In this document: in pieces, positions 1-64,000 of the stretch
How the letters are laid out: each line of letters begins with the position of its first letter
Numbering within the stretch: position 1 is the stretch's first letter
Sequence record: PQ724394.1
Length of the DNA stretch: 64,000 nt
From: a phage
Reading direction: 5' to 3' (one strand)
The notes under the pieces: generated by a model
What the model saw: only the letters and a program-made list of their open reading frames with translations
The model's database searches: none
What the model was told of the DNA's origin: nothing
Translations under genes and position numbers: made by a program

Positions 1-2
1 AA

Positions 3-212
3 TTTAAATCACACGAACCATTCCAAACATTTGGTCCTGTTGATAGTGTATTACAATCCCTTTACCTTGGGGACGATGTACCAGATTTTCTGGATATGCC
101 TGCCTTTGTTGCTACATGGGCCGACGATATAACTTCTACTGTAGCTATCCCTGGTCCTAATGGTCCTATTAAAGGATTGCTTAAAATCATGGATATCTTA
201 AATGAAGAATGA
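3..212 (+). CDS. 28: 3' end of a gene entering from upstream; baseplate hub distal subunit (gp28-like) by position
   Basis: Open frame from window edge to TGA at 210-212 (..GPNGPIKGLLKIMDILNEE*); lies directly upstream of gene 29 as in T4. Synteny only. Confidence 0.4.
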   Translation, partial: FKSHEPFQTFGPVDSVLQSLYLGDDVPDFLDMPAFVATWADDITSTVAIPGPNGPIKGLLKIMDILNEE

Positions 213-1938
213 ATCTAATCAGAATAGTTTTCGTCGCAATAAACTGATTGAAGAAATGGCTCCTCAGCGTCGTGCTGAGGCGCTAGCCCAAACCCAGAAC
301 GACGAATTAGGAAATATAACAGAAGCTTTATCAGAAACCCAGGCGGCGTCTGAATTGCTCTCTGAAGTTGTTGAAACAAAGTCTAATCAGATTATTAATT
401 CTATAGACAGAGTAGATAAAAGTGTTCAAGATGTTGTCGCCGGAACAGAATTAACAGCCGAAGCTATATCAGAACAAACCCAACAATCTAAAGCTCTTTC
501 GGATGCCTTAAACGAAAAGATTAATAAGCTTTCTAATATGTTGGAGGCTAAATTCTCTGGTATTTCTATTCCGCCGGAAGGGAGCTCATTAAAGGTTATT
601 GAAGACTCTATTCCAGAAGAACCTAAGGCTGAAACTCCTAAAGTCCCGGCAGTTATTGAAGATATTCTTCCGCCTGAAGATAATAAACCTGACGCTGAAT
701 TTGTACCAGAGCCTCCTAAAAATTCAAATGAAGGTAAAGAAGGTGATAAGTCTTCTCTTTCTGATAAAATCGAAGCCCTTACAAAAATAACCGAAAAAGG
801 ATTTAAAGCCTCTGTGGGTGTGGCTGATAGAATTTCAGGTATGCTTTTTAAGTATACTATTACTGCTGCTGCAGAAGCCGCTAAACTGGCTGCAGGCCTA
901 GCCCTTTTAATATTTGGTATAGATGCTATTCGTGTATACTTCCAATATTTCATGGACCAATTTAATGAAGGATGGAAAAAATTTAACGATAAGTTTAAAG
1001 AGTGGGGACCCGTACTTGAAGGCTTAATGACCTGGGCCAAGAATGCTGAAGCTATGTTTAGCGAAAGAAATTGGCTAGGTCTGGCAGAAGCTATTATTCG
1101 CGGTATGGTTAATCTTACCAAAAATATGGCACAACTGCTAATGCTCGGTATTTCTAAATTGATTTCTGCTATTTTAAGTAAAATACCAGGTATGGGTGAT
1201 TTGGCTGAAAACGTAGAGGCATCAGCTTTAATGTCGTATCAACAAAATACTGGAGCCACTTTAGATGACGAAGACCAGACTAAAATAGCCAAGTACCATG
1301 ATAGACGTTCAGCTGAGGCTTTAGAAACAGCCGAGAAAATGAATAAGAAGTATAAGGATAAACCTGAGCTTATAAACCAGGCAGAGAAATACGGTAATCT
1401 TACTAAAGAACAAGCCGACCAATTACGCGCTGGTGGAATTGATACAAGCTTCCGTGACCTCCCTGAAGAAGAACGTTTAGAGTATTTTAAGAAACGTGAT
1501 AAAGCCCAGGCTGATATTATTCGTTTAACTCAAACCGCCGATAATATAATGAAGCCTGATTCTAAAGATATCGAAAATGCCAAGGCATTTAAAGCGGATA
1601 TAGAGAAACAATTGGCTGACCCTATTATGGCTAAAGGTGGAGCACCTAAGGACCTTAATATTCAGCAATTACTTGATAAGATGAATAAATCTTTAGAGAA
1701 ATTTAATGAAGCTGAAAAGCCTAAACCTGCTTCTGTAGCGGAATCTCCTGAAAATACCCAGGTTAAAAAGGTTGACGAGCAAATGAGAGCAAAGGAAAAT
1801 GCTAAATATAGTCAGCAAGCTCCAACTCAAATAAATCAGCAAACGAATATCAAGAAAACGAGTAAGACCAGTTATAATTTACCACCACAGTCTTCCACTC
1901 CTGCTCCTGGTATGCGTCAAGCTACTAAAGTTAATTAG
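202..1938 (+). CDS. 29: Baseplate hub subunit / tail length determinator (gp29-like)
   Basis: 578 aa ORF, T4 gp29-like length, position between 28 and 48; overlaps upstream stop. Confidence 0.75.
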   Translation: MKNESNQNSFRRNKLIEEMAPQRRAEALAQTQNDELGNITEALSETQAASELLSEVVETKSNQIINSIDRVDKSVQDVVAGTELTAEAISEQTQQSKALSDALNEKINKLSNMLEAKFSGISIPPEGSSLKVIEDSIPEEPKAETPKVPAVIEDILPPEDNKPDAEFVPEPPKNSNEGKEGDKSSLSDKIEALTKITEKGFKASVGVADRISGMLFKYTITAAAEAAKLAAGLALLIFGIDAIRVYFQYFMDQFNEGWKKFNDKFKEWGPVLEGLMTWAKNAEAMFSERNWLGLAEAIIRGMVNLTKNMAQLLMLGISKLISAILSKIPGMGDLAENVEASALMSYQQNTGATLDDEDQTKIAKYHDRRSAEALETAEKMNKKYKDKPELINQAEKYGNLTKEQADQLRAGGIDTSFRDLPEEERLEYFKKRDKAQADIIRLTQTADNIMKPDSKDIENAKAFKADIEKQLADPIMAKGGAPKDLNIQQLLDKMNKSLEKFNEAEKPKPASVAESPENTQVKKVDEQMRAKENAKYSQQAPTQINQQTNIKKTSKTSYNLPPQSSTPAPGMRQATKVN

Positions 1939-1940
1939 GA

Positions 1941-3035
1941 TTGATAATGAAAGTAAAAGAAATTGACATTGACGTAGCCTCCTTATTTAAAGGAGGTTCA
2001 AAAACCTCCGCGGGCCAATCTAAAGCTAAACCAGCCCAAACCACGGTAACTGCCCAGTATCCAGCCGAAAGGGCCTCGGGCAATGATACCTCTACAGATA
2101 TGGTGTTAAACGATTTATATAAAAATGGATTACTTTTTACGGCATATAATTTTAGCTCTCGCGTATCACCTGATTTACGTAACGACCGCTCGAGCCAAAT
2201 GACTAAAAAGTTTTCAAAAGCCGCTAGTAAACTTACTGGTAATACCGGTGGGTTCAGCGCGGTTAAAAACTTGTTTAGTAACAACTCTAAAGGAGTTAAA
2301 TTTGATAGCCAGGCTTTAGCCAATATTTTGCTCCCACGTTCTAAATCTGATGTTGATTCGGTTACCCATAAATTTAATGATGTAGGCGAATCATTAATTA
2401 CTAAAGGTGGTGGTACTGCTACAGGTATTTTGAGTAACGTTGCCAGTACTGCTGTATTTGGCGCATTGGAATCTGTAACTAACGGTGTAATGGCCGATTC
2501 TGGTGAGCAAATATACACCACCGCTCGTAGTATGTATGCAGGGCCTGATAACCGTACTAAGGTATTCACTTGGGAAATGACCCCTAGAAACGCCCAAGAC
2601 CTTATTCAGATTATTAAAATATACGAAATCTTTAATTACTATTCTTATGGCGAAACAGGCAACTCTGCCTTTGCCGGTGAATTAAAAGAGAAGATTGATA
2701 CATGGTACCGTTCCACATTTAAAAAAGAAGCTATTGATAACTTTGACGGCAAGCTATTAGGAGAAGGTATCACAAGTTTCCTTTCTAATGTTATTGTGGT
2801 AAGTAACCCAACTATTTGGTATATTCGAAACTTTGGTAATACAAGTTCATATGACGGACGTGAAGATATTTTCGGACCGTGCCAAATCCAAAGTATACGA
2901 TTTGATAAAACTCCCGACGGACATTTTAATGGTTTGGCTATTGCTCCTAACTTACCATCCACGTTTAGTTTAGAAGTTACTTTCCGTGAAATCATTACTT
3001 TGAACCGTGGCTCACTTTATACGGAAGGATTCTAA
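1941..3035 (+). CDS. 48: Baseplate tail tube cap (gp48-like)
   Basis: 364 aa, same length as T4 gp48; synteny 29-48-54. Confidence 0.8.
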   Translation: MIMKVKEIDIDVASLFKGGSKTSAGQSKAKPAQTTVTAQYPAERASGNDTSTDMVLNDLYKNGLLFTAYNFSSRVSPDLRNDRSSQMTKKFSKAASKLTGNTGGFSAVKNLFSNNSKGVKFDSQALANILLPRSKSDVDSVTHKFNDVGESLITKGGGTATGILSNVASTAVFGALESVTNGVMADSGEQIYTTARSMYAGPDNRTKVFTWEMTPRNAQDLIQIIKIYEIFNYYSYGETGNSAFAGELKEKIDTWYRSTFKKEAIDNFDGKLLGEGITSFLSNVIVVSNPTIWYIRNFGNTSSYDGREDIFGPCQIQSIRFDKTPDGHFNGLAIAPNLPSTFSLEVTFREIITLNRGSLYTEGF

Positions 3036-3988
3036 TGTATACTTTACAAGAATTTCAAAACCAGGCAATTAATATTGACCTACAAAGGAATAACCTGTTT
3101 AGTGTAGTATTTGCTACAGTTCCTTCTTCTAAATCCCAAGCGCTCCTCGACCAGTTCGGTGGAGCTTTATTTAACAATATCCCGTTGAATACCGATTTGT
3201 TTGGAATTACCCAAGGAGATTTAACCCAAGGTGTTACGACATTAGTGACAGCGGGCACTCAGAAGTTGATTCGTAAGTCCGGCATAAGTAAATATCTGAT
3301 TGGAGCTATGTCATCCAGGGTTGTGCAGAGCTTACTAGGTGAGTTTGAAGTCGGGACTTATCTTATGGATTTTTTCAATATGGCTTATCCTACGGCAGGT
3401 CTTTTAGTCCATGCAGTTAAAATTCCGGATAATACTTTGAACTATGAAATGGATTTGAACCACAACTCGCCTAATATCAAAATTACCGGAAGAGAATATT
3501 CCCCATTGGTATTAAGCTTCCGTATGGATTCTGAAGCTGCTAACTACCGTGCTTTTAATGATTGGGTCAATAGTGTCCAAGACCCTATTACACAATTAAG
3601 AGCATTGCCTGAAGATGTTGAAGCTGACATCCAAGTCAACCTTCATTCTCGTAATGGATTGCCACATACGGTGGTAATGCTTAATGGATGTGTTCCTGTT
3701 AGTGTTTCATCGCCGGAATTATCCTATGATGGTGATAACCAAATTGCTTCGTTTGATGTTACATTTGCTTATAGAAGTGTGCAGACAGGTGCAGTTGGTA
3801 AACAAGCTGCTTATGAATGGCTGGAAGATAAAGTCCTTAAAGGCGTAGCAGGTATAAGTGAGAGTAACTCATTAAGTGCTTCTGTAGCTAAATTAAGCCG
3901 ACTTTCAGGAGCTTCTAGTGGATTGACCGGATTGGTTAATACATTTGGTGGGCGTGCTATTAATAATGGAATATCCAGGTTGTTATAA
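3035..3988 (+). CDS. 54: Baseplate tail tube initiator (gp54-like)
   Basis: 317 aa; start overlaps gene 48 stop; synteny. Confidence 0.8.
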   Translation: MYTLQEFQNQAINIDLQRNNLFSVVFATVPSSKSQALLDQFGGALFNNIPLNTDLFGITQGDLTQGVTTLVTAGTQKLIRKSGISKYLIGAMSSRVVQSLLGEFEVGTYLMDFFNMAYPTAGLLVHAVKIPDNTLNYEMDLNHNSPNIKITGREYSPLVLSFRMDSEAANYRAFNDWVNSVQDPITQLRALPEDVEADIQVNLHSRNGLPHTVVMLNGCVPVSVSSPELSYDGDNQIASFDVTFAYRSVQTGAVGKQAAYEWLEDKVLKGVAGISESNSLSASVAKLSRLSGASSGLTGLVNTFGGRAINNGISRLL

Positions 3989-3994
3989 CAAAAA

Positions 3995-4014
3995 AGGAGA
4001 GCTTACGCTCTCCT
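3995..4014. terminator. Bidirectional hairpin terminator between convergent gene 54 and ORF 4023-4313
   Basis: Perfect inverted repeat AGGAGAGC-ttac-GCTCTCCT, T-run on one side. Confidence 0.6.
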
Positions 4015-4022
4015 TTAGGGGT

Positions 4023-4313
4023 TTATTTACGGAACGAGATAAAACCTGCGGCGGTCATTAATGGCTGCTTTTTAACAAAGACCGTGATAGAAATAGGAGC
4101 TTCAGATTCAAGCTGGCCGGTTACTACACCATTAAAGATATTTTCAGTTTGTTCGGGTTGTGAAAAATTTTCAACCGGGCGTAAGTCAAACTGTTTGTCT
4201 TTGCCGAAAACTCGACGTAATTCATTACCGACTGCACTGTCGAACTCTTCAGAAGCAGGGATAACGTTTTCAACTACCAGCTCTTGACCATTAAAACGGA
4301 ATGCAGATTTCAT
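4023..4313 (-). CDS. Hypothetical protein (96 aa) downstream of alt
   Basis: ORF preceded by GAGGAG RBS and a GTTTAC / TACTAT early-promoter-like cassette at about 4330-4370. Confidence 0.5.
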   Translation of the reverse strand: MKSAFRFNGQELVVENVIPASEEFDSAVGNELRRVFGKDKQFDLRPVENFSQPEQTENIFNGVVTGQLESEAPISITVFVKKQPLMTAAGFISFRK

Positions 4314-4370
4314 AATGTTCTCCTCATGTTTGTGTAAGGTAATAGTACCACATCCTTGTGGCGTTGTAAA

Positions 4371-6494
4371 CTACATTTTGAATTTATTTGATAAAGAAGA
4401 GATGTCCAAAGATGCAGCAAGGATTTCCATAGCCTCATTACTTTCTGAAACAGATTCTGAAACTAGGAATTCTTTAAACCCATTCATCAATTTAACTTCA
4501 CCGGTTTCCATCAGATGGTCGCCATCGTAAACGGATTCGCTGAGTTCTGAAGGAGATGTCACTGTAGCTTCCATAAGGTATTTGTGAGATACTCTATCAT
4601 TCATAGCAAAAGCCGCTACTTTATCAACCTTCAACAATAACCCGCGCGGAAGGATAATTTCCGCTTCTTCGGCATATTCTGTAAGGTCGCCAGGAGCGAT
4701 AACTTTAACTGCTTCAGCACCTCGAATAACCATACCAATTTCAGCAATCCTGTCTGCAGGGCCTTCAGGTGCAATTGGATTACCAAACTCGTCTTCTTCC
4801 CATTCTACCTCTTCGTCATCGACTTCACCTACGTCAGATGAACTACCACTGGCTAATTTAAACAACTCATCAGCGGAGGATAAAGAACCTTCATCACCGA
4901 CAAAAACTGCTTGGTTGTCGAGGGCCATATAATTTTTACCAAATTCGCCAAAGATATTAGGCTTTAATGAAGCGGACACAAAGTTCTTAAAGTAAAAGGT
5001 TTTGTTATCAATATTATGGCGCAGAATTTTGTATGGTAAATCCTGACCACGATACAAAATAGTACCCTTAGGAAGTTTAATACCCTTGGTAAATGCCGAG
5101 TCTAAATCCTTAATCAATTTAATAGCTGTTGTATTGTTTTCGGATTCAGGTTTACCTAAAAGGAATAAGTTCATAGGAGCATATTCAGCCGCACAATATT
5201 CAATAATGGCATTACTTTCGTCTTTGGTCAAGCCCTTAGGTTTAATGAGCTCGCCTGAATAAGCATATGCATCGCTAATAGAATCGTTAATCAGTTTATA
5301 AACGGCTTCCATAGCGAAAGCAATTCGAGATGCTTTCTCTGAAGGAGACCCCTGAAAACGGGCACTCAGGTTATTAACAATTCTCTTAATAATATCCAGA
5401 CTATTGGTAGTATTGATTTGAGAAAGACCGCTTAAAAGTCTATCGACTTCCGTATTAAAAAATGCCATATTATTAGAGTAAATTTCAAACCCTTGTTTAT
5501 CTCTATTAGCATAATTTAGTTTAAATTTACTATCAGTCATTAAAGCGTGCGTGAGAGCAATGGTGTATCTAAAGTTGGCAAGGTCCTCACTCTTAGATTT
5601 AAACTGAGAGGCCTGTCGCATTTTAGTAATAGAACCTTTTTTAAAGTTCTGGCTAATCTGCTCAATACCTTCGTTCTCAGGGCCTTCGGCCGAGTGAACA
5701 GGGACAGAAGCTTCAAACTCGTTATAAATCTGCAATTCTTTAGGTGATAAAGTTTCGGGTTCGGCAGTAGAATACTGCGCCGCTGCAGCCATACGACGGG
5801 AAATCTTAGTACGAGAAATAACAGCCTTATCGGTACGTTTCTCTTCAACCTGTGCAATAGATGCCGCTACGGCTTCTACTTTACTTACGGCCTGGCCGGT
5901 TTTCTTAGAAACATAAACTTCACCGACTTTAGACTCAACCTTGGTATAAAGGTCTGCATCAATTTCAGGCATACCCTTGATATCTTCGATATTAGAACCA
6001 CGACGTACTAAAAGAACGTAGGTATGTTTACCACTAAACTGGAACATATCATCGACAACTTTAAACTTACCACCGGTACGTGCCATCACCAAACGAGCTA
6101 ATACACGCTGAACGGTAGGACCCTTACCTTTCATTTTCTTGGTAGGGAAACGGAACAAAACTGCATCCATTTTAAGTTTGTTTACTTGTTCGTATACGGT
6201 ATCGAAAATAGTATTCAGTGTACCAAGTGGGTCAGAACCAAGCCCACCTTTGAGTTCAGCCGGAGCACCCTTGCTAGACAAACTCATTAAAATAATATGA
6301 ACGTATTTGTCGCCAGGCTTAACCATTTTAATAGCGTCTCCTTGAGACGCATAAGATACCATACGAGCAACCAGGTTATCATTACCTGGTGCTTGGATAG
6401 AGAAAATCTGTGGGATACCTGAGCCTGGCTTAAGATTTGTTACTGGATAGTTTTTAGCTGAATCACTATCAAAAACTTCGTTTAAATTTTCCAT
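4371..6494 (-). CDS. alt: Alt-type ADP-ribosyltransferase, paralog A (707 aa)
   Basis: N-terminal region conserved with the neighbouring paralog (LVARMVSYAS.GDAIK...LKGGLG); C-terminal R (YRGQ), S-x-S (FVSASL) and E-x-E (EEAEIILPRGL) motifs; position next to DNA ligase as T4 alt. Confidence 0.85.
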   Translation of the reverse strand: MENLNEVFDSDSAKNYPVTNLKPGSGIPQIFSIQAPGNDNLVARMVSYASQGDAIKMVKPGDKYVHIILMSLSSKGAPAELKGGLGSDPLGTLNTIFDTVYEQVNKLKMDAVLFRFPTKKMKGKGPTVQRVLARLVMARTGGKFKVVDDMFQFSGKHTYVLLVRRGSNIEDIKGMPEIDADLYTKVESKVGEVYVSKKTGQAVSKVEAVAASIAQVEEKRTDKAVISRTKISRRMAAAAQYSTAEPETLSPKELQIYNEFEASVPVHSAEGPENEGIEQISQNFKKGSITKMRQASQFKSKSEDLANFRYTIALTHALMTDSKFKLNYANRDKQGFEIYSNNMAFFNTEVDRLLSGLSQINTTNSLDIIKRIVNNLSARFQGSPSEKASRIAFAMEAVYKLINDSISDAYAYSGELIKPKGLTKDESNAIIEYCAAEYAPMNLFLLGKPESENNTTAIKLIKDLDSAFTKGIKLPKGTILYRGQDLPYKILRHNIDNKTFYFKNFVSASLKPNIFGEFGKNYMALDNQAVFVGDEGSLSSADELFKLASGSSSDVGEVDDEEVEWEEDEFGNPIAPEGPADRIAEIGMVIRGAEAVKVIAPGDLTEYAEEAEIILPRGLLLKVDKVAAFAMNDRVSHKYLMEATVTSPSELSESVYDGDHLMETGEVKLMNGFKEFLVSESVSESNEAMEILAASLDISSLSNKFKM

Positions 6495-6497
6495 TAT

Positions 6498-8582
6498 TTA
6501 CCCTTGGATGAATTTTTCTGGTATGTCATAGAGGTCTATGCATGAAGCCAAAAGTGGCAGTACGTCAAACCGTGTAGATTTAACAAATGAATCAAAAGAT
6601 ACAGGGCTTTCGGAAGTATCGAAGTCATCTTGGTATACAACCAATTCACCAGTTTCCATTAGTACGTCACCATCATACACCACAGATTCTTGAAGCTCAT
6701 CTGTGGTCATAACTTCGGCTTGAACGAGTTTTGTATTACTAGATGTTGTTCCGTCATTATTAGAGGCATCGGTTATTTTATTAACTTTGACCATCAATCC
6801 ACGCGGTAGAATAACTTCAGCTTCTGTTGCTATTCCGAGACTTCCTGGATATACAACATTAACTTTATGGGCTCCATCAATTGCCCATCCTATTTGAACT
6901 TTAACGTAATCAGGGTTTTCTTTATACGCTCTTATTTCATTAGGATTAATGGTTATTCCTTCTTCATTTTTATCGACTGTCAATTCATTGCGAACTTCCG
7001 GTTCTAAAAGACCGACACCCGCGTGTGTAACACCAAAACGACCAAAAATGATAGGAGTCAGTGAAGTAGATACAAAATTTCTAAAATAAAATACCTTATT
7101 TTTAACTAGTGCTTCGTATATAGGAGCAGTCATACTTTGAGCACGATAAACTGTAATGCCTTCTGGTATACGGTCACCATTTTCAAAAGCTGAATCAAGA
7201 TTATTAACAGCAGATTCAATAGACCTTTCATTCATTACATCATAGTTCTGAGGATTATAACGTCCTAAAAGAAGATTATTGATGTCGGTATAACCTGAGC
7301 CGCAGTATTCTCTGATGCCGCGCTTTTGTGATGGGGTGTATTTAGAACCATCGCGAGCAATAGTAATATCGACCATAATACCACCGCCTACACCAGCAAA
7401 ACTATATACACGTTTTTTAATGAACTTGGTCTTGGCTGCTTTCCACTTGGACTCGGTTAATTCATTCCAGACGTCGTCAGGCTGACCTTTACGAGTTTTG
7501 TTATGTATAGCCAGCCATTCGCCTTTATATTCTTCAAAAACTGTATTAATAACAGAGGCATACTTTTCTAGAGCTTTAACAGATGTCAAAGGTTCGTTTT
7601 TGATGGCTGTAAGAATTCTCTCTTTAATTTTCTCTTGGATTTCACCTATACCGTGAAGAGGAAACATTTTATATTCATAATGCAACTCTTCAGCAGTGCC
7701 TTCAGCTACTATATTAGCAACTTTATTTTTAGCCGCAGGAGAATTGTTATTGGTGACCATTTCCTGTGCCTCAGGGATTAATGGAGCTGTTGCAGGTTTA
7801 TTAAAATCTGCTGCAGTAGCTTCATATTTCTTAAACAGTTCACTTTCATTACGATAAGATTCTAAAGACTGACTTGCTGCAATAGCGCGACGAGAAATCT
7901 TAGTCTTGGTTATAACCATTTTATCAGTGCGACGTTCTTCAACTTTAGCAATACTGCCGGCAATAGCAGTTTCTTTAGTAACCTGCACACCTTCTTTTTT
8001 AGAAATATAAACTTCACCAACATCAGAATCTACCTTAGTATATAATTCGGCATTAATTCCTGGCATACCTTTGATATCTTCAATATCAGCTTGTTTACGA
8101 ACTACTAGGATATAAGTATGTTTACCGGTAAATTGGTACATGGCTGGAACTACTTTAAAACGTCCACCGGTTTTCTGTGCTACCAAACGTTGGATAATCC
8201 GTTGGACGATAGGTCCTTGTCCTTTCATTTTCTTGGTTGGAAAACGGAACATCACAGCATCCATACGAAGCTTTTTAACTTGTTCGAATACTACGTCGAA
8301 AATGGTATTAATAGCATCAATAGGAGTAGGGCCTAAGCCGCCTTTAAGTTCGGCTGGAGAACCTTTAGCTGAAAGGCTCATAAGGATGACGTGGGCGTAT
8401 TTATCACCTAATTTAACCTGTTTAATAGCATCGCCTTCAGAGGCATAAGATACCATACGGGCCACTAATTGGGATTCGGCGTCGCCAATCTTCCAAATCT
8501 GCGGTACTTTAAGTTTTGGGTTTAAGTTTACAGTAGGCAGGGTGCCTTCAGACTCAAACACTTCATTTAATTGTTCGGTCAT
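6498..8582 (-). CDS. alt: Alt-type ADP-ribosyltransferase, paralog B (694 aa)
   Basis: Same architecture as paralog A; YRAQ, FVSTSL, EAEVILPRGL motifs; AAAGAGGA RBS upstream. Confidence 0.85.
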   Translation of the reverse strand: MTEQLNEVFESEGTLPTVNLNPKLKVPQIWKIGDAESQLVARMVSYASEGDAIKQVKLGDKYAHVILMSLSAKGSPAELKGGLGPTPIDAINTIFDVVFEQVKKLRMDAVMFRFPTKKMKGQGPIVQRIIQRLVAQKTGGRFKVVPAMYQFTGKHTYILVVRKQADIEDIKGMPGINAELYTKVDSDVGEVYISKKEGVQVTKETAIAGSIAKVEERRTDKMVITKTKISRRAIAASQSLESYRNESELFKKYEATAADFNKPATAPLIPEAQEMVTNNNSPAAKNKVANIVAEGTAEELHYEYKMFPLHGIGEIQEKIKERILTAIKNEPLTSVKALEKYASVINTVFEEYKGEWLAIHNKTRKGQPDDVWNELTESKWKAAKTKFIKKRVYSFAGVGGGIMVDITIARDGSKYTPSQKRGIREYCGSGYTDINNLLLGRYNPQNYDVMNERSIESAVNNLDSAFENGDRIPEGITVYRAQSMTAPIYEALVKNKVFYFRNFVSTSLTPIIFGRFGVTHAGVGLLEPEVRNELTVDKNEEGITINPNEIRAYKENPDYVKVQIGWAIDGAHKVNVVYPGSLGIATEAEVILPRGLMVKVNKITDASNNDGTTSSNTKLVQAEVMTTDELQESVVYDGDVLMETGELVVYQDDFDTSESPVSFDSFVKSTRFDVLPLLASCIDLYDIPEKFIQG

Positions 8583-8618
8583 AATAATTCCTCTTTAATA
8601 ACCGTATTTATGCCATAA

Positions 8619-8634
8619 AAGGCCCGAAGGCCTT
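8619..8634 (-). terminator. UUCG-tetraloop hairpin (on transcript GGCCUUCGGGCC) followed by UUUUAU
   Basis: Inverted repeat AAGGCC-cgaa-GGCCTT between small ORF stop and alt-B start. Confidence 0.55.
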
Positions 8635-8845
8635 AAAGTGGTAGCAACGTACGATATACTTCGAATGTCGGGCCTTTTTCATAGCCATCAAACATGTCTT
8701 TAAAATCGGCAAAAGCTATTTCATCCTCAAACTCTAGGATGATTTGAGAGGCCGCGGTGGTATTTGTATTTGTTACAACAATTGTTTCTAAATAAGCTTT
8801 CATATTATAGTCCAGTTTGAGACCAATCACCAAATACATCTTCAA
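8633..8845 (-). CDS. Hypothetical small protein (70 aa; may start at internal ATG 8803)
   Basis: ORF between ligase and alt; track start overlaps ligase 3' end, internal ATG follows ligase stop by 1 nt. Confidence 0.35.
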   Translation of the reverse strand: MKMYLVIGLKLDYNMKAYLETIVVTNTNTTAASQIILEFEDEIAFADFKDMFDGYEKGPTFEVYRTLLPL

Positions 8846-10310
8846 ATGTATCAGCTTCTGTTTTATCGAAACGCCAACCTTTAATAGTTGGAAGGAAAAT
8901 ACCTACAGTATCAGTACGTCCTTTAGAATGAACCCAACCATTACATTCACAGTCAGCAATACGTCCAATCAACTTACCTTCACGGGCTTGTTTCATAAGA
9001 AGTTCACGGTCTAAATCAGGACGGTTTTCTAATGGGATTAATACCTTTTTACCGGATTTATCTTTCTTATGGGTGGTATCTTTAAAACCGGAACCACAGT
9101 CAGTTGTAATACGACGGCACCGTGATACTAACTCAATACCACCAATCTTGTTAGGGTCTTTAGAGTGTTCATAATAACCTACTACTTCTAAAGCAATATC
9201 GATTACTTCTTTGAACTTTATAAGATTCTTAGAACGGCGGTTCTCCCAGTAGGAGTCCATGTTCTTAAGGATAATACCTTCCAAGCGTTTGCCGATATAT
9301 TTCTTATAAACTGCTTTAGCTTCGTCCAGGTTATTAACCCACTGCGTTTCGATAGGCTCGACACGTGTAAAACCTTCAGCCATTTGTACTAATGCCGCTA
9401 AACGAACATCGTATTTTTGACCTTTAATTTTGCCTTCAGAATAAACTTCATCCAATGGAACATAGTCCCACGCCTGTAATACCATGCCATCAGCTTCAGC
9501 TGGAGTAATAGTTCCTTGAAGAGCCTTGTTAGCCAAGCCATTTGACGTAGAACGATCGGCTACGGTTTGGAACTCCTTAGCCTTACTTAATTCAGGAAGT
9601 TCTTCATCAAACATACTAAACAAATCATTAGATGCTTTAGGTTCTACTTTAGGTGTATGGTAAACTAATTCACCATCAATCATAACACCATTAGGATGAC
9701 GCTGACGAGCTTCTTCGGTCATTTTAATAAGTTCGGCCGCAAGCTTAGTAAGCCCTTGATATTCGTTCCCACCACGAGTAAGGAATGTTACCCCATCGTT
9801 ACGAACTTCAGCAAAACAACGGGCACCGTCAGCTTTTAATTGGGCGAACGCTGGCCATTTAATATTTTTCTTAATCAGGGCTTCGTCATAAGAACTAGCC
9901 AACATTTGAGGTTGTTCAGGGATTAAACCTTTCCAAACCTTGTTAGCAATAGAAATCGATGCACCACATTCAAGGTCACGCATCATTACTCGACGTAATA
10001 CCTCAGCGTCAGGACCCTTAGCATCGGCAATAATTTGGGCAAGCTCTTCAATAGCCGCATTACCTGTAATCTTACGGGTGGCTAATGTGAACTCAGCGAA
10101 ATCAAGAAGGTCTTCAAGTGTAATCATACCAAAGGATTGAGACGTAAATCCAGGTTCAGGCCACTTTTTAATACCGTAGTTTAAACGACGGGTATAAGCC
10201 ATACGATATACACGTTTCAGAAGCTCGTTATCCTTTTCACGAGCAATAATAGCTTCTTTAGCTTTAGTAGAATCAATAGAAGCAATTTCGTTTAAAATAT
10301 CTAAAATCAT
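8805..10310 (-). CDS. 30: ATP-dependent DNA ligase (gp30)
   Basis: N-terminus MILDILNEIASIDSTK.. and KADGARCF adenylation motif match T4 DNA ligase; 501 aa. Confidence 0.95.
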   Translation of the reverse strand: MILDILNEIASIDSTKAKEAIIAREKDNELLKRVYRMAYTRRLNYGIKKWPEPGFTSQSFGMITLEDLLDFAEFTLATRKITGNAAIEELAQIIADAKGPDAEVLRRVMMRDLECGASISIANKVWKGLIPEQPQMLASSYDEALIKKNIKWPAFAQLKADGARCFAEVRNDGVTFLTRGGNEYQGLTKLAAELIKMTEEARQRHPNGVMIDGELVYHTPKVEPKASNDLFSMFDEELPELSKAKEFQTVADRSTSNGLANKALQGTITPAEADGMVLQAWDYVPLDEVYSEGKIKGQKYDVRLAALVQMAEGFTRVEPIETQWVNNLDEAKAVYKKYIGKRLEGIILKNMDSYWENRRSKNLIKFKEVIDIALEVVGYYEHSKDPNKIGGIELVSRCRRITTDCGSGFKDTTHKKDKSGKKVLIPLENRPDLDRELLMKQAREGKLIGRIADCECNGWVHSKGRTDTVGIFLPTIKGWRFDKTEADTFEDVFGDWSQTGL

Positions 10311-10630
10311 TTTACCGTCCTTACAGTTTGTGTACTTCTATTATAAGCTACTTCATCTAAAAGCTCATTTAAAGTTTTGTGATACGATATAATACGCTTA
10401 TCTTTAATATCATATTCAGTAACATACATAAATCCACGCCGAACACATTGGATAAAGATATCTTCATCTTTGGCTTGGAAATATACAGGGTTCAATCGAA
10501 GGAATTGTCTAACGTTTCCATAATCATGGGATTTAGGGATTCCATCAGTAATAGTATGAACAACAAACATATTAACCTCGTGCAATCCATTCAACGGCTG
10601 CATTATTACGAAGGGATTCGATTGCTGCAA
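10307..10630 (-). CDS. Hypothetical protein (107 aa; start uncertain)
   Basis: ORF overlapping 3' end of upstream gene by 59 nt; true start probably an internal Met. Confidence 0.35.
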   Translation of the reverse strand: MQQSNPFVIMQPLNGLHEVNMFVVHTITDGIPKSHDYGNVRQFLRLNPVYFQAKDEDIFIQCVRRGFMYVTEYDIKDKRIISYHKTLNELLDEVAYNRSTQTVRTVK

Positions 10631-11210
10631 TATCGTCCCATGAATTAACCTTTACGGCTAAATTAGGTTTAAAGTCGCGTTCACCACGGGCTAACCAATA
10701 AACTTGGATATCCATGAGAATATTAGATGCAGCATCACAGTGGTGAGCCAAATCGTCAACATAAAACTTAATGCGTTTACCGTATGTATTTTTAGCTCTT
10801 ATGAACAGGTCTTCTTTTGATTCTGAATGACCACACATCAGAATCTCCTTGAATGCACCAGGGAACAAAGCATTCAAATTGAATTGTCTATTCAGCAGAG
10901 CATCAATTGAGTCGCCTAGCGCAGTCACGGCTACAAAATCGAAGTCTTTTTTGAGCTTGTTGATGTGTTTTAATGCATCCATGTAAGGGGACAGATAACG
11001 AATAAAATCTGACTGGTTATATTTCTCGATTAAACGTGCGCCTAATTCGTCGTCACAATTAAACAGTTCGCCTGGAGATAAGAAACGTTCGTCCTGAATC
11101 ATATTCAAAATATGTTCTAAAGGCAAATTATATTTCTGTGCGAAATAAGGCAAGCCGGACTGCCAACTTAAACATACTCCATCGATATCTGTTAAGATAA
11201 CTGGTTTCAT
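10572..11210 (-). CDS. HAD-superfamily hydrolase-like protein (212 aa)
   Basis: HAD motif I VILTDIDGV near N-terminus, downstream YVDDL acidic motif. Confidence 0.55.
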   Translation of the reverse strand: MKPVILTDIDGVCLSWQSGLPYFAQKYNLPLEHILNMIQDERFLSPGELFNCDDELGARLIEKYNQSDFIRYLSPYMDALKHINKLKKDFDFVAVTALGDSIDALLNRQFNLNALFPGAFKEILMCGHSESKEDLFIRAKNTYGKRIKFYVDDLAHHCDAASNILMDIQVYWLARGERDFKPNLAVKVNSWDDIAAIESLRNNAAVEWIARG

Positions 11211-11674
11211 AATAAATCTCTCAATTTGTTTAGGATGTCGATAAACTCTTTTTCAGTTAGTATTGTATCACATTCTTTGAGGTGGCTTGCCATTGAATGC
11301 TTTAAAACCTTACCTTTAGTGGCTTGTAAAGCTTCTCGGAATCCTTTGTTCTGGAGTGCTGCTTCAAAATACGCACTTTCGTAAAGCTCTTTCCATGCTT
11401 CGGAATATCTTGAAAACGGGGTTCCAAGCCAGAACAACGTGCCACGGTCCTGAGCTCTAGCATAAGCTCGTCCAGCTTTTTGTGCGTCTAACCCGGACAT
11501 CCTAAATATACGTCTTTGTTGTTCAACACTTTTCACCTTACATCCTTGGAGGAATCCTTCGAGTCCACCAAATTGGATACCGTCCATAACGAAAGGCCAT
11601 TTAGCAAAGTTACTTAATGCGCATGATGGCCACGGAAAGTTACTTCTAATTTCTAACTCAGACATCTTTGACAC
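11207..11674 (-). CDS. NADAR/YbiA-like (DUF1768-type) protein (155 aa)
   Basis: LSNFAKWPFVMDGIQF...EGFLQGCKV and LQATKGKVLKHS resemble the YbiA/NADAR signature (FSNFA.WP..DG...EH.FQ..K) as recalled from memory. Confidence 0.5.
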   Translation of the reverse strand: MSKMSELEIRSNFPWPSCALSNFAKWPFVMDGIQFGGLEGFLQGCKVKSVEQQRRIFRMSGLDAQKAGRAYARAQDRGTLFWLGTPFSRYSEAWKELYESAYFEAALQNKGFREALQATKGKVLKHSMASHLKECDTILTEKEFIDILNKLRDLL

Positions 11675-11870
11675 TTATAATCTTGGTAGCGTACCACATA
11701 CCATGGTCCGGTAATCTGGATTTAATTGACCGCCCACGATATGTTTTTCGCATTATAACAGTCTTAATAACATCTTCATCACAAGCATATGGCGGCGATA
11801 AGTCGATAACACGATAAGTCACTTCAACCATTTCTAGGCCAAACAGCTTTTTAAGCCATTTCTTAACCAT
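11658..11870 (-). CDS. Hypothetical protein (70 aa)
   Basis: ORF in 30.x-like accessory block. Confidence 0.4.
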   Translation of the reverse strand: MVKKWLKKLFGLEMVEVTYRVIDLSPPYACDEDVIKTVIMRKTYRGRSIKSRLPDHGMWYATKIISVKDV

Positions 11871-11871
11871 A

Positions 11872-12066
11872 TTATCCTCGCTTCAAACATTTGATTACAG
11901 ATAATTCAGAACCCATACGAACGTCTTCAGTTCCATCGACCCACAGGACGGTGTAGGCTTCTTTAATAGTAGCATTACCTAATTTAAAACCAGGCAAGAC
12001 CTTAGAAATCATTCCAGGAATACCTACACCTTTTAACTGGACGGTTTGTGATAAGAATAGTTGCAT
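11872..12066 (-). CDS. Hypothetical protein (64 aa)
   Basis: ORF in 30.x-like accessory block. Confidence 0.4.
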   Translation of the reverse strand: MQLFLSQTVQLKGVGIPGMISKVLPGFKLGNATIKEAYTVLWVDGTEDVRMGSELSVIKCLKRG

Positions 12067-12353
12067 TAGAACCTCATCTGAAATCCATGTGATTTAACAT
12101 TACCGCCGTAGATGTCAGAAGTATTGACTTCGCGGGCAGCGCTAGGGTCGATGTTAATATCATGGTTGAGCTTAGTGATTGCTAGGGTGTCACGACCATT
12201 GACTGTACGGAATTCTACTGGACAAACCACATCAGCATAAGCCTTAATGGATTCACGAGTAGGCTGTTTGTCGGCAGGAACATCTTTACCTGCCTTAGAG
12301 AAAACAACTTCACAGAAATTTTTACGAGTATCGAAATAAGTGGTCATAAACAT
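12066..12353 (-). CDS. Hypothetical protein (start moved to ATG after hairpin and GAGGA RBS)
   Basis: Track ORF 12066-12386 starts inside a GGAGGC-cgaa-GCCTCC hairpin; the ATG at 12353 has a GAGGA RBS 7 nt upstream. Confidence 0.5.
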   Translation of the reverse strand: MFMTTYFDTRKNFCEVVFSKAGKDVPADKQPTRESIKAYADVVCPVEFRTVNGRDTLAITKLNHDINIDPSAAREVNTSDIYGGNVKSHGFQMRF

Positions 12354-12368
12354 AATATTTTCCTCAAA

Positions 12369-12384
12369 GGAGGCCGAAGCCTCC
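12369..12384 (-). terminator. UUCG-tetraloop hairpin (inter-cistronic)
   Basis: GGAGGC-cgaa-GCCTCC. Confidence 0.5.
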
Positions 12385-12394
12385 ATTTTTAAGA

Positions 12395-12760
12395 TTAGAT
12401 ATCAAATTCATTCAGAACTACATCAAAGATTGCTTCCAGGTGTTCAGGTTTAGCACGGTTGCTCAGGATGTGACGAATCCAGGTTTTAACCAGAAGCTTA
12501 CGATTATCACCGTTCCAGCAAGGATGGGTACCTAAATCACGTTGACGGAAATCATCATCCAAAGCGATTTTAAAAGTAGAACCTTCCATAGTGATTGAAA
12601 CCGTGATACCATTTTCAAAGCGCATATAAACGTAGTTAGGAGTCATGCACTGTTCGATTTCGCACACTGTGCTGTTGTTGTGTTTCCACAGGCAAATAAC
12701 TTCAGAAGAACCAGCAATACCGTTAGAAACATATTTACGTTCGAAGTTGATGTAGTTCAT
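12395..12760 (-). CDS. Hypothetical protein (121 aa)
   Basis: ORF with GGAGA RBS; own early-promoter cassette upstream. Confidence 0.55.
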   Translation of the reverse strand: MNYINFERKYVSNGIAGSSEVICLWKHNNSTVCEIEQCMTPNYVYMRFENGITVSITMEGSTFKIALDDDFRQRDLGTHPCWNGDNRKLLVKTWIRHILSNRAKPEHLEAIFDVVLNEFDI

Positions 12761-12796
12761 TTTATTCTCCAGTTTGTTTTCGTATTATTTGGTACA
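12758..12796. repeat. 39-nt direct repeat copy 1 (5' leader/RBS/start of gene 12395-12760)
   Basis: Identical to 13201-13239. Confidence 0.8.
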
Positions 12797-12830
12797 GGTC
12801 TATAATAACACAACCTGTACCAAAGTAAAC
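12791..12830 (-). promoter_or_regulatory. Early-promoter stem-loop cassette (GTTTAC -35, 17 nt, TATTAT -10; stem GGTACAGG/CCTGTACC)
   Basis: Read on minus strand: GTTTAC at 12830-12825, TATTAT at 12807-12802; -10 sits in loop of an 8-bp inverted repeat. Confidence 0.55.
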
Positions 12831-12834
12831 CGTT

Positions 12835-13203
12835 TTATGCAACTTTAATCCAATTATCTAAATTTAATTCACCTTTGGCTTTCATTTTTTCGATCAGGTC
12901 ATCTGCAGTTATACGACCATTTTGATACCATGTAACATCTTCAGAATAACCAGTTTCTTCATCTTCATAGGTCTTACAACGAATCTTACCGGTTATGATA
13001 GTTTTCAGTTCGTAGGTATCACCGGTAAAAAAGTTTGTTACCAAAATTTTCCAAGAGAAGTCATCAGAAGGACCTTCAGGAGTCATACAACCTACAAATT
13101 CAAATTGTTCTTTGTACAAGCGCCATTGCATCTCTTTAGTTTCAATAGCTTTATAACCGTCGTGGTCTTTACATTTGATATATGAGTTAAGATTGATTTT
13201 CAT
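12835..13203 (-). CDS. Hypothetical protein (122 aa)
   Basis: ORF with GGAGA RBS; own promoter cassette. Confidence 0.55.
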   Translation of the reverse strand: MKINLNSYIKCKDHDGYKAIETKEMQWRLYKEQFEFVGCMTPEGPSDDFSWKILVTNFFTGDTYELKTIITGKIRCKTYEDEETGYSEDVTWYQNGRITADDLIEKMKAKGELNLDNWIKVA

Positions 13204-13239
13204 TTTATTCTCCAGTTTGTTTTCGTATTATTTGGTACA
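13201..13239. repeat. 39-nt direct repeat copy 2 (5' leader/RBS/start of gene 12835-13203)
   Basis: Identical to 12758-12796. Confidence 0.8.
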
Positions 13240-13244
13240 TGTCT

Positions 13245-13273
13245 ATAGTATCATGCCTACCGGAGATGTATAC
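13245..13273 (-). promoter_or_regulatory. Early-promoter-like cassette (GTATAC -35 variant, 17 nt, TACTAT -10)
   Basis: Family member of the repeated cassette; -35 is degenerate. Confidence 0.4.
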
Positions 13274-13299
13274 CCTTTTTTTAAGATTTAGAAACAAAA

Positions 13300-13321
13300 A
13301 TGGGACTCCGAAGAGTCCCAT
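13300..13321 (-). terminator. Rho-independent terminator (UUCG hairpin + U-run) after small ORF 13325-13486
   Basis: ATGGGACTC-cgaa-GAGTCCCAT; on minus transcript followed by UUUUUGUUUC. Confidence 0.65.
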
Positions 13322-13324
13322 AAC

Positions 13325-13486
13325 TTATGCAATAACTTTACCGAAGCAAGCAGCATCTGCACGCAATACTGCACGAGCACGAGCTTGAAGCTTATCAACT
13401 ACCTGATTGATACGCTTGTTAGACGCACGCTTGTAACCAGCGCGTTTAGAGGTTCCGTCAACTACTTTAACTTCTTTCTTAGCCAT
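13325..13486 (-). CDS. Small basic protein (53 aa), not in ORF track
   Basis: ATG at 13486 to TAA at 13325; MAKKEVKVVDGTSKRAGYKRASNKRINQVVDKLQARARAVLRADAACFGKVIA; immediately followed by terminator. RBS weak. Confidence 0.35.
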   Translation of the reverse strand: MAKKEVKVVDGTSKRAGYKRASNKRINQVVDKLQARARAVLRADAACFGKVIA

Positions 13487-13839
13487 TTTTAAATCTCTTA
13501 AATTAGGATGCAGGACTTATTGGCATTGCCTGCGCAAGCCCTCAAGGGGAACATAGGTTTTAGATATTTAACGACAGGATAACCGTAAACCTCGTCATCA
13601 TAGCTCTTATCTGTTGCACACCGTTAGCTTAAAGGTTCCGGGTTCGATTTCTCGAGGATAAGATATATACTGATGGATATATAGGCCTTGAGGCGTACTC
13701 CCGATTGGCCATCACCTCGGGGTAGCATGCACTTGCCGCTATAAAATAACATTCAAGAGGTACACCGTAAAACTGCCGGGGTCTTAAAACTATAATGATT
13801 CGCAAATCATTAATCAGACAGTTCGACGGCTCCTCGATT

Positions 13840-14088
13840 TTACTTCAGGGTAATAATAAAATGACGTACTGCTTTACGAGCTGCTGAAGCCAAAGGCTTA
13901 GCATATTTCAGTTCATCTTTTGCTTCCAATTCAGCGGCCAGAGTAGCCTGAGCAGGATTAAGATGTTTGAAATAACGCAGGATTTCCAGTGCTTCGGCTT
14001 CAACATCAATAGATGCGCCGTAGTTTTCGTGACCGTTGTTCCAAGCGTTGCGTTGCAGTTCAAGAGCGTGATTCAGATGTTTGTTCAT
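13840..14088 (-). CDS. rIII: Lysis inhibition accessory protein rIII-like (82 aa from internal Met)
   Basis: Start taken at the internal Met (MNKHLNHALELQ..) to give 82 aa, T4 rIII length; position next to gene 31. Confidence 0.65.
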   Translation of the reverse strand: MNKHLNHALELQRNAWNNGHENYGASIDVEAEALEILRYFKHLNPAQATLAAELEAKDELKYAKPLASAARKAVRHFIITLK

Positions 14089-14226
14089 TTTAAATTCTCG
14101 ATTCGAGATAAAGATTGGTGGACACGTTCTTCTGAATTTCACTTCCTTTCGGCAAGTCTCTCAGTTGTAGTCCACCGCTTAGGATTCTCCGGTTAACTAA
14201 CTAGTCCGGCAGCCAATCCATATTAT

Positions 14227-14234
14227 TATTTATA
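14227..14234 (-). promoter_or_regulatory. Late-promoter consensus TATAAATA (minus strand)
   Basis: Exact TATAAATA on minus strand just after gene 31 stop, upstream of rIII. Confidence 0.4.
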
Positions 14235-14558
14235 TCACTTATAAAGACACGGAATAGCTTTATAGTGGCAGGTAACGAATTTCTGTTTAATTTCTTTAGG
14301 CTGTTTAATACCAAGCGCAACTAAAGGATGAGGCACGTTAGCAATCTTACCAACAGGAAGTGGAGTCAAATCACCTACTTCACAAAAACCTTCAGGGACA
14401 TCAGGCCCTACAGAATAAATTTCGCAAAGTTCAGGGATTTCACCTTGATGAAGTTTGCCAATAACGATACCAGATGCAGTAGTTTCTTCATCACCAGCTT
14501 GTTTTGGTTCGGAAACGAGAATAACATATTCTCCGACCGCTTTAATAGGAAGTTCCAT
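14235..14558 (-). CDS. 31: Co-chaperonin GroES homolog gp31
   Basis: 107 aa; GroES/gp31-like sequence; synteny. Confidence 0.85.
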
Positions 14559-14589
14559 ATTTAATCCATGTTGTTTTGTTGATAGATTA

Positions 14590-14614
14590 ATAATAACACG
14601 CTATTCTTAAAGCA
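14590..14614 (-). promoter_or_regulatory. MotA-dependent middle promoter candidate for gene 31 (MotA box TGCTTTA, 12 nt, TATTAT)
   Basis: On minus strand: TGCTTTA at 14614-14608, TATTAT at 14595-14590. Confidence 0.5.
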
Positions 14615-14616
14615 TA

Positions 14617-14916
14617 TTACAGGACAAGCAGAGTTTCAGTCTGAAGCCCATTAATAGAAATCAGTTTATCGAAACGGAATGAACGCCAGTCATTAACCTT
14701 GGTATCAAATACACGAATATAATTAACCGGTTCTTTATTAGCTTCTTGGCCCGGGGCTTGAATTTCTTTATACGGGAGGAGGTCCAGGTCGCGAGTACAA
14801 GTCATACGACGAACGCTACCATCCGCCTTTTCAAACAGAACTTCGTGAGTACCCACAGACAGAATAGTCTTGGCTTTTTCACGGAGTCGAATAGTTTCTT
14901 GTTCAGTTAAAATCAT
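14617..14916 (-). CDS. Hypothetical protein (99 aa)
   Basis: ORF in 31.x-like position. Confidence 0.5.
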   Translation of the reverse strand: MILTEQETIRLREKAKTILSVGTHEVLFEKADGSVRRMTCTRDLDLLPYKEIQAPGQEANKEPVNYIRVFDTKVNDWRSFRFDKLISINGLQTETLLVL

Positions 14917-14918
14917 AA

Positions 14919-15152
14919 TTATTCCAGGATAGTTTTAATAGTTGTTGCATTACGCTCTTTTAGAGCACTTAATAGGCTATGGCAATTATCAAGAATAGGC
15001 ACTGTTTTGTATTTCATTTCGGCGCGAACCCACTCGGATTTATAGTATGATTTCCAACGAGAGAAAAAGTACTTTTTATATTCCACTGAATAGGCTACTA
15101 AGCTTTCGCCTTTTGAGTTCAGACCTGAAAACTTCACTAATCGAAATTTCAT
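14919..15152 (-). CDS. Hypothetical protein (77 aa)
   Basis: ORF; tightly packed with neighbours. Confidence 0.45.
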   Translation of the reverse strand: MKFRLVKFSGLNSKGESLVAYSVEYKKYFFSRWKSYYKSEWVRAEMKYKTVPILDNCHSLLSALKERNATTIKTILE

Positions 15153-15697
15153 TATTCACCACAATAGTTTTGAATTGATTCCCAGTTCAGAGAACGGAGA
15201 CCGGTACGGTTATACTGGATAACTTCGATGCCTGATTCACGGAGGATATCATCCCAACCTTCAGGATTTCGGTCATAGAGTTCAGCATAAACCAGAGTTT
15301 TAATTCCGGACTGCGCAATAGACTTAGCACAATCTGCACATGGAGATAGTGTCACATACATTGTAGCACCGTCAATAGAACTTCCTGTACGAGCTGCGAA
15401 CAGAATAGCATTCAGTTCGGCATGGATTTCATTTTTGGATGACCATGCGGCATGAGCCATACGATGTTCTTTAAGAAGAATCGATTTATGGGACATTCGT
15501 GCTGTGTCATACACAACACGAGTCCAGTTCTGTTCTGCCGCGTGGTCACAACAGTTCACACCACCGGAAGGCGAACCATTATACCCTGTAGAAATAATGC
15601 GACCATTCTTTTCAATAACCGCACCCACTTTCCATGAACAACATTTTGATTCTTGAGAAATCAGGTATGCAATCTGAAGGTATGTGCTTGCTTTCAT
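15152..15697 (-). CDS. cd: dCMP deaminase
   Basis: Cytidine/dCMP deaminase zinc motifs HAELNAI and PCADCAK; 181 aa. Confidence 0.9.
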   Translation of the reverse strand: MKASTYLQIAYLISQESKCCSWKVGAVIEKNGRIISTGYNGSPSGGVNCCDHAAEQNWTRVVYDTARMSHKSILLKEHRMAHAAWSSKNEIHAELNAILFAARTGSSIDGATMYVTLSPCADCAKSIAQSGIKTLVYAELYDRNPEGWDDILRESGIEVIQYNRTGLRSLNWESIQNYCGE

Positions 15698-15927
15698 TCC
15701 ACGTACACTCGCTGCGCTTCGACTAGACCATCAGAACCAAGTTTTAACTGGGTAATCTGGTCGCCATTTTTAGGATTAACGATAACCAATACTGCACGTG
15801 GTGATTCCTGAATTACTCGCAGAGTTGCATCAGGAAAACGTACAGAAACCTTATTAATCAGGGCCTGAGCAAATTCTTTAACTTTAACTTGGAACTGCTC
15901 TACAGTAATAGGTTGTTCGCTCAGCAT
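15694..15927 (-). CDS. Hypothetical protein (77 aa)
   Basis: ORF, start overlaps upstream stop. Confidence 0.45.
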   Translation of the reverse strand: MLSEQPITVEQFQVKVKEFAQALINKVSVRFPDATLRVIQESPRAVLVIVNPKNGDQITQLKLGSDGLVEAQRVYVE

Positions 15928-16481
15928 TAGATGGTCTCCAACTTAAGTTGTTTGGTAGTGGTAGCTTGGGTAACGTCGCCTTTAACAATATAACACACCT
16001 GTTGGAACGAACTGGTCAAAAGCTCTTCGGCTTGACGGTCGGCTTGTTCTTTTGTGTTATGGCGAGAATGAACTTCAATCTTACCATTTTTAACGATAAG
16101 CACTTTCCATTCAGCAGTGGCTTTTACCAGCTTAGGTTCATCATTTTCAGGAATACTCACCGAGGCCAGTGGACGTACTACTTCAATAAAGTAATCGAAT
16201 TCATGGCCAAAAAAGCCTGAGGAATTAAAAAGAACAGCATTTGCATCATCAGGATTACCTGTGATTTTGCTCGGGTCGACAAACATCATCTCGTCATATA
16301 CACGAATTCGGCTTACACGTTCACGCCCATTATGGTAATCAATTTCAACTTCAAACGGGTTCATACCTACATACTTGGCAAAAGCTGTATTGAGGCCATA
16401 AGCGCCGTTATTAGTGAATTTGTTTTTAGTGTATTCACTACCGAACTTATAAAACTTACGCTCTTCAAAGAACTTGCTCAT
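15927..16481 (-). CDS. Hypothetical protein (184 aa from internal ATG)
   Basis: Track ORF extends through a promoter-like cassette; ATG at 16481 follows ATGAGGAA RBS. Confidence 0.45.
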   Translation of the reverse strand: MSKFFEERKFYKFGSEYTKNKFTNNGAYGLNTAFAKYVGMNPFEVEIDYHNGRERVSRIRVYDEMMFVDPSKITGNPDDANAVLFNSSGFFGHEFDYFIEVVRPLASVSIPENDEPKLVKATAEWKVLIVKNGKIEVHSRHNTKEQADRQAEELLTSSFQQVCYIVKGDVTQATTTKQLKLETI

Positions 16482-16543
16482 TTCGATTTCCTCATTTGTT
16501 TCGGTAGGACTACTATACCACAGTCCTACCATGATGTAAACAC

Positions 16544-16822
16544 TTAAATTGCTTCGACAACTACCGTTTGTTTCTGGAAGTCCATTTTGCATGAAATAGC
16601 CAAAATGTGGTCATCAATTTTAAATGGAACAATTGCAAATGCTGCACCAGGTGTGAGTTGAACAGTGATTGCATCAACTGCATCCGGGAACATGATTTCC
16701 AGAATAGCAGACAAACGACCATGAACTTTTAGTTCAGTCGACGTGTCGACAGGTTCGTATAGGTAATCAGATACAATCTGACTAAAAACTACTTTAACAA
16801 TTTCAGAATAAGTAGGGAACAT
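16544..16822 (-). CDS. Hypothetical protein (92 aa)
   Basis: ORF. Confidence 0.45.
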   Translation of the reverse strand: MFPTYSEIVKVVFSQIVSDYLYEPVDTSTELKVHGRLSAILEIMFPDAVDAITVQLTPGAAFAIVPFKIDDHILAISCKMDFQKQTVVVEAI

Positions 16823-16829
16823 AATTACC

Positions 16830-17045
16830 TCAGTGTACTGTATGGACCTTCACGTTAACAATAAACCGGTCAACGACTTCAGTCAGAGGAACGAACTCAA
16901 CATAGTACTCACCTTTGTAACGTTCATTCAAATCGTTACGGAGAGCGGCCAGTGAGTTAATGAGGGTAGGAGACATATTAAGCCCTACCAGTTTCTGAAG
17001 CTCTTTATAAGCTTCTTCTTCAACTTCATGGTGTTTGTTATACAT
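16830..17045 (-). CDS. Hypothetical protein (start moved to internal ATG 17045)
   Basis: Track ORF 16830-17150 overlaps the upstream gene by 113 nt; internal ATG has GGAAGAA RBS. Confidence 0.4.
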   Translation of the reverse strand: MYNKHHEVEEEAYKELQKLVGLNMSPTLINSLAALRNDLNERYKGEYYVEFVPLTEVVDRFIVNVKVHTVH

Positions 17046-17234
17046 AATGTTCTTCCAAGAAGGCAAGGAGTTCAGGAGCGGATTTAAAAATACCACCATC
17101 GACCCTGTCTTCATCTCTGTAGTCCATAACATCCAGGCCAATACGTCCATCAGTTAAAGGCCATACGCCGAAGAAAAAGCATTTACGTTTTTCAATTTCT
17201 TCGATTGTACGAAAAATCTTTTCGATATTATTCA

Positions 17235-17235
<1 letters not shown>
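17038..17235 (-). CDS. Hypothetical protein (65 aa)
   Basis: ORF directly downstream of pseT. Confidence 0.45.
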
Positions 17236-18456
<1,221 letters not shown>

Positions 18457-18460
<4 letters not shown>

Positions 18461-18918
18461 ACACCAAGCTCCTTATAAAGTTCTTCACGGCAGGTTTTAA
18501 GGATTTTACCAGTTTCATAAGCCGCACTTTCAGAAACATCACCAAGTGTAGCAGCAGCTTGCATTTGGCCATGGCGCTTAGCCGCATATTCAAAACTTTT
18601 TACCAGCTCACGAATACGTTCTTTTTCTTCGTGAAGTGATTGGTTTTCTTTATAGCACGCCGTAACATCTAAGATTGAATTCCACACATCAGAAGGAATA
18701 GGCTCGGACAATTTCAACACTCGGCTCGGGAAATCATTCCATGGGGCATAGTATTCAACTTCTGTAATAACTCCACCTTTACATTCTGTAATAAAAAATC
18801 GAGCTTTACCTTCCAAAGGTGTTTTACGGCAAGAACCAATTCGGGCCAGCTTTTGGAAGAATTCGTCTTTACACTTCATGATATTATTAGCGTTCTCAAC
18901 ATACCATAATATTTTCAT
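18457..18918 (-). CDS. Hypothetical protein (153 aa from internal ATG)
   Basis: Track start (18954) lies inside the -10 of the promoter cassette; ATG at 18918 has GAGGAA RBS. Confidence 0.5.
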
Positions 18919-18952
18919 GTCCAATTCCTCAATTTTTATAATCCGTAGGAGC

Positions 18953-18982
18953 ATTATACTCTGCTCCCAAGAGTTTGTAAAC
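18953..18982 (-). promoter_or_regulatory. Early promoter (GTTTAC -35, 18 nt, TATAAT -10)
   Basis: Minus strand GTTTAC at 18982-18977 and TATAAT at 18958-18953; -10 within a GGAGCAG/CTGCTCC stem-loop. Confidence 0.55.
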
Positions 18983-19089
18983 TACTTTCCAAAAATACCA
19001 TTCATACACATGCTGAACACGATACCAAAGCAAAAACATGCAGCGCCGAATTTAAAAACATCCCACCCATCGATACAGGCTTCAATCAT
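18982..19089 (-). CDS. Small hydrophobic peptide (35 aa from internal ATG), translationally coupled to o-spanin
   Basis: ATG at 19089 overlaps o-spanin stop (ATGA); MIEACIDGWDVFKFGAACFCFGIVFSMCMNGIFGK. Confidence 0.35.
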   Translation of the reverse strand: MIEACIDGWDVFKFGAACFCFGIVFSMCMNGIFGK

Positions 19090-19376
19090 TTGCACTTCTC
19101 CTCTTTTAGTCCAGAACGATAATAACATAACATAGATTTTTGGTCTTGTACATATCTTTTTACGTCGTTCAACCAAATGCGGTGTTCTTGAGAGTCTTCA
19201 AATGGCATTCCTACCCAAGCCTTACCATCGAGTACCTTAACCTGCCACTTAACATTATGTTCGGCAATAGGTTGTGGCCATGAAGGGTGGAGTTGTTGTT
19301 TAGGCGCTACAGGAACATCCTGGGCACATCCAACTAGCAATCCAATAGATAACATTACAGCAGCCAATTTAATCAT
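19086..19376 (-). CDS. Outer-membrane spanin lipoprotein (Rz1-like; T4 pseT.2 equivalent)
   Basis: Signal peptide with lipobox LLVGC; start overlaps i-spanin stop (ATGA). Confidence 0.65.
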   Translation of the reverse strand: MIKLAAVMLSIGLLVGCAQDVPVAPKQQLHPSWPQPIAEHNVKWQVKVLDGKAWVGMPFEDSQEHRIWLNDVKRYVQDQKSMLCYYRSGLKEEKCK

Positions 19377-19726
19377 TCTGTGATGCTCCTGAAGTCTTCT
19401 GTAAAGGAATCGAAGGACTTGTTGATTTGTTTTTCGACCAATCCTGGTTTACTTGCCACCACGTGCGCCTTCTTCGAATCTTTACGGAGCTTTTCATTTT
19501 CTACCTTAATTTTATCCAGTCTGGCATTCATTTCAGTAGTACGGAATTCAATATCTGAATATTGACCACGAAGGTCATCAACAGCTTCAGCGTTCTGTTT
19601 AGCCGCTTCCTGGGTTGTTTTCAGTTCTTCAGTTAATGTATCGATACGGCTTGATTGATATGAAATCAAACCATAAGCACCTACTGCAAGAGCTCCAGCT
19701 AAAAGGTAAATATTTAATTTAGACAT
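19373..19726 (-). CDS. Inner-membrane spanin (Rz-like; T4 pseT.3 equivalent)
   Basis: N-terminal transmembrane segment (IYLLAGALAVGAYGLI) followed by charged coiled-coil-like region; immediately upstream of lipoprotein. Confidence 0.65.
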   Translation of the reverse strand: MSKLNIYLLAGALAVGAYGLISYQSSRIDTLTEELKTTQEAAKQNAEAVDDLRGQYSDIEFRTTEMNARLDKIKVENEKLRKDSKKAHVVASKPGLVEKQINKSFDSFTEDFRSITE

Positions 19727-20214
19727 TTGGTAATAATCTCGATGATGTCATCACGTGACAGGGAGTTGATAAGAACCGTTTTAGGGTTTTCACACTGGAT
19801 TTTATACGTTTCGAACATCACGCACAATTCTTCAGCGGTATGGTAAGGGCTCGAAATGCCAAGGCGATTAAACTTATCGCTTAATGGGTCGCAAATCAAA
19901 TAGAATGTGATTCCAGCGATTTTGACATTAGGCTGACTGATATTAATGAATACCTCAGCATCATACTTGGAAAGGTTGTTTTGGAGAAACTCAACCATAG
20001 AGTTAACAGCTTCCGGCATGGCTTCACGCTTTTCTTCTGCATAACGGGTAGAGTATTCTTTTTGCTTAATTTTCTTTTTAGCATTTTTAGCTAAAGTAAC
20101 ACGAAGATCGGTTAGGTACCCTACTGCACGAGAACCTTTAAAAACTTGGATACCGTCAGTAGAGTCACCAAAAGCTTTAACAACCATTTCGTTGGTAATC
20201 ATTTGCATATTCAT
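19714..20214 (-). CDS. Hypothetical protein (166 aa); Alc-like by position and length
   Basis: T4 alc sits beside the pseT.x genes and is about this length; no motif support. Confidence 0.4.
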   Translation of the reverse strand: MNMQMITNEMVVKAFGDSTDGIQVFKGSRAVGYLTDLRVTLAKNAKKKIKQKEYSTRYAEEKREAMPEAVNSMVEFLQNNLSKYDAEVFINISQPNVKIAGITFYLICDPLSDKFNRLGISSPYHTAEELCVMFETYKIQCENPKTVLINSLSRDDIIEIITKCLN

Positions 20215-20244
20215 TTTGTTTTCTCCTCATTAGTTGGTAAGTCT

Positions 20245-20273
20245 ATACTAACACATCATGAGGAGATGTAAAC
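20245..20273 (-). promoter_or_regulatory. Early-promoter cassette (GTTTAC -35, 17 nt, TAGTAT -10)
   Basis: Family member upstream of 19714-20214, followed by GAGGAG RBS. Confidence 0.45.
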
Positions 20274-21421
20274 TACTCTATCACAATTTCTTTCAAATAT
20301 TTTTCAGGGATTTGGGCCTTATGATTTTTCAAGAACACAGAGTTAATCTGGTCCACGACTGTATCATAATTAATACCGTCTACGTACGCCTGCATAAGAA
20401 TAGAGAACAGCCCTGGGAAGTCTTTGAGGATTAACTGACCGGTAACAGCGTAGTCTTTACGGTCACGACCCTTGAGCTGAGAATATGCTGCTTCTAACAA
20501 AGCCAAGGACTGTTCTAAGTAGTCTAAATGGATACGTTCAAATGCATTGATTTTCTCGATAGCAAATGAATCGGTGCTGAACAAACCTCGGAGGTCATCA
20601 GTTCCACCAGCCACTACAACTTCAAACAAACGTTCGTTATTGTTAATGGAATCTTTGGTATGATGCAGTGCGCTATACCAAGCGGTTTTGAGTTTAAAGA
20701 ACGTGCCATCTTTAAGTACAAAGATAAAGCCTTCAATACCCTCTTGTTTACGGATATTGTCAACAAAATCACCTTCAGAGAGTTCATAGCTTTTAACCAA
20801 ATGCTTACGCAGAGCGCCATCTTTAAACAGTTCAGCATAAGGGATATACTCACCCGTTTCGTTATTACGAACGTTCAGTAAGATAAGGTTTGTTTCTTGG
20901 TAAGCCAGCACAATACGGTTAGTAGGCGAAACATACTCGAGGTTGCATGTGTAGCCTGCTTTAGTAATTTCTTCTAAACGAGCAGCGAAGGCCTCGTTTT
21001 CAGGGAGTCGAAGGAAACGTAAAGAATCATGTACCATCGACGAATGGATAGAGCCTTTAGATTTAACAGAAAGATATTGTCTGTCCATGAAGGTAGAAAT
21101 CAAGGAACCATCTTCCTTAGCCATTACGAGGTCGATATTTTCTTGTGATAAATCTAAACCAATAGTCAACGGGTTTTCATCGAGATTAAAGAACTTTTGC
21201 ATAGGACGAGCAGCGATACGTACCGGACCATTCTCGTCCATTTCAAACATAATGCCTCGGCACTCTAGTGCGCCGTCTTCCAACCAATCACTGTATGATG
21301 CATAGTTATAACTAAAGATGCGATAGTTGACTCCTAGAGCACTCTGGAAGTCTTTAAAGAAGAACTTAGATTTAGTTGAGTTTTTAACCAAAGTCATCAA
21401 GTTATCATATAATTCAATCAT
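20273..21421 (-). CDS. rnlA: RNA ligase 1
   Basis: Nucleotidyltransferase lysine motif (MAKEDGSLIS, KxDG); 382 aa; position as T4 rnlA. Confidence 0.85.
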   Translation of the reverse strand: MIELYDNLMTLVKNSTKSKFFFKDFQSALGVNYRIFSYNYASYSDWLEDGALECRGIMFEMDENGPVRIAARPMQKFFNLDENPLTIGLDLSQENIDLVMAKEDGSLISTFMDRQYLSVKSKGSIHSSMVHDSLRFLRLPENEAFAARLEEITKAGYTCNLEYVSPTNRIVLAYQETNLILLNVRNNETGEYIPYAELFKDGALRKHLVKSYELSEGDFVDNIRKQEGIEGFIFVLKDGTFFKLKTAWYSALHHTKDSINNNERLFEVVVAGGTDDLRGLFSTDSFAIEKINAFERIHLDYLEQSLALLEAAYSQLKGRDRKDYAVTGQLILKDFPGLFSILMQAYVDGINYDTVVDQINSVFLKNHKAQIPEKYLKEIVIE

Positions 21422-21831
21422 TGCTTTATCCTATGTTGGGTATTCCAAGGTGGATTAAATTTCTTTATGAACATTGGCTCTTCAAGAGACATGGTCTCAA
21501 CTGACATAGTTCCAAGTTCGTTAGTCATCGACAGATTAAAGCACTGTCTAGCATAGAACTCTACCTTTTTACCTGCCATTAATGCTTCATGAATCAGAAT
21601 GGACTTGGTCGAATCCGACGTTTGGTCCTTACGATTAATAGCTGTTCGGTAGTAGTTGATGCGCTTACGAAGATTTTTAGTCTTCCCGATGTAGACTAGT
21701 ATATCATCAACCGCTATAGCATATATGACATTTTGTTTGTTTGGAACCGTGATAGGGGCTATAGTAGCATCTGTTTGGAGCTCCAGTGTAACGTACTTGA
21801 TAAAGCTAAATTCATCTGCGATTTCTTTCAT
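21418..21831 (-). CDS. denA: Endonuclease II (GIY-YIG family)
   Basis: MKEIADEF.. N-terminus, VIYAIAVDDILVYIGKTKNLRKRINYYR GIY-YIG-like motif; 137 aa from ATG 21831 (track start lies inside a hairpin). Confidence 0.85.
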   Translation of the reverse strand: MKEIADEFSFIKYVTLELQTDATIAPITVPNKQNVIYAIAVDDILVYIGKTKNLRKRINYYRTAINRKDQTSDSTKSILIHEALMAGKKVEFYARQCFNLSMTNELGTMSVETMSLEEPMFIKKFNPPWNTQHRIKQ

Positions 21832-21839
21832 AGCAATAA

Positions 21840-21853
21840 GGGGCCGAAGCCCC
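21840..21853 (-). terminator. UUCG-tetraloop hairpin between nrdB and denA
   Basis: GGGGC-cgaa-GCCCC. Confidence 0.5.
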
Positions 21854-21858
21854 ATTCC

Positions 21859-23037
21859 TTAAAAATATTTCTTGTATGACGCCATTACTTTTTCATCGAC
21901 ATCATTATCAATTTGTGCTACAAGGTAAGAACTGATTTCCACTTCCTGAGGAGCAGCCTGTACAGCATCAGAGTTCAGGTATTCACGAATCCAAGGATAT
22001 GGATGGCGAGTAGGGGCATCAGTAATAGGACATGGTAAGCCACATTGCTTCATACGAGAAACTGTCAGGTAATCGACAAAAGCACCCATGTTCTGAGTAT
22101 TTAATCCAGGGCAAGTACCATCTTTGAACAGGTGGGCAGCCCACTCTTTTTCTTGTCGGTTAACTTCCATGAAAATATCAACTGCTTCTTGTTCACACTC
22201 TTGGGCAATTTTAACCCATTCATCACCATCTGTACCAAGCTGGAGTTGACGGATAATGTACTGGGTGCCTTTAAGGTGAAGCTGTTCATCACGTGCAATG
22301 AACTTCATAATCTTAGCATTACCTTCCATGATTTCCATATTCTTATGGAAGTTAAAGGTACATGCGAAAGATACGTAAAAACGAATAGCTTCCAATGCGT
22401 TGATTACATGCAGGCAGAGGTAAAGAGAGCGCATTAGTTCACGTTTCCAATACATTTCATGCTCTATGGCATCTTCAATATCATCTTCGTCTGAGTTAAT
22501 TTCTTTTTGGTACTCAATATCAGCTTTAGCATTCTGCCAATATCTAGTTTTCTCAATAACATCGTCATAATAACGACCAATAGATTCAGCACGTTTCATG
22601 ATAGCTTCATCTAACAGAATTTCATCAAATACCTTAGATGGGTCTGTATAGAGGTTACGCATGATATGGGTATAAGAACGAGAGTGAATGGTTTCACTAA
22701 AGGTCCATGTAGCCACCCAAGTATCAAGGCTAGGGTCTGAAATCAAGGCTTGGAGTGCAGCAGACGGCGCACGTCCCTGGATACTATCCAGAAGTGATTG
22801 ATACTTCAGGTTATTGGTAAAAATATTTTGCTGGAATTGTGGAAGCTTATTAAACTGGGCAGCATCCATCATCAAGTTAACTTCTTCAGGACGCCAGAAG
22901 AAACTCAACTGTTTTTCACAAAGCTCTTCGAATACTTTATGACGTTGGATATCGTAACGAGCAATACCCAATCCTGAACCAAAGAACATCGGTTCGACTA
23001 AAACATCAACTGGGGTAGTATTAAAAACTGTAGACAT
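21859..23037 (-). CDS. nrdB: Ribonucleotide reductase small subunit (class Ia)
   Basis: Start taken at MSTVFNTTPVD.. as in T4 NrdB; one contiguous ORF. Confidence 0.9.
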   Translation of the reverse strand: MSTVFNTTPVDVLVEPMFFGSGLGIARYDIQRHKVFEELCEKQLSFFWRPEEVNLMMDAAQFNKLPQFQQNIFTNNLKYQSLLDSIQGRAPSAALQALISDPSLDTWVATWTFSETIHSRSYTHIMRNLYTDPSKVFDEILLDEAIMKRAESIGRYYDDVIEKTRYWQNAKADIEYQKEINSDEDDIEDAIEHEMYWKRELMRSLYLCLHVINALEAIRFYVSFACTFNFHKNMEIMEGNAKIMKFIARDEQLHLKGTQYIIRQLQLGTDGDEWVKIAQECEQEAVDIFMEVNRQEKEWAAHLFKDGTCPGLNTQNMGAFVDYLTVSRMKQCGLPCPITDAPTRHPYPWIREYLNSDAVQAAPQEVEISSYLVAQIDNDVDEKVMASYKKYF

Positions 23038-23090
23038 GTTATTCTCATTTGTTAGTGACTCATCCATGAGTCAATTATAATCAGATTTTA

Positions 23091-25346
23091 TTAAAGCTTA
23101 CAAGCTGCGCAATCATCGGCTTTAGGAGTTTCGATTTCATAATCGTCAGTACCAGAGCCATCACGGGTATTATGATAATAAAGGTTCTTACCACCAAAGT
23201 ACCAGAAATATAACAGGTCATCAAGCATTACTGACATAGGAACTTTTCCTTTCTCATAATTCTGAGGGTCGTAATACGTATTCGCTGATGCTGATTGGCA
23301 AACCCATTTCAACATAATTGCTACTTGGGTAAGATAAGGTTTATTACCTTTCTTAGCGAGGCTCCAAGCGTAATCATAGAGGCCTTGGTTATGTTCTACA
23401 TTAGGAACTACCTGACGGAAGTTACCTTCTTTAGATTCTTTAATACTTACCGGGCCACGCGGAGGTTCGATACCGTTTGTAGAGTTGGAAACTTGGCTGC
23501 TTGACTCGCATGGCATAAGTGCTGATAATGTGCTATTACGGATGCCATGTTTAGCCAAGTCTTCCCGCAACGACGACCAGTCACAAACATAGTTTGGGGC
23601 TGCGATTTGGTCAATCTTTTTATTGTACCAGTCGATAGGAAGCTCGCCTCGAGACCATTTAGTGTCTGAATAATACTCGCAAGGTCCTTTTTCTTCGGCC
23701 AACTTGATTGATGCTCGGATAAGTCCATACTGTAATCTCTCAAACAGTTCATGAGTTAAATCGTTTGCGTCTTCATAAGAAGCAAAGTTGCTTGCCAGCC
23801 ATGCTGCGTAGTTAGTAACACCCACACCAAGGTTACGACGTTTCTTAGCCTTCAGAGCTTCAGGAACAGGATAGCTTTGATAATCTAATAGGTTATCAAG
23901 TGCACGTACCTGTACTTCAGCGAGTTCGTTGATTTTGTCTTGGTCTTGCCAATCAAAGTTATCCAACACGAATGCAGACAGCGTACACAACCCGATTTCA
24001 GCGTCCGGACTATTCACATCTGTAGTCGGGATAGCAATTTCACAGCATAGGTTACTCTGGCGAATAGGAGCCTTTTCACGAATAAATGGTGTGAAGTTGT
24101 TAGTGTTATCAACAAACTGAGGATAAATTCGTGCAGTGCCTGAACGTTCGGTCATGAACAATTCAAAGAGGTCACGTGCTTTAATACGTTTCTTGCGAAT
24201 GCTAGGGTCCTTTTCAGCCGCTTCATACAATTCACGGAAACGTTCTTGGTCTTCAAAATAAGAATAATAAAGCTCGCCGCCCATTTCATGAGGACTGAAC
24301 AGCGTGATGTAATCATTTTTACCGAAACGTTCCATCATAAGGTCATTCAACTGGATTCCGTAGTCCATATGACGAATACGGTTCTCATCGACACCTTTGT
24401 TGTTTTTCAGAACGAGCAGATTTTCAACTTCCAAATGCCAAATAGGATAATAAGCAGTAGCAGCGCCGCCACGGATTCCACCTTGTGAACATGATTTAAC
24501 AGCAGTCTGGAAATGTTTCCAGAATGGAATAACACCGGTATGCTTGACTTCACCCATGCCAATACGAGAACCTTCAGCACGAATCATACCAACGTTGATA
24601 CCAATACCTGCACGTTTAGAAATGTATTCAATTATTGAGTTAGCGGTTTTGTTAATAGATTTCAGCGAGTCGCCTGCTTCAATAACCACACAAGAACTAA
24701 ATTGACGGGTTGGAGTACGTGCTCCTGCCATAATAGGAGTAGGCAACGAAACCTGACGAGTACTTACAGCGTCATAAAAACGAATAATATGTGCCAAACG
24801 GTTACCTGGCTCGTCTTGGTGTAAGGCCATACCAATACACATAATAGCGAACTGAGGGGTTTCGTAGATTTTACCGGTTGTTTTATCTTTAACCAGATAT
24901 TTCTCTTTCAGCTGCATTGCACCCGCATAGGTCAATTCAAAATCGCGTTCATGCTTGATATGAGATTCTAAGAAAGTAATTTCTTCTGCAGAATATCGAG
25001 ACAGCAATTCGGGGTCATATTTACCTTCGTTAACACAATAGGAAATATGGTCAATAAAACTGCGTGGTTCAAACTGACCGTAAACTTCTTTACGCAGTGC
25101 AAACATCAATTGCTTTGCAGCAACATACTGATAGTCAGGCTCTTCAACCGAGATAAGGTTAGCCGCCACCTTAACAGTCAGATTTTGGATATCTTTGGTG
25201 GTCATACCATCACGAAGGTGGGTTTTGATTTCTTCGTATAATTCATAGGGGTCGATTTGGGTTCCTTCACAGCCCCAAGTCAGAACTTTAATAATTTTTT
25301 GTGCGTCAAAATCTTGGGATACACCACTACTCTTTTGTACTTGCAT
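23091..25346 (-). CDS. nrdA: Ribonucleotide reductase large subunit (class Ia)
   Basis: 751 aa; C-terminal CAACKL tail; T4 NrdA-like. Confidence 0.95.
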   Translation of the reverse strand: MQVQKSSGVSQDFDAQKIIKVLTWGCEGTQIDPYELYEEIKTHLRDGMTTKDIQNLTVKVAANLISVEEPDYQYVAAKQLMFALRKEVYGQFEPRSFIDHISYCVNEGKYDPELLSRYSAEEITFLESHIKHERDFELTYAGAMQLKEKYLVKDKTTGKIYETPQFAIMCIGMALHQDEPGNRLAHIIRFYDAVSTRQVSLPTPIMAGARTPTRQFSSCVVIEAGDSLKSINKTANSIIEYISKRAGIGINVGMIRAEGSRIGMGEVKHTGVIPFWKHFQTAVKSCSQGGIRGGAATAYYPIWHLEVENLLVLKNNKGVDENRIRHMDYGIQLNDLMMERFGKNDYITLFSPHEMGGELYYSYFEDQERFRELYEAAEKDPSIRKKRIKARDLFELFMTERSGTARIYPQFVDNTNNFTPFIREKAPIRQSNLCCEIAIPTTDVNSPDAEIGLCTLSAFVLDNFDWQDQDKINELAEVQVRALDNLLDYQSYPVPEALKAKKRRNLGVGVTNYAAWLASNFASYEDANDLTHELFERLQYGLIRASIKLAEEKGPCEYYSDTKWSRGELPIDWYNKKIDQIAAPNYVCDWSSLREDLAKHGIRNSTLSALMPCESSSQVSNSTNGIEPPRGPVSIKESKEGNFRQVVPNVEHNQGLYDYAWSLAKKGNKPYLTQVAIMLKWVCQSASANTYYDPQNYEKGKVPMSVMLDDLLYFWYFGGKNLYYHNTRDGSGTDDYEIETPKADDCAACKL

Positions 25347-25412
25347 AATTTCCTCAATATGTTAGGTTCTACATCTATAATAACATAGAACCTGTTAAGC
25401 ATGGACTGATAT

Positions 25413-25706
25413 TTATAGGTCTTCTAATGAGAACGTATCTTTGAAAAGTTTGTTAACAACCAGGGCTATCACATCCCCATAACAGTCCTTAGGTTTACAG
25501 GTGCACGCTATTCGCATACCTCTAAGGGTTTCAAGGTGTTCTCTTTTAATTTCACCCGATTTTATTTTAGCAATAAAGTATTCTTTAAAGTTCTTGATGT
25601 TTTCCTCGCGGGTACCGTCTTTAAATGGATTACCCCACATGGTTCCACGCTGGATATTGACATCAAAATCTTCTTTATACTTGTTAACAACTCTACAGAC
25701 TCTCAT
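25413..25706 (-). CDS. Hypothetical protein with WGNPF motif and Cys cluster (start uncertain)
   Basis: MRVCRVVNKYKEDFDVNIQRGTMWGNPFKDG...ACTCKPKDC; track start is TTG overlapping td 3' end, internal ATG used. Confidence 0.4.
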   Translation of the reverse strand: MRVCRVVNKYKEDFDVNIQRGTMWGNPFKDGTREENIKNFKEYFIAKIKSGEIKREHLETLRGMRIACTCKPKDCYGDVIALVVNKLFKDTFSLEDL

Positions 25707-25767
25707 TATAGCACCAAATTCAGCCCAATCATAATAACCAAAAATAAGGTACCAGCGATTTGAATTT

Positions 25768-26624
25768 TCATACAGCCATCTTAGCCTTAATAGTAGGGTG
25801 CGATTCGTAACCTTTAAGAACAAAATCAGACGGCTTCATTGAATCAATCCAAGACAGTTGTGTCTTAGTGTCCCAAAGAATAAATTCTTCCGGTAAATTA
25901 ATTTCAAGTTCACAAAGCTCTTTAGGTTCGCGACGAAGAACTTCTTGGCATTGTTCAACGTGATTAGAATAGATATGCGTATTGCCGCCTGAAAACACTA
26001 AATCGCCAGGAATAAGATTACACATCTTAGCTACAATATGCACAAGAGCGGCGTAAGAGGCGATATTAAATGGTAATCCTAAGAACACGTCAACAGAACG
26101 TTGATACCACTGGAGGTCAAGATGACCGTTACGAACGTTGAACTGATAAAAACAATGACATGGTGGAAGAGCCATCTGGTCGATTTCAGCCGGGTTCCAT
26201 GCGGATACGATTTGACGTCGGTCATTAGGCATCTTTTTAATACGGTTGATAATTTCTACAACCTGGTCGACACCACCAAAATCTCGCCATTGTTTCCCAT
26301 ATACAGGACCGAGTTCACCGCTATGATAACCTAAATCTTTGGCCTGATTTTCATAATTCTCGTCCCAAATAGTTTTACCGTCAATTAATGAACCGTGAGT
26401 ACGGAAACGAAGGTCATTAACGTTAGTTGAACCCGAAAGGAACCAAAGGAGCTCAGCAATACAGGCTTTCCATGCTAATTTTTTAGTTGTTACTGCAGGA
26501 AAGCCTTTAGTTAAATCAAAACGTAATTTAGTACCGAACAGCGCAATTGTACCGGTACCGGTACGGTCGTCAGTTTCGTAGCCATTTTCCAGGATATCTT
26601 TAATTAAAAATTGATATTGTTTCA

Positions 26625-26625
<1 letters not shown>
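25768..26625 (-). CDS. td: Thymidylate synthase
   Basis: MKQYQFLIKDILENGYETDDRTGTGT.. matches T4 Td; one contiguous ORF (track start is an upstream TTG). Confidence 0.95.
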
Positions 26626-27747
<1,122 letters not shown>

Positions 27748-27757
27748 TATATTTTCC

Positions 27758-27997
27758 TCACGCTTTCTTAGCAACTTTCCAGTCGGCTTTAAATTGGTCA
27801 ACATCAGAATGGTGAATCCAGAAACCAGACGAGCTACCATCTTCATAAAGAGGACAACCATCACACTCATCTTTCCAGCCCATTTCACACAAAGCTTGTT
27901 CGGCTTTTTCCAGAGCTTCCGGATTGTTACCTTGGATTGTGAAGTACCATTTGCCTTTAACTTCAGAATCTTTAATTGATTCGCGTTGTAATTTCAT
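27758..27997 (-). CDS. Hypothetical protein (79 aa), Cys-containing
   Basis: ORF with RBS and promoter-like cassette upstream. Confidence 0.5.
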   Translation of the reverse strand: MKLQRESIKDSEVKGKWYFTIQGNNPEALEKAEQALCEMGWKDECDGCPLYEDGSSSGFWIHHSDVDQFKADWKVAKKA

Positions 27998-28055
27998 TTT
28001 ATTCTCCTCAAGTTGATAAGGCTATGGTAGTGATACTATAGCCTTAGGTAAACAC

Positions 28056-28283
28056 TTATTTTTGAATTAAGCCCATATAAAATTCAGCGTCTTCAGCATG
28101 CATACCATCGCAATATTCATCAGCCATAAAGCGGGTAAGGTCTTCAAGAGGACCTTGAACTTCAATTTGCATACTAAAGAATTGCGTATCTTTAATATAG
28201 GTCATAACTAAAGAAGGATAACGATTACGGATAACTTCGTAAGTGTATTCAAAATCAACGATATCAATATTAACTTTAGCCAT
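28056..28283 (-). CDS. Hypothetical protein (75 aa)
   Basis: ORF with ATGAGGAAAATAAA RBS and canonical cassette upstream. Confidence 0.5.
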
Positions 28284-28307
28284 TTTATTTTCCTCATGTA
28301 GTTGATA

Positions 28308-28341
28308 GGTCTATAGTATCATGCCTATAGACCTTGTAAAC
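28308..28341 (-). promoter_or_regulatory. Canonical early-promoter stem-loop cassette (GTTTAC -35, 17 nt, TACTAT -10; stem GGTCTATAG/CTATAGACC)
   Basis: Minus strand GTTTAC at 28341-28336, TACTAT at 28318-28313; 9-bp inverted repeat with 8-nt loop. Confidence 0.55.
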
Positions 28342-28343
28342 AT

Positions 28344-28604
28344 TTATTTTTGAATTTTATCAAGCCATTTACCAAGCTTAATCATTTCTTTGGTAGCTTT
28401 TTCCATACTTCTGAATTTAACCAGTAAGGGTTGAGCATCAACACCCATAACTAAAGTGGTTACAAGGCTATGTTCACCTACAAGCCATAATGAATACGTT
28501 TGGACATCGAGGCCGTAATTTCGGTCTTTATGAACTCGTATACCCATCACTTCAAATTTCTCACTGGCTTTTTCTACTGCATCCAGGAAATCATCTTTAG
28601 TCAT
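28344..28604 (-). CDS. Hypothetical protein (86 aa from internal ATG)
   Basis: Track ORF overlaps upstream gene; ATG at 28604 follows upstream stop by 1 nt. Confidence 0.4.
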   Translation of the reverse strand: MTKDDFLDAVEKASEKFEVMGIRVHKDRNYGLDVQTYSLWLVGEHSLVTTLVMGVDAQPLLVKFRSMEKATKEMIKLGKWLDKIQK

Positions 28605-28605
28605 G

Positions 28606-28986
28606 TTAGGCCTTAAAAGTTTTTTGCAAAAGTTCAATAATTTGGTCGACGTTCTGTTCAGTGACAATGCAATGGATTTGGGTCACGCCGGTCTTAGTAA
28701 CAGGTTTGTCAACTTCATCTTCGTCATATTCACGGAAGCAATAGAACTCATCTTCATGCAATTCAAAATATTCCTTTAGTGTCCCGTCCGAACTAAAAAT
28801 CTCACCATTCGCACATTTGATTTTAGTTACAAATTTATCCCCATCCGAGGTCATTGTATCCTTTACTTCAAACCATCCACCGTTTTCTTGGATAATATCG
28901 ACCATATCATTATTATTGATAGGGCTGATATTAATAAAGGCTTTGATACGCTCACGGCGAAGTTCATATTTTTTACCGATTTCCAT
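28606..28986 (-). CDS. Hypothetical protein, tandem paralog 1 (126 aa)
   Basis: Shares ME.GK.Y...NGG.F.V.D......D..V.K.....G ... YFEL.E.EF pattern with the adjacent ORF. Confidence 0.5.
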   Translation of the reverse strand: MEIGKKYELRRERIKAFINISPINNNDMVDIIQENGGWFEVKDTMTSDGDKFVTKIKCANGEIFSSDGTLKEYFELHEDEFYCFREYDEDEVDKPVTKTGVTQIHCIVTEQNVDQIIELLQKTFKA

Positions 28987-28988
28987 TT

Positions 28989-29357
28989 TTAAATTCCAAA
29001 GGTAGTTTTAATCAAGGCAACAACTTCTGCCGCATTTTTATGATTTACCTGCACATGAATGGTTTGGGTATCAACAGCAGGAGCATCGCCATCAACTTCT
29101 ATGAAGTGTTTGAATTCCCATTCAGCGAGTTCAAAATACTCGTCAGCATTATCATAAACAGACTTCAGGATGGTACCATCTTTCATTTCAACTTTTTCGA
29201 CAAAATAATCACCGTCGATATAACACATGTCCAGGACTTTAAAGGAATTGCCATGTTGTTCCATAATCTTAATCATACGCGAATTGTTAGCAGGACTACA
29301 AGCGATGAATTGTTTTTTGGCAGCAGGGTCTAATACGTAAAATTTACCAGTTTCCAT
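28989..29357 (-). CDS. Hypothetical protein, tandem paralog 2 (122 aa)
   Basis: Paralog of 28606-28986; own promoter cassette upstream. Confidence 0.5.
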   Translation of the reverse strand: METGKFYVLDPAAKKQFIACSPANNSRMIKIMEQHGNSFKVLDMCYIDGDYFVEKVEMKDGTILKSVYDNADEYFELAEWEFKHFIEVDGDAPAVDTQTIHVQVNHKNAAEVVALIKTTFGI

Positions 29358-29431
29358 TTTTATTTCCTCATGTAGTTGATAAGTCTATAGTATCATGTTT
29401 AAAGGAGTTGTAAACCATTAAATGCCAAAAA

Positions 29432-29449
29432 GGAAGACCGAAGTCTTCC
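29432..29449 (-). terminator. Rho-independent terminator after gene 32 (UUCG hairpin + U-run)
   Basis: GGAAGAC-cgaa-GTCTTCC; on minus transcript followed by UUUUUGG. Confidence 0.65.
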
Positions 29450-29466
29450 CATTATAAATCAATAAC

Positions 29467-30372
29467 TTATAGACCAGCTAACAGGTCGTCCAGACCATCG
29501 TCATCAGAAGGACTTACTGATGGTTCAGGAGTAGTGGAACGGGTCGGTGTAGACGGTTTGGAATCATATGCATCAAGGTCTGCACTGAATGCGTCCAGGT
29601 CATCACCAATCTTATCTGCAGCTGCAGAAGCTTTAGCGGCAGCACCACCAAGAGCAGCAGTACCAACAACTTTCTTAAACTTAGCTTCGTTAGTTTCAAA
29701 GGATTTGAACTCGAGCAGTTTAGAAAGGTCGTGCATTTCTTCCATCAATTTAGCTTGGTAAGCTTCATCATTGATGTTAGGAATTTCAGACTGACCCATG
29801 AATTTGGAATCGTCGTAGTTTTTGAAGTCACCAACTTTCTTAGATTTCAGTACGAAGTTAGCACCATCAAACGGACATGTTACGTCAACCGGCACTTCAC
29901 CAATATCAGTATCAACTTCAACCATCTGGTTGATTTTATCCATAATTTTCTGACCAAAACGGAATTTAAACACTTTACCTTCGTTAGCAGGCACTGCACT
30001 ATCCTTAATAACAAGGATGTTAGCCCAGAAGGAAGTTTTACGTTTCATCAGTTTGTATTCGGCGTTATTAGTATTATACGTATCGTTCTGGTTCATGTAT
30101 TTACATACAGGACAAGAATCGAAATCACCGTGAGTAGACGTACAGTTTTCAATGTACCATTGACCATTTTTCTTAAAGCCGTGGTTAACGAGCTTAACGA
30201 ATGGAGATGGATTTTCTTCGTTTTTCGAAGGTAGGAAACGAATTACCGCAGTACCAACACCATTGTCATCTTTCAATTTCCATTCAGCTTTATCATCGGA
30301 AGAGAAAGAAGAACCACCTTTCATTGCAGACAGTTGAGCAGCCAGTTGGGAAGGGTCTTTACGTTTGAACAT
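29467..30372 (-). CDS. 32: Single-stranded DNA-binding protein gp32
   Basis: 301 aa, T4 gp32-like N-terminus ([14 protein letters not shown]..), zinc-site Cys/His, acidic C-terminus ..DDLLAGL. Confidence 0.95.
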
Positions 30373-30462
30373 ATTATTTACCTTAGCAGATTTTAGCAGT
30401 TGTATTTTATTAACAGTTTTTAACAGATTGAGTTAGTATATTAACACATTTAATATGAAGCA
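30373..30462 (-). promoter_or_regulatory. Gene 32 5' leader (candidate autoregulatory translational operator)
   Basis: About 90 nt AU-rich leader with repeated UUAA(A/U) elements upstream of the gene 32 start. Confidence 0.4.
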
Positions 30463-31116
30463 TTAAAACTTACAAGATTTGATAGTTTCAATGAACAATT
30501 TACGAGCTTCTAAATTATCGATTATAAGAATTTTCTTATAAGCATTTAATTTAGTCGAATACTTAGACCACACTAAATCGTTGGTCTGTTCATCATGTTT
30601 ATTTATTATATCCATAAATGAATCAAGCAAAATAAACGTTTCGAACGAAATAACATTCGATTGAAGGAGCTTAAAAATATAGCTCGAGTTAACTTTTTTA
30701 TTATACTCAAAAATTTCAGAAAGCGCTTGAACTTCCACTTTCTTACTGAAATAATAGATGTTTTTGATATCATCCTCAAAAACTTGTTTTATTCTTTTAA
30801 GTCTACCGATATATTCCCGGTAAAAGACTAAGGCGTCAGCATCACTGATGTCGCCAATCCATGCGTCTTGGTTAGCCACCAAGTTACTCATGAAGATAAG
30901 AGCAAGCTCTTTCAAAGTGTATTTATCACTCAATTTCTCGAAGAAATATTTGTCACGACGTTTTTGGTAAGCCGTATCAGAGATTCGCATGACCCAGTTA
31001 TATTTTATAACGTCGTATTTGGCGTTGAAGTGATGTTTGAGCATTAAGTATAGTGAATATACGCTCTTACCATTCACCATACGATTATTGTTTGGTGGCA
31101 TGCGAATCTTAATCAT
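30463..31116 (-). CDS. 59: Helicase loader gp59
   Basis: 217 aa; N-terminus MIKIRMP...KSVYSLYLM..KYDVIKYNW matches T4 gp59. Confidence 0.95.
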   Translation of the reverse strand: MIKIRMPPNNNRMVNGKSVYSLYLMLKHHFNAKYDVIKYNWVMRISDTAYQKRRDKYFFEKLSDKYTLKELALIFMSNLVANQDAWIGDISDADALVFYREYIGRLKRIKQVFEDDIKNIYYFSKKVEVQALSEIFEYNKKVNSSYIFKLLQSNVISFETFILLDSFMDIINKHDEQTNDLVWSKYSTKLNAYKKILIIDNLEARKLFIETIKSCKF

Positions 31117-31415
31117 AACAAGAAATCCAGGGTATTAGTTTTTTGCGTTCGTGCCATTGAAGGACGAAGCAAGTTATCATCAATGGCCTCGTTCATAATT
31201 TTATCAATAATTCCTGCAGGCAAATAACGAGCAAAGTTACCTTCAGGGATGCTGTTCTCTTCCAACCATGCGGTAGCCGCTTCGAGGTAACTACAACCTT
31301 CAGCCTCAACAAAGGCCTCAATATCAAGGCCATTCTGTTGTTTATTTACCAATACATGGACAGGTTCAGAAGCGGTATTAACCGCTCCATCAAAATCATT
31401 CAAAGATTGTGTCAT
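31113..31415 (-). CDS. 33: Late transcription co-activator gp33-like
   Basis: 100 aa acidic protein in gp33 position between 59 and dsbA. Confidence 0.7.
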   Translation of the reverse strand: MTQSLNDFDGAVNTASEPVHVLVNKQQNGLDIEAFVEAEGCSYLEAATAWLEENSIPEGNFARYLPAGIIDKIMNEAIDDNLLRPSMARTQKTNTLDFLL

Positions 31416-31674
31416 ACAGTTCTACCACTTCAGTTTTTTCGTCTTCGAAACGTTCACGGGTGCCTTTATGATACAGGGAGAACAGCTGGTTAAACATTTT
31501 ACCGTCTACACCAAGTTCAGTCTTAGCACGGTCTTTGATATCTTTAATTTCGTCACCATATGCTTCCATTTTTAATTTGGTATCGGAAGCAGTTTTAATC
31601 AACTGGGCCAGGGTATTACCATGTTCTTCTTGATTGAATTCAACTTTCACTTTTTCTTTAGCCATTATATTCAC
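31396..31674 (-). CDS. dsbA: dsDNA-binding protein DsbA-like
   Basis: 92 aa; position between rnh and 33. Confidence 0.65.
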   Translation of the reverse strand: MNIMAKEKVKVEFNQEEHGNTLAQLIKTASDTKLKMEAYGDEIKDIKDRAKTELGVDGKMFNQLFSLYHKGTRERFEDEKTEVVELYDTIFE

Positions 31675-31675
31675 C

Positions 31676-32623
31676 TTAATAAAAATCAGCTACTGTAGCA
31701 GTTAGTTTAGACAAACCTGATTTAACGAAATAAGGATAAACTTTAGATTTCGAAGGTTTGTTATACGTATTATATCTTTCAGTAATTAAAGCAACAATAT
31801 CATCTGGAATAAAGTCCATATCAATTAAGATTTGGTTTTCACAGAAACGTTCATATTGTTCCTCAGTAAGAAGTGTTTTAATTATATCATGGTCATAATA
31901 ATTCAGAGCAATTGCTTCAAGTTCCTTAGCACGAGTGCTAGGAGTACGTTCACCTTCAACCATTGTCAACCAATAATCACCACGAACTTTAATACTTGCA
32001 ACGTTATCCTTGCGGTCACCTTTAATAACCTTAGTCACACAATCAAGCAGAGCATCACCAGATTTTGTTTTGACGAATTTTTTCTGCATTGGAGACCATT
32101 GTTTTACGCCAGGGAATTTATGAAGTTGGGTAAAGTCACCATCAGAAGAACCAATCATAACCGGATGGCCTTTAGCTGTAAGGATACGAGTCAATACAGC
32201 AATATGGTCATCAGCCTCGATTGTATCGATATTCATAACAATATAAGGCATGTTTTGTTCAAGCTCATCCACAATAATATGCATTGCAGTGAATAAGCCT
32301 TCCCAATCAAATGGTGATTCGTCACGTGCCTTGGCACGGTTTTTCTTATAATAAGAAGAATAACGACGACGCCAATAACCTGATTTAGAGTTATCAACAC
32401 AAATGATTAGTTGGTTGTAACCTTGTTTTTTAAAGTCTTTAATGTTTTTCTTGATTGAATTCAACACGAGGTGTCGAAGCATTGCTGTGGTTACTTTAGG
32501 AAATCCAGCGTTTTCACCAAATTCTTGGAAGGCTGCCGCCATAATGATTTGGCTGAAATCCAGGAGTAAAAATCCGTCTTTTTGTTGGTCTTCTTCAGGA
32601 AGTAAAAAATCTAAATCGTTCAT
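31676..32623 (-). CDS. rnh: RNase H / 5'-3' exonuclease (FEN family)
   Basis: 315 aa; position and length as T4 rnh; acidic catalytic clusters. Confidence 0.85.
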   Translation of the reverse strand: MNDLDFLLPEEDQQKDGFLLLDFSQIIMAAAFQEFGENAGFPKVTTAMLRHLVLNSIKKNIKDFKKQGYNQLIICVDNSKSGYWRRRYSSYYKKNRAKARDESPFDWEGLFTAMHIIVDELEQNMPYIVMNIDTIEADDHIAVLTRILTAKGHPVMIGSSDGDFTQLHKFPGVKQWSPMQKKFVKTKSGDALLDCVTKVIKGDRKDNVASIKVRGDYWLTMVEGERTPSTRAKELEAIALNYYDHDIIKTLLTEEQYERFCENQILIDMDFIPDDIVALITERYNTYNKPSKSKVYPYFVKSGLSKLTATVADFY

Positions 32624-32654
32624 ATGAACCTCTGTCCAATTAGTGTAGAATGTT

Positions 32655-32683
32655 ATTATATCATGGCCCTGGAAGAAGTAAAC
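32655..32683 (-). promoter_or_regulatory. Early promoter for rnh (GTTTAC -35, 17 nt, TATAAT -10)
   Basis: Minus strand GTTTAC 32683-32678, TATAAT 32660-32655. Confidence 0.6.
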
Positions 32684-32690
32684 ACTTTGC

Positions 32691-32698
32691 TATAAATA
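32691..32698 (+). promoter_or_regulatory. Late promoter TATAAATA for gene 34
   Basis: Exact TATAAATA about 33 nt upstream of the gene 34 ATG. Confidence 0.65.
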
Positions 32699-32730
32699 GT
32701 TCTATACCCTGAAAACGAAAAGGAAATAAA

Positions 32731-35700
32731 ATGGCTGATATTTTAAAACCTGCATTCCGTGCTACATCCGGACTCGATGCTGCGGGCGAGAAAGTTATCA
32801 ATGTTGCCAAAGCCGATTACAATGTACTAGATGATGGCGTCAACGTTGAATTCTTTATAGATGAGAACACCATCCAGGCGTACGACGAGACGCGCGGATA
32901 TAAGAAAGGGTTTGCAGTAATCCATGACCAACGTATTTGGGTTGCTCAACGTGATATCGCTGCACCAGCCGGAACTTTTGTACCTGGTTATTGGACCGCT
33001 ACCCGTACTGACCCTAAATGGATTACAGTAGCATCTCCTACGCGCCAGTTGGCTTCCGGTGAATATATTGCGGTGGACTCAGCTGCTAGCTTTACTACAT
33101 TTACTCTGCCTCCTAACCCTACTGATGGTGATACCATTGTAATCAAGGATATCGGCGGCCGTGTAGGTTATAATGAAATCAAGGTTCAATCTAGTTCTGC
33201 TCCAGGCGGTGGTAATCAGAAAATTGTTCGTTTTGGTAACCAGTTCTCTGAAACTCTGATAACCAAACCTTTTTCTTATAACATGCTTATCTTTGCTAAC
33301 CGCCTTTGGCATTTCTGGGAAGCCGGTAACGAAGAACGTGGTATTCGTGTAGAGCCTAACACTGCACAGTTCCAAGCTCAAGCGGGTGATAACGTTTTAC
33401 GTCGTTATACTTCAGGTGCAGTAATTAAATTTACTCTTCCTAAGTATGCGAACCAAGGTGACATGGTTAAAACCGTAGATATCGATGGTCTTGGAAGTAA
33501 GTTCCACTTAATCGTTGAAACCTTTGATGCATCATCTTCATTGGGTAAGCCTGGTCAGCATAGCATGGAATTCCGTACCTCTGGTGATGGGTTCTTTGTT
33601 TATAACTCTGTTGAAAAAGTGTGGTATGTTTGGGACGGCGACCGTCAAACTCGTCTGCGTGTTATTCGTGATGACGTAGAACTTTTGGCTAACGAAAGTA
33701 TTATTGTTTTTGGTCCTAATAACACAACTCCACAAACTATTAATATCACTTTACCTACTAACGTAGCACAAGGCGATACTATTAAAATCGCATTGAACTA
33801 TCTTCGTAAAGCACAGACAGTAAATATTAAGGCTGCTGTAGGTGATAAAATTGCTTCTTCGGTTCAATTGCTTCAGTTCCCTAAACGTTCCGAATATCCA
33901 CCAGATACTGAATGGGTGTTGAATGATGTATTGACCTTTAATGGCAATATAAGTTATACCCCGGTTATTGAACTGAGTTATATCGAAGACACCACTACAG
34001 GTGCTAAATATTGGGTTGTTGCCCAGAACGTTCCTACGGTAGAACGTGTGGATTCTAAGGATGATTTAACTCGTGCTCGTCTTGGTGTTATTGCCCTTGC
34101 GTCTCAGACCCAGGCTAACGTTGACCATGAAAATAATCCTGAAAAAGAACTTGCAATTACTCCTCAGACCTTAGCCAATCGTGTTGCCACTGAAACTCGT
34201 CGTGGTATTGCTCGTATTGCTACAACTGCTCAGGTAAACCAAGACACCACTTTCGCTTTCCAGGATGATTTGATTATTTCTCCTAAGAAATTAAACGAAC
34301 GTACTGCAACCGAAACTCGTCGTGGTGTAGCTGAAATTGCTACGCAACAGGAAACTGATGCTGGTGTTGACGATACCACCATTATTACTCCTAAGAAGCT
34401 ACAGACGCGCCAGGGCACTGAAAGTCTTTCAGGTATTGTAAAATATACCTCTACGGTAGATACCACTCCTGCGACTGCTAGGGACACTGTAGGTACTAAC
34501 GTTTATAATAAGAACGTAGGCAATTTGGTTATTTCTCCTAAAGCTTTAGACCAATATAAAGCTACTCAAGCCCAACAAGGTACGGTATATCTTTCTACCC
34601 AATCAGAAGTTAATACTGGACAATCTGCTAGTGGATTTGCTAACAGTGCGGTTTCTCCTGAAACGTTGCATGCTCGTGTGGCTCTTGATACTCGTACAGG
34701 GTTAATTGAAATTGCTACGCAACAGGAAACTGATACTGGAACTGATTATACTCGTGCGGTAACGCCTAAGACGTTAAATGATAGGAAAGCTACGGAAGGA
34801 TTGACTGGTATTGCTAGAATTGCAACCCAGGTAGAATTTGATGCAGGCACGTTAGATAATGTTATTTCAACTCCGTTGAAAATTAAAACAAGACTTAATG
34901 ATACTGCTAGAACTTCTGTCTCAGCAGCCAGCGGTTTGATTGAATCAGGAACCTTATGGAACCATTATACACTAGATATTAGAGAAGCAAATGAGACTCA
35001 ACGTGGTACCGCTCGTCTGGCTACCCAGACCGAAGTCAATGTTGGCACTGATGACAAAACCATCATCACTCCTTTGAAATTACACTCTAAAAAATCTACT
35101 GAAAGTTCTGAAGGTATTATTCGTGTTGCAACGAATACCGAAACCACTGCAGGAACTTCTAAAGTTCTGGCTGTAAGCCCTTCTGGTTTAAAATATGTAG
35201 TACAGTCCGAAACCACTTGGGAAGCTACTGCACTTCGTCGTGGATTTGTTAAATTGACCGAAGGTGCTTTGACTTACTCAGGAAATAAAGTTACCGGTTC
35301 CGGTGTTAAATTTAACTCAGGTACAGGCCTTTATGAGAATGACGATACTGTTCTGAATGCGGCCAACTATCCTAAAACAGGTTATGCGGTTTCATCTTAT
35401 GAGATGAATAAAACTTTGCAGAACTTTTTACCTATAAATGCTACGGCTGTGAACTCTGAGAAATTGGATGGTCTGGATTCACTTCAGTTCATTCGTAGAG
35501 ACGTCGACCAAACGGTTAATGGTTCTTTAACCCTGACCAAACAATTGAACCTGGCAGCCCCTCTGGTGTCTTCTAGTACTGCTACATTTACGGATGTTAC
35601 AGCTACTAATTCTACCTTTGGTACAGTGAATGTTGTTAACGGAACCAATAAATGGAAAATAACATCTCCATCTACTGGAACTACATTAACGATTGGCGAT

Positions 35701-36699
35701 ACTACTAACGTATTGACATTAAACACTGCTACGGGTAATGTTGCTGCACTTAACAACCTTAGCGCTGGTAATGATGTTCAAGCCAAAAATAACTTTGTGT
35801 TAAATGGAAGAACTATCGCAACCACCACCGGTGAAGCTTCTGGTGCTACATTGTCTTTAGGCGATAATTCTCAGAACTTGGTACTTAAAACATTAGATGC
35901 AGGAAATATCGTAGCTAATGGTGGCGGTGCATTTAAAGTTCTTACCGAGAAAAACGCAGTAGAAATTGTAGACAGAAACTTTGTTAACCAAGCCGGTGAT
36001 ACAATGTCCGGTGTACTCCGTGTGAATGCTCCGGTTCGTGTATTTGGTACTAAGCCTACATTAGCTTCTCAGGTTCCTACGGCAGAGACAGTTGGCTTCT
36101 GGTCTGTTGATATCAATGACGAGGCCACTTATAGTAAGTTCCCTGGTTATTGGACTATGAAGACCAAACGACAAGTTAATATTGACACGGTCCAAACTAA
36201 ACCTGCTGGTGTTTCTGATGAGGTATGGAATGCTTCCGGTTGGTTAACAGAAACCGGTGCATTTAGTTCTCCGGCTATTCGTTATCGTAACGAAGACGGT
36301 AGTTTTGGTGATGAAGTTCTTGGTACGTCTGGTCAGAAATTACGTGGTGCTTGGTTTGATTATTCTGTTCGTGATAAGGAAGTTAAATATCCTGGTACAT
36401 TAACTCAGTTTGGCAATACGTTAGATTCATGTTATCAGGATTGGGTGTGCTATCCTACAGGACTGAATGGTGGTACTATTCGTTATACACGTACCTGGCA
36501 GAAGAATAAAAACGCATGGACCACGTTCTCTATGGTCTATACAGCAGATAACCCTCCTTCTGCGGAAGATGTTGGTGCACTGCCGGCAGATAACGCCACA
36601 ATGGGTAACATTACAATCCTCGATTGGTTGCGTATTGGTAACGTTCGCATTATTCCTGACCCAGTCACTAAATCCGTTAAGTTTGAGTGGATTGAATAA
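32731..36699 (+). CDS. 34: Long tail fibre proximal subunit gp34
   Basis: 1322 aa; internal repeats; first gene of 34-35-36-37 operon. Confidence 0.9.
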   Translation: MADILKPAFRATSGLDAAGEKVINVAKADYNVLDDGVNVEFFIDENTIQAYDETRGYKKGFAVIHDQRIWVAQRDIAAPAGTFVPGYWTATRTDPKWITVASPTRQLASGEYIAVDSAASFTTFTLPPNPTDGDTIVIKDIGGRVGYNEIKVQSSSAPGGGNQKIVRFGNQFSETLITKPFSYNMLIFANRLWHFWEAGNEERGIRVEPNTAQFQAQAGDNVLRRYTSGAVIKFTLPKYANQGDMVKTVDIDGLGSKFHLIVETFDASSSLGKPGQHSMEFRTSGDGFFVYNSVEKVWYVWDGDRQTRLRVIRDDVELLANESIIVFGPNNTTPQTINITLPTNVAQGDTIKIALNYLRKAQTVNIKAAVGDKIASSVQLLQFPKRSEYPPDTEWVLNDVLTFNGNISYTPVIELSYIEDTTTGAKYWVVAQNVPTVERVDSKDDLTRARLGVIALASQTQANVDHENNPEKELAITPQTLANRVATETRRGIARIATTAQVNQDTTFAFQDDLIISPKKLNERTATETRRGVAEIATQQETDAGVDDTTIITPKKLQTRQGTESLSGIVKYTSTVDTTPATARDTVGTNVYNKNVGNLVISPKALDQYKATQAQQGTVYLSTQSEVNTGQSASGFANSAVSPETLHARVALDTRTGLIEIATQQETDTGTDYTRAVTPKTLNDRKATEGLTGIARIATQVEFDAGTLDNVISTPLKIKTRLNDTARTSVSAASGLIESGTLWNHYTLDIREANETQRGTARLATQTEVNVGTDDKTIITPLKLHSKKSTESSEGIIRVATNTETTAGTSKVLAVSPSGLKYVVQSETTWEATALRRGFVKLTEGALTYSGNKVTGSGVKFNSGTGLYENDDTVLNAANYPKTGYAVSSYEMNKTLQNFLPINATAVNSEKLDGLDSLQFIRRDVDQTVNGSLTLTKQLNLAAPLVSSSTATFTDVTATNSTFGTVNVVNGTNKWKITSPSTGTTLTIGDTTNVLTLNTATGNVAALNNLSAGNDVQAKNNFVLNGRTIATTTGEASGATLSLGDNSQNLVLKTLDAGNIVANGGGAFKVLTEKNAVEIVDRNFVNQAGDTMSGVLRVNAPVRVFGTKPTLASQVPTAETVGFWSVDINDEATYSKFPGYWTMKTKRQVNIDTVQTKPAGVSDEVWNASGWLTETGAFSSPAIRYRNEDGSFGDEVLGTSGQKLRGAWFDYSVRDKEVKYPGTLTQFGNTLDSCYQDWVCYPTGLNGGTIRYTRTWQKNKNAWTTFSMVYTADNPPSAEDVGALPADNATMGNITILDWLRIGNVRIIPDPVTKSVKFEWIE

Positions 36700-36707
36700 G
36701 AGGTATT

Positions 36708-37829
36708 ATGGAAAGATTTATGGCAGAATTTGGACAAGGATATGTCCAGGTTCCTACATTATCTGAAAACAATGCTGTAAGATATAAACTTAGTATAGCT
36801 GGTAGTTGTACTAAGTCTACCACAAAAGCATATGTTAAATTTCAAGATGGGGACTTCGGTCCCCAGAATTTTCAAAATGGACTAAACCTTATAGAAATTG
36901 ATGTTAGTGCCGAACCTAAAGTGGTGGCTAACAAAACTTATAGCTTTACAAAAGATTTTGATGTTATCTCTGAAGCTTTTATTACTTACATAAGTTCAAT
37001 ACCGGCCAATAGAATAGTTTGTTTAGTATCTTCCGGTAGATTAAATGCTTCACAAAATCTTATTGATTGGTTCCGTGCAGCAGGAAGTACCGCATTTCCA
37101 TCTAAATGGCTAATAGACCGCTTCGAGCCGTCTTATTCGGCCTTTTACGTGTCTGGTAGAAATACTATAGTGATGGAACACGTCCTTTATAATGATGGGG
37201 TGTTTGTTGAAGATGTTTCTACACCATTAGAAGTCGTTTTTGACGATATCAGTGATGTAGGCGGGACCGGGTATCCTATAAGAATAGTGGAAGATGAAAA
37301 CACTTATCTAAGTAATGGTGGAGAGGAAATAAAACGTTTCCCTACTGAATCTCCTACTACTCCTTGTGCCGATTATAACATGAAGCCAGGAGAATTCTTT
37401 TATCTTAAATTCCAAATGATGTGTGACCAGGAATTAAAAGATTTAGGGACTTCTCAAATGTCTGTTAGATTTTTTGATGCCTCAGGTGCTTTAACAGGGT
37501 CGGTTAATATGGAAGTTCCGCCTAATGTCCCTGCCGGGTCTTGGATGACTTTTGAGCGGGTAATTGAAGTTCCTGCTAATACGGAAACATTTACATTGTA
37601 TGCAAGAAAAACAGTGGCCGATGGAGTCGGTGGTGTACGTAATGTGATGTTTGGGGAAGTATCAGAGCCAGAATCTCAACCTAAATCGGCTGAATTTGGT
37701 GTAAACGGTATCCGTATGAATTTCGGTACTGAAACTAAGAATATGGGTACTACCATAGCCCAGTTATACGATAAAACAGGTACTAAACCAGGTCAGGTTT
37801 GGGTGTCTGAATTTAGAGAAAAATATTAA
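36708..37829 (+). CDS. 35: Long tail fibre hinge connector gp35
   Basis: 373 aa; synteny. Confidence 0.85.
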   Translation: MERFMAEFGQGYVQVPTLSENNAVRYKLSIAGSCTKSTTKAYVKFQDGDFGPQNFQNGLNLIEIDVSAEPKVVANKTYSFTKDFDVISEAFITYISSIPANRIVCLVSSGRLNASQNLIDWFRAAGSTAFPSKWLIDRFEPSYSAFYVSGRNTIVMEHVLYNDGVFVEDVSTPLEVVFDDISDVGGTGYPIRIVEDENTYLSNGGEEIKRFPTESPTTPCADYNMKPGEFFYLKFQMMCDQELKDLGTSQMSVRFFDASGALTGSVNMEVPPNVPAGSWMTFERVIEVPANTETFTLYARKTVADGVGGVRNVMFGEVSEPESQPKSAEFGVNGIRMNFGTETKNMGTTIAQLYDKTGTKPGQVWVSEFREKY

Positions 37830-37847
37830 GGAACCTTCGGGTTCCTT
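37828..37847 (+). terminator. Rho-independent terminator after gene 35 (UUCG hairpin + U-run)
   Basis: AAGGAACC-ttcg-GGTTCCTT followed by TTTCGTTTT. Confidence 0.65.
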
Positions 37848-37904
37848 TTTCGTTTTCTACGGCCATAAATATATAAAAGGCTATAACTCCCAAAGGAAAC
37901 TCAA

Positions 37905-38552
37905 ATGGCAGATTTAAAATTAGGTTCTACAGCAGGAGGTTCGGTATTATGGCACCAAGGTAATTTTCCTTTAACGCCTGTATCAAATGACCTTCTTTAC
38001 AAAACGTATAAAGTTTACACCGAGTATAATAAACCTCAAGCAGTTGATAACGATTTCGTTTCAAAAGCTAACGGTGGTAATTATCAGAACAACGTGTATT
38101 TTGAAAAAGGTTTGACCTTTAATGATACTAATGGATACGGTATTAAATTAGGAGCAAGAACTGGCGGAGCCCCGTTCACAGCTTCTTTCCGTATTAAAGG
38201 TGCTTTTGGGTATGAAACGGAAGATGGTACTCCGTTTGTGATATTTGACCCAAATACAACAGTTGGTGCTAAACGTCTTACCGTAATGGGTGATTCATTA
38301 TTCCGTCAAGTATATGATGAATCAGGACGCGTATTCAGCCCAGGCAACACCCCTACTAAAGCTCAAGTTGGATTGCCATTAGTAGATAACGCAAAACAGG
38401 TCCAAATAAATAATACTAATATGCAAACAATGACTGGGGTACTTGCGGCTCCTAACTTCATTTCATTAAATCCGGCCTCTGACGCAGGACATGTTCCGCG
38501 TTTTGACCAGATTGTTCAAAAAGATTCTATCCAAGATTTTGGTTATTATTAA
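37905..38552 (+). CDS. 36: Long tail fibre distal connector gp36
   Basis: 215 aa; synteny. Confidence 0.85.
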   Translation: MADLKLGSTAGGSVLWHQGNFPLTPVSNDLLYKTYKVYTEYNKPQAVDNDFVSKANGGNYQNNVYFEKGLTFNDTNGYGIKLGARTGGAPFTASFRIKGAFGYETEDGTPFVIFDPNTTVGAKRLTVMGDSLFRQVYDESGRVFSPGNTPTKAQVGLPLVDNAKQVQINNTNMQTMTGVLAAPNFISLNPASDAGHVPRFDQIVQKDSIQDFGYY

Positions 38553-38560
38553 GAGGCATT

Positions 38561-41500
38561 ATGGCTACTTTAAAACAGATACAATTTAAAAGAAGTAAAG
38601 TAGCTGGTGTACGTCCTACGCCAGCGCAGTTGGCTGAAGGCGAGCTGGCTATTAACTTAAAAGACCGTTTGTTATTTACTAAAGATGATACTGGAGCGAT
38701 TATCGACCTTGGCTTTGCTAAAGGTGGTAATATTGACGGTAACGTTGTTCATAAAGGAAATTATAATCAAACTGGGGATTACACCCTAAATGGTACCTTT
38801 ACCCAAACCGGCGATTTTAATTTAACCGGTATTGCTCGTGTAACTCGTGATATTATTGCCGCAGGTCAGATAATGACCCATGGTGGGGAACTTATTTCCA
38901 AGAGCGCCTCAACTTCTCACCTTCGATTCTTTGATGGCAGTGACCGTGAACGTGGTATTATCTTTTCTCCTAATAATGCAGGAGCAACCAACCAAGTAGT
39001 TAATATTCGCGTACAAGATTATTCTACCGCAGGCGAAAGCACTTATGCATTTTCAGGCAATGGTTTGTTCACTTCACCTGAAGTATCAGCATGGAAATCT
39101 ATTTCGTCTCCACAAATTCTGACCGATAAAGTTATTACAAACGGGAAGAAGACCGGCGATTATGATATCTATTCATTGGCCGATAATACCCCATTGGCAG
39201 AAAGTGAAACAGCTATTAACCATCTCCGTGTTATGCGAAATGCTGTAGGCGCGGGTATATTTCACGAAGTTAAAGATAATGACGGAATAACCTGGTATGC
39301 CGGCGACGGCTTAGAAGCTTATCTTTGGTCATTTACCTGGTCCGGTGGATTGAAAGCAGGCCATTCTATTTCCGTAGGCACCCCAGGTAACTCTAAAGGA
39401 TATTCTGAATTAGGAAATGCTTCAATTGCTCTTGGCGATAATGACACCGGGCTAAAATGGCATCAGGATGGATATTATTTCAGCGTTAATAACGGCACAA
39501 GAACTTTCCTGTACGGCCCAGCAGAAACCACCAGTCTTAGAAAAATGGTTATGGGGTATTCTGTAAACGGTACCGATTTAACCACTCCTCCGGCGGAAAA
39601 CTATGCTTTGGCTACTGTTGTCACTTATCATGATAATAACGCATATGGCGATGGCCAAACTCTTTTAGGTTATTACCAAGGCGGCAATTATCACCACTAT
39701 TTCCGTGGTAAAGGTACTACAAACGTTAACACTGCTGGCGGTTTGTTAGTGACTCCTGGTAATATTGATGTTGTTGGTGGTTCTGTTAATATCGATGGTA
39801 GAAATAATGCTTCTACGCTGATGTTTAGAGGTAACACAACTGGTAGTAGTTCAGTTGATAATATGACAATTTCTGTATGGGGTAATACGTTTACTAATCC
39901 TAGTGTAGGTAATCGTAAAAACGTTATGGAAATTTCTGACGCAACTAGTTGGATGAGTTATATTCAAAGACTTACTACTGGTGAAGTAGAAATGAACGTC
40001 AATGGTTCATTTGAATCATCCGGTGTTACTGCTGGAAATAGAGGAGTTCACACAACAGGCGAAATTTCGTCTGGAGCAGTAAATGCGCTTCGCATTTGGA
40101 ATGCAGATTATGGAGCCATTTTTAGACGTTCAGAAGGCAGTCTTCATATTATTCCAACTGCTTACGGTGAAGGTAAAAATGGTGATATCGGACCACTTCG
40201 TCCATTTAGTTTGGCTTTAGATACCGGTAAGGTTGTTATTCCTGACCTAGATTTGAGTTATGCTTCTTTTGCAGCAAACGGTTATATTAAATTCGGTGGA
40301 CATGGTGCAGGTGCAGGCGGTTACGATATTCAATATGCACAAGCAGCTCCTGTTTTCCAAGAAATTGATGATGACGCGGTAAGTAAATATTATCCTATTG
40401 TTAAGCAGAAATTCTTACAAGGAAAAGCTGTTTGGTCTTTAGGTACTGAAATTAATTCCGGGACTTTTGTTTTACACCATCTTAAAGAAGACGGGACTGA
40501 AGGTCATACCTCAAGATTTAATGCTGATGGTACAGTTAACTTCCCTGATAACGTGCAGGTTGGTGGCGGTGAAGCTACTATTGCTCGAAACGGTAATATC
40601 TGGTCTGATATTTGGAAAACGTTTACTTCAGCAGGCGATGTAACTAATATTCGCGATGCCATTGCTACTCGTGTTTCTAAAGAAGGCGACACGATGACCG
40701 GCCGTTTAACCATCAATGCAAACTCGGATGCTATTGTTATTAACAGTGCTGAAACCCAATCTGGTTATGTGAAAGGACAAAAAGCTGGTGTTGATAACTG
40801 GTATATAGGCAATGGCGGCGCTGATAATGCCCTATCGTTTTATAGTTTCCAAACTAATTCAGGCGTTAATATTCATAATACCGGGGAAATTTCTTTAGCC
40901 CCCCAAGGGTCGGATACTTTTTATTTTAATAGGGACCGTCTTTATATAAAGGGTTCACAATGGGCTGCACATCAGGCTGGCGATTGGGGAAACCAATGGA
41001 AGCAAGAAGCCCCTGTGTTTGTAGATTTTGGTAATGTTGGTAATGATAGTTATTATCCGATTATCAAAGGAAAATCTGGTATTACTAACGAAGGATACGT
41101 ATCCGGTGTAGATTTTGGTATGCGCCGCATCACTAATACATGGGCGCAAGGTATTATTCGTGTAGGTAACCAGGAAAACGGTTCCGACCCGCAAGCTATC
41201 TATGAATTCCACTCTAATGGTACTTTTTATGCTCCGAGCTTACTTAAGAGCAACAGAGTATCGGCCGGCGGTGGAGACCCTGTATGGGGTGGGCCGTGTA
41301 TTGTTATCGGCGATAACGACACCGGATTGGTGTGGGAAGCGGACGGTATTTTCAACGCATATGCAAACGGTCAAGGGGTGTTTAGTTTTAGAGCCGGACT
41401 TGCCCAGACATTTGGTAACGTTAACTTACACTGTAATGCGGGTATGTATGTTCGTGATAACATCGATGTTAACGACGTTTATATTCGTTCTGATATTCGT

Positions 41501-41806
41501 TGTAAGTCGGAAATTAAGCTTATAGAGAATGCCCAAGAGAAATCTAAACTCTTAGGTGGTTATACTTATCTGCTTAAAAACTCTGTCACAGATGAAGTTA
41601 AACCATCTGCAGGTTTAATTGCTCAGGAAGTTCAAGAAGTATTGCCTGAACTTGTGACTGAAGATAAAGAGACCGGCTTACTTCGTTTAAACTATAACGG
41701 TATTATCGGTTTAAATACTGCTACTATCAACGAGCATACTGATGAAATCAAGGAATTGAAATCTGAAATTGCTGAGTTGAAAGCATTAATTAAATCATTA
41801 TTATAA
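38561..41806 (+). CDS. 37: Long tail fibre distal subunit gp37
   Basis: 1081 aa; synteny; C-terminal region resembles an intramolecular chaperone domain. Confidence 0.9.
41489..41803 (+). other. C-terminal intramolecular-chaperone-like domain of gp37 (S74-peptidase-like signature)
   Basis: [14 protein letters not shown] ... GGYTYLL ... [16 protein letters not shown] ... coiled-coil tail; resembles the self-cleaving C-terminal chaperone of phage fibre/endosialidase proteins. Confidence 0.5.
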
Positions 41807-41810
41807 GAAA

Positions 41811-41824
41811 GGGCCTTCGGGCCC
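41811..41824 (+). terminator. UUCG-tetraloop hairpin between genes 37 and 38 (attenuator/stabiliser candidate)
   Basis: GGGCC-ttcg-GGCCC immediately before the GGAGG RBS of gene 38. Confidence 0.45.
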
Positions 41825-41835
41825 TGGAGGTTTTT

Positions 41836-42615
41836 ATGGCAGTAGTAGGAATTCCTGGTTGGATTGGAACTTCGGCCGTTGCGGAAACAGGCCAACGCTG
41901 GATGTCAGCAGCTTCTAGAGAATTACGTCTAGGGAACCCATCTTGGATGTCGCAATTTGCTGGTAGGTCTCGTGAGATTATTCATACCCTTGGAGCGGAC
42001 CACAACTTCAACGGGCAATGGTTTAGAGACCGTTGTTTTGAAGCCGGCGGTGCTCCTATAGTGTTTAATATCACAGGCGACTTAGTATCATATACTAAAG
42101 ATGTTCCGTTGTTCTTTATGTACGGTGATACCCCTAACGAATATGTTACTTTGAATATTCATGGTGGTGTTCATATGTGGGGCCGAGGTGGCAACGGTAC
42201 AGTAAATGGAAGCCCAGGCACTAATGGTGGTGACGTAATCCAAAATGATATTGGTGGACGACTTCGCATTTGGAACTATGGTGTGATAGCCTCCGGCGGT
42301 GGCGGCGGCGGTGGCGTATCATTACAGAATAGTTGGCCTGCAAATTCTACAGCAGGTGGCGGTGGCGGCAGACCATTTGGTCTCGGCGGCGGTGGTGTTA
42401 ATTGGCCAGGCGGCAATGCTAGTTATGTTGGTCCAGGTGGCGGTGGTAATACAAGCCAATTTGGCGCTGGCAATGGTGGTGATGCTGGAGGTTGGGGCGG
42501 AGACGGATGGGGTAGTAACTTATCCAGGTCAGGTGGTGGTGCTCCTGGTAGAGCAGTATTCGGTTCCTCCCCATCATGGGGCGCTACAGGCACTATCTAC
42601 GGCTCTTGGTTATAA
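41836..42615 (+). CDS. 38: Tail fibre adhesin gp38 (T2-type, glycine-rich motifs)
   Basis: N-terminus [63 protein letters not shown] as in T2-type gp38; C-terminal half with poly-Gly tracts. Confidence 0.85.
42286..42570 (+). repeat. Glycine-rich low-complexity repeats within gene 38
   Basis: Runs of GGN codons (GGGGGGG, GGGGG, GGGG, GGGG) separated by short variable segments; locally GC-rich. Confidence 0.8.
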
Positions 42616-42631
42616 TACGAAAGTATTAAAT

Positions 42632-42639
42632 TATAAATA
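42632..42639 (+). promoter_or_regulatory. Late promoter TATAAATA for holin t
   Basis: Exact TATAAATA about 20 nt upstream of AAGGAG RBS and ATG 42658. Confidence 0.6.
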
Positions 42640-42657
42640 TCTTTAAAGGAGAAAAGT

Positions 42658-43311
42658 ATGGAACCAAAAGTAGGATTTTCATTATCAGACCTACTTTTTG
42701 GACTTCTTGATAGAATTTTTAAAGATACTTCTTCCGGGAAAGTAGTTTTTTCCCGGGTCCTAGTCGTAATATTATTGTTCTTTATGGCATTAGTTTGGTA
42801 TAAAGGCGAGCATATTCTAAACTTTTATAAAGAGACAACTTATGCCTCTTATACTGAAATGATTAGACAAGACCAGGACAATAGATTTAAAATTGCGGCT
42901 ATCGAGCAGCTCCGAATAGTGCATTCTTCTTCAGGCGCAGACTTCACAGCAATATATTCTTTTAGGCCGACCAACATGAATTATTTTGTGGACATGGTTG
43001 CTTATGAGGGTAAATTACCGGAAACGGTAGACGCAAAAAATACGGGAGGATTTCCGATTGACAAAACGTCAGTAGAGTATATGGCGGGAGTTAACGGGAA
43101 CTATTTTGAATCATCTACTGAATCTGTGTTTCTCCCTACAAAGGAGAAAACCCATTTCACTTATATGTTTTCATGCCCGTTTTTTAATTTGGATAACATC
43201 TATGCCGGCTCGATATCATTATACTGGTATGACATCAAACCGGATTTAGGATTTCCTAGACTTTCGTCTATGTGTGGTCAGGCCGGGAGGACATTAGGTC
43301 GAACTCGTTAA
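42658..43311 (+). CDS. t: Holin / lysis inhibition sensor T
   Basis: 217 aa; N-terminal TM segment; conserved FSCPFFNLDNIYAGSI and KTHFTYMF blocks as T4 holin T. Confidence 0.9.
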   Translation: MEPKVGFSLSDLLFGLLDRIFKDTSSGKVVFSRVLVVILLFFMALVWYKGEHILNFYKETTYASYTEMIRQDQDNRFKIAAIEQLRIVHSSSGADFTAIYSFRPTNMNYFVDMVAYEGKLPETVDAKNTGGFPIDKTSVEYMAGVNGNYFESSTESVFLPTKEKTHFTYMFSCPFFNLDNIYAGSISLYWYDIKPDLGFPRLSSMCGQAGRTLGRTR

Positions 43312-43583
43312 AAATTGGAGGTATACATCATTAGATAACGGTGTATATCTTCATACCCTTCATTAAATTGCTCAATAAGAGTATCACGTTCATCTTCAGT
43401 TAAAGACTTAAAGAGTTTATTAAAAGATAGGCCATTAAGTTCCTTTCCATGTTCATTACGAATACCTAACTCATTCAAAAAGGCAATAAACTCATCACGA
43501 CGTTGCATGATGTCTTCACAATCCGTTTTAATCAAAATGGAAACAATAGTAGCAATTTCGGAAACGATTTCAATTTTAGTCAT
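43308..43583 (-). CDS. asiA: Anti-sigma-70 factor AsiA
   Basis: 91 aa; ..FIAFLNELGI...LTEDERDTLIEQFNEGYEDIHRYLMMYT matches T4 AsiA. Confidence 0.9.
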   Translation of the reverse strand: MTKIEIVSEIATIVSILIKTDCEDIMQRRDEFIAFLNELGIRNEHGKELNGLSFNKLFKSLTEDERDTLIEQFNEGYEDIHRYLMMYTSNF

Positions 43584-43641
43584 TTTAATTTACTCAAGTA
43601 TTCAATAGGACATTCATTTATTCAGTAAGAATATTGTAACA

Positions 43642-43893
43642 CTATTCTTCTAGATTGTACACATGATTTTTCATCCGTACAACATATTCCTGATACATTT
43701 CTTCAATAGGTTCCTGGAACTTAAAATCAGCTCCTAGGAATTCCTCAAAGCACTCCTGCTCACGTGTACGCATACCTGTTACGGTATTCTCTAAGTTATG
43801 ACTCATAGCCTTTACCCTTATGTTTCTGCTTACGCTTAGACTCTTTAAAATTTTTCTTCTTGTCCTTATGGACCGAAGCCTTATTGAAATCAT
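43642..43893 (-). CDS. Hypothetical protein (83 aa; may start at internal ATG 43806)
   Basis: ORF; first ATG 2 nt after upstream stop, internal ATG has AGGG RBS. Confidence 0.4.
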   Translation of the reverse strand: MISIRLRSIRTRRKILKSLSVSRNIRVKAMSHNLENTVTGMRTREQECFEEFLGADFKFQEPIEEMYQEYVVRMKNHVYNLEE

Positions 43894-43895
43894 GC

Positions 43896-44180
43896 TTAGC
43901 TACAAGATTGTTCATCACGTAATTTCCTTAATTGATATTCAAGAGAACTGATAATTTCTTTATTAGTTGCAATATACATATCACGTAGGAACGGCTTCAA
44001 CCCTTCCATATTCCCATGAATTGTCTTAGAACTAATATTCTTTATATATTCATGGTCTAATGCATCCCAAGCCGGCTGGTTGACATAAGTTCCCCAATTA
44101 TCTTCAACCATAACATTCAGACGTTTAATATGGTTGATATGGGCTTCGATTGCATCAATCTGGAGTTGTTTAAGATTCAT
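43896..44180 (-). CDS. Hypothetical protein (94 aa)
   Basis: ORF in arn-like position. Confidence 0.45.
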   Translation of the reverse strand: MNLKQLQIDAIEAHINHIKRLNVMVEDNWGTYVNQPAWDALDHEYIKNISSKTIHGNMEGLKPFLRDMYIATNKEIISSLEYQLRKLRDEQSCS

Positions 44181-44668
44181 TAGTAAAGGTCCTCAGAGTA
44201 AAGTTCTTTTTCACTACCACCACGTTCAATACGAACTTGATTAGCATATGTTGCAATAATCATTGCTTCTTCGCGAGTCCAATAATTTGAGTATTGGTCG
44301 ATAAATCCTTGGTCATCACCGCAAACATGCTCAGATACAAGTTTATCACTTACTTGGTCAAGCACTTCTGCCATATCTTTAGAATAATGTCGAGCGCCAG
44401 GAATAACCAAAGTCCCACCGTCTTTTAACTTAAAGCGGTTGGCTGCACACACAATTCGTCGCTGATATTTTTCATTGTTATTCCAATGAGCAATCTGCCA
44501 ACAGATTTCAGGAACCTCTTCCAAAACATCCTCTTCCGAATATTCAGTGTAATCACCATAGGCCCGTAATTTGGCCGCTAAGCTTTCAGGCGTCTCGCGA
44601 GAAAGAGCTTTATCTAATAAAGCCATACGGTCTTTAAAAGATAATTCTTTACCTTTTAATGGATTCAT
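44180..44668 (-). CDS. Hypothetical protein (162 aa)
   Basis: ORF, start overlaps upstream stop. Confidence 0.5.
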
Positions 44669-45024
44669 TTCACAATTACCTTATAGCCTTTAACTTTAGA
44701 AAATGATTGGATTTTGGAACCGGTTTCTATCAACATATCTTCATTAGAAGAAGATAGCATGATATCCACAATTTGGCCTTTACCGTATGGGTTGATAGAA
44801 ACTTCTTCCTCGGCAATCATAGCTAAAAATCTATTTAACTGCATACCAAATTCAAGAGTCACTTCATGAATACGAAGGTTAAGCTGGTATACTTTCTTAA
44901 CACCGTTAACTAAGGAAGTCATTTCACCCCATGCATTACGTTGTTCTTCGCGAGGCTCTTCAATCAATTTAAGGGAATGGCCTTCGCCGTCCCAGTTAAG
45001 TTCCATCGGAATCATTTGAACCAT
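44665..45024 (-). CDS. Hypothetical protein (119 aa)
   Basis: ORF. Confidence 0.45.
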
Positions 45025-45341
45025 CCTTTAACACGTTGCCATAAAGTTTTCTGTTGAGCTTTATTAACACCAATTGAACGAATGACCGGTTGTGATTCCT
45101 GGTATTCTTTGTAGTCGGCTTTATAGACTTCATAAGCAGCCGGAACAAAGGTGCTGATGGCCGCCATAAAGTTCTTACGAATTCCCATAGAAGCTTCAGA
45201 ACCACCACGGATGATTAAGTATTTACCCGCTTTAATCTTAACAATAGTTCCAAGATAAGCGCCATGGTACCAAATATCCCAACCTTCTTGAGTAGGTTCT
45301 GCACAACGACGAAGTTCATTAACAATATTCAGCTTGTTCAT
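45012..45341 (-). CDS. Hypothetical protein (109 aa)
   Basis: ORF directly downstream of motA. Confidence 0.45.
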   Translation of the reverse strand: MNKLNIVNELRRCAEPTQEGWDIWYHGAYLGTIVKIKAGKYLIIRGGSEASMGIRKNFMAAISTFVPAAYEVYKADYKEYQESQPVIRSIGVNKAQQKTLWQRVKGWFK

Positions 45342-45359
45342 AATAATTTCCTCAGTCAG

Positions 45360-45992
45360 TTAAATTGCGTTGGTTACGGTTTTGATAACTTCAGATGATA
45401 CGTTTTGGAAGTCGATATAAGTATTCTTACCACCAGTCTTAATCTTAACATCAAGATTCAAGGAAGTAAACACTTGTTTTTCTTTATCAGTCATATTATA
45501 ACCGAAGATACGCATCATTCCGTCACGACGGACTTCGATTTGACGAATACCGTTGGTACGTTTAGCGAATCGAACTTCAAGATTGCTACGGTTTTCAGCG
45601 ATTTCACGAATCTCGATACGGTCTTCTAACAAAGATTTAACTTCATCAGCCAATACCACCATTTCAGGAGTAACACCACGCGAACTGCGAGTTTTACGTT
45701 TTTCCAACATCTCTGGAGCATTTTCAGAAGCGAACAGGTCAGCAGCTTTTTGAACTAGGTCCATTGCTTCACCCGTAGCCACCAGTCCATCACCAGATTT
45801 TTCGATGAATCCTTTCTTAATCAATACACCGATGTTAGAGTTAACTACCGCTGCACTAAATTGTTCACTCAGGGCTTCACGGACTTCGCCTGAAGTGATG
45901 AAGTTATTCTTGATGATATGTACTAAGATAGAAGCCGTTTTTTCATTCAGGACGTCTTCAGAAGCTTTGATGATATAAGTAATTTTAGACAT
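45360..45992 (-). CDS. motA: Middle-transcription activator MotA
   Basis: MSKITYIIKASEDVLNEKTASIL...VVNSNIGVLIKKGF.EKSGDGL matches T4 MotA; ATG at 45992 with GGAG RBS (track start is upstream inside promoter). Confidence 0.9.
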   Translation of the reverse strand: MSKITYIIKASEDVLNEKTASILVHIIKNNFITSGEVREALSEQFSAAVVNSNIGVLIKKGFIEKSGDGLVATGEAMDLVQKAADLFASENAPEMLEKRKTRSSRGVTPEMVVLADEVKSLLEDRIEIREIAENRSNLEVRFAKRTNGIRQIEVRRDGMMRIFGYNMTDKEKQVFTSLNLDVKIKTGGKNTYIDFQNVSSEVIKTVTNAI

Positions 45993-46026
45993 TTTAATCT
46001 CCGATAACCATTTATTTGATAGGTCT

Positions 46027-46055
46027 ATAGTATCATGTTTAAAGCAGAAGTAAAC
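46027..46055 (-). promoter_or_regulatory. Early-promoter cassette for motA (GTTTAC -35, 17 nt, TACTAT -10)
   Basis: Minus strand GTTTAC 46055-46050, TACTAT 46032-46027; TGCTTTA element at 46046-46040. Confidence 0.55.
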
Positions 46056-46093
46056 TTTATTAGAGCTCTTTTTCAAGAGCTCTAATAAAGTAC

Positions 46094-46321
46094 TTACTTA
46101 ATGTTCAGATTACGAACTTCGATTTCGTCTTCAGGGGCAAAATCAAACTGTTTGAATTCTGTGTCACCTTTAAATTTAAAAATCATTGTGAAGAAAGTCA
46201 GAACACCGGGTTTTTCTTCACGAACTCCACAGATATCATATTCAATACCATCTACAACCAGTTTGTTAGCAGTCAGAGCATTTTTAGCTTTAACGATTTC
46301 GTTTTCGATTTTAAATTTCAT
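46094..46321 (-). CDS. Hypothetical protein (75 aa)
   Basis: ORF with GGGAGA RBS and cassette upstream. Confidence 0.5.
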   Translation of the reverse strand: MKFKIENEIVKAKNALTANKLVVDGIEYDICGVREEKPGVLTFFTMIFKFKGDTEFKQFDFAPEDEIEVRNLNIK

Positions 46322-46368
46322 TTTTGTATCTCCCGGTTGTTTGTTTCAGTTCATTTATTTGATAGGTC

Positions 46369-46398
46369 TATAGTATCATGTTTAAAGCAGATGTAAAC
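46369..46398 (-). promoter_or_regulatory. Early-promoter cassette (GTTTAC -35, 18 nt, TACTAT -10)
   Basis: Near-identical copy of the motA cassette. Confidence 0.55.
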
Positions 46399-46422
46399 AC
46401 TTTTTTGCACTAAACCCAAAAA

Positions 46423-46438
46423 GGAACCCGAAGGTTCC
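46423..46438 (-). terminator. Rho-independent terminator (UUCG hairpin + U-run) after small ORF
   Basis: GGAACC-cgaa-GGTTCC; on minus transcript followed by UUUUUGGG. Confidence 0.65.
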
Positions 46439-46543
46439 TTACTTTTTAAAGTGAGCCGCTATTAGACCTATAGCTAAGCCCGTTGCCAGGCCTAGGATAA
46501 CAGCAAAGATACAGAGTAACAAGAACTCAACTCCAAGGCTCAT
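46439..46543 (-). CDS. Small hydrophobic peptide (34 aa), coupled to gene 52 stop
   Basis: ATG overlaps gene 52 TGA (ATGA); MSLGVEFLLLCIFAVILGLATGLAIGLIAAHFKK; not in ORF track. Confidence 0.4.
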   Translation of the reverse strand: MSLGVEFLLLCIFAVILGLATGLAIGLIAAHFKK

Positions 46544-47919
46544 AGAGCCTCCAAATCTTTAATATACTCAGTTACAACATCAGTGGTTTTCCAGTATTGG
46601 TGCTCTTCCTTCTTAGCCTTAGCTTCGAGGGCCAATTTCTTGGCTTCGTCAGAGGTAATATGGAAAATATTCATTGCTACAAGTTTATCAGCATATTCGC
46701 CATAGACTTTGTTACTGGCCAATTCTTCGGTTAAAACCTTACGGGTCTTACCTTGGATAACCACTACGCCATCAATAACATCTTTAATGAATGTAGCTTT
46801 AGCCAGGGCCAGTTTGAAAGCTTCTTCGGTTTCGATGATTTTACCATCAATACGTTTTTGTACAAAGGTCTTACGGACCTCAACGAAATCACGAATCAGT
46901 TCAACTGCATCTTCGTAAACCTTAAGTTTACCTTTCTCATTAATAACGGTCAGGTTTTGCGAACGACGTTCGATTAACCCAAAGTCTTTCATGATTTTTT
47001 CGTGCTTCTTATTTTCTTCAGTAGGCAATTCATATTCTTTACGAATCTTAACCTTGAAGCCGAAACCATTCTCGTCACAGTCGTCATCATACGTGATATA
47101 CCCTTTGTCTTCTAAAGGGTCCAGAACCTTGGCCACATACGTTTCACGGTCATATTTGTACGGGATTTCTGTGATATGCATTTGGGTTCGAGATGTGAAC
47201 TTATAGGTCCCACGAATCTCATAACTTCCAGGTTCAATCTCAACAACTTCACCACGGAATTCCGGATAAGCCACCTTAGGCTTGGTTACGCGTTTTTCTT
47301 GAAGAACCTGCAATACAGCTTTCTTAACAGAATCAAAACTATGAGGAAGGATATTAGTTGCATAACCAGTTGCAATACCGGAAATACCATTAAGAAGAAC
47401 AGTAGGAATAATAGGCAGATAAAAAGCTGGTGGCTTATGTTCGACATCCGCATGAACCGGAGCATATTCTGTATCCTTATAAACCTTTGCGAAATTAGTT
47501 CCAATTCGTGCAAAAATATAACGAGATGCCGCTGCTTTTTGAACCAAACGAGAACCAAAGTTACCTTGTCCATCTAACAGTGGGAAGTTGTTGTTCCATG
47601 TGTTGGCCATCAAAGCCCCTGCTTCCTGAGCAGAACCTTCACCATGGTGGTATCCAAGGTCGGCTACACCACCTGCAATAGAAGCTAGTTTGTGGAATTT
47701 TTCTTTATTACCACGAGCCATATCAAGACAACGAGCAACTACAAAACGTTGTACAGGTTTAAAACCGTCAATCATATTTGGAATGGCGCGGTTTTCGACA
47801 GTATACATTGCGTAAGCCAGCGCTTCGTTGTCGATGATGCTTTTTAAGTCACGACGAGTAAAAGCATCATCGTAAACATCTAAGGATTGTTTAAAAAGGG
47901 TATCAATTACATCAGCCAT
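46540..47919 (-). CDS. 52: DNA topoisomerase II medium subunit gp52 (GyrA-like)
   Basis: 459 aa; GyrA/ParC-like block PNMIDGFKPVQRFV; synteny. Confidence 0.9.
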   Translation of the reverse strand: MADVIDTLFKQSLDVYDDAFTRRDLKSIIDNEALAYAMYTVENRAIPNMIDGFKPVQRFVVARCLDMARGNKEKFHKLASIAGGVADLGYHHGEGSAQEAGALMANTWNNNFPLLDGQGNFGSRLVQKAAASRYIFARIGTNFAKVYKDTEYAPVHADVEHKPPAFYLPIIPTVLLNGISGIATGYATNILPHSFDSVKKAVLQVLQEKRVTKPKVAYPEFRGEVVEIEPGSYEIRGTYKFTSRTQMHITEIPYKYDRETYVAKVLDPLEDKGYITYDDDCDENGFGFKVKIRKEYELPTEENKKHEKIMKDFGLIERRSQNLTVINEKGKLKVYEDAVELIRDFVEVRKTFVQKRIDGKIIETEEAFKLALAKATFIKDVIDGVVVIQGKTRKVLTEELASNKVYGEYADKLVAMNIFHITSDEAKKLALEAKAKKEEHQYWKTTDVVTEYIKDLEAL

Positions 47920-47923
47920 AATT

Positions 47924-48064
47924 TTACCATACTAGTGAATGAATAACCATAATAACATCGGAAATAAAAAGCACAACTTGGATAAGACCGAATATTACTC
48001 CATAATACAGCGCTACTAATAAAGCAGCAAGGGCTACAGAGTAGCCCAGGATTTGTTTAATCAT
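47924..48064 (-). CDS. Small membrane peptide (46 aa), not in ORF track
   Basis: MIKQILGYSVALAALLVALYYGVIFGLIQVVLFISDVIMVIHSLVW; ATG overlaps upstream stop. Confidence 0.4.
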   Translation of the reverse strand: MIKQILGYSVALAALLVALYYGVIFGLIQVVLFISDVIMVIHSLVW

Positions 48065-48225
48065 TTCTTGACCAAGGCTTCCAGAAATTTAACGATTGCA
48101 TCAATTACGAACCAAGTGCAAATAAATCCAACAGCGAAAGGACCTGGAACCCACACACCAGCAGCAAAAAGGGTTACCCACACAATAACAATCACGAGCC
48201 AGATAAAAGTATAAATCGGTTGCAT
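48061..48225 (-). CDS. Small membrane protein (54 aa), Ac-like by position
   Basis: MQPIYTFIWLVIVIVWVTLFAAGVWVPGPFAVGFICTWFVIDAIVKFLEALVKK; two predicted TM segments; position of T4 ac. Confidence 0.4.
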   Translation of the reverse strand: MQPIYTFIWLVIVIVWVTLFAAGVWVPGPFAVGFICTWFVIDAIVKFLEALVKK

Positions 48226-48232
48226 AATTTCC

Positions 48233-48313
48233 TCACAAGCGTCCGAAGACGCCTTTGGTTTTAAGATTGTTACGATAGAACTGCATCACATGTTCGTTAT
48301 GGAAATTACTCAT
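48233..48313 (-). CDS. stp: Stp peptide (26 aa)
   Basis: Translates to [26 protein letters not shown], essentially the T4 Stp sequence as recalled; ATG overlaps ndd stop by 1 nt. Confidence 0.8.
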
Positions 48314-48762
48314 TAGTAAGCCTGCAGAACGAATTTGAAGTTATCGGCCAACATGCGGTTCATTTCTTCCAGAGTCTGAAGGTCGGAACTATGGTTGCGA
48401 GTGAAAGCCATTGCAATTTGACCTTTACCAAAGCCTGTGGTCAGTGGTTTCATTTTAGAAGCTGGCACATAAAGAACTTCGTACAGAACACCATTTACGG
48501 CCATGGTACGAGCTGATTGTGAACGTTTCTTACGAATGTTAGCCACGATACCATCAAGACCTTGAGCTGAACGTTGGTTGCCGACATAAAAACGAGCGGC
48601 TACGACACGAGAATCTGCTTCACCTTTAACAAAGAAGTAGAAGCCGGGCTGAGCCGAGATTTCTTTAGAAGGCTTACCATTTTGGTATTCGCCATTCTTA
48701 ACATAAGCAACAGTAGTAGCACCAGCAGACAGAACGTTACCGCGAGTCATATAAGTATTCAT
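48313..48762 (-). CDS. ndd: Nucleoid disruption protein Ndd
   Basis: 149 aa; ..[12 protein letters not shown]...RKKRSQ.ART.A...[24 protein letters not shown]...[21 protein letters not shown] matches T4 Ndd. Confidence 0.9.
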
Positions 48763-48803
48763 ATCAATTTCCTCAGTAGATTAATGTTTTGTTATCCAGT
48801 CAA

Positions 48804-48840
48804 CGAGAACCATTATAACATGATTCTCGAGGTTGTAAAC
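48804..48840 (-). promoter_or_regulatory. Early promoter for ndd (GTTTAC -35, 17 nt, TATAAT -10 in loop of CGAGAA/TTCTCG stem)
   Basis: Minus strand GTTTAC 48840-48835, TATAAT 48817-48812. Confidence 0.6.
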
Positions 48841-49184
48841 TATTTTTGTAGCTGTTCTAAAATAAATCCGCTTGTATAAAAGGAAGCATTATAAACCTTA
48901 TTCAGCGGGTTCAAAGCACGTCCATAGGTATCACGTAATTCTTCGATAACATTTTCGTAGCTCACATAGTAAGCACTACGATAGTCAGGGTCCATGCTCA
49001 TACGGAATTTGATGAATCGATAAAACCCTGTATCCGGGTCTTGAACGAAAACGAAATCCGCACTTGCCATAGTTTTTGAATCTAACCCAGTAACCAGTTC
49101 TTGATTAAAGGCTGCCAATGCCTCTTTAAGACTGAGTTGCTCAAAGAACATAACCTTAGCATTACCAAAAAATACTTTAGACAT
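48840..49184 (-). CDS. Hypothetical protein (114 aa)
   Basis: ORF upstream of ndd. Confidence 0.5.
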   Translation of the reverse strand: MSKVFFGNAKVMFFEQLSLKEALAAFNQELVTGLDSKTMASADFVFVQDPDTGFYRFIKFRMSMDPDYRSAYYVSYENVIEELRDTYGRALNPLNKVYNASFYTSGFILEQLQK

Positions 49185-49198
49185 AATATTTTCCTCAA

Positions 49199-49423
49199 TT
49201 ATTCAGAGTCGACTTCTTCTGATAATTCCATCAGTTCATCAACCGTGAAACACTCTGTATTATTTTCAATAGCAAAACGCTTTTGATAAAAAGGATAATC
49301 CAAACAGTTTTCAGTACGAATAGGCCGCTCGCTATTATCCATTAAAGGAGAAATACGAATCAATTGTTGACCATTACCTAAGACAAATTTTTCACCAACT
49401 GCGATATCTTTAAAAAGTTTCAT
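49199..49423 (-). CDS. Hypothetical protein (74 aa from internal ATG)
   Basis: ATG 49423 with GAGGAA RBS overlapping upstream stop. Confidence 0.45.
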   Translation of the reverse strand: MKLFKDIAVGEKFVLGNGQQLIRISPLMDNSERPIRTENCLDYPFYQKRFAIENNTECFTVDELMELSEEVDSE

Positions 49424-49439
49424 AATATTTTCCTCGGAA

Positions 49440-49586
49440 TTAAAGAACTTCTTCAATTTGGATGTATTCGCTATATCCTTCCTCGATGAGGATATCACGG
49501 GCGCAGTCAGCGCTGATATAAAAATTAAAACTAACGGTAGTAATCACTTTACCATGCAACTTTACTTTATAAATTCGATTACCCAT
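49440..49586 (-). CDS. Hypothetical protein (48 aa from internal ATG)
   Basis: ATG 49586 with GAGGAA RBS; track start is TTG. Confidence 0.4.
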   Translation of the reverse strand: MGNRIYKVKLHGKVITTVSFNFYISADCARDILIEEGYSEYIQIEEVL

Positions 49587-49596
49587 AATATTTTCC

Positions 49597-49707
49597 TCAG
49601 AAGTTAAAGAATACACGTACATGGTCAATCATAAAAACTATTGGGAAAATGCTCAATACTACTAACAACACAAACATATTCCAAATTGCTTTAAGTAAGT
49701 TTTTCAT
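49597..49707 (-). CDS. Small hydrophobic peptide (36 aa), not in ORF track
   Basis: MKNLLKAIWNMFVLLVVLSIFPIVFMIDHVRVFFNF; GGAGATGATT RBS; directly downstream of cassette 49734-49762. Confidence 0.4.
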   Translation of the reverse strand: MKNLLKAIWNMFVLLVVLSIFPIVFMIDHVRVFFNF

Positions 49708-49733
49708 AATCATCTCCATTAGTTGATAGGTCT

Positions 49734-49762
49734 ATAATATCATGTCTAATGGAGATGTAAAC
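49734..49762 (-). promoter_or_regulatory. Early-promoter cassette (GTTTAC -35, 17 nt, TATTAT -10)
   Basis: Minus strand GTTTAC 49762-49757, TATTAT 49739-49734. Confidence 0.55.
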
Positions 49763-49766
49763 TGAT

Positions 49767-49898
49767 TTATCGTTTTTCGTAGTATTCTATTATACCACCG
49801 TAAGTTCTTTGGGCATTTAAAGCCTGGCACTCAAAAATGTAATCGCGCATAACTAACCAGTTACCGAACTTATCTTTACCAAATTTATGTATATACAT
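49767..49898 (-). CDS. Small ORF (43 aa), not in ORF track
   Basis: MYIHKFGKDKFGNWLVMRDYIFECQALNAQRTYGGIIEYYEKR; GAGGA RBS with short spacer. Confidence 0.3.
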   Translation of the reverse strand: MYIHKFGKDKFGNWLVMRDYIFECQALNAQRTYGGIIEYYEKR

Positions 49899-49987
49899 AA
49901 ATCCTCATTATAAAATTATAATTAAACTAAAACATATACAAATAAATGGAATACAAGTCATCCAAATAAAGCACCAGGTTTTGCTAC

Positions 49988-50254
49988 TCAAAATACAACC
50001 TCTTTTATCTCAATCAAACCACGGTGCAATGCAGTGCGGAGGTCGTAAAGAATATCTATACCATCAACATTATCCAGCTTGCCATCAATAAGCTTTTTTA
50101 AATCTTCCTTTGATGCAATCAACGGGCGAAGAAATTTACATTCAGAAAGAGATAACTCTGTAGTAACATTATCACCTTCACCTGATGCATCATACATAGC
50201 GGCAACAACCATACCCGTAACTTTGTGTTTAGCGTAATATAATTTGATATCCAT
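49988..50254 (-). CDS. Hypothetical protein (88 aa from internal ATG)
   Basis: ATG 50254 with GAGGAG RBS; track start lies in promoter cassette. Confidence 0.45.
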   Translation of the reverse strand: MDIKLYYAKHKVTGMVVAAMYDASGEGDNVTTELSLSECKFLRPLIASKEDLKKLIDGKLDNVDGIDILYDLRTALHRGLIEIKEVVF

Positions 50255-50326
50255 TTTGTTCTCCTCATTAGTTGATAGGAAGATAGTAACACCATCCATG
50301 GCGTATGTAAACACTTATTTTAAAAA

Positions 50327-50803
50327 TTATAAGGCGAGATACCAGCCGTTGTAATTACTCTTACGGACTAGCTTTTTGATGGATTCTCTGTCACCAGAGA
50401 ACTTAGGAGTGAACAGGACGTCGCCTGCCTCATTTACTGAAGTGTCGAATATAATTATACAATCTGCAACTTTATGATTCAAGAGCGGCCCCAGGTTAAT
50501 CCCTGTTCCATAAGGGAAGTCACCCGAGTATCCTGTAGTGCAGGAAATCCACTTAGAATCAGATTGGTGGGTCTTGACCTCTACACGTAGTCCACAGTAC
50601 ATAGGATGGGCTAAAACATCCCAGGCGTAGGTATAAGGGTCGTCATGGTCTTCCAGACCACTGTTGACGTATCCTTTCAACCAATCAGCAACCATGTACT
50701 CTGCATACGTCGCAATAACACACCTAGTCAATACTTCTTTCTTATCTTGGGATGGGTCTTGGCTTAAGGAATATAATACGGTATCCTTAATCTTGACCTT
50801 CAT
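50327..50803 (-). CDS. Hypothetical protein (158 aa from ATG 50803; track ORF 206 aa)
   Basis: Track ORF overlaps upstream gene by 130 nt; chosen start is first ATG after upstream stop. Start is ambiguous. Confidence 0.35.
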   Translation of the reverse strand: MKVKIKDTVLYSLSQDPSQDKKEVLTRCVIATYAEYMVADWLKGYVNSGLEDHDDPYTYAWDVLAHPMYCGLRVEVKTHQSDSKWISCTTGYSGDFPYGTGINLGPLLNHKVADCIIIFDTSVNEAGDVLFTPKFSGDRESIKKLVRKSNYNGWYLAL

Positions 50804-50816
50804 TTCACCCGTTAAA

Positions 50817-51143
50817 TCAGATGTCTTCAGGGTAAATGTCGGCATCTTCGACAGTCGAACTAGTCCCGGATTTGACGGATTCATAATCACCACCAATATA
50901 CAATTCTTCGACGTGAACATTACCAAAATAGATACGAGAGTTTTCACTCAATTTACTGTGGTCTAATTTTTTAAGGTTTTCAACTGAATCGAAAATCACG
51001 TCTGTTGCAAAAAGATGGCCTGTAGCTTTATCAGATTTGATTACATCTACACAATAAACCTTATCGGCCACATGATTACCTTGGAGATAACTATCTTTGA
51101 TATCTTCGTCGCCGACGTTCATGTAATTAATCATTTTACTCAC
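50817..51143 (-). CDS. Hypothetical acidic protein (108 aa)
   Basis: ORF. Confidence 0.4.
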   Translation of the reverse strand: MSKMINYMNVGDEDIKDSYLQGNHVADKVYCVDVIKSDKATGHLFATDVIFDSVENLKKLDHSKLSENSRIYFGNVHVEELYIGGDYESVKSGTSSTVEDADIYPEDI

Positions 51144-51333
51144 CGAAATAAGAAATACGAACCTCTAAACAATGAGCATATGCACCCATCGCATCTAGTT
51201 GTGCAATCAGTAACCCTTGTTGACGGATATCAAGAGTTTCAAAAACACCACCTTTAATAAACTCTTCGAGAGCATTAATTTTCAGGACCAGTTGGTCGTA
51301 TTCTTCAATTACACGTGCTTGGAAACCTAACAT
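51136..51333 (-). CDS. Hypothetical protein (65 aa)
   Basis: ORF with GAGGA RBS right after hairpin. Confidence 0.45.
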   Translation of the reverse strand: MLGFQARVIEEYDQLVLKINALEEFIKGGVFETLDIRQQGLLIAQLDAMGAYAHCLEVRISYFGE

Positions 51334-51345
51334 AATTCCTCATTA

Positions 51346-51361
51346 GGAGGCCGAAGCCTCC
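51346..51361 (-). terminator. UUCG-tetraloop hairpin after rIIB
   Basis: GGAGGC-cgaa-GCCTCC between rIIB stop and next gene RBS. Confidence 0.5.
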
Positions 51362-51371
51362 GTTTATTGGT

Positions 51372-52340
51372 TTAGTATTTGTATTCGTTTGCGAACTGTT
51401 CAGTGACGTCTTCCAGAACTTCATAATAACATACGCGCATTTTAGCATCACCGTAATCGACCGGGATACTAACAACATCACGCGGGTTAACTTTACATGA
51501 AACTACTTTACAGTTAGAGTTACCAAAGTGGCCAATATAGCTACGAGAGCAAACGTGCAGACCACTTGAACAAGTTACTTCGTCGTCATCATTTACACGT
51601 GAACGTGGCATTTTAACAGGTTTGCCTGGTGAGTTATCAAACGTACCGGTACGACAGTCGGTGTAATCGGAGTTAACAACTTTCCATGCGATAAAGTGAC
51701 CGTCTTCAGTGATTTTGATATCGTTTGCAACCAGGAAGTCGAACAGACGCTGTACAGCTTTTTCGCTCGGGTTTTCTAACAGGTTTTCAAGGAACGGCAG
51801 GTAGAATTCAAAATCTTCGCCATTTTCCATTGAGGTGATAATACGGTCAATCAACCCTGAACGCAATTCGATACCTTGATAAACCAGACGCCCACCTTCA
51901 ATACGAACGTTACCTTTAACGAAGGCCTTAACAGCTTCTTTAATGGAAATCAGTTTAATCGCATCATCAAAACGGGATTCTTTAAGAGCCTGTACGATGG
52001 CATCAAAATGTTTGTTCTTATTAGTAGTGTTCCATACTGTACGACCTTCAGTGATGGATACGAATTTAGAACTAGCATTCCAGATAATTTCAGGACGAGA
52101 ACCACCGATAGTAATATCAACCGGAACAAATCGAGGTTCGTTAGGAACAGTTACTTTGACATTTCCGGTAATAACCACTTGAGAACGTTTAACTTCTTCA
52201 GCATTTTTCAGGACTTTACGGACGGTATCAACCGAAACACTATACCAATCGGCTAGTTCCTTCTGAGTATAATTACCAGATGTATATAACTTAACGATTT
52301 CAACTTGCTCGGAGGCGGTCAAACACTTAATATTGTACAT
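51372..52340 (-). CDS. rIIB: rIIB membrane-associated protein
   Basis: MYNIKCLT..EQ.EIVKLY.SGNYTQ.ELADW..VSVDT.R.VLKNAEE and C-terminal ..KVNPRDVVSIPVDY.DAKMR.C.YEV.EDVTEQFAN match T4 rIIB. Confidence 0.9.
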   Translation of the reverse strand: MYNIKCLTASEQVEIVKLYTSGNYTQKELADWYSVSVDTVRKVLKNAEEVKRSQVVITGNVKVTVPNEPRFVPVDITIGGSRPEIIWNASSKFVSITEGRTVWNTTNKNKHFDAIVQALKESRFDDAIKLISIKEAVKAFVKGNVRIEGGRLVYQGIELRSGLIDRIITSMENGEDFEFYLPFLENLLENPSEKAVQRLFDFLVANDIKITEDGHFIAWKVVNSDYTDCRTGTFDNSPGKPVKMPRSRVNDDDEVTCSSGLHVCSRSYIGHFGNSNCKVVSCKVNPRDVVSIPVDYGDAKMRVCYYEVLEDVTEQFANEYKY

Positions 52341-52354
52341 AATATTTCCTTAGA

Positions 52355-54565
52355 TTAAGCCGCTTCCACGGCTTTCATGAATTTAACGATTTGAGCTACA
52401 GAAGCCTCGGTAATGGATGTTCCACGACGATACATGTAGTCCGAAACTAAATGGTAATCAGATTCAAACTGTATAGTCATTTTATCATTGTTACTTGAAG
52501 CATTCTCGGTTAACGTATAGAACGTCGTGTTGCAAATTTTCTTGATAACTGAAAGCTTGTCATCAGTGATATAGCCATGGAAATTCATGTAACGGAATAT
52601 ATCATAGAAATTACTCAGACGAGTATATGCTTCAGTCACCGGCTTATCACTGAAATACTTAGTCATGAAATTAAGTTGAGGGAACTTAGCAATGATTTCA
52701 AGGTAATACCGAGCTCGAGTATTGCTACCAAGGTAGTCGTCAATATCTACAGCATCCAATGCTTCGGCATAAGCTTCTAATGTGGTTTCCATCAAGCATT
52801 CGCATTGGCCTAACTTTTTAATCTTTTTGGCAATCTGAGGGCGAATGATATGGAATTCAGTAGCACCAATCAAATTAGCCATACGACACATAGTAGTGGT
52901 GTTGATGTCAAAGATACCATAAGCTTCGTCCATTCCCATGATATCAGAACGACTACCAAACAATACGTACCCTGTAATTTCTTCTGCTTCGGCAGCAGTT
53001 AAGTACAGGGTCTCTTGTTGCCAACGCCCGTCTTTAATGAACCAACGATAAGCACTTGGTGTTTTAGGACGAGGTTCGGATGAACGAACAGTAACCGGAA
53101 TCCAGGGCTTAACAATTTTATTCAGTTCAGAGACTTTATAAAAATGAATTGTATCGCCTTTAAAAAGTTCTTTAACCTTTTCAAGTTGTTGCATTTGCAA
53201 CATTGAATTCGGGTCGACGAAAATAAGGTCTGTTCTGTATTTAGGAATATTGTGCTCTTTAACAATTTTCTTGGCCGAAGCACTGTTGTCCATTGCTAAG
53301 GCCCAAAGTCCTCGAACTAATGGCACACGACCCTTTTCATCATCATAAACAATATGGATTTCTTTATTATTAATGCCTAATAAACCACTAAGTCCTGCTA
53401 CCGAAGAAGTATTACCACTCGGCTTAATTCGTTTCAAACGTGGGTCCATACAAACTTCGTAAACAACACCTAAATTAATAAGGTCGTTTTGAAGTGTGTA
53501 ACGTTGGTATAATTTCTCATATGTCAATTTTTCTGTAGTAAACAGGCTAGTCCCACCTTTTTTGGTAAGATAGTCACGAGCACTGTAACCAAGGTTAGAA
53601 AGGTCACGATAAACATGACGTGGATTATCAGATTCAACCCATTCCTGTGTATCGTTTTTAAAGACCAATGCATCCAAGGCTTCGATACGAGTTGCGATAT
53701 TTTCCATTGTGCGTTTATCAAGAGACAGCACTTCACGAGATGGAGCAATATCCAGCGAACCCATAGGGAACTTAATATAAACTACATCATGGCGAGTACG
53801 CATCCATGTGCCTTTAATATAAGCTGAATCCAATGGATAAACAATACCGCCATAAACAGCATAAAGTCCTGAACGTTCAAAATCTTTGTAACCTGTATCT
53901 GTTACAGCATAGTAGTCTTCAAATTCAGGGAAATAATCAACTTCGGCCCCATCAACATCACCAAGTCCAATGAACGGACGCATGATATATCGAACTTCAG
54001 TTTCAAACTTACGGAAATCTTCTTCGTCGACAGGAACCGTGATTTCGATACCTGTTTTGTCGCCTGGTTGCATTGGTTCTACGAAAGTAGGTTTAATCTG
54101 CGGCCCATCACCATCCATATAAGCTACATAACCGCGAACTTCACCATTATGCCAGGATGTAATATTAAACGTTTCGGTATAACTGAACGGGGATTTAGAA
54201 CCAAGGCCAAAACCGCCAATGAAATCGTTAGAAGCAGTTTTAGATGATGCGAAATAAGAGTTATACAAACCGGTTTCGTTTTCATCACCACGAATCTGGA
54301 AATCGCTCATGCCTGGTCCGAAATCACGACATACAAAGCGTGGGTCTAGCTTACCAGGAACCTGTACTTTCCAACGTTCTTTATTACCATTCAGAATATG
54401 AGCATCAATCATGTTGGTAATTAGTTCACGAACTACAGCACGTACCTTATTACTATAAAGGTCTGATGAAAGAATTTTAAAGACCTTAGGCGAGGCCTGG
54501 ATAGTAAATCCTGTGGACTTAGAGCCGTTGCCAATGATTTGTTCTTTTTCGGTTTCAATAATCAT
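52355..54565 (-). CDS. rIIA: rIIA protein
   Basis: 736 aa; position upstream of rIIB; T4 rIIA-like length. Confidence 0.85.
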   Translation of the reverse strand: MIIETEKEQIIGNGSKSTGFTIQASPKVFKILSSDLYSNKVRAVVRELITNMIDAHILNGNKERWKVQVPGKLDPRFVCRDFGPGMSDFQIRGDENETGLYNSYFASSKTASNDFIGGFGLGSKSPFSYTETFNITSWHNGEVRGYVAYMDGDGPQIKPTFVEPMQPGDKTGIEITVPVDEEDFRKFETEVRYIMRPFIGLGDVDGAEVDYFPEFEDYYAVTDTGYKDFERSGLYAVYGGIVYPLDSAYIKGTWMRTRHDVVYIKFPMGSLDIAPSREVLSLDKRTMENIATRIEALDALVFKNDTQEWVESDNPRHVYRDLSNLGYSARDYLTKKGGTSLFTTEKLTYEKLYQRYTLQNDLINLGVVYEVCMDPRLKRIKPSGNTSSVAGLSGLLGINNKEIHIVYDDEKGRVPLVRGLWALAMDNSASAKKIVKEHNIPKYRTDLIFVDPNSMLQMQQLEKVKELFKGDTIHFYKVSELNKIVKPWIPVTVRSSEPRPKTPSAYRWFIKDGRWQQETLYLTAAEAEEITGYVLFGSRSDIMGMDEAYGIFDINTTTMCRMANLIGATEFHIIRPQIAKKIKKLGQCECLMETTLEAYAEALDAVDIDDYLGSNTRARYYLEIIAKFPQLNFMTKYFSDKPVTEAYTRLSNFYDIFRYMNFHGYITDDKLSVIKKICNTTFYTLTENASSNNDKMTIQFESDYHLVSDYMYRRGTSITEASVAQIVKFMKAVEAA

Positions 54566-54572
54566 ATTTTTC

Positions 54573-54776
54573 TCAATTCAGGTTACGTTTAAAAATATCT
54601 GCTACTTCAAGGAGCTCTTCCTTAGTAGCGATGTCGTTGAGTATTTTATATCTGATTTCTTTAAAGCGTTCTTTAAAATCTTCAGCTGCATTGATATCAA
54701 AAAATCTCTGGATTAGCCGGAATTCTTTGTGGACAGCTTTATCAAACAAATCAATGTTGACTTTAAAGTTTGTCAT
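54573..54776 (-). CDS. Hypothetical protein (67 aa)
   Basis: ORF directly upstream of rIIA. Confidence 0.45.
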   Translation of the reverse strand: MTNFKVNIDLFDKAVHKEFRLIQRFFDINAAEDFKERFKEIRYKILNDIATKEELLEVADIFKRNLN

Positions 54777-55086
54777 TTTTAACTACCTCATGTTGAACAT
54801 ATTCTCTGGTAGAACCCAGTTCAGCCAGAATTCTTCTCATAGAACCCATTGTACTTTTGTGCTCTCTGTGGCGATACAATATCTCTAAAACCTTTTCCTG
54901 GACAACAGGAGAGAGTGCCTGGTTATCTTTAATCTTTAAGGCAATAGATTTTACAGCCTTGAGATATTCTAGTCCCTTACCGCTCGTAATCACTACTCCT
55001 TCATCTTTACAGTTACGAATGGCAGTCTCCATAAAAGACAAAGCCAAGTTATCAGTATTCACTATACTATTATCTTGCATAATCAT
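54763..55086 (-). CDS. Hypothetical protein (107 aa)
   Basis: ORF. Confidence 0.45.
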   Translation of the reverse strand: MIMQDNSIVNTDNLALSFMETAIRNCKDEGVVITSGKGLEYLKAVKSIALKIKDNQALSPVVQEKVLEILYRHREHKSTMGSMRRILAELGSTREYVQHEVVKNDKL

Positions 55087-55141
55087 ATTCTCACCTCTTA
55101 GAGAATCGTATCACACTTTTAATCTGTTGTAAACCCCGAAA

Positions 55142-55157
55142 AGGGCCTTGCGGCCCT
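55142..55157 (-). terminator. GNRA-tetraloop hairpin + U-run (terminator candidate)
   Basis: AGGGCC-ttgc-GGCCCT; on minus transcript GGGCCGCAAGGCCC then UUUUC. Confidence 0.55.
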
Positions 55158-55160
55158 TAA

Positions 55161-55322
55161 TTAGATGCTTGAATCGACTCTATAAACTTGACCACGGGTT
55201 TGGTAAACTTCGCCGTCCCATGTTTCAACTGTGATAGTAACGTACTCGGCAAAAAGAGGACGTGTATCTGTCCAGAGATAACCATATTCACCTGTGACGA
55301 GCGTAACCCAGTACTTTCTCAT
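55161..55322 (-). CDS. Small protein (53 aa), not in ORF track
   Basis: MRKYWVTLVTGEYGYLWTDTRPLFAEYVTITVETWDGEVYQTRGQVYRVDSSI; strong AAGGAG RBS; followed by terminator. Confidence 0.45.
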   Translation of the reverse strand: MRKYWVTLVTGEYGYLWTDTRPLFAEYVTITVETWDGEVYQTRGQVYRVDSSI

Positions 55323-55364
55323 AAAGTCTCCTTTTATACGGTACTCATGTACCGTACGTATTTA

Positions 55365-57182
55365 TTATGACATCCAAGCCTTACGCAGCTGTGGGTCGTT
55401 TCCAAGGAGCATTTCGAACTGGTCTTTCCAATCTTCAGGTAATTGAACTACATCGAATTTAGGGTCTTGAATCATTCGACGGTATTCAGCCTTCTCAAGA
55501 GAACCGAGACCTTTAATATAACGAATAGAATGTTTTGGTAGAGAGTCCTTAGCTTTGGTATAACTAGGTACATCATAGAACCATTCCTGTTCTTTACCAA
55601 CCTGGGCAATGATTACAGGAGTCTTACAGAAACGAATTCGTCCCTGTTCGAACAATTCCGGCCACTGACTAAAGAAAGCTAATAACGAAGGATAAATCGA
55701 ACCGGTACCATCCACATCGGCGTCAGTCATGATAGCGATATTACGATAGTTGGTTTTATCTGCGGGTTCACCAATAACCAGTCCAGTGATTGCACAGATA
55801 TCAAACAATTCTTTGTTCTTCATGATATCGGCAGCAGTCATACCCCAGGTATTCATAACCTTTCCGCGTAACGGATAACCACCTTGGAGGTCTTTATTAC
55901 GAACTTCAATAAAAGGGCCCATTGCGGAATCACCTTCCGTAAGGAATAAAGTCGTATCAGCATCTTTGCCATACATATTGGCTTTAATATGCTTATGGAC
56001 CTTGGCTTTCAAAGCTTTCTTAGCAGCTTTTGTTTCGGCGGCTTTTTCAGCAGCGAGTTTACGTGCTAAAGCTGCTTCGACAATAGGCATAATCAACCCA
56101 TCGACCTTAAGAATAGCCGTTGCAATTTTCTTAGCATCAATTTGGATATGGTTACGAATCTCACCAAACGGAGAGGTTAATCGCTCTTTAGTCTGTGAAT
56201 CAAAACGCATATTGCTCATATCACGAATGAACATTACCATAGTAAGGCATTCTTTAACACGGGCCTTAGTTACTTCGATTCCTTTATATTTCTTTTTAAT
56301 ACCAGGCAGAAGATGCTCACAGATATCATCAAACACACATTCAACGTGGTGACCACCGTTCTTAGTATGGATATTGTTTACATACGTCAGTTGACGGAAC
56401 CCGTCCGGAGAAGGAGTAAATGCCATCGAAACATTATCAGTTTCTTGGATTACAAAGTCTTCACCAAATTGCTTAGCATACTTTTTAAAGTTACCATCTA
56501 CTTTTTTACCATTAAAAGTAAATTGGATATCTGGATAAATTACGGCCAGTGTTTGAAGGCGGTCTAATGTAATATCCAGATAAATTTGGGACAGGCTATT
56601 TTCTTCGAAATGGTTAAAGTCTGGGGTGAATATAACCGAAGTACCCTTACCTTTAGATTTCTTAGTAGACCAACCTTTGTTTTCCATTCCATTGGAACAG
56701 TTAACAGTAATCTCATTCTCACCATCAGAGGTGATGCCTGTGAACAAAACAGAGAAGATATTAGTTAAACTACTACCAACACCGTTCATGCCGCCCGTCT
56801 TACGCTCAGCGTCATCTCCAAAGTTACCACCGGCCTTTGGAATAGTCCATGCAGCTACAGGACCCGGAATTTGTTCACCATTTTGGTCGGTAACCATTGC
56901 TTGAGGAATACCACGGCCATTATCAGAAACTGAAACCTGATTATTCTTAATTTGGACATCAATTTTATTTGCGAATTTAAAATTGGTACGAATAGCTTCA
57001 TCGACAGAGTTATCAATGATTTCGTCAATTAATTTAACCAGTCCAGGAACATAGTTCACCTGGGTAAAATTACCAAACAGGAATCGACCGTGAGCTTCAT
57101 TAGCACTTGAGCCAATATACATCCCACTACGTTTTTTGATATGTTCAATGTCGGACAGTACTTTAATTTCATTCTTAATCAT
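55365..57182 (-). CDS. 39: DNA topoisomerase II large subunit gp39 (GyrB-like), one contiguous 605-aa ORF
   Basis: GHKL ATPase and TOPRIM-like regions (e.g. EGDSA); single uninterrupted ORF. Confidence 0.9.
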   Translation of the reverse strand: MIKNEIKVLSDIEHIKKRSGMYIGSSANEAHGRFLFGNFTQVNYVPGLVKLIDEIIDNSVDEAIRTNFKFANKIDVQIKNNQVSVSDNGRGIPQAMVTDQNGEQIPGPVAAWTIPKAGGNFGDDAERKTGGMNGVGSSLTNIFSVLFTGITSDGENEITVNCSNGMENKGWSTKKSKGKGTSVIFTPDFNHFEENSLSQIYLDITLDRLQTLAVIYPDIQFTFNGKKVDGNFKKYAKQFGEDFVIQETDNVSMAFTPSPDGFRQLTYVNNIHTKNGGHHVECVFDDICEHLLPGIKKKYKGIEVTKARVKECLTMVMFIRDMSNMRFDSQTKERLTSPFGEIRNHIQIDAKKIATAILKVDGLIMPIVEAALARKLAAEKAAETKAAKKALKAKVHKHIKANMYGKDADTTLFLTEGDSAMGPFIEVRNKDLQGGYPLRGKVMNTWGMTAADIMKNKELFDICAITGLVIGEPADKTNYRNIAIMTDADVDGTGSIYPSLLAFFSQWPELFEQGRIRFCKTPVIIAQVGKEQEWFYDVPSYTKAKDSLPKHSIRYIKGLGSLEKAEYRRMIQDPKFDVVQLPEDWKDQFEMLLGNDPQLRKAWMS

Positions 57183-57206
57183 GTTATTTCCTCATGTAGT
57201 AGGAGA

Positions 57207-57231
57207 ATATTATCCCATTTCACTTAAAGCA
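57207..57231 (-). promoter_or_regulatory. MotA-dependent middle promoter candidate for gene 39 (TGCTTTA, 12 nt, TAATAT)
   Basis: Minus strand TGCTTTA 57231-57225, TAATAT 57212-57207. Confidence 0.5.
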
Positions 57232-57234
57232 TAA

Positions 57235-57250
57235 AAGGGCCGAAGCCCTT
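57235..57250 (-). terminator. Rho-independent terminator (UUCG hairpin + UUUUAU) after lipoprotein gene
   Basis: AAGGGC-cgaa-GCCCTT. Confidence 0.6.
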
Positions 57251-57509
57251 AATCAAATCGAATGGTCGACTTTTTAAAGAATAACCCAGAACAAACTGTT
57301 CCTTCAACCCTTTTACCTGTCGGCCCTACAGCAATAAAGCCTGTACGCTGGAAATCATCTTCAGAACAGCCAAATAAGTTGTATCCTGTGATTTGGATTT
57401 GTTCGTAGCCATTTGCATCCAATACACGGGTGGCATTATCGGCATCAGTACAACCAACCAACGAAACTGCTAGTACAAGAGCTGCAATAGAACGATTAAC
57501 ATATTTCAT
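57249..57509 (-). CDS. Predicted lipoprotein (86 aa)
   Basis: Signal peptide with lipobox LVGC (MKYVNRSIAALVLAVSLVGCTD..). Confidence 0.55.
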   Translation of the reverse strand: MKYVNRSIAALVLAVSLVGCTDADNATRVLDANGYEQIQITGYNLFGCSEDDFQRTGFIAVGPTGKRVEGTVCSGLFFKKSTIRFD

Positions 57510-57515
57510 AATTTC

Positions 57516-57692
57516 TCACTTAGTTAGCAGGTCATAGAACCCGCCGTTAACATGTTTAGGAGCTGAAACTAACCGAACAGCCAGCCGATGGCAATCAGGG
57601 CAAACATCATTATCTCTTTCAGAGATTTTCTTGATTTTTTCGTATTCTTTTGCACAGTCTTCGGATTGGCATTTGTAATCATAAAGCGGCAT
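57516..57692 (-). CDS. Small zinc-ribbon protein, FmdB-like (58 aa), not in ORF track
   Basis: MPLYDYKCQSEDC...CPDC: two CxxC pairs with the Y.YKC N-terminal pattern of FmdB-family zinc ribbons. Confidence 0.5.
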   Translation of the reverse strand: MPLYDYKCQSEDCAKEYEKIKKISERDNDVCPDCHRLAVRLVSAPKHVNGGFYDLLTK

Positions 57693-57693
57693 A

Positions 57694-58131
57694 TTATTCC
57701 TTAAAGTGGGCTTTCAACATCTGGTAAACTGTCCAGGCTTCAGAATTATTAGAGATAGTGATTTTAGTCAAAGGGAAATCACTCGGTTCAGATGGGGCTG
57801 CGTCTTCAGACTGGTCTTCGTCTTCAGAAAAACCATCTTCGGCCCATTCGTCTTCACTGTCAACTACAACCATTTCCGTAAAGAATTTACGCTCGCTTGG
57901 ATATAAAACCATATCAATGTTATCACCATAAGCCAAGTCCACGTTCATCACATAACCTGCCGCTAATCTAACAGGGCAAAAACCTTCAGCATTGACAATA
58001 ATATCGGCTAAGCTAGAATTATCAGGATTCCTAATATTATGGGCATTCAGCTTACGGAATTCAGCTTCTGCCGCGTCATCTTTAAAATAGTACCATTTAC
58101 CTTTTTCAAATTCGAGTTCTTGATTAAGCAT
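57694..58131 (-). CDS. Hypothetical protein with acidic C-terminal tract (146 aa from internal ATG)
   Basis: ATG 58131 with GGAAGGAA RBS; DSEDEWAEDGFSEDEDQSED tract. Confidence 0.45.
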   Translation of the reverse strand: MLNQELEFEKGKWYYFKDDAAEAEFRKLNAHNIRNPDNSSLADIIVNAEGFCPVRLAAGYVMNVDLAYGDNIDMVLYPSERKFFTEMVVVDSEDEWAEDGFSEDEDQSEDAAPSEPSDFPLTKITISNNSEAWTVYQMLKAHFKE

Positions 58132-58342
58132 TGTAAGTTTCCTTCCAGAAGTCGGTGCCTTCAGCAGTGATTTCACGGAACACTGCATAGATAGGATTTT
58201 TATCACCTTGATTTTCGTATACATAAACCGACGATAAATGAGAAAACGTATCAGAATGTTCCTTTTGAACCACGATTAAATCAGGGTTGAACAGAACATC
58301 TTCAAATTCTTCACGAGTCGAGTTCACAGTAACTTTAGCCAT
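58124..58342 (-). CDS. Hypothetical protein (72 aa)
   Basis: ORF with cassette upstream. Confidence 0.45.
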   Translation of the reverse strand: MAKVTVNSTREEFEDVLFNPDLIVVQKEHSDTFSHLSSVYVYENQGDKNPIYAVFREITAEGTDFWKETYNA

Positions 58343-58415
58343 TTTATTTTCCTCTCATTTGTTGATAGGGTAATCTTATCACTACCCTACCGTATTGTAT
58401 ACTGTTTTTTAACCT

Positions 58416-58979
58416 TTATGCACGGTGAATGTTAGCATATTCAACAATAAAGCTTTCAGGAACAACCTTAAAGGTTCCAAGGAACACGATGTTATAGAGC
58501 TTAACGCCACCTTCAACCCACTGGTCTGTGATGTAACCAGACATGCTACTGGTTTCGTAAGTACCAAAAGGTTCGTCAACATATTTGAACGGTTTAGGAG
58601 TATTAAAACACACTCCTCGACCTAATTTCCATTTGAAATCAACGCCAACATGAGACTGGTCGATGGTTTCAACGTCTTGAGCTACTACGCCGCGAATATC
58701 ATTGCTTTCACATACATACCCATCATGGGATTCAACTTCTTCAACCACTGGGGTATGAACAAGTTCAGGAACTATTGGACGCGCTTTCCAGCCCTTAGGA
58801 ATCAAAGTGACATGGCGTTCTTTAACATAACCTACAATTGAAGAAACGAAACCACTGGAACGAAATGCCTGGACTTTAACAAGACCACGAGAGAAATTGA
58901 ATCCAATAATAATACATTTTTTACCAGCAACTTTAGATTTAGAATCTTCGGAAACCGTTACGATATCACCAATTTTCAT
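58416..58979 (-). CDS. Hypothetical protein (187 aa), shares C-terminal domain with next gene
   Basis: C-terminus ..ITDQWVEGGVKLYNIVFLGTFKVVPESFIV similar to 59057-59806 C-terminus. Confidence 0.5.
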   Translation of the reverse strand: MKIGDIVTVSEDSKSKVAGKKCIIIGFNFSRGLVKVQAFRSSGFVSSIVGYVKERHVTLIPKGWKARPIVPELVHTPVVEEVESHDGYVCESNDIRGVVAQDVETIDQSHVGVDFKWKLGRGVCFNTPKPFKYVDEPFGTYETSSMSGYITDQWVEGGVKLYNIVFLGTFKVVPESFIVEYANIHRA

Positions 58980-59056
58980 AATATTACCTTTTGTTTAGGA
59001 ATTAGGTTTATTCTCCATAAGAGCCATTATAACATGGCCCTCGATAAAGTAAACTA

Positions 59057-59806
59057 TTAATTCAATACATTAACCACTGCACTACGAGGTACTACGCTAA
59101 AATCACCAGCATGTACAACGTTCAGCAGCTCAACACCATCTTCAACCCACTGGTCTGTTACCCATCCACAGATAGGATTATCAAAAGGACGACGGATAGC
59201 CACAGCAGCACACAACAGGTCGGTAGGGCCTTGTTCTTCAACTTCTTGGAACAGGATGAACTCATCTTCATAAACCAGGTTTTTCTCTATTTTGTTATTA
59301 TCTAACCGGCGACCGTGGACGACGTAAGATTTGTCAAACCACTCACTTTTGGCGAATTCTTCAACAATAAATTCGCCTTCGCCAAAAACATAAGTCAGAG
59401 TTTTATAACCGGAAATCAAGGCTTTAGTTTTAAATTCAGGTTCAACCAGTTTATAGGTTTTGCCGATTTCGATAGTCTGAGTAGTCATAGTGGGTTCCTT
59501 AATTTCCAGTGGTTTAACAAGAGTGCCGTACATGCTTGCAATGTCAAAATCAATTAGTTGCTTTGGAGCTAAGCTAATAAAAGCATCAATTTCTCGTTGC
59601 GACAATCGAATAGTATGGATATCCGGAACACCGCACTCTTGAACTGTCACAGATTTAATGTTATCAAACTCGTCGGGTTCAATAGAAAGAATACGAAATT
59701 CGTTTCCTTTAGTCATCTTTTTAAGGATGTCATAAGCTTGGTTGTAGAGCTTAAGGTCTGCAAATGGCGTAATAATATATTTGGCATTCGGATCGAAAGT
59801 ATTCAT
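59057..59806 (-). CDS. Hypothetical protein (249 aa), shares C-terminal domain with previous gene
   Basis: C-terminus ..VTDQWVEDGVELLNVVHAGDFSVVPRSAVV. Confidence 0.5.
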   Translation of the reverse strand: MNTFDPNAKYIITPFADLKLYNQAYDILKKMTKGNEFRILSIEPDEFDNIKSVTVQECGVPDIHTIRLSQREIDAFISLAPKQLIDFDIASMYGTLVKPLEIKEPTMTTQTIEIGKTYKLVEPEFKTKALISGYKTLTYVFGEGEFIVEEFAKSEWFDKSYVVHGRRLDNNKIEKNLVYEDEFILFQEVEEQGPTDLLCAAVAIRRPFDNPICGWVTDQWVEDGVELLNVVHAGDFSVVPRSAVVNVLN

Positions 59807-59808
59807 AA

Positions 59809-60312
59809 TTATCTCATTTCAATAAAATCTACGAGTTCAGCATGGGATTTGCGGAACATTACTTGGCGGTCACCAATGACTACCTCATCTTCAGGTATTT
59901 CGTAAACAGCAAGATAGAATCCTTTAGAAGATAATTCTTCGCGCTCTTCATGAGTGAACCAGCGCATCATATCATACTCGCTGGCAAAAGCAAAATGGTA
60001 GAGGTTAACAAACCAACCCGGAATATAATCGTCACAGTCTTCATAATCGGGTCGTTTCCACTTAGTTCTAATGGCTTTATTAGAATTTTCTACCAACAAC
60101 TTATCTTGACTTGGTAGTGGGATATTTTTATTAATGCTATGATGATGTCTAAAAATAGGTCTGTCTAAACCTACTTCCAATAACCAGCCTTCACTCCATG
60201 AGTCTGTTGTACTTCTATACGGGGTCATTTGAGTACAGAGGTCTCGTCGTATTGTGATAGCGTTTCCATCATCTAAGATACTGAACGATGACTCAACTCG
60301 ATAAATTTTCAT
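59809..60312 (-). CDS. Hypothetical protein (167 aa); MotB-like position
   Basis: ORF immediately downstream of dexA; position only. Confidence 0.4.
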   Translation of the reverse strand: MKIYRVESSFSILDDGNAITIRRDLCTQMTPYRSTTDSWSEGWLLEVGLDRPIFRHHHSINKNIPLPSQDKLLVENSNKAIRTKWKRPDYEDCDDYIPGWFVNLYHFAFASEYDMMRWFTHEEREELSSKGFYLAVYEIPEDEVVIGDRQVMFRKSHAELVDFIEMR

Positions 60313-60372
60313 TTTGTTCTCCTCATGTTGATAGGGTAGATAATATCATGTCATGAGGAGAAGTAAACACTT

Positions 60373-61047
60373 TTATCGATTTTTTATACTTAATGGGTCT
60401 GGATTCTCAGGAACATCTTCCAGGTTTAAAGCATATCGTTGGGCATATTTCAGCATCAAGATATCCTTAGCACAGTCATGGATAGAGTCATGAGCAACAA
60501 AACCATTCAATGTTCCGTTAGGCAGAGGGCACATGCTCAATCCGCGCGTCAGTGAATACGCTTCAATAGCTGTACGGATATCACGTTGGTTCCAGAATTT
60601 AACCGGTTCTAATTTACTGGTATCGATTTCGTTCTCAGGAACACCTTCAGAACGATAAGCATCGCGAATAAGGTCCACCAAGATTGGAAAGTCAAAGGAC
60701 ATTCCACGGCACCACATCTGGGATTTCCATTGGTCCACTTCGTTTTTACGACAGTATTCTAGGAAATTACCAAGGCCGATAGAAGTACTCACATCAATTT
60801 CGGACGGAGCCAGGTTTTTACGTGCTTCAGGTCCTTGTTCTTTCCACCACTGCAATGTGCTTTTAGAGAACAGACGTTTATCGCGTTGAGAAGCCAAATC
60901 GAATTTAATACGAAGGCCGCGTTGAGTAAGCTCTTCAAACGATTCTACTACCTCTGGATTAGGGTCGTAAGCAATTACGGCGAGGTCGATAACTGCTGCA
61001 TTTTGGGTAGTGGCAAAGGTTTCAAAGTCAATAATTATATCTTTCAT
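60373..61047 (-). CDS. dexA: Exonuclease A (DEDD 3'-5' exonuclease)
   Basis: 224 aa; N-terminal IIIDFETFA motif; synteny with dda. Confidence 0.85.
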   Translation of the reverse strand: MKDIIIDFETFATTQNAAVIDLAVIAYDPNPEVVESFEELTQRGLRIKFDLASQRDKRLFSKSTLQWWKEQGPEARKNLAPSEIDVSTSIGLGNFLEYCRKNEVDQWKSQMWCRGMSFDFPILVDLIRDAYRSEGVPENEIDTSKLEPVKFWNQRDIRTAIEAYSLTRGLSMCPLPNGTLNGFVAHDSIHDCAKDILMLKYAQRYALNLEDVPENPDPLSIKNR

Positions 61048-61283
61048 TTAACGTACCTCATAAGGTCTCGGATTTGGCCAACGGTGTAGTCTTCAATATA
61101 AACCGAAGAGATATTGTCGTCCATCAGTTTTTGCACCGCAATAAAATCACTTTCAATATCTTTAAGTGAGTGCAAGACCTTATGAGCCTTGCCACGGATA
61201 TTTGTATCGTCTGGGTTGACCTTAATAATATATTCCGTCTCGAATTTCAACTTATAAAATTGGTCTTTAGTTACTTTAATCAT
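61044..61283 (-). CDS. Hypothetical protein (79 aa from internal ATG)
   Basis: ATG 61283 with GAGGAA RBS; track start overlaps dda 3' end. Confidence 0.45.
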   Translation of the reverse strand: MIKVTKDQFYKLKFETEYIIKVNPDDTNIRGKAHKVLHSLKDIESDFIAVQKLMDDNISSVYIEDYTVGQIRDLMRYVK

Positions 61284-61290
61284 ATTTTCC

Positions 61291-62622
61291 TCAAACATAA
61301 TAGGCATCAGTACGAGCACGGGTAATACTAACATAAGCCAGCTGTGAAGCTAAATTGGCATCAGCCATGTGCATGCACGGAGTATAGATGAAACTGTTTT
61401 GGACAGTAAGGCCCTGTGATTTATGAACGGTGCTCACCGGAAGAGCTCTAACCTTAGTGAACATTCGCTTGGCTTTCCAGAAATCAGCCCACTTAGGTTT
61501 CTTACCAGTTCCACGCATAGCCTTGTACTCAGTAGCCACCTTAGCCAAGAAATAATGGAACTTCTCAACTGAAGCCTCATCAATAACTTTCAAGTGTTCT
61601 ACGTAGTACTCGTCATCCTCATCAATAGATTCAACCTGGAGGTCCCAGTAATTAATCATCTGGCGAGTGCCTACATCCTTGGCAGACAAGAACAATGAGG
61701 TATGGTTCACATCTAAAATACGAACCATTTGGCCGTTATTAAAAATGGTTTCAGAGAATTTCTTACCATCGTATTCGAGCTCCTTCATAAAAGGCTCTTG
61801 CATCACGAGGATTTCGCCCTTGATATAAGGCACCTCGGTTTCATAAAGCTTTTTACGAATAATGCTATTCAGCTTTTCAACCGATTTATTCGTATAAGCA
61901 AACATCCTGTTCTCAAACAAGGCATCGGCATCTTTTACGATGGAAAAATAATTCATCATAAAATCTTTTAAAGCCGTTTGAGATTTAAAACCATGGACCC
62001 CATGACCTTCGAATATACAATCTCGGAACCATCCACCGTTACGGATTTCAGTAGCAACCTCAATGATAGGAGCATTACTACGCATTACTTCAGTAAGGTG
62101 TAGCTGTTTAATTTTAGGATGAGTAAAGAATGGAGACAACTGAGGACTTCCATCACTTCCTGGTTCTACAGGTTGTAACTGTGCTCGGTCGCCAATCCCC
62201 AGTACAGTGCACCATGGTGGAACCGATGCTTCGATAATCTTAAACAACTTACCGTCAATCATTGAGCCTTCGTCTACCACAAGAACATTACATTTGCTCA
62301 AGTCAGGAGCTTCACGTTGTTCAAAAATATCCTGGTCTTCGTATGTAGTCGGGTTAATCTTTAGGATTCGGTGAATTGTCGATGCTTCTTGGCCTGCGAG
62401 TTTCGACAATACCTTCTTGGCCGCGTGTGTAGGTGCGGTCAAAATAACTCCGAGTTCGCCATTCTTGACTAAGTGGTCAAGGATAAATTTAGTAAGGGTC
62501 GTTTTACCTGTACCCGCAGGTCCATTCAATGTAATCCATTCGCCCTTACGTCGTTTAATAGCTTCAATGATTTCTTTAAAGGCCGTCCGTTGCCCAATAT
62601 TCAAGTCTTCAAATGTAATCAT
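61291..62622 (-). CDS. dda: DNA helicase Dda (SF1B)
   Basis: 443 aa; Walker A NGPAGTGKTTL; N-terminus like T4 Dda. Confidence 0.95.
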   Translation of the reverse strand: MITFEDLNIGQRTAFKEIIEAIKRRKGEWITLNGPAGTGKTTLTKFILDHLVKNGELGVILTAPTHAAKKVLSKLAGQEASTIHRILKINPTTYEDQDIFEQREAPDLSKCNVLVVDEGSMIDGKLFKIIEASVPPWCTVLGIGDRAQLQPVEPGSDGSPQLSPFFTHPKIKQLHLTEVMRSNAPIIEVATEIRNGGWFRDCIFEGHGVHGFKSQTALKDFMMNYFSIVKDADALFENRMFAYTNKSVEKLNSIIRKKLYETEVPYIKGEILVMQEPFMKELEYDGKKFSETIFNNGQMVRILDVNHTSLFLSAKDVGTRQMINYWDLQVESIDEDDEYYVEHLKVIDEASVEKFHYFLAKVATEYKAMRGTGKKPKWADFWKAKRMFTKVRALPVSTVHKSQGLTVQNSFIYTPCMHMADANLASQLAYVSITRARTDAYYV

Positions 62623-62918
62623 GCCAATTTTACTCGCTTAACATATAAAGTGTCTAAAATCAATTTTAATTCTCGAGCCCGTTCTTTGGTAGGAAAAACT
62701 GTTTTAGTTTCCCACTTATCAAACCACCATTTTCTTGGCGTGCACACTGTTTCAAGGCGTCCAAGCCGAAGATATCTTTTTGTTGAGATTTCATAAGCCT
62801 CTAAAGCAGTGTCGGCTCCAATCTTTGTCGAATACAAAGTCACTTCACCGGCATCTTCTAATGGAATTTCATACCCGTCTTTGTCCTTGTGAACTAATAC
62901 GTATGCATAGTACATCAC
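62619..62918 (-). CDS. Hypothetical protein (99 aa)
   Basis: ORF, start overlaps upstream stop. Confidence 0.5.
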   Translation of the reverse strand: MMYYAYVLVHKDKDGYEIPLEDAGEVTLYSTKIGADTALEAYEISTKRYLRLGRLETVCTPRKWWFDKWETKTVFPTKERARELKLILDTLYVKRVKLA

Positions 62919-62919
62919 G

Positions 62920-63669
62920 TTAACCTCTAATCAGTGAAAAAATTGAAGCATTCAGCGGAAGACCTTTTTTCAACTTCAATTTGTCAATAAAAGAAAGGTG
63001 TTCTAAACGCTCCAGACCTTGAATAATTTTATCATACATATCGTAACGCGTTTCTGCTTCAGACAATTTAAACTTGACACGCCAATCAGGTCCACCAATT
63101 AAAGATTTAAGACCTTTTTCCATAGTACCGATTGAAGCGTTAGAACCATGGATACGGGCCTTAACTGCGATAACAGAAGGGGTCTTATCGGTAGCTCCCG
63201 ATTTAATAAGGTCTTTAAGACGTTTTTCACGTTTTTTAAGACCTCTTTGGGTATCTTTAATATTTTTAACGATTTTACGAATTTTATAATAGTTATCAGG
63301 AGTAACTTTAAAACTATTAGGCATTTTAGAACTACCTGAAATACGAACTGCTAAACGAGTCTGGGCACGTTTCAGTTCATCAAGGGACAAATCGGCACGT
63401 AAGCTGTTATACTTAACTTTAACTGGGATTACATTACCCTCAATATAGCCGATATCGTTGTTAAAACGTTCAAATGAAATCTTATCATTAACTGAATTTT
63501 CATCAAAGTACTCGCCCGAATAAGCGCACACTTTTTGTTCGAGAAGTCTACGAACATACTTACTAGACAGATTGAAGTCCTTACCGCGTTTATAAGCAGA
63601 AGCTTTGGTGTGTTTGCGGCGGTTGTAAACCTTTAACTCAAATTCATCGTTAGTTTTAATAGTAGGCAT
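62920..63669 (-). CDS. Hypothetical basic protein (249 aa); Srd-like by position and length
   Basis: Position upstream of dda as T4 srd and similar length; no motif support. Confidence 0.45.
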   Translation of the reverse strand: MPTIKTNDEFELKVYNRRKHTKASAYKRGKDFNLSSKYVRRLLEQKVCAYSGEYFDENSVNDKISFERFNNDIGYIEGNVIPVKVKYNSLRADLSLDELKRAQTRLAVRISGSSKMPNSFKVTPDNYYKIRKIVKNIKDTQRGLKKREKRLKDLIKSGATDKTPSVIAVKARIHGSNASIGTMEKGLKSLIGGPDWRVKFKLSEAETRYDMYDKIIQGLERLEHLSFIDKLKLKKGLPLNASIFSLIRG

Positions 63670-63807
63670 GATATTTTTCTCATCTTACGGACGATTAGTT
63701 GATAGGTCTATAGTATCATGTTGCTTAATAAAGTAAACACTTTTTTGCTTTAAATTTTCAACGGTATAATGAATCAAGGACTTTGCCTTTCAATTAAACC
63801 GGGTGGT

Positions 63808-64000
63808 TCAGTAAGAAAGAACGGAAAGATTCCAAATAGTGTAATTATTCCATTTAGGATTTCTCTCAATAGAGTCTACGCGTAGCGTAGTTCCCGCAGG
63901 GAACATCATCTCATCTTCATCATTAATTAATTGTAAGTTTGCTACACGGGTAGATTCAGGAAATGCTCCTGGGAACTCTTCAGGGGGAGCAGCACACAAC
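63808..64000 (-). CDS. 3' end of a Mod-like ADP-ribosyltransferase gene (5' part beyond window)
   Basis: C-terminus contains EDEMMFPAGTTLRV, matching the ExE catalytic block of the two Alt paralogs (EAEIILPRGLLLKV / EAEVILPRGLMVKV). Confidence 0.5.
   Translation of the reverse strand, partial: LCAAPPEEFPGAFPESTRVANLQLINDEDEMMFPAGTTLRVDSIERNPKWNNYTIWNLSVLSY

Follow-up and report, generated by a model that had tools for sequence, protein, structure and literature searches.

Genes at the edge of the window

The window, a stretch of 64,000 nucleotides of phage DNA (PQ724394.1), ends at its 3' edge within an open reading frame on the minus strand (Table 1). In the ORF listing, the frame is open from the edge, with the first full codon at 63999-63997, and no stop codon was found until the TGA at 63808-63810. 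Its translation is (L)CAAPPEEFPGAFPESTRVANLQLINDEDEMMFPAGTTLRVDSIERNPKWNNYTIWNLSVLSY. The base at position 64000 (C) is the final base of the preceding codon, which fits the ATG of Met141 in ModA of Escherichia phage JS98. A TTG "start" at 63997-63999 was rejected as an artefact of the edge, because the equivalent position in JS98 ModA is an internal leucine, Leu142. The original prediction placed a truncated open reading frame with a Glu-x-Glu (ExE) block at the 3' edge of the window, and this was borne out by the 63-codon frame and its TGA. It also held that the frame ends with the block; the block is present at 63877-63918, but 22 further codons (DSIERNPKWNNYTIWNLSVLSY) precede the stop.

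Table 1. Features of the window, with the evidence behind each assignment.
Feature	Position	Strand	Evidence
alt paralogue 1 (707 aa)	4371..6494	minus	PF03496, E 1e-17, 64.6 bits
alt paralogue 2 (694 aa)	6498..8582	minus	PF03496, E 1.5e-35, 122.8 bits
topoisomerase gp39	55365-57182	minus	ORF listing
dexA	60373-61047	minus	ORF listing
dda	61291-62622	minus	ORF listing
dda.1	62619-62918	minus	PHROG 1079
srd	62920-63669	minus	PHROG 1400, E 6e-92
modA 3' end	63808..64000	minus	last 63 codons 63999-63811 and TGA stop 63808-63810
EDEMMFPAGTTLRV, catalytic Glu-x-Glu strand of the R-S-E ADP-ribosyltransferase motif	63877..63918	minus	conserved columns, T4 ModA mutant
two Glu codons of E-D-E	63916-63918 and 63910-63912	minus	aligned with T4 ModA E163-Q-E165
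Arg codon in ES-T-R-VAN	63946..63948	minus	aligned with T4 ModA R153

Over its last 1.1 kb, the window shares 98.5% identity with JS98, and 74 phage records match; the features under the JS98 match are annotated as srd, modA and dda.1. JS98 is classified in the genus Dhakavirus of the Straboviridae, subfamily Tevenvirinae. When the last 20 kb were searched by megablast, no record exceeded 95.7% identity at high coverage, and the window therefore represents a distinct JS98-like isolate. From these sequence matches, we assign the window to a JS98-like T4-type coliphage (Dhakavirus). The genes dda, dda.1, srd and modA follow each other in this order on one strand, and the same order was observed in T4, JS98, MN04, VR7, Shf125875 and E33. 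The modB side of the conserved order lies beyond the window; in JS98, modA (204 aa) is followed by modB (189 aa).

Similarity of the fragment to ModA

The fragment corresponds to residues 142-204 of the annotated ModA of JS98 (YP_001595145.1, "RNA polymerase ADP-ribosylase", 204 aa), and 63 of 63 amino acids are identical. The same gene is found in JS10, Bp7, MN04 and other Dhakavirus genomes, and the neighbours srd, dda.1 and dda are common to JS98 and the window. At the nucleotide level, where the identity is about 97%, the comparison with JS98 and MN04 showed 6 differences in 193 nt, 0 non-synonymous and 6 synonymous; all 6 are synonymous because the proteins are identical. Synonymous-only differences are typical of purifying selection, and together with the full amino acid identity to JS98 ModA they show that the frame is coding.

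The N-terminal ~141 codons, about 70% of the protein with two of the three catalytic motifs, lie beyond the window edge, and thus only the Glu-x-Glu is visible in the window. A gene cut in this way could in principle be a disrupted or truncated remnant, of which the 3' part alone is intact. We consider this very improbable, since the 63 visible codons carry no non-synonymous difference from JS98 against the 6 synonymous ones, and modA is intact, with 202-204 aa, in JS98, MN04, E33, VR7, Shf125875 and the IMG/VR contig L009.

In blastp searches, the fragment matched T4 ModA with 41% identity over 46 aa (E 2.6e-12), and no match was found to T4 ModB or JS98 ModB. The full-length JS98 ModA is 39% identical to T4 ModA over 166 aa (E 7.8e-26). 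The fragment also matched PHROG 832, "RNA polymerase ADP-ribosylase", with an E-value of 5.8e-7. A tblastn search with the fragment found one site in each of 615 phage records, 35 of which were at least 99% identical. Among the matches listed, the annotated sites were mostly named ModA, RNA polymerase ADP-ribosylase or NAD-protein ADP-ribosyltransferase, a few were named "hypothetical protein", and one (CUA3) was labelled modB. The identity fell in steps from 100% in Dhakavirus to 79% in E33, 67% in Gaprivervirus, 58% in Mosigvirus and 40% in Tequatrovirus. The contig L009 shares a window-specific 37-mer and belongs to a more distant, E33-like Dhakavirus, which encodes a ModA of 204 aa (with YRG) and a ModB of 189 aa. 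No exact match was found in IMG/VR to the final 62 or the final 32 bases of the window, nor in metagenome contigs to the final 32.

To compare the catalytic motifs, six ModA and six ModB sequences from T4, JS98, MN04, E33, VR7 and Shf125875, which cover the genera Tequatrovirus, Dhakavirus, Gaprivervirus and Mosigvirus, were aligned with the window fragment (13 sequences). The length of ModA was 200-204 aa in the six relatives from the four genera. The arginine of [YWF]-R-G (T4 R72/G73, JS98 R73) was present in 12 of 12 full-length ModA and ModB proteins, and it falls at R73-75 in all five ModA sequences other than that of T4. The first serine of S-x-S/T (T4 S96, JS98 S100) was likewise found in 12/12. 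In ModA, the Ser-x-Ser reads S100-F-S102 in JS98, MN04 and E33, S101-F-S103 in VR7 and Shf125875, and S96-A-S98 in T4. Both glutamates of the ExE (T4 E163/E165, JS98 E169/E171) were conserved in 13 of 13 sequences, the window fragment among them. The refuting outcome named with the original prediction, a lack of the Arg or the Ser-x-Ser or a far greater length, was seen in none of these relatives.

T4 ModA (NP_049635.1, 200 aa) resembles the window gene in several respects: it occupies the slot between srd and modB, belongs to the size class of the relatives, carries the R-S-ExE motif, and has P-A-G after the ExE, as in the fragment. It differs in the identity, which is the 39% and 41% given above for the full-length protein and the fragment, and in its S-A-S compared with the S-F-S of Dhakavirus. 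Furthermore, modA overlaps modB in T4, whereas the two genes are separated by a 54-bp spacer in JS98.

The Mod-like identity that was predicted for the truncated frame is thus upheld by the identity to JS98 ModA, the similarity to T4 ModA, the PHROG 832 match and the synteny. The fragment is very probably the C-terminal third of a ModA of about 204 aa, which by analogy would be an arginine-specific mono-ADP-ribosyltransferase of a JS98-like phage. The N-terminal 141 residues would carry the Arg and the Ser-x-Ser, as they do in the relatives.

Distinction between ModA and ModB

ModA and ModB are paralogues, and the assignment was examined against the possibility that the gene, although named and placed as modA, has a ModB-like function. 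The targets of ModB are ribosomal protein S1 (rS1), EF-Tu and trigger factor, and it has RNAylation activity, the attachment of NAD-capped RNA. T4 ModB (NP_049636.1, 207 aa) belongs to the same Mod family, with the R-S-ExE motif and a similar length, and in the N-terminal half it is no less similar to the Dhakavirus ModA than T4 ModA is. Over its N-terminal 141 aa, JS98 ModA is 40% identical to T4 ModB (E 2.8e-20) and 39% identical to T4 ModA (E 2.2e-14), and the bit score of the full-length JS98 ModA is 90.1 to T4 ModB versus 86.3 to T4 ModA. In addition, the GenBank record of MN04 names both mod genes "modB". However, the C-terminal fragment in the window matches T4 ModA only, with neither ModB detected, and T4 ModB differs in having no blastp similarity to it. 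The P-A-G after the ExE and the YTIWNLSVLSY tail group the fragment with the ModA proteins of four genera, and the window gene lies in the modA slot beside srd, while in all relatives the modB slot is taken by a separate gene of 189 aa. A ModB-like function is therefore quite unlikely, and we retain the assignment to ModA. Dhakavirus phages carry four ADP-ribosyltransferases (two diverged Alt paralogues, ModA and ModB), and given the N-terminal half of their "ModA", the target range of this protein or its capacity for NAD-RNA (RNAylation) may differ from that of T4 ModA, with the host targets divided among the four enzymes in another way than in T4; we regard this as an outside chance.

The Glu-x-Glu block

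The second Glu of the EDE in the window aligns with E165 of T4 ModA, and the E165A mutant of T4 ModA is catalytically dead (PMC11404850). To examine how specific the block is, the pattern E.E[ILMVFWY]{3}P.G was scanned over the six-frame translation of the whole 64-kb window, with 200 mononucleotide shuffles as the control. Exactly three sites were found in the window: one at 63892-63918 in the fragment, and those at 6798-6824 (EAEVILPRG) and 4641-4667 (EAEIILPRG), which fall inside the two Alt paralogues. The pattern did not occur once in the 200 shuffles. Since there are only three sites, all in ADP-ribosyltransferase genes, and none in the shuffles, the motif is specific to the ADP-ribosyltransferase genes of the window. 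The original prediction that the ExE-hydrophobic-P-x-G block is common to the fragment and both Alt paralogues therefore holds, and not by chance.

Apart from the shortness of the fragment and its sub-threshold Pfam score (see below), nothing speaks for the ExE-PxG block being a chance motif in non-coding DNA or in an unrelated frame. This explanation can be dismissed, because the motif is confined to the three ADP-ribosyltransferase genes of the window and never arose in the shuffles, and because the fragment shows full identity to an annotated protein and significant similarity to T4 ModA. The block is thus read as part of ModA.

Another conserved residue was observed in the alignment. The Arg at the position of T4 ModA R153, ten residues before the ExE, is invariant in 13 of the 13 ModA and ModB sequences compared. 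The classical R-S-E triad does not include this residue, which might be part of the substrate-recognition loop.

Profile and structure searches

In Pfam, the fragment scored 12.0 bits (E 0.13) against PF03496, the ADPrib_exo_Tox family of Alt, VIP2 and C3 exoenzyme type, below the gathering threshold of 23.4 bits, and the match covered profile positions 151-184 of 196, which is the ExE stretch. The full-length JS98 ModA, with 12.4 bits, was also below this threshold, and T4 ModA and T4 ModB gave no match to PF03496. As the T4 proteins themselves fail in Pfam, the failure of the fragment says nothing against its identity as an ADP-ribosyltransferase. In NCBIfam, only the XopAI effector model was matched, at its ExE end and below the threshold, with an E-value of 2.8e-4 versus a cut-off of 300 bits. 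When JS98 ModA was searched against the sequences of the PDB, no solved relative was found; the best match, TrmB (E 0.0067), was rejected as spurious. A published AlphaFold model of T4 ModB displays the R-S-EXE site (PMC10468400).

Relation to the Alt paralogues

Both Alt paralogues of the window carry the complete set of motifs. Paralogue 1 contains LYRGQ (R482), FVSAS and EAEIILPRG (E610/E612), and paralogue 2 contains VYRAQ, FVSTS and EAEVILPRG. The upstream-encoded paralogue 2 is the T4-like copy, with 57% identity to T4 Alt in the ADP-ribosyltransferase domain. The JS98 annotation has two alt genes in the same place. Alt proteins are packaged in the virion and then injected.

T4 Alt and the Alt proteins of the window have in common with Mod the R / S-T-S / E-x-E logic and the local block E-x-E-hydrophobic(3)-P-x-G-x-x-hydrophobic-[KR]-V. 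They differ in size, being about 700 aa, and they pass PF03496 strongly, whereas Mod does not. When the Mod alignment was compared with an alignment of the Alt ADP-ribosyltransferase domains by hhalign, only 23 columns around the ExE were aligned, with an E-value of 0.12 and a reported probability value of 0.50, and Mod as a detectable member of the Alt family was rejected on this result. Because no significant similarity was found outside the ExE block, the shared block marks a common clade (R-S-E) and not a common family. At the level of sequence, Mod is a family separate from Alt with the catalytic logic of Alt. Published work assigns the Mod family to the R-S-E clade, beside Alt/VIP2 (PMC9503650).

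The two PF03496 Alt paralogues and the modA fragment bear out the original count of at least three ADP-ribosyltransferase genes in this genome. Since modB follows modA in the relatives, a fourth is likely, and the genome probably encodes two Alt proteins, ModA and ModB.

Some further features of the alt genes were observed. The tandem pair in the window compares with a single alt in T4, and the ADP-ribosyltransferase domains of the pair are about 35-40% identical to each other. In paralogue 1, an acidic insert of about 30 alignment columns was found between the S-x-S and the ExE. Counted from the RefSeq CDS, the E-x-E of T4 Alt (NC_000866.4 123454-125502) lies at residues 574-576, while the published inactive mutant of T4 Alt is named E577A (PMC11404850), so that the two numberings are one residue apart.

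Proposed function of ModA

Both Mod proteins have the R-S-EXE motif known from arginine-specific ADP-ribosyltransferases (PMC10468400). [quoted passage not shown] By analogy with T4, ModA would be made early in infection. NAD+ would be bound in a cleft formed by R73, the Ser-x-Ser strand S100-F-S102 and the Glu-x-Glu strand E169-D-E171 (JS98 numbering), and the ADP-ribose would be moved onto Arg265 of both alpha subunits of the host RNA polymerase. This modification would block the contacts of the alpha-CTD with UP elements and activators, and the loss of these contacts may help to shift transcription off host and early promoters. As the identity to T4 ModA is about 39%, Arg265 of the RNA polymerase alpha subunit as the target is an extrapolation.

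Annotation of modA

The modA of the window is an ordinary orthologue, which is already known and annotated in near-identical phages. The result confirms a JS98-like T4-type phage with a standard early host-takeover gene block, whose genome has ADP-ribosyltransferases of both the Mod and the Alt type, and it is of mild use for annotation. In the record of MN04 (MT129654), the genes at 2908-3522 and 3577-4146 are both labelled "NAD--protein ADP-ribosyltransferase modB", and the same gene is elsewhere named ModA or "hypothetical protein". The probable reason for this inconsistent automated naming is that the family is covered by neither a Pfam nor an NCBIfam model. Since Mod proteins are invisible to these databases and are named inconsistently, reasoning from motifs and synteny is a valid way of recognising ModA and ModB.

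Observations on srd and the modA-srd spacer

The N-terminal ~100-130 residues of the srd product matched the HNH endonuclease and endonuclease VII families of PHROG, with E-values of about 5e-15, which hints at an HNH-like ancestry of this "anti-sigma factor / sigma decoy". In the spacer between modA and srd, a putative site resembling a T4 early promoter was observed at 63710-63738 on the minus strand, with GTTTAC, 17 nt and TGa-TACTAT (extended -10). A simple consensus scan missed this site and gave a weaker one at 63793-63766 instead. The srd start codon (ATG at 63669) follows about 40 nt downstream of the putative promoter at 63710-63738, which is preceded by an A-rich tract and whose -10 part is kept in L009.
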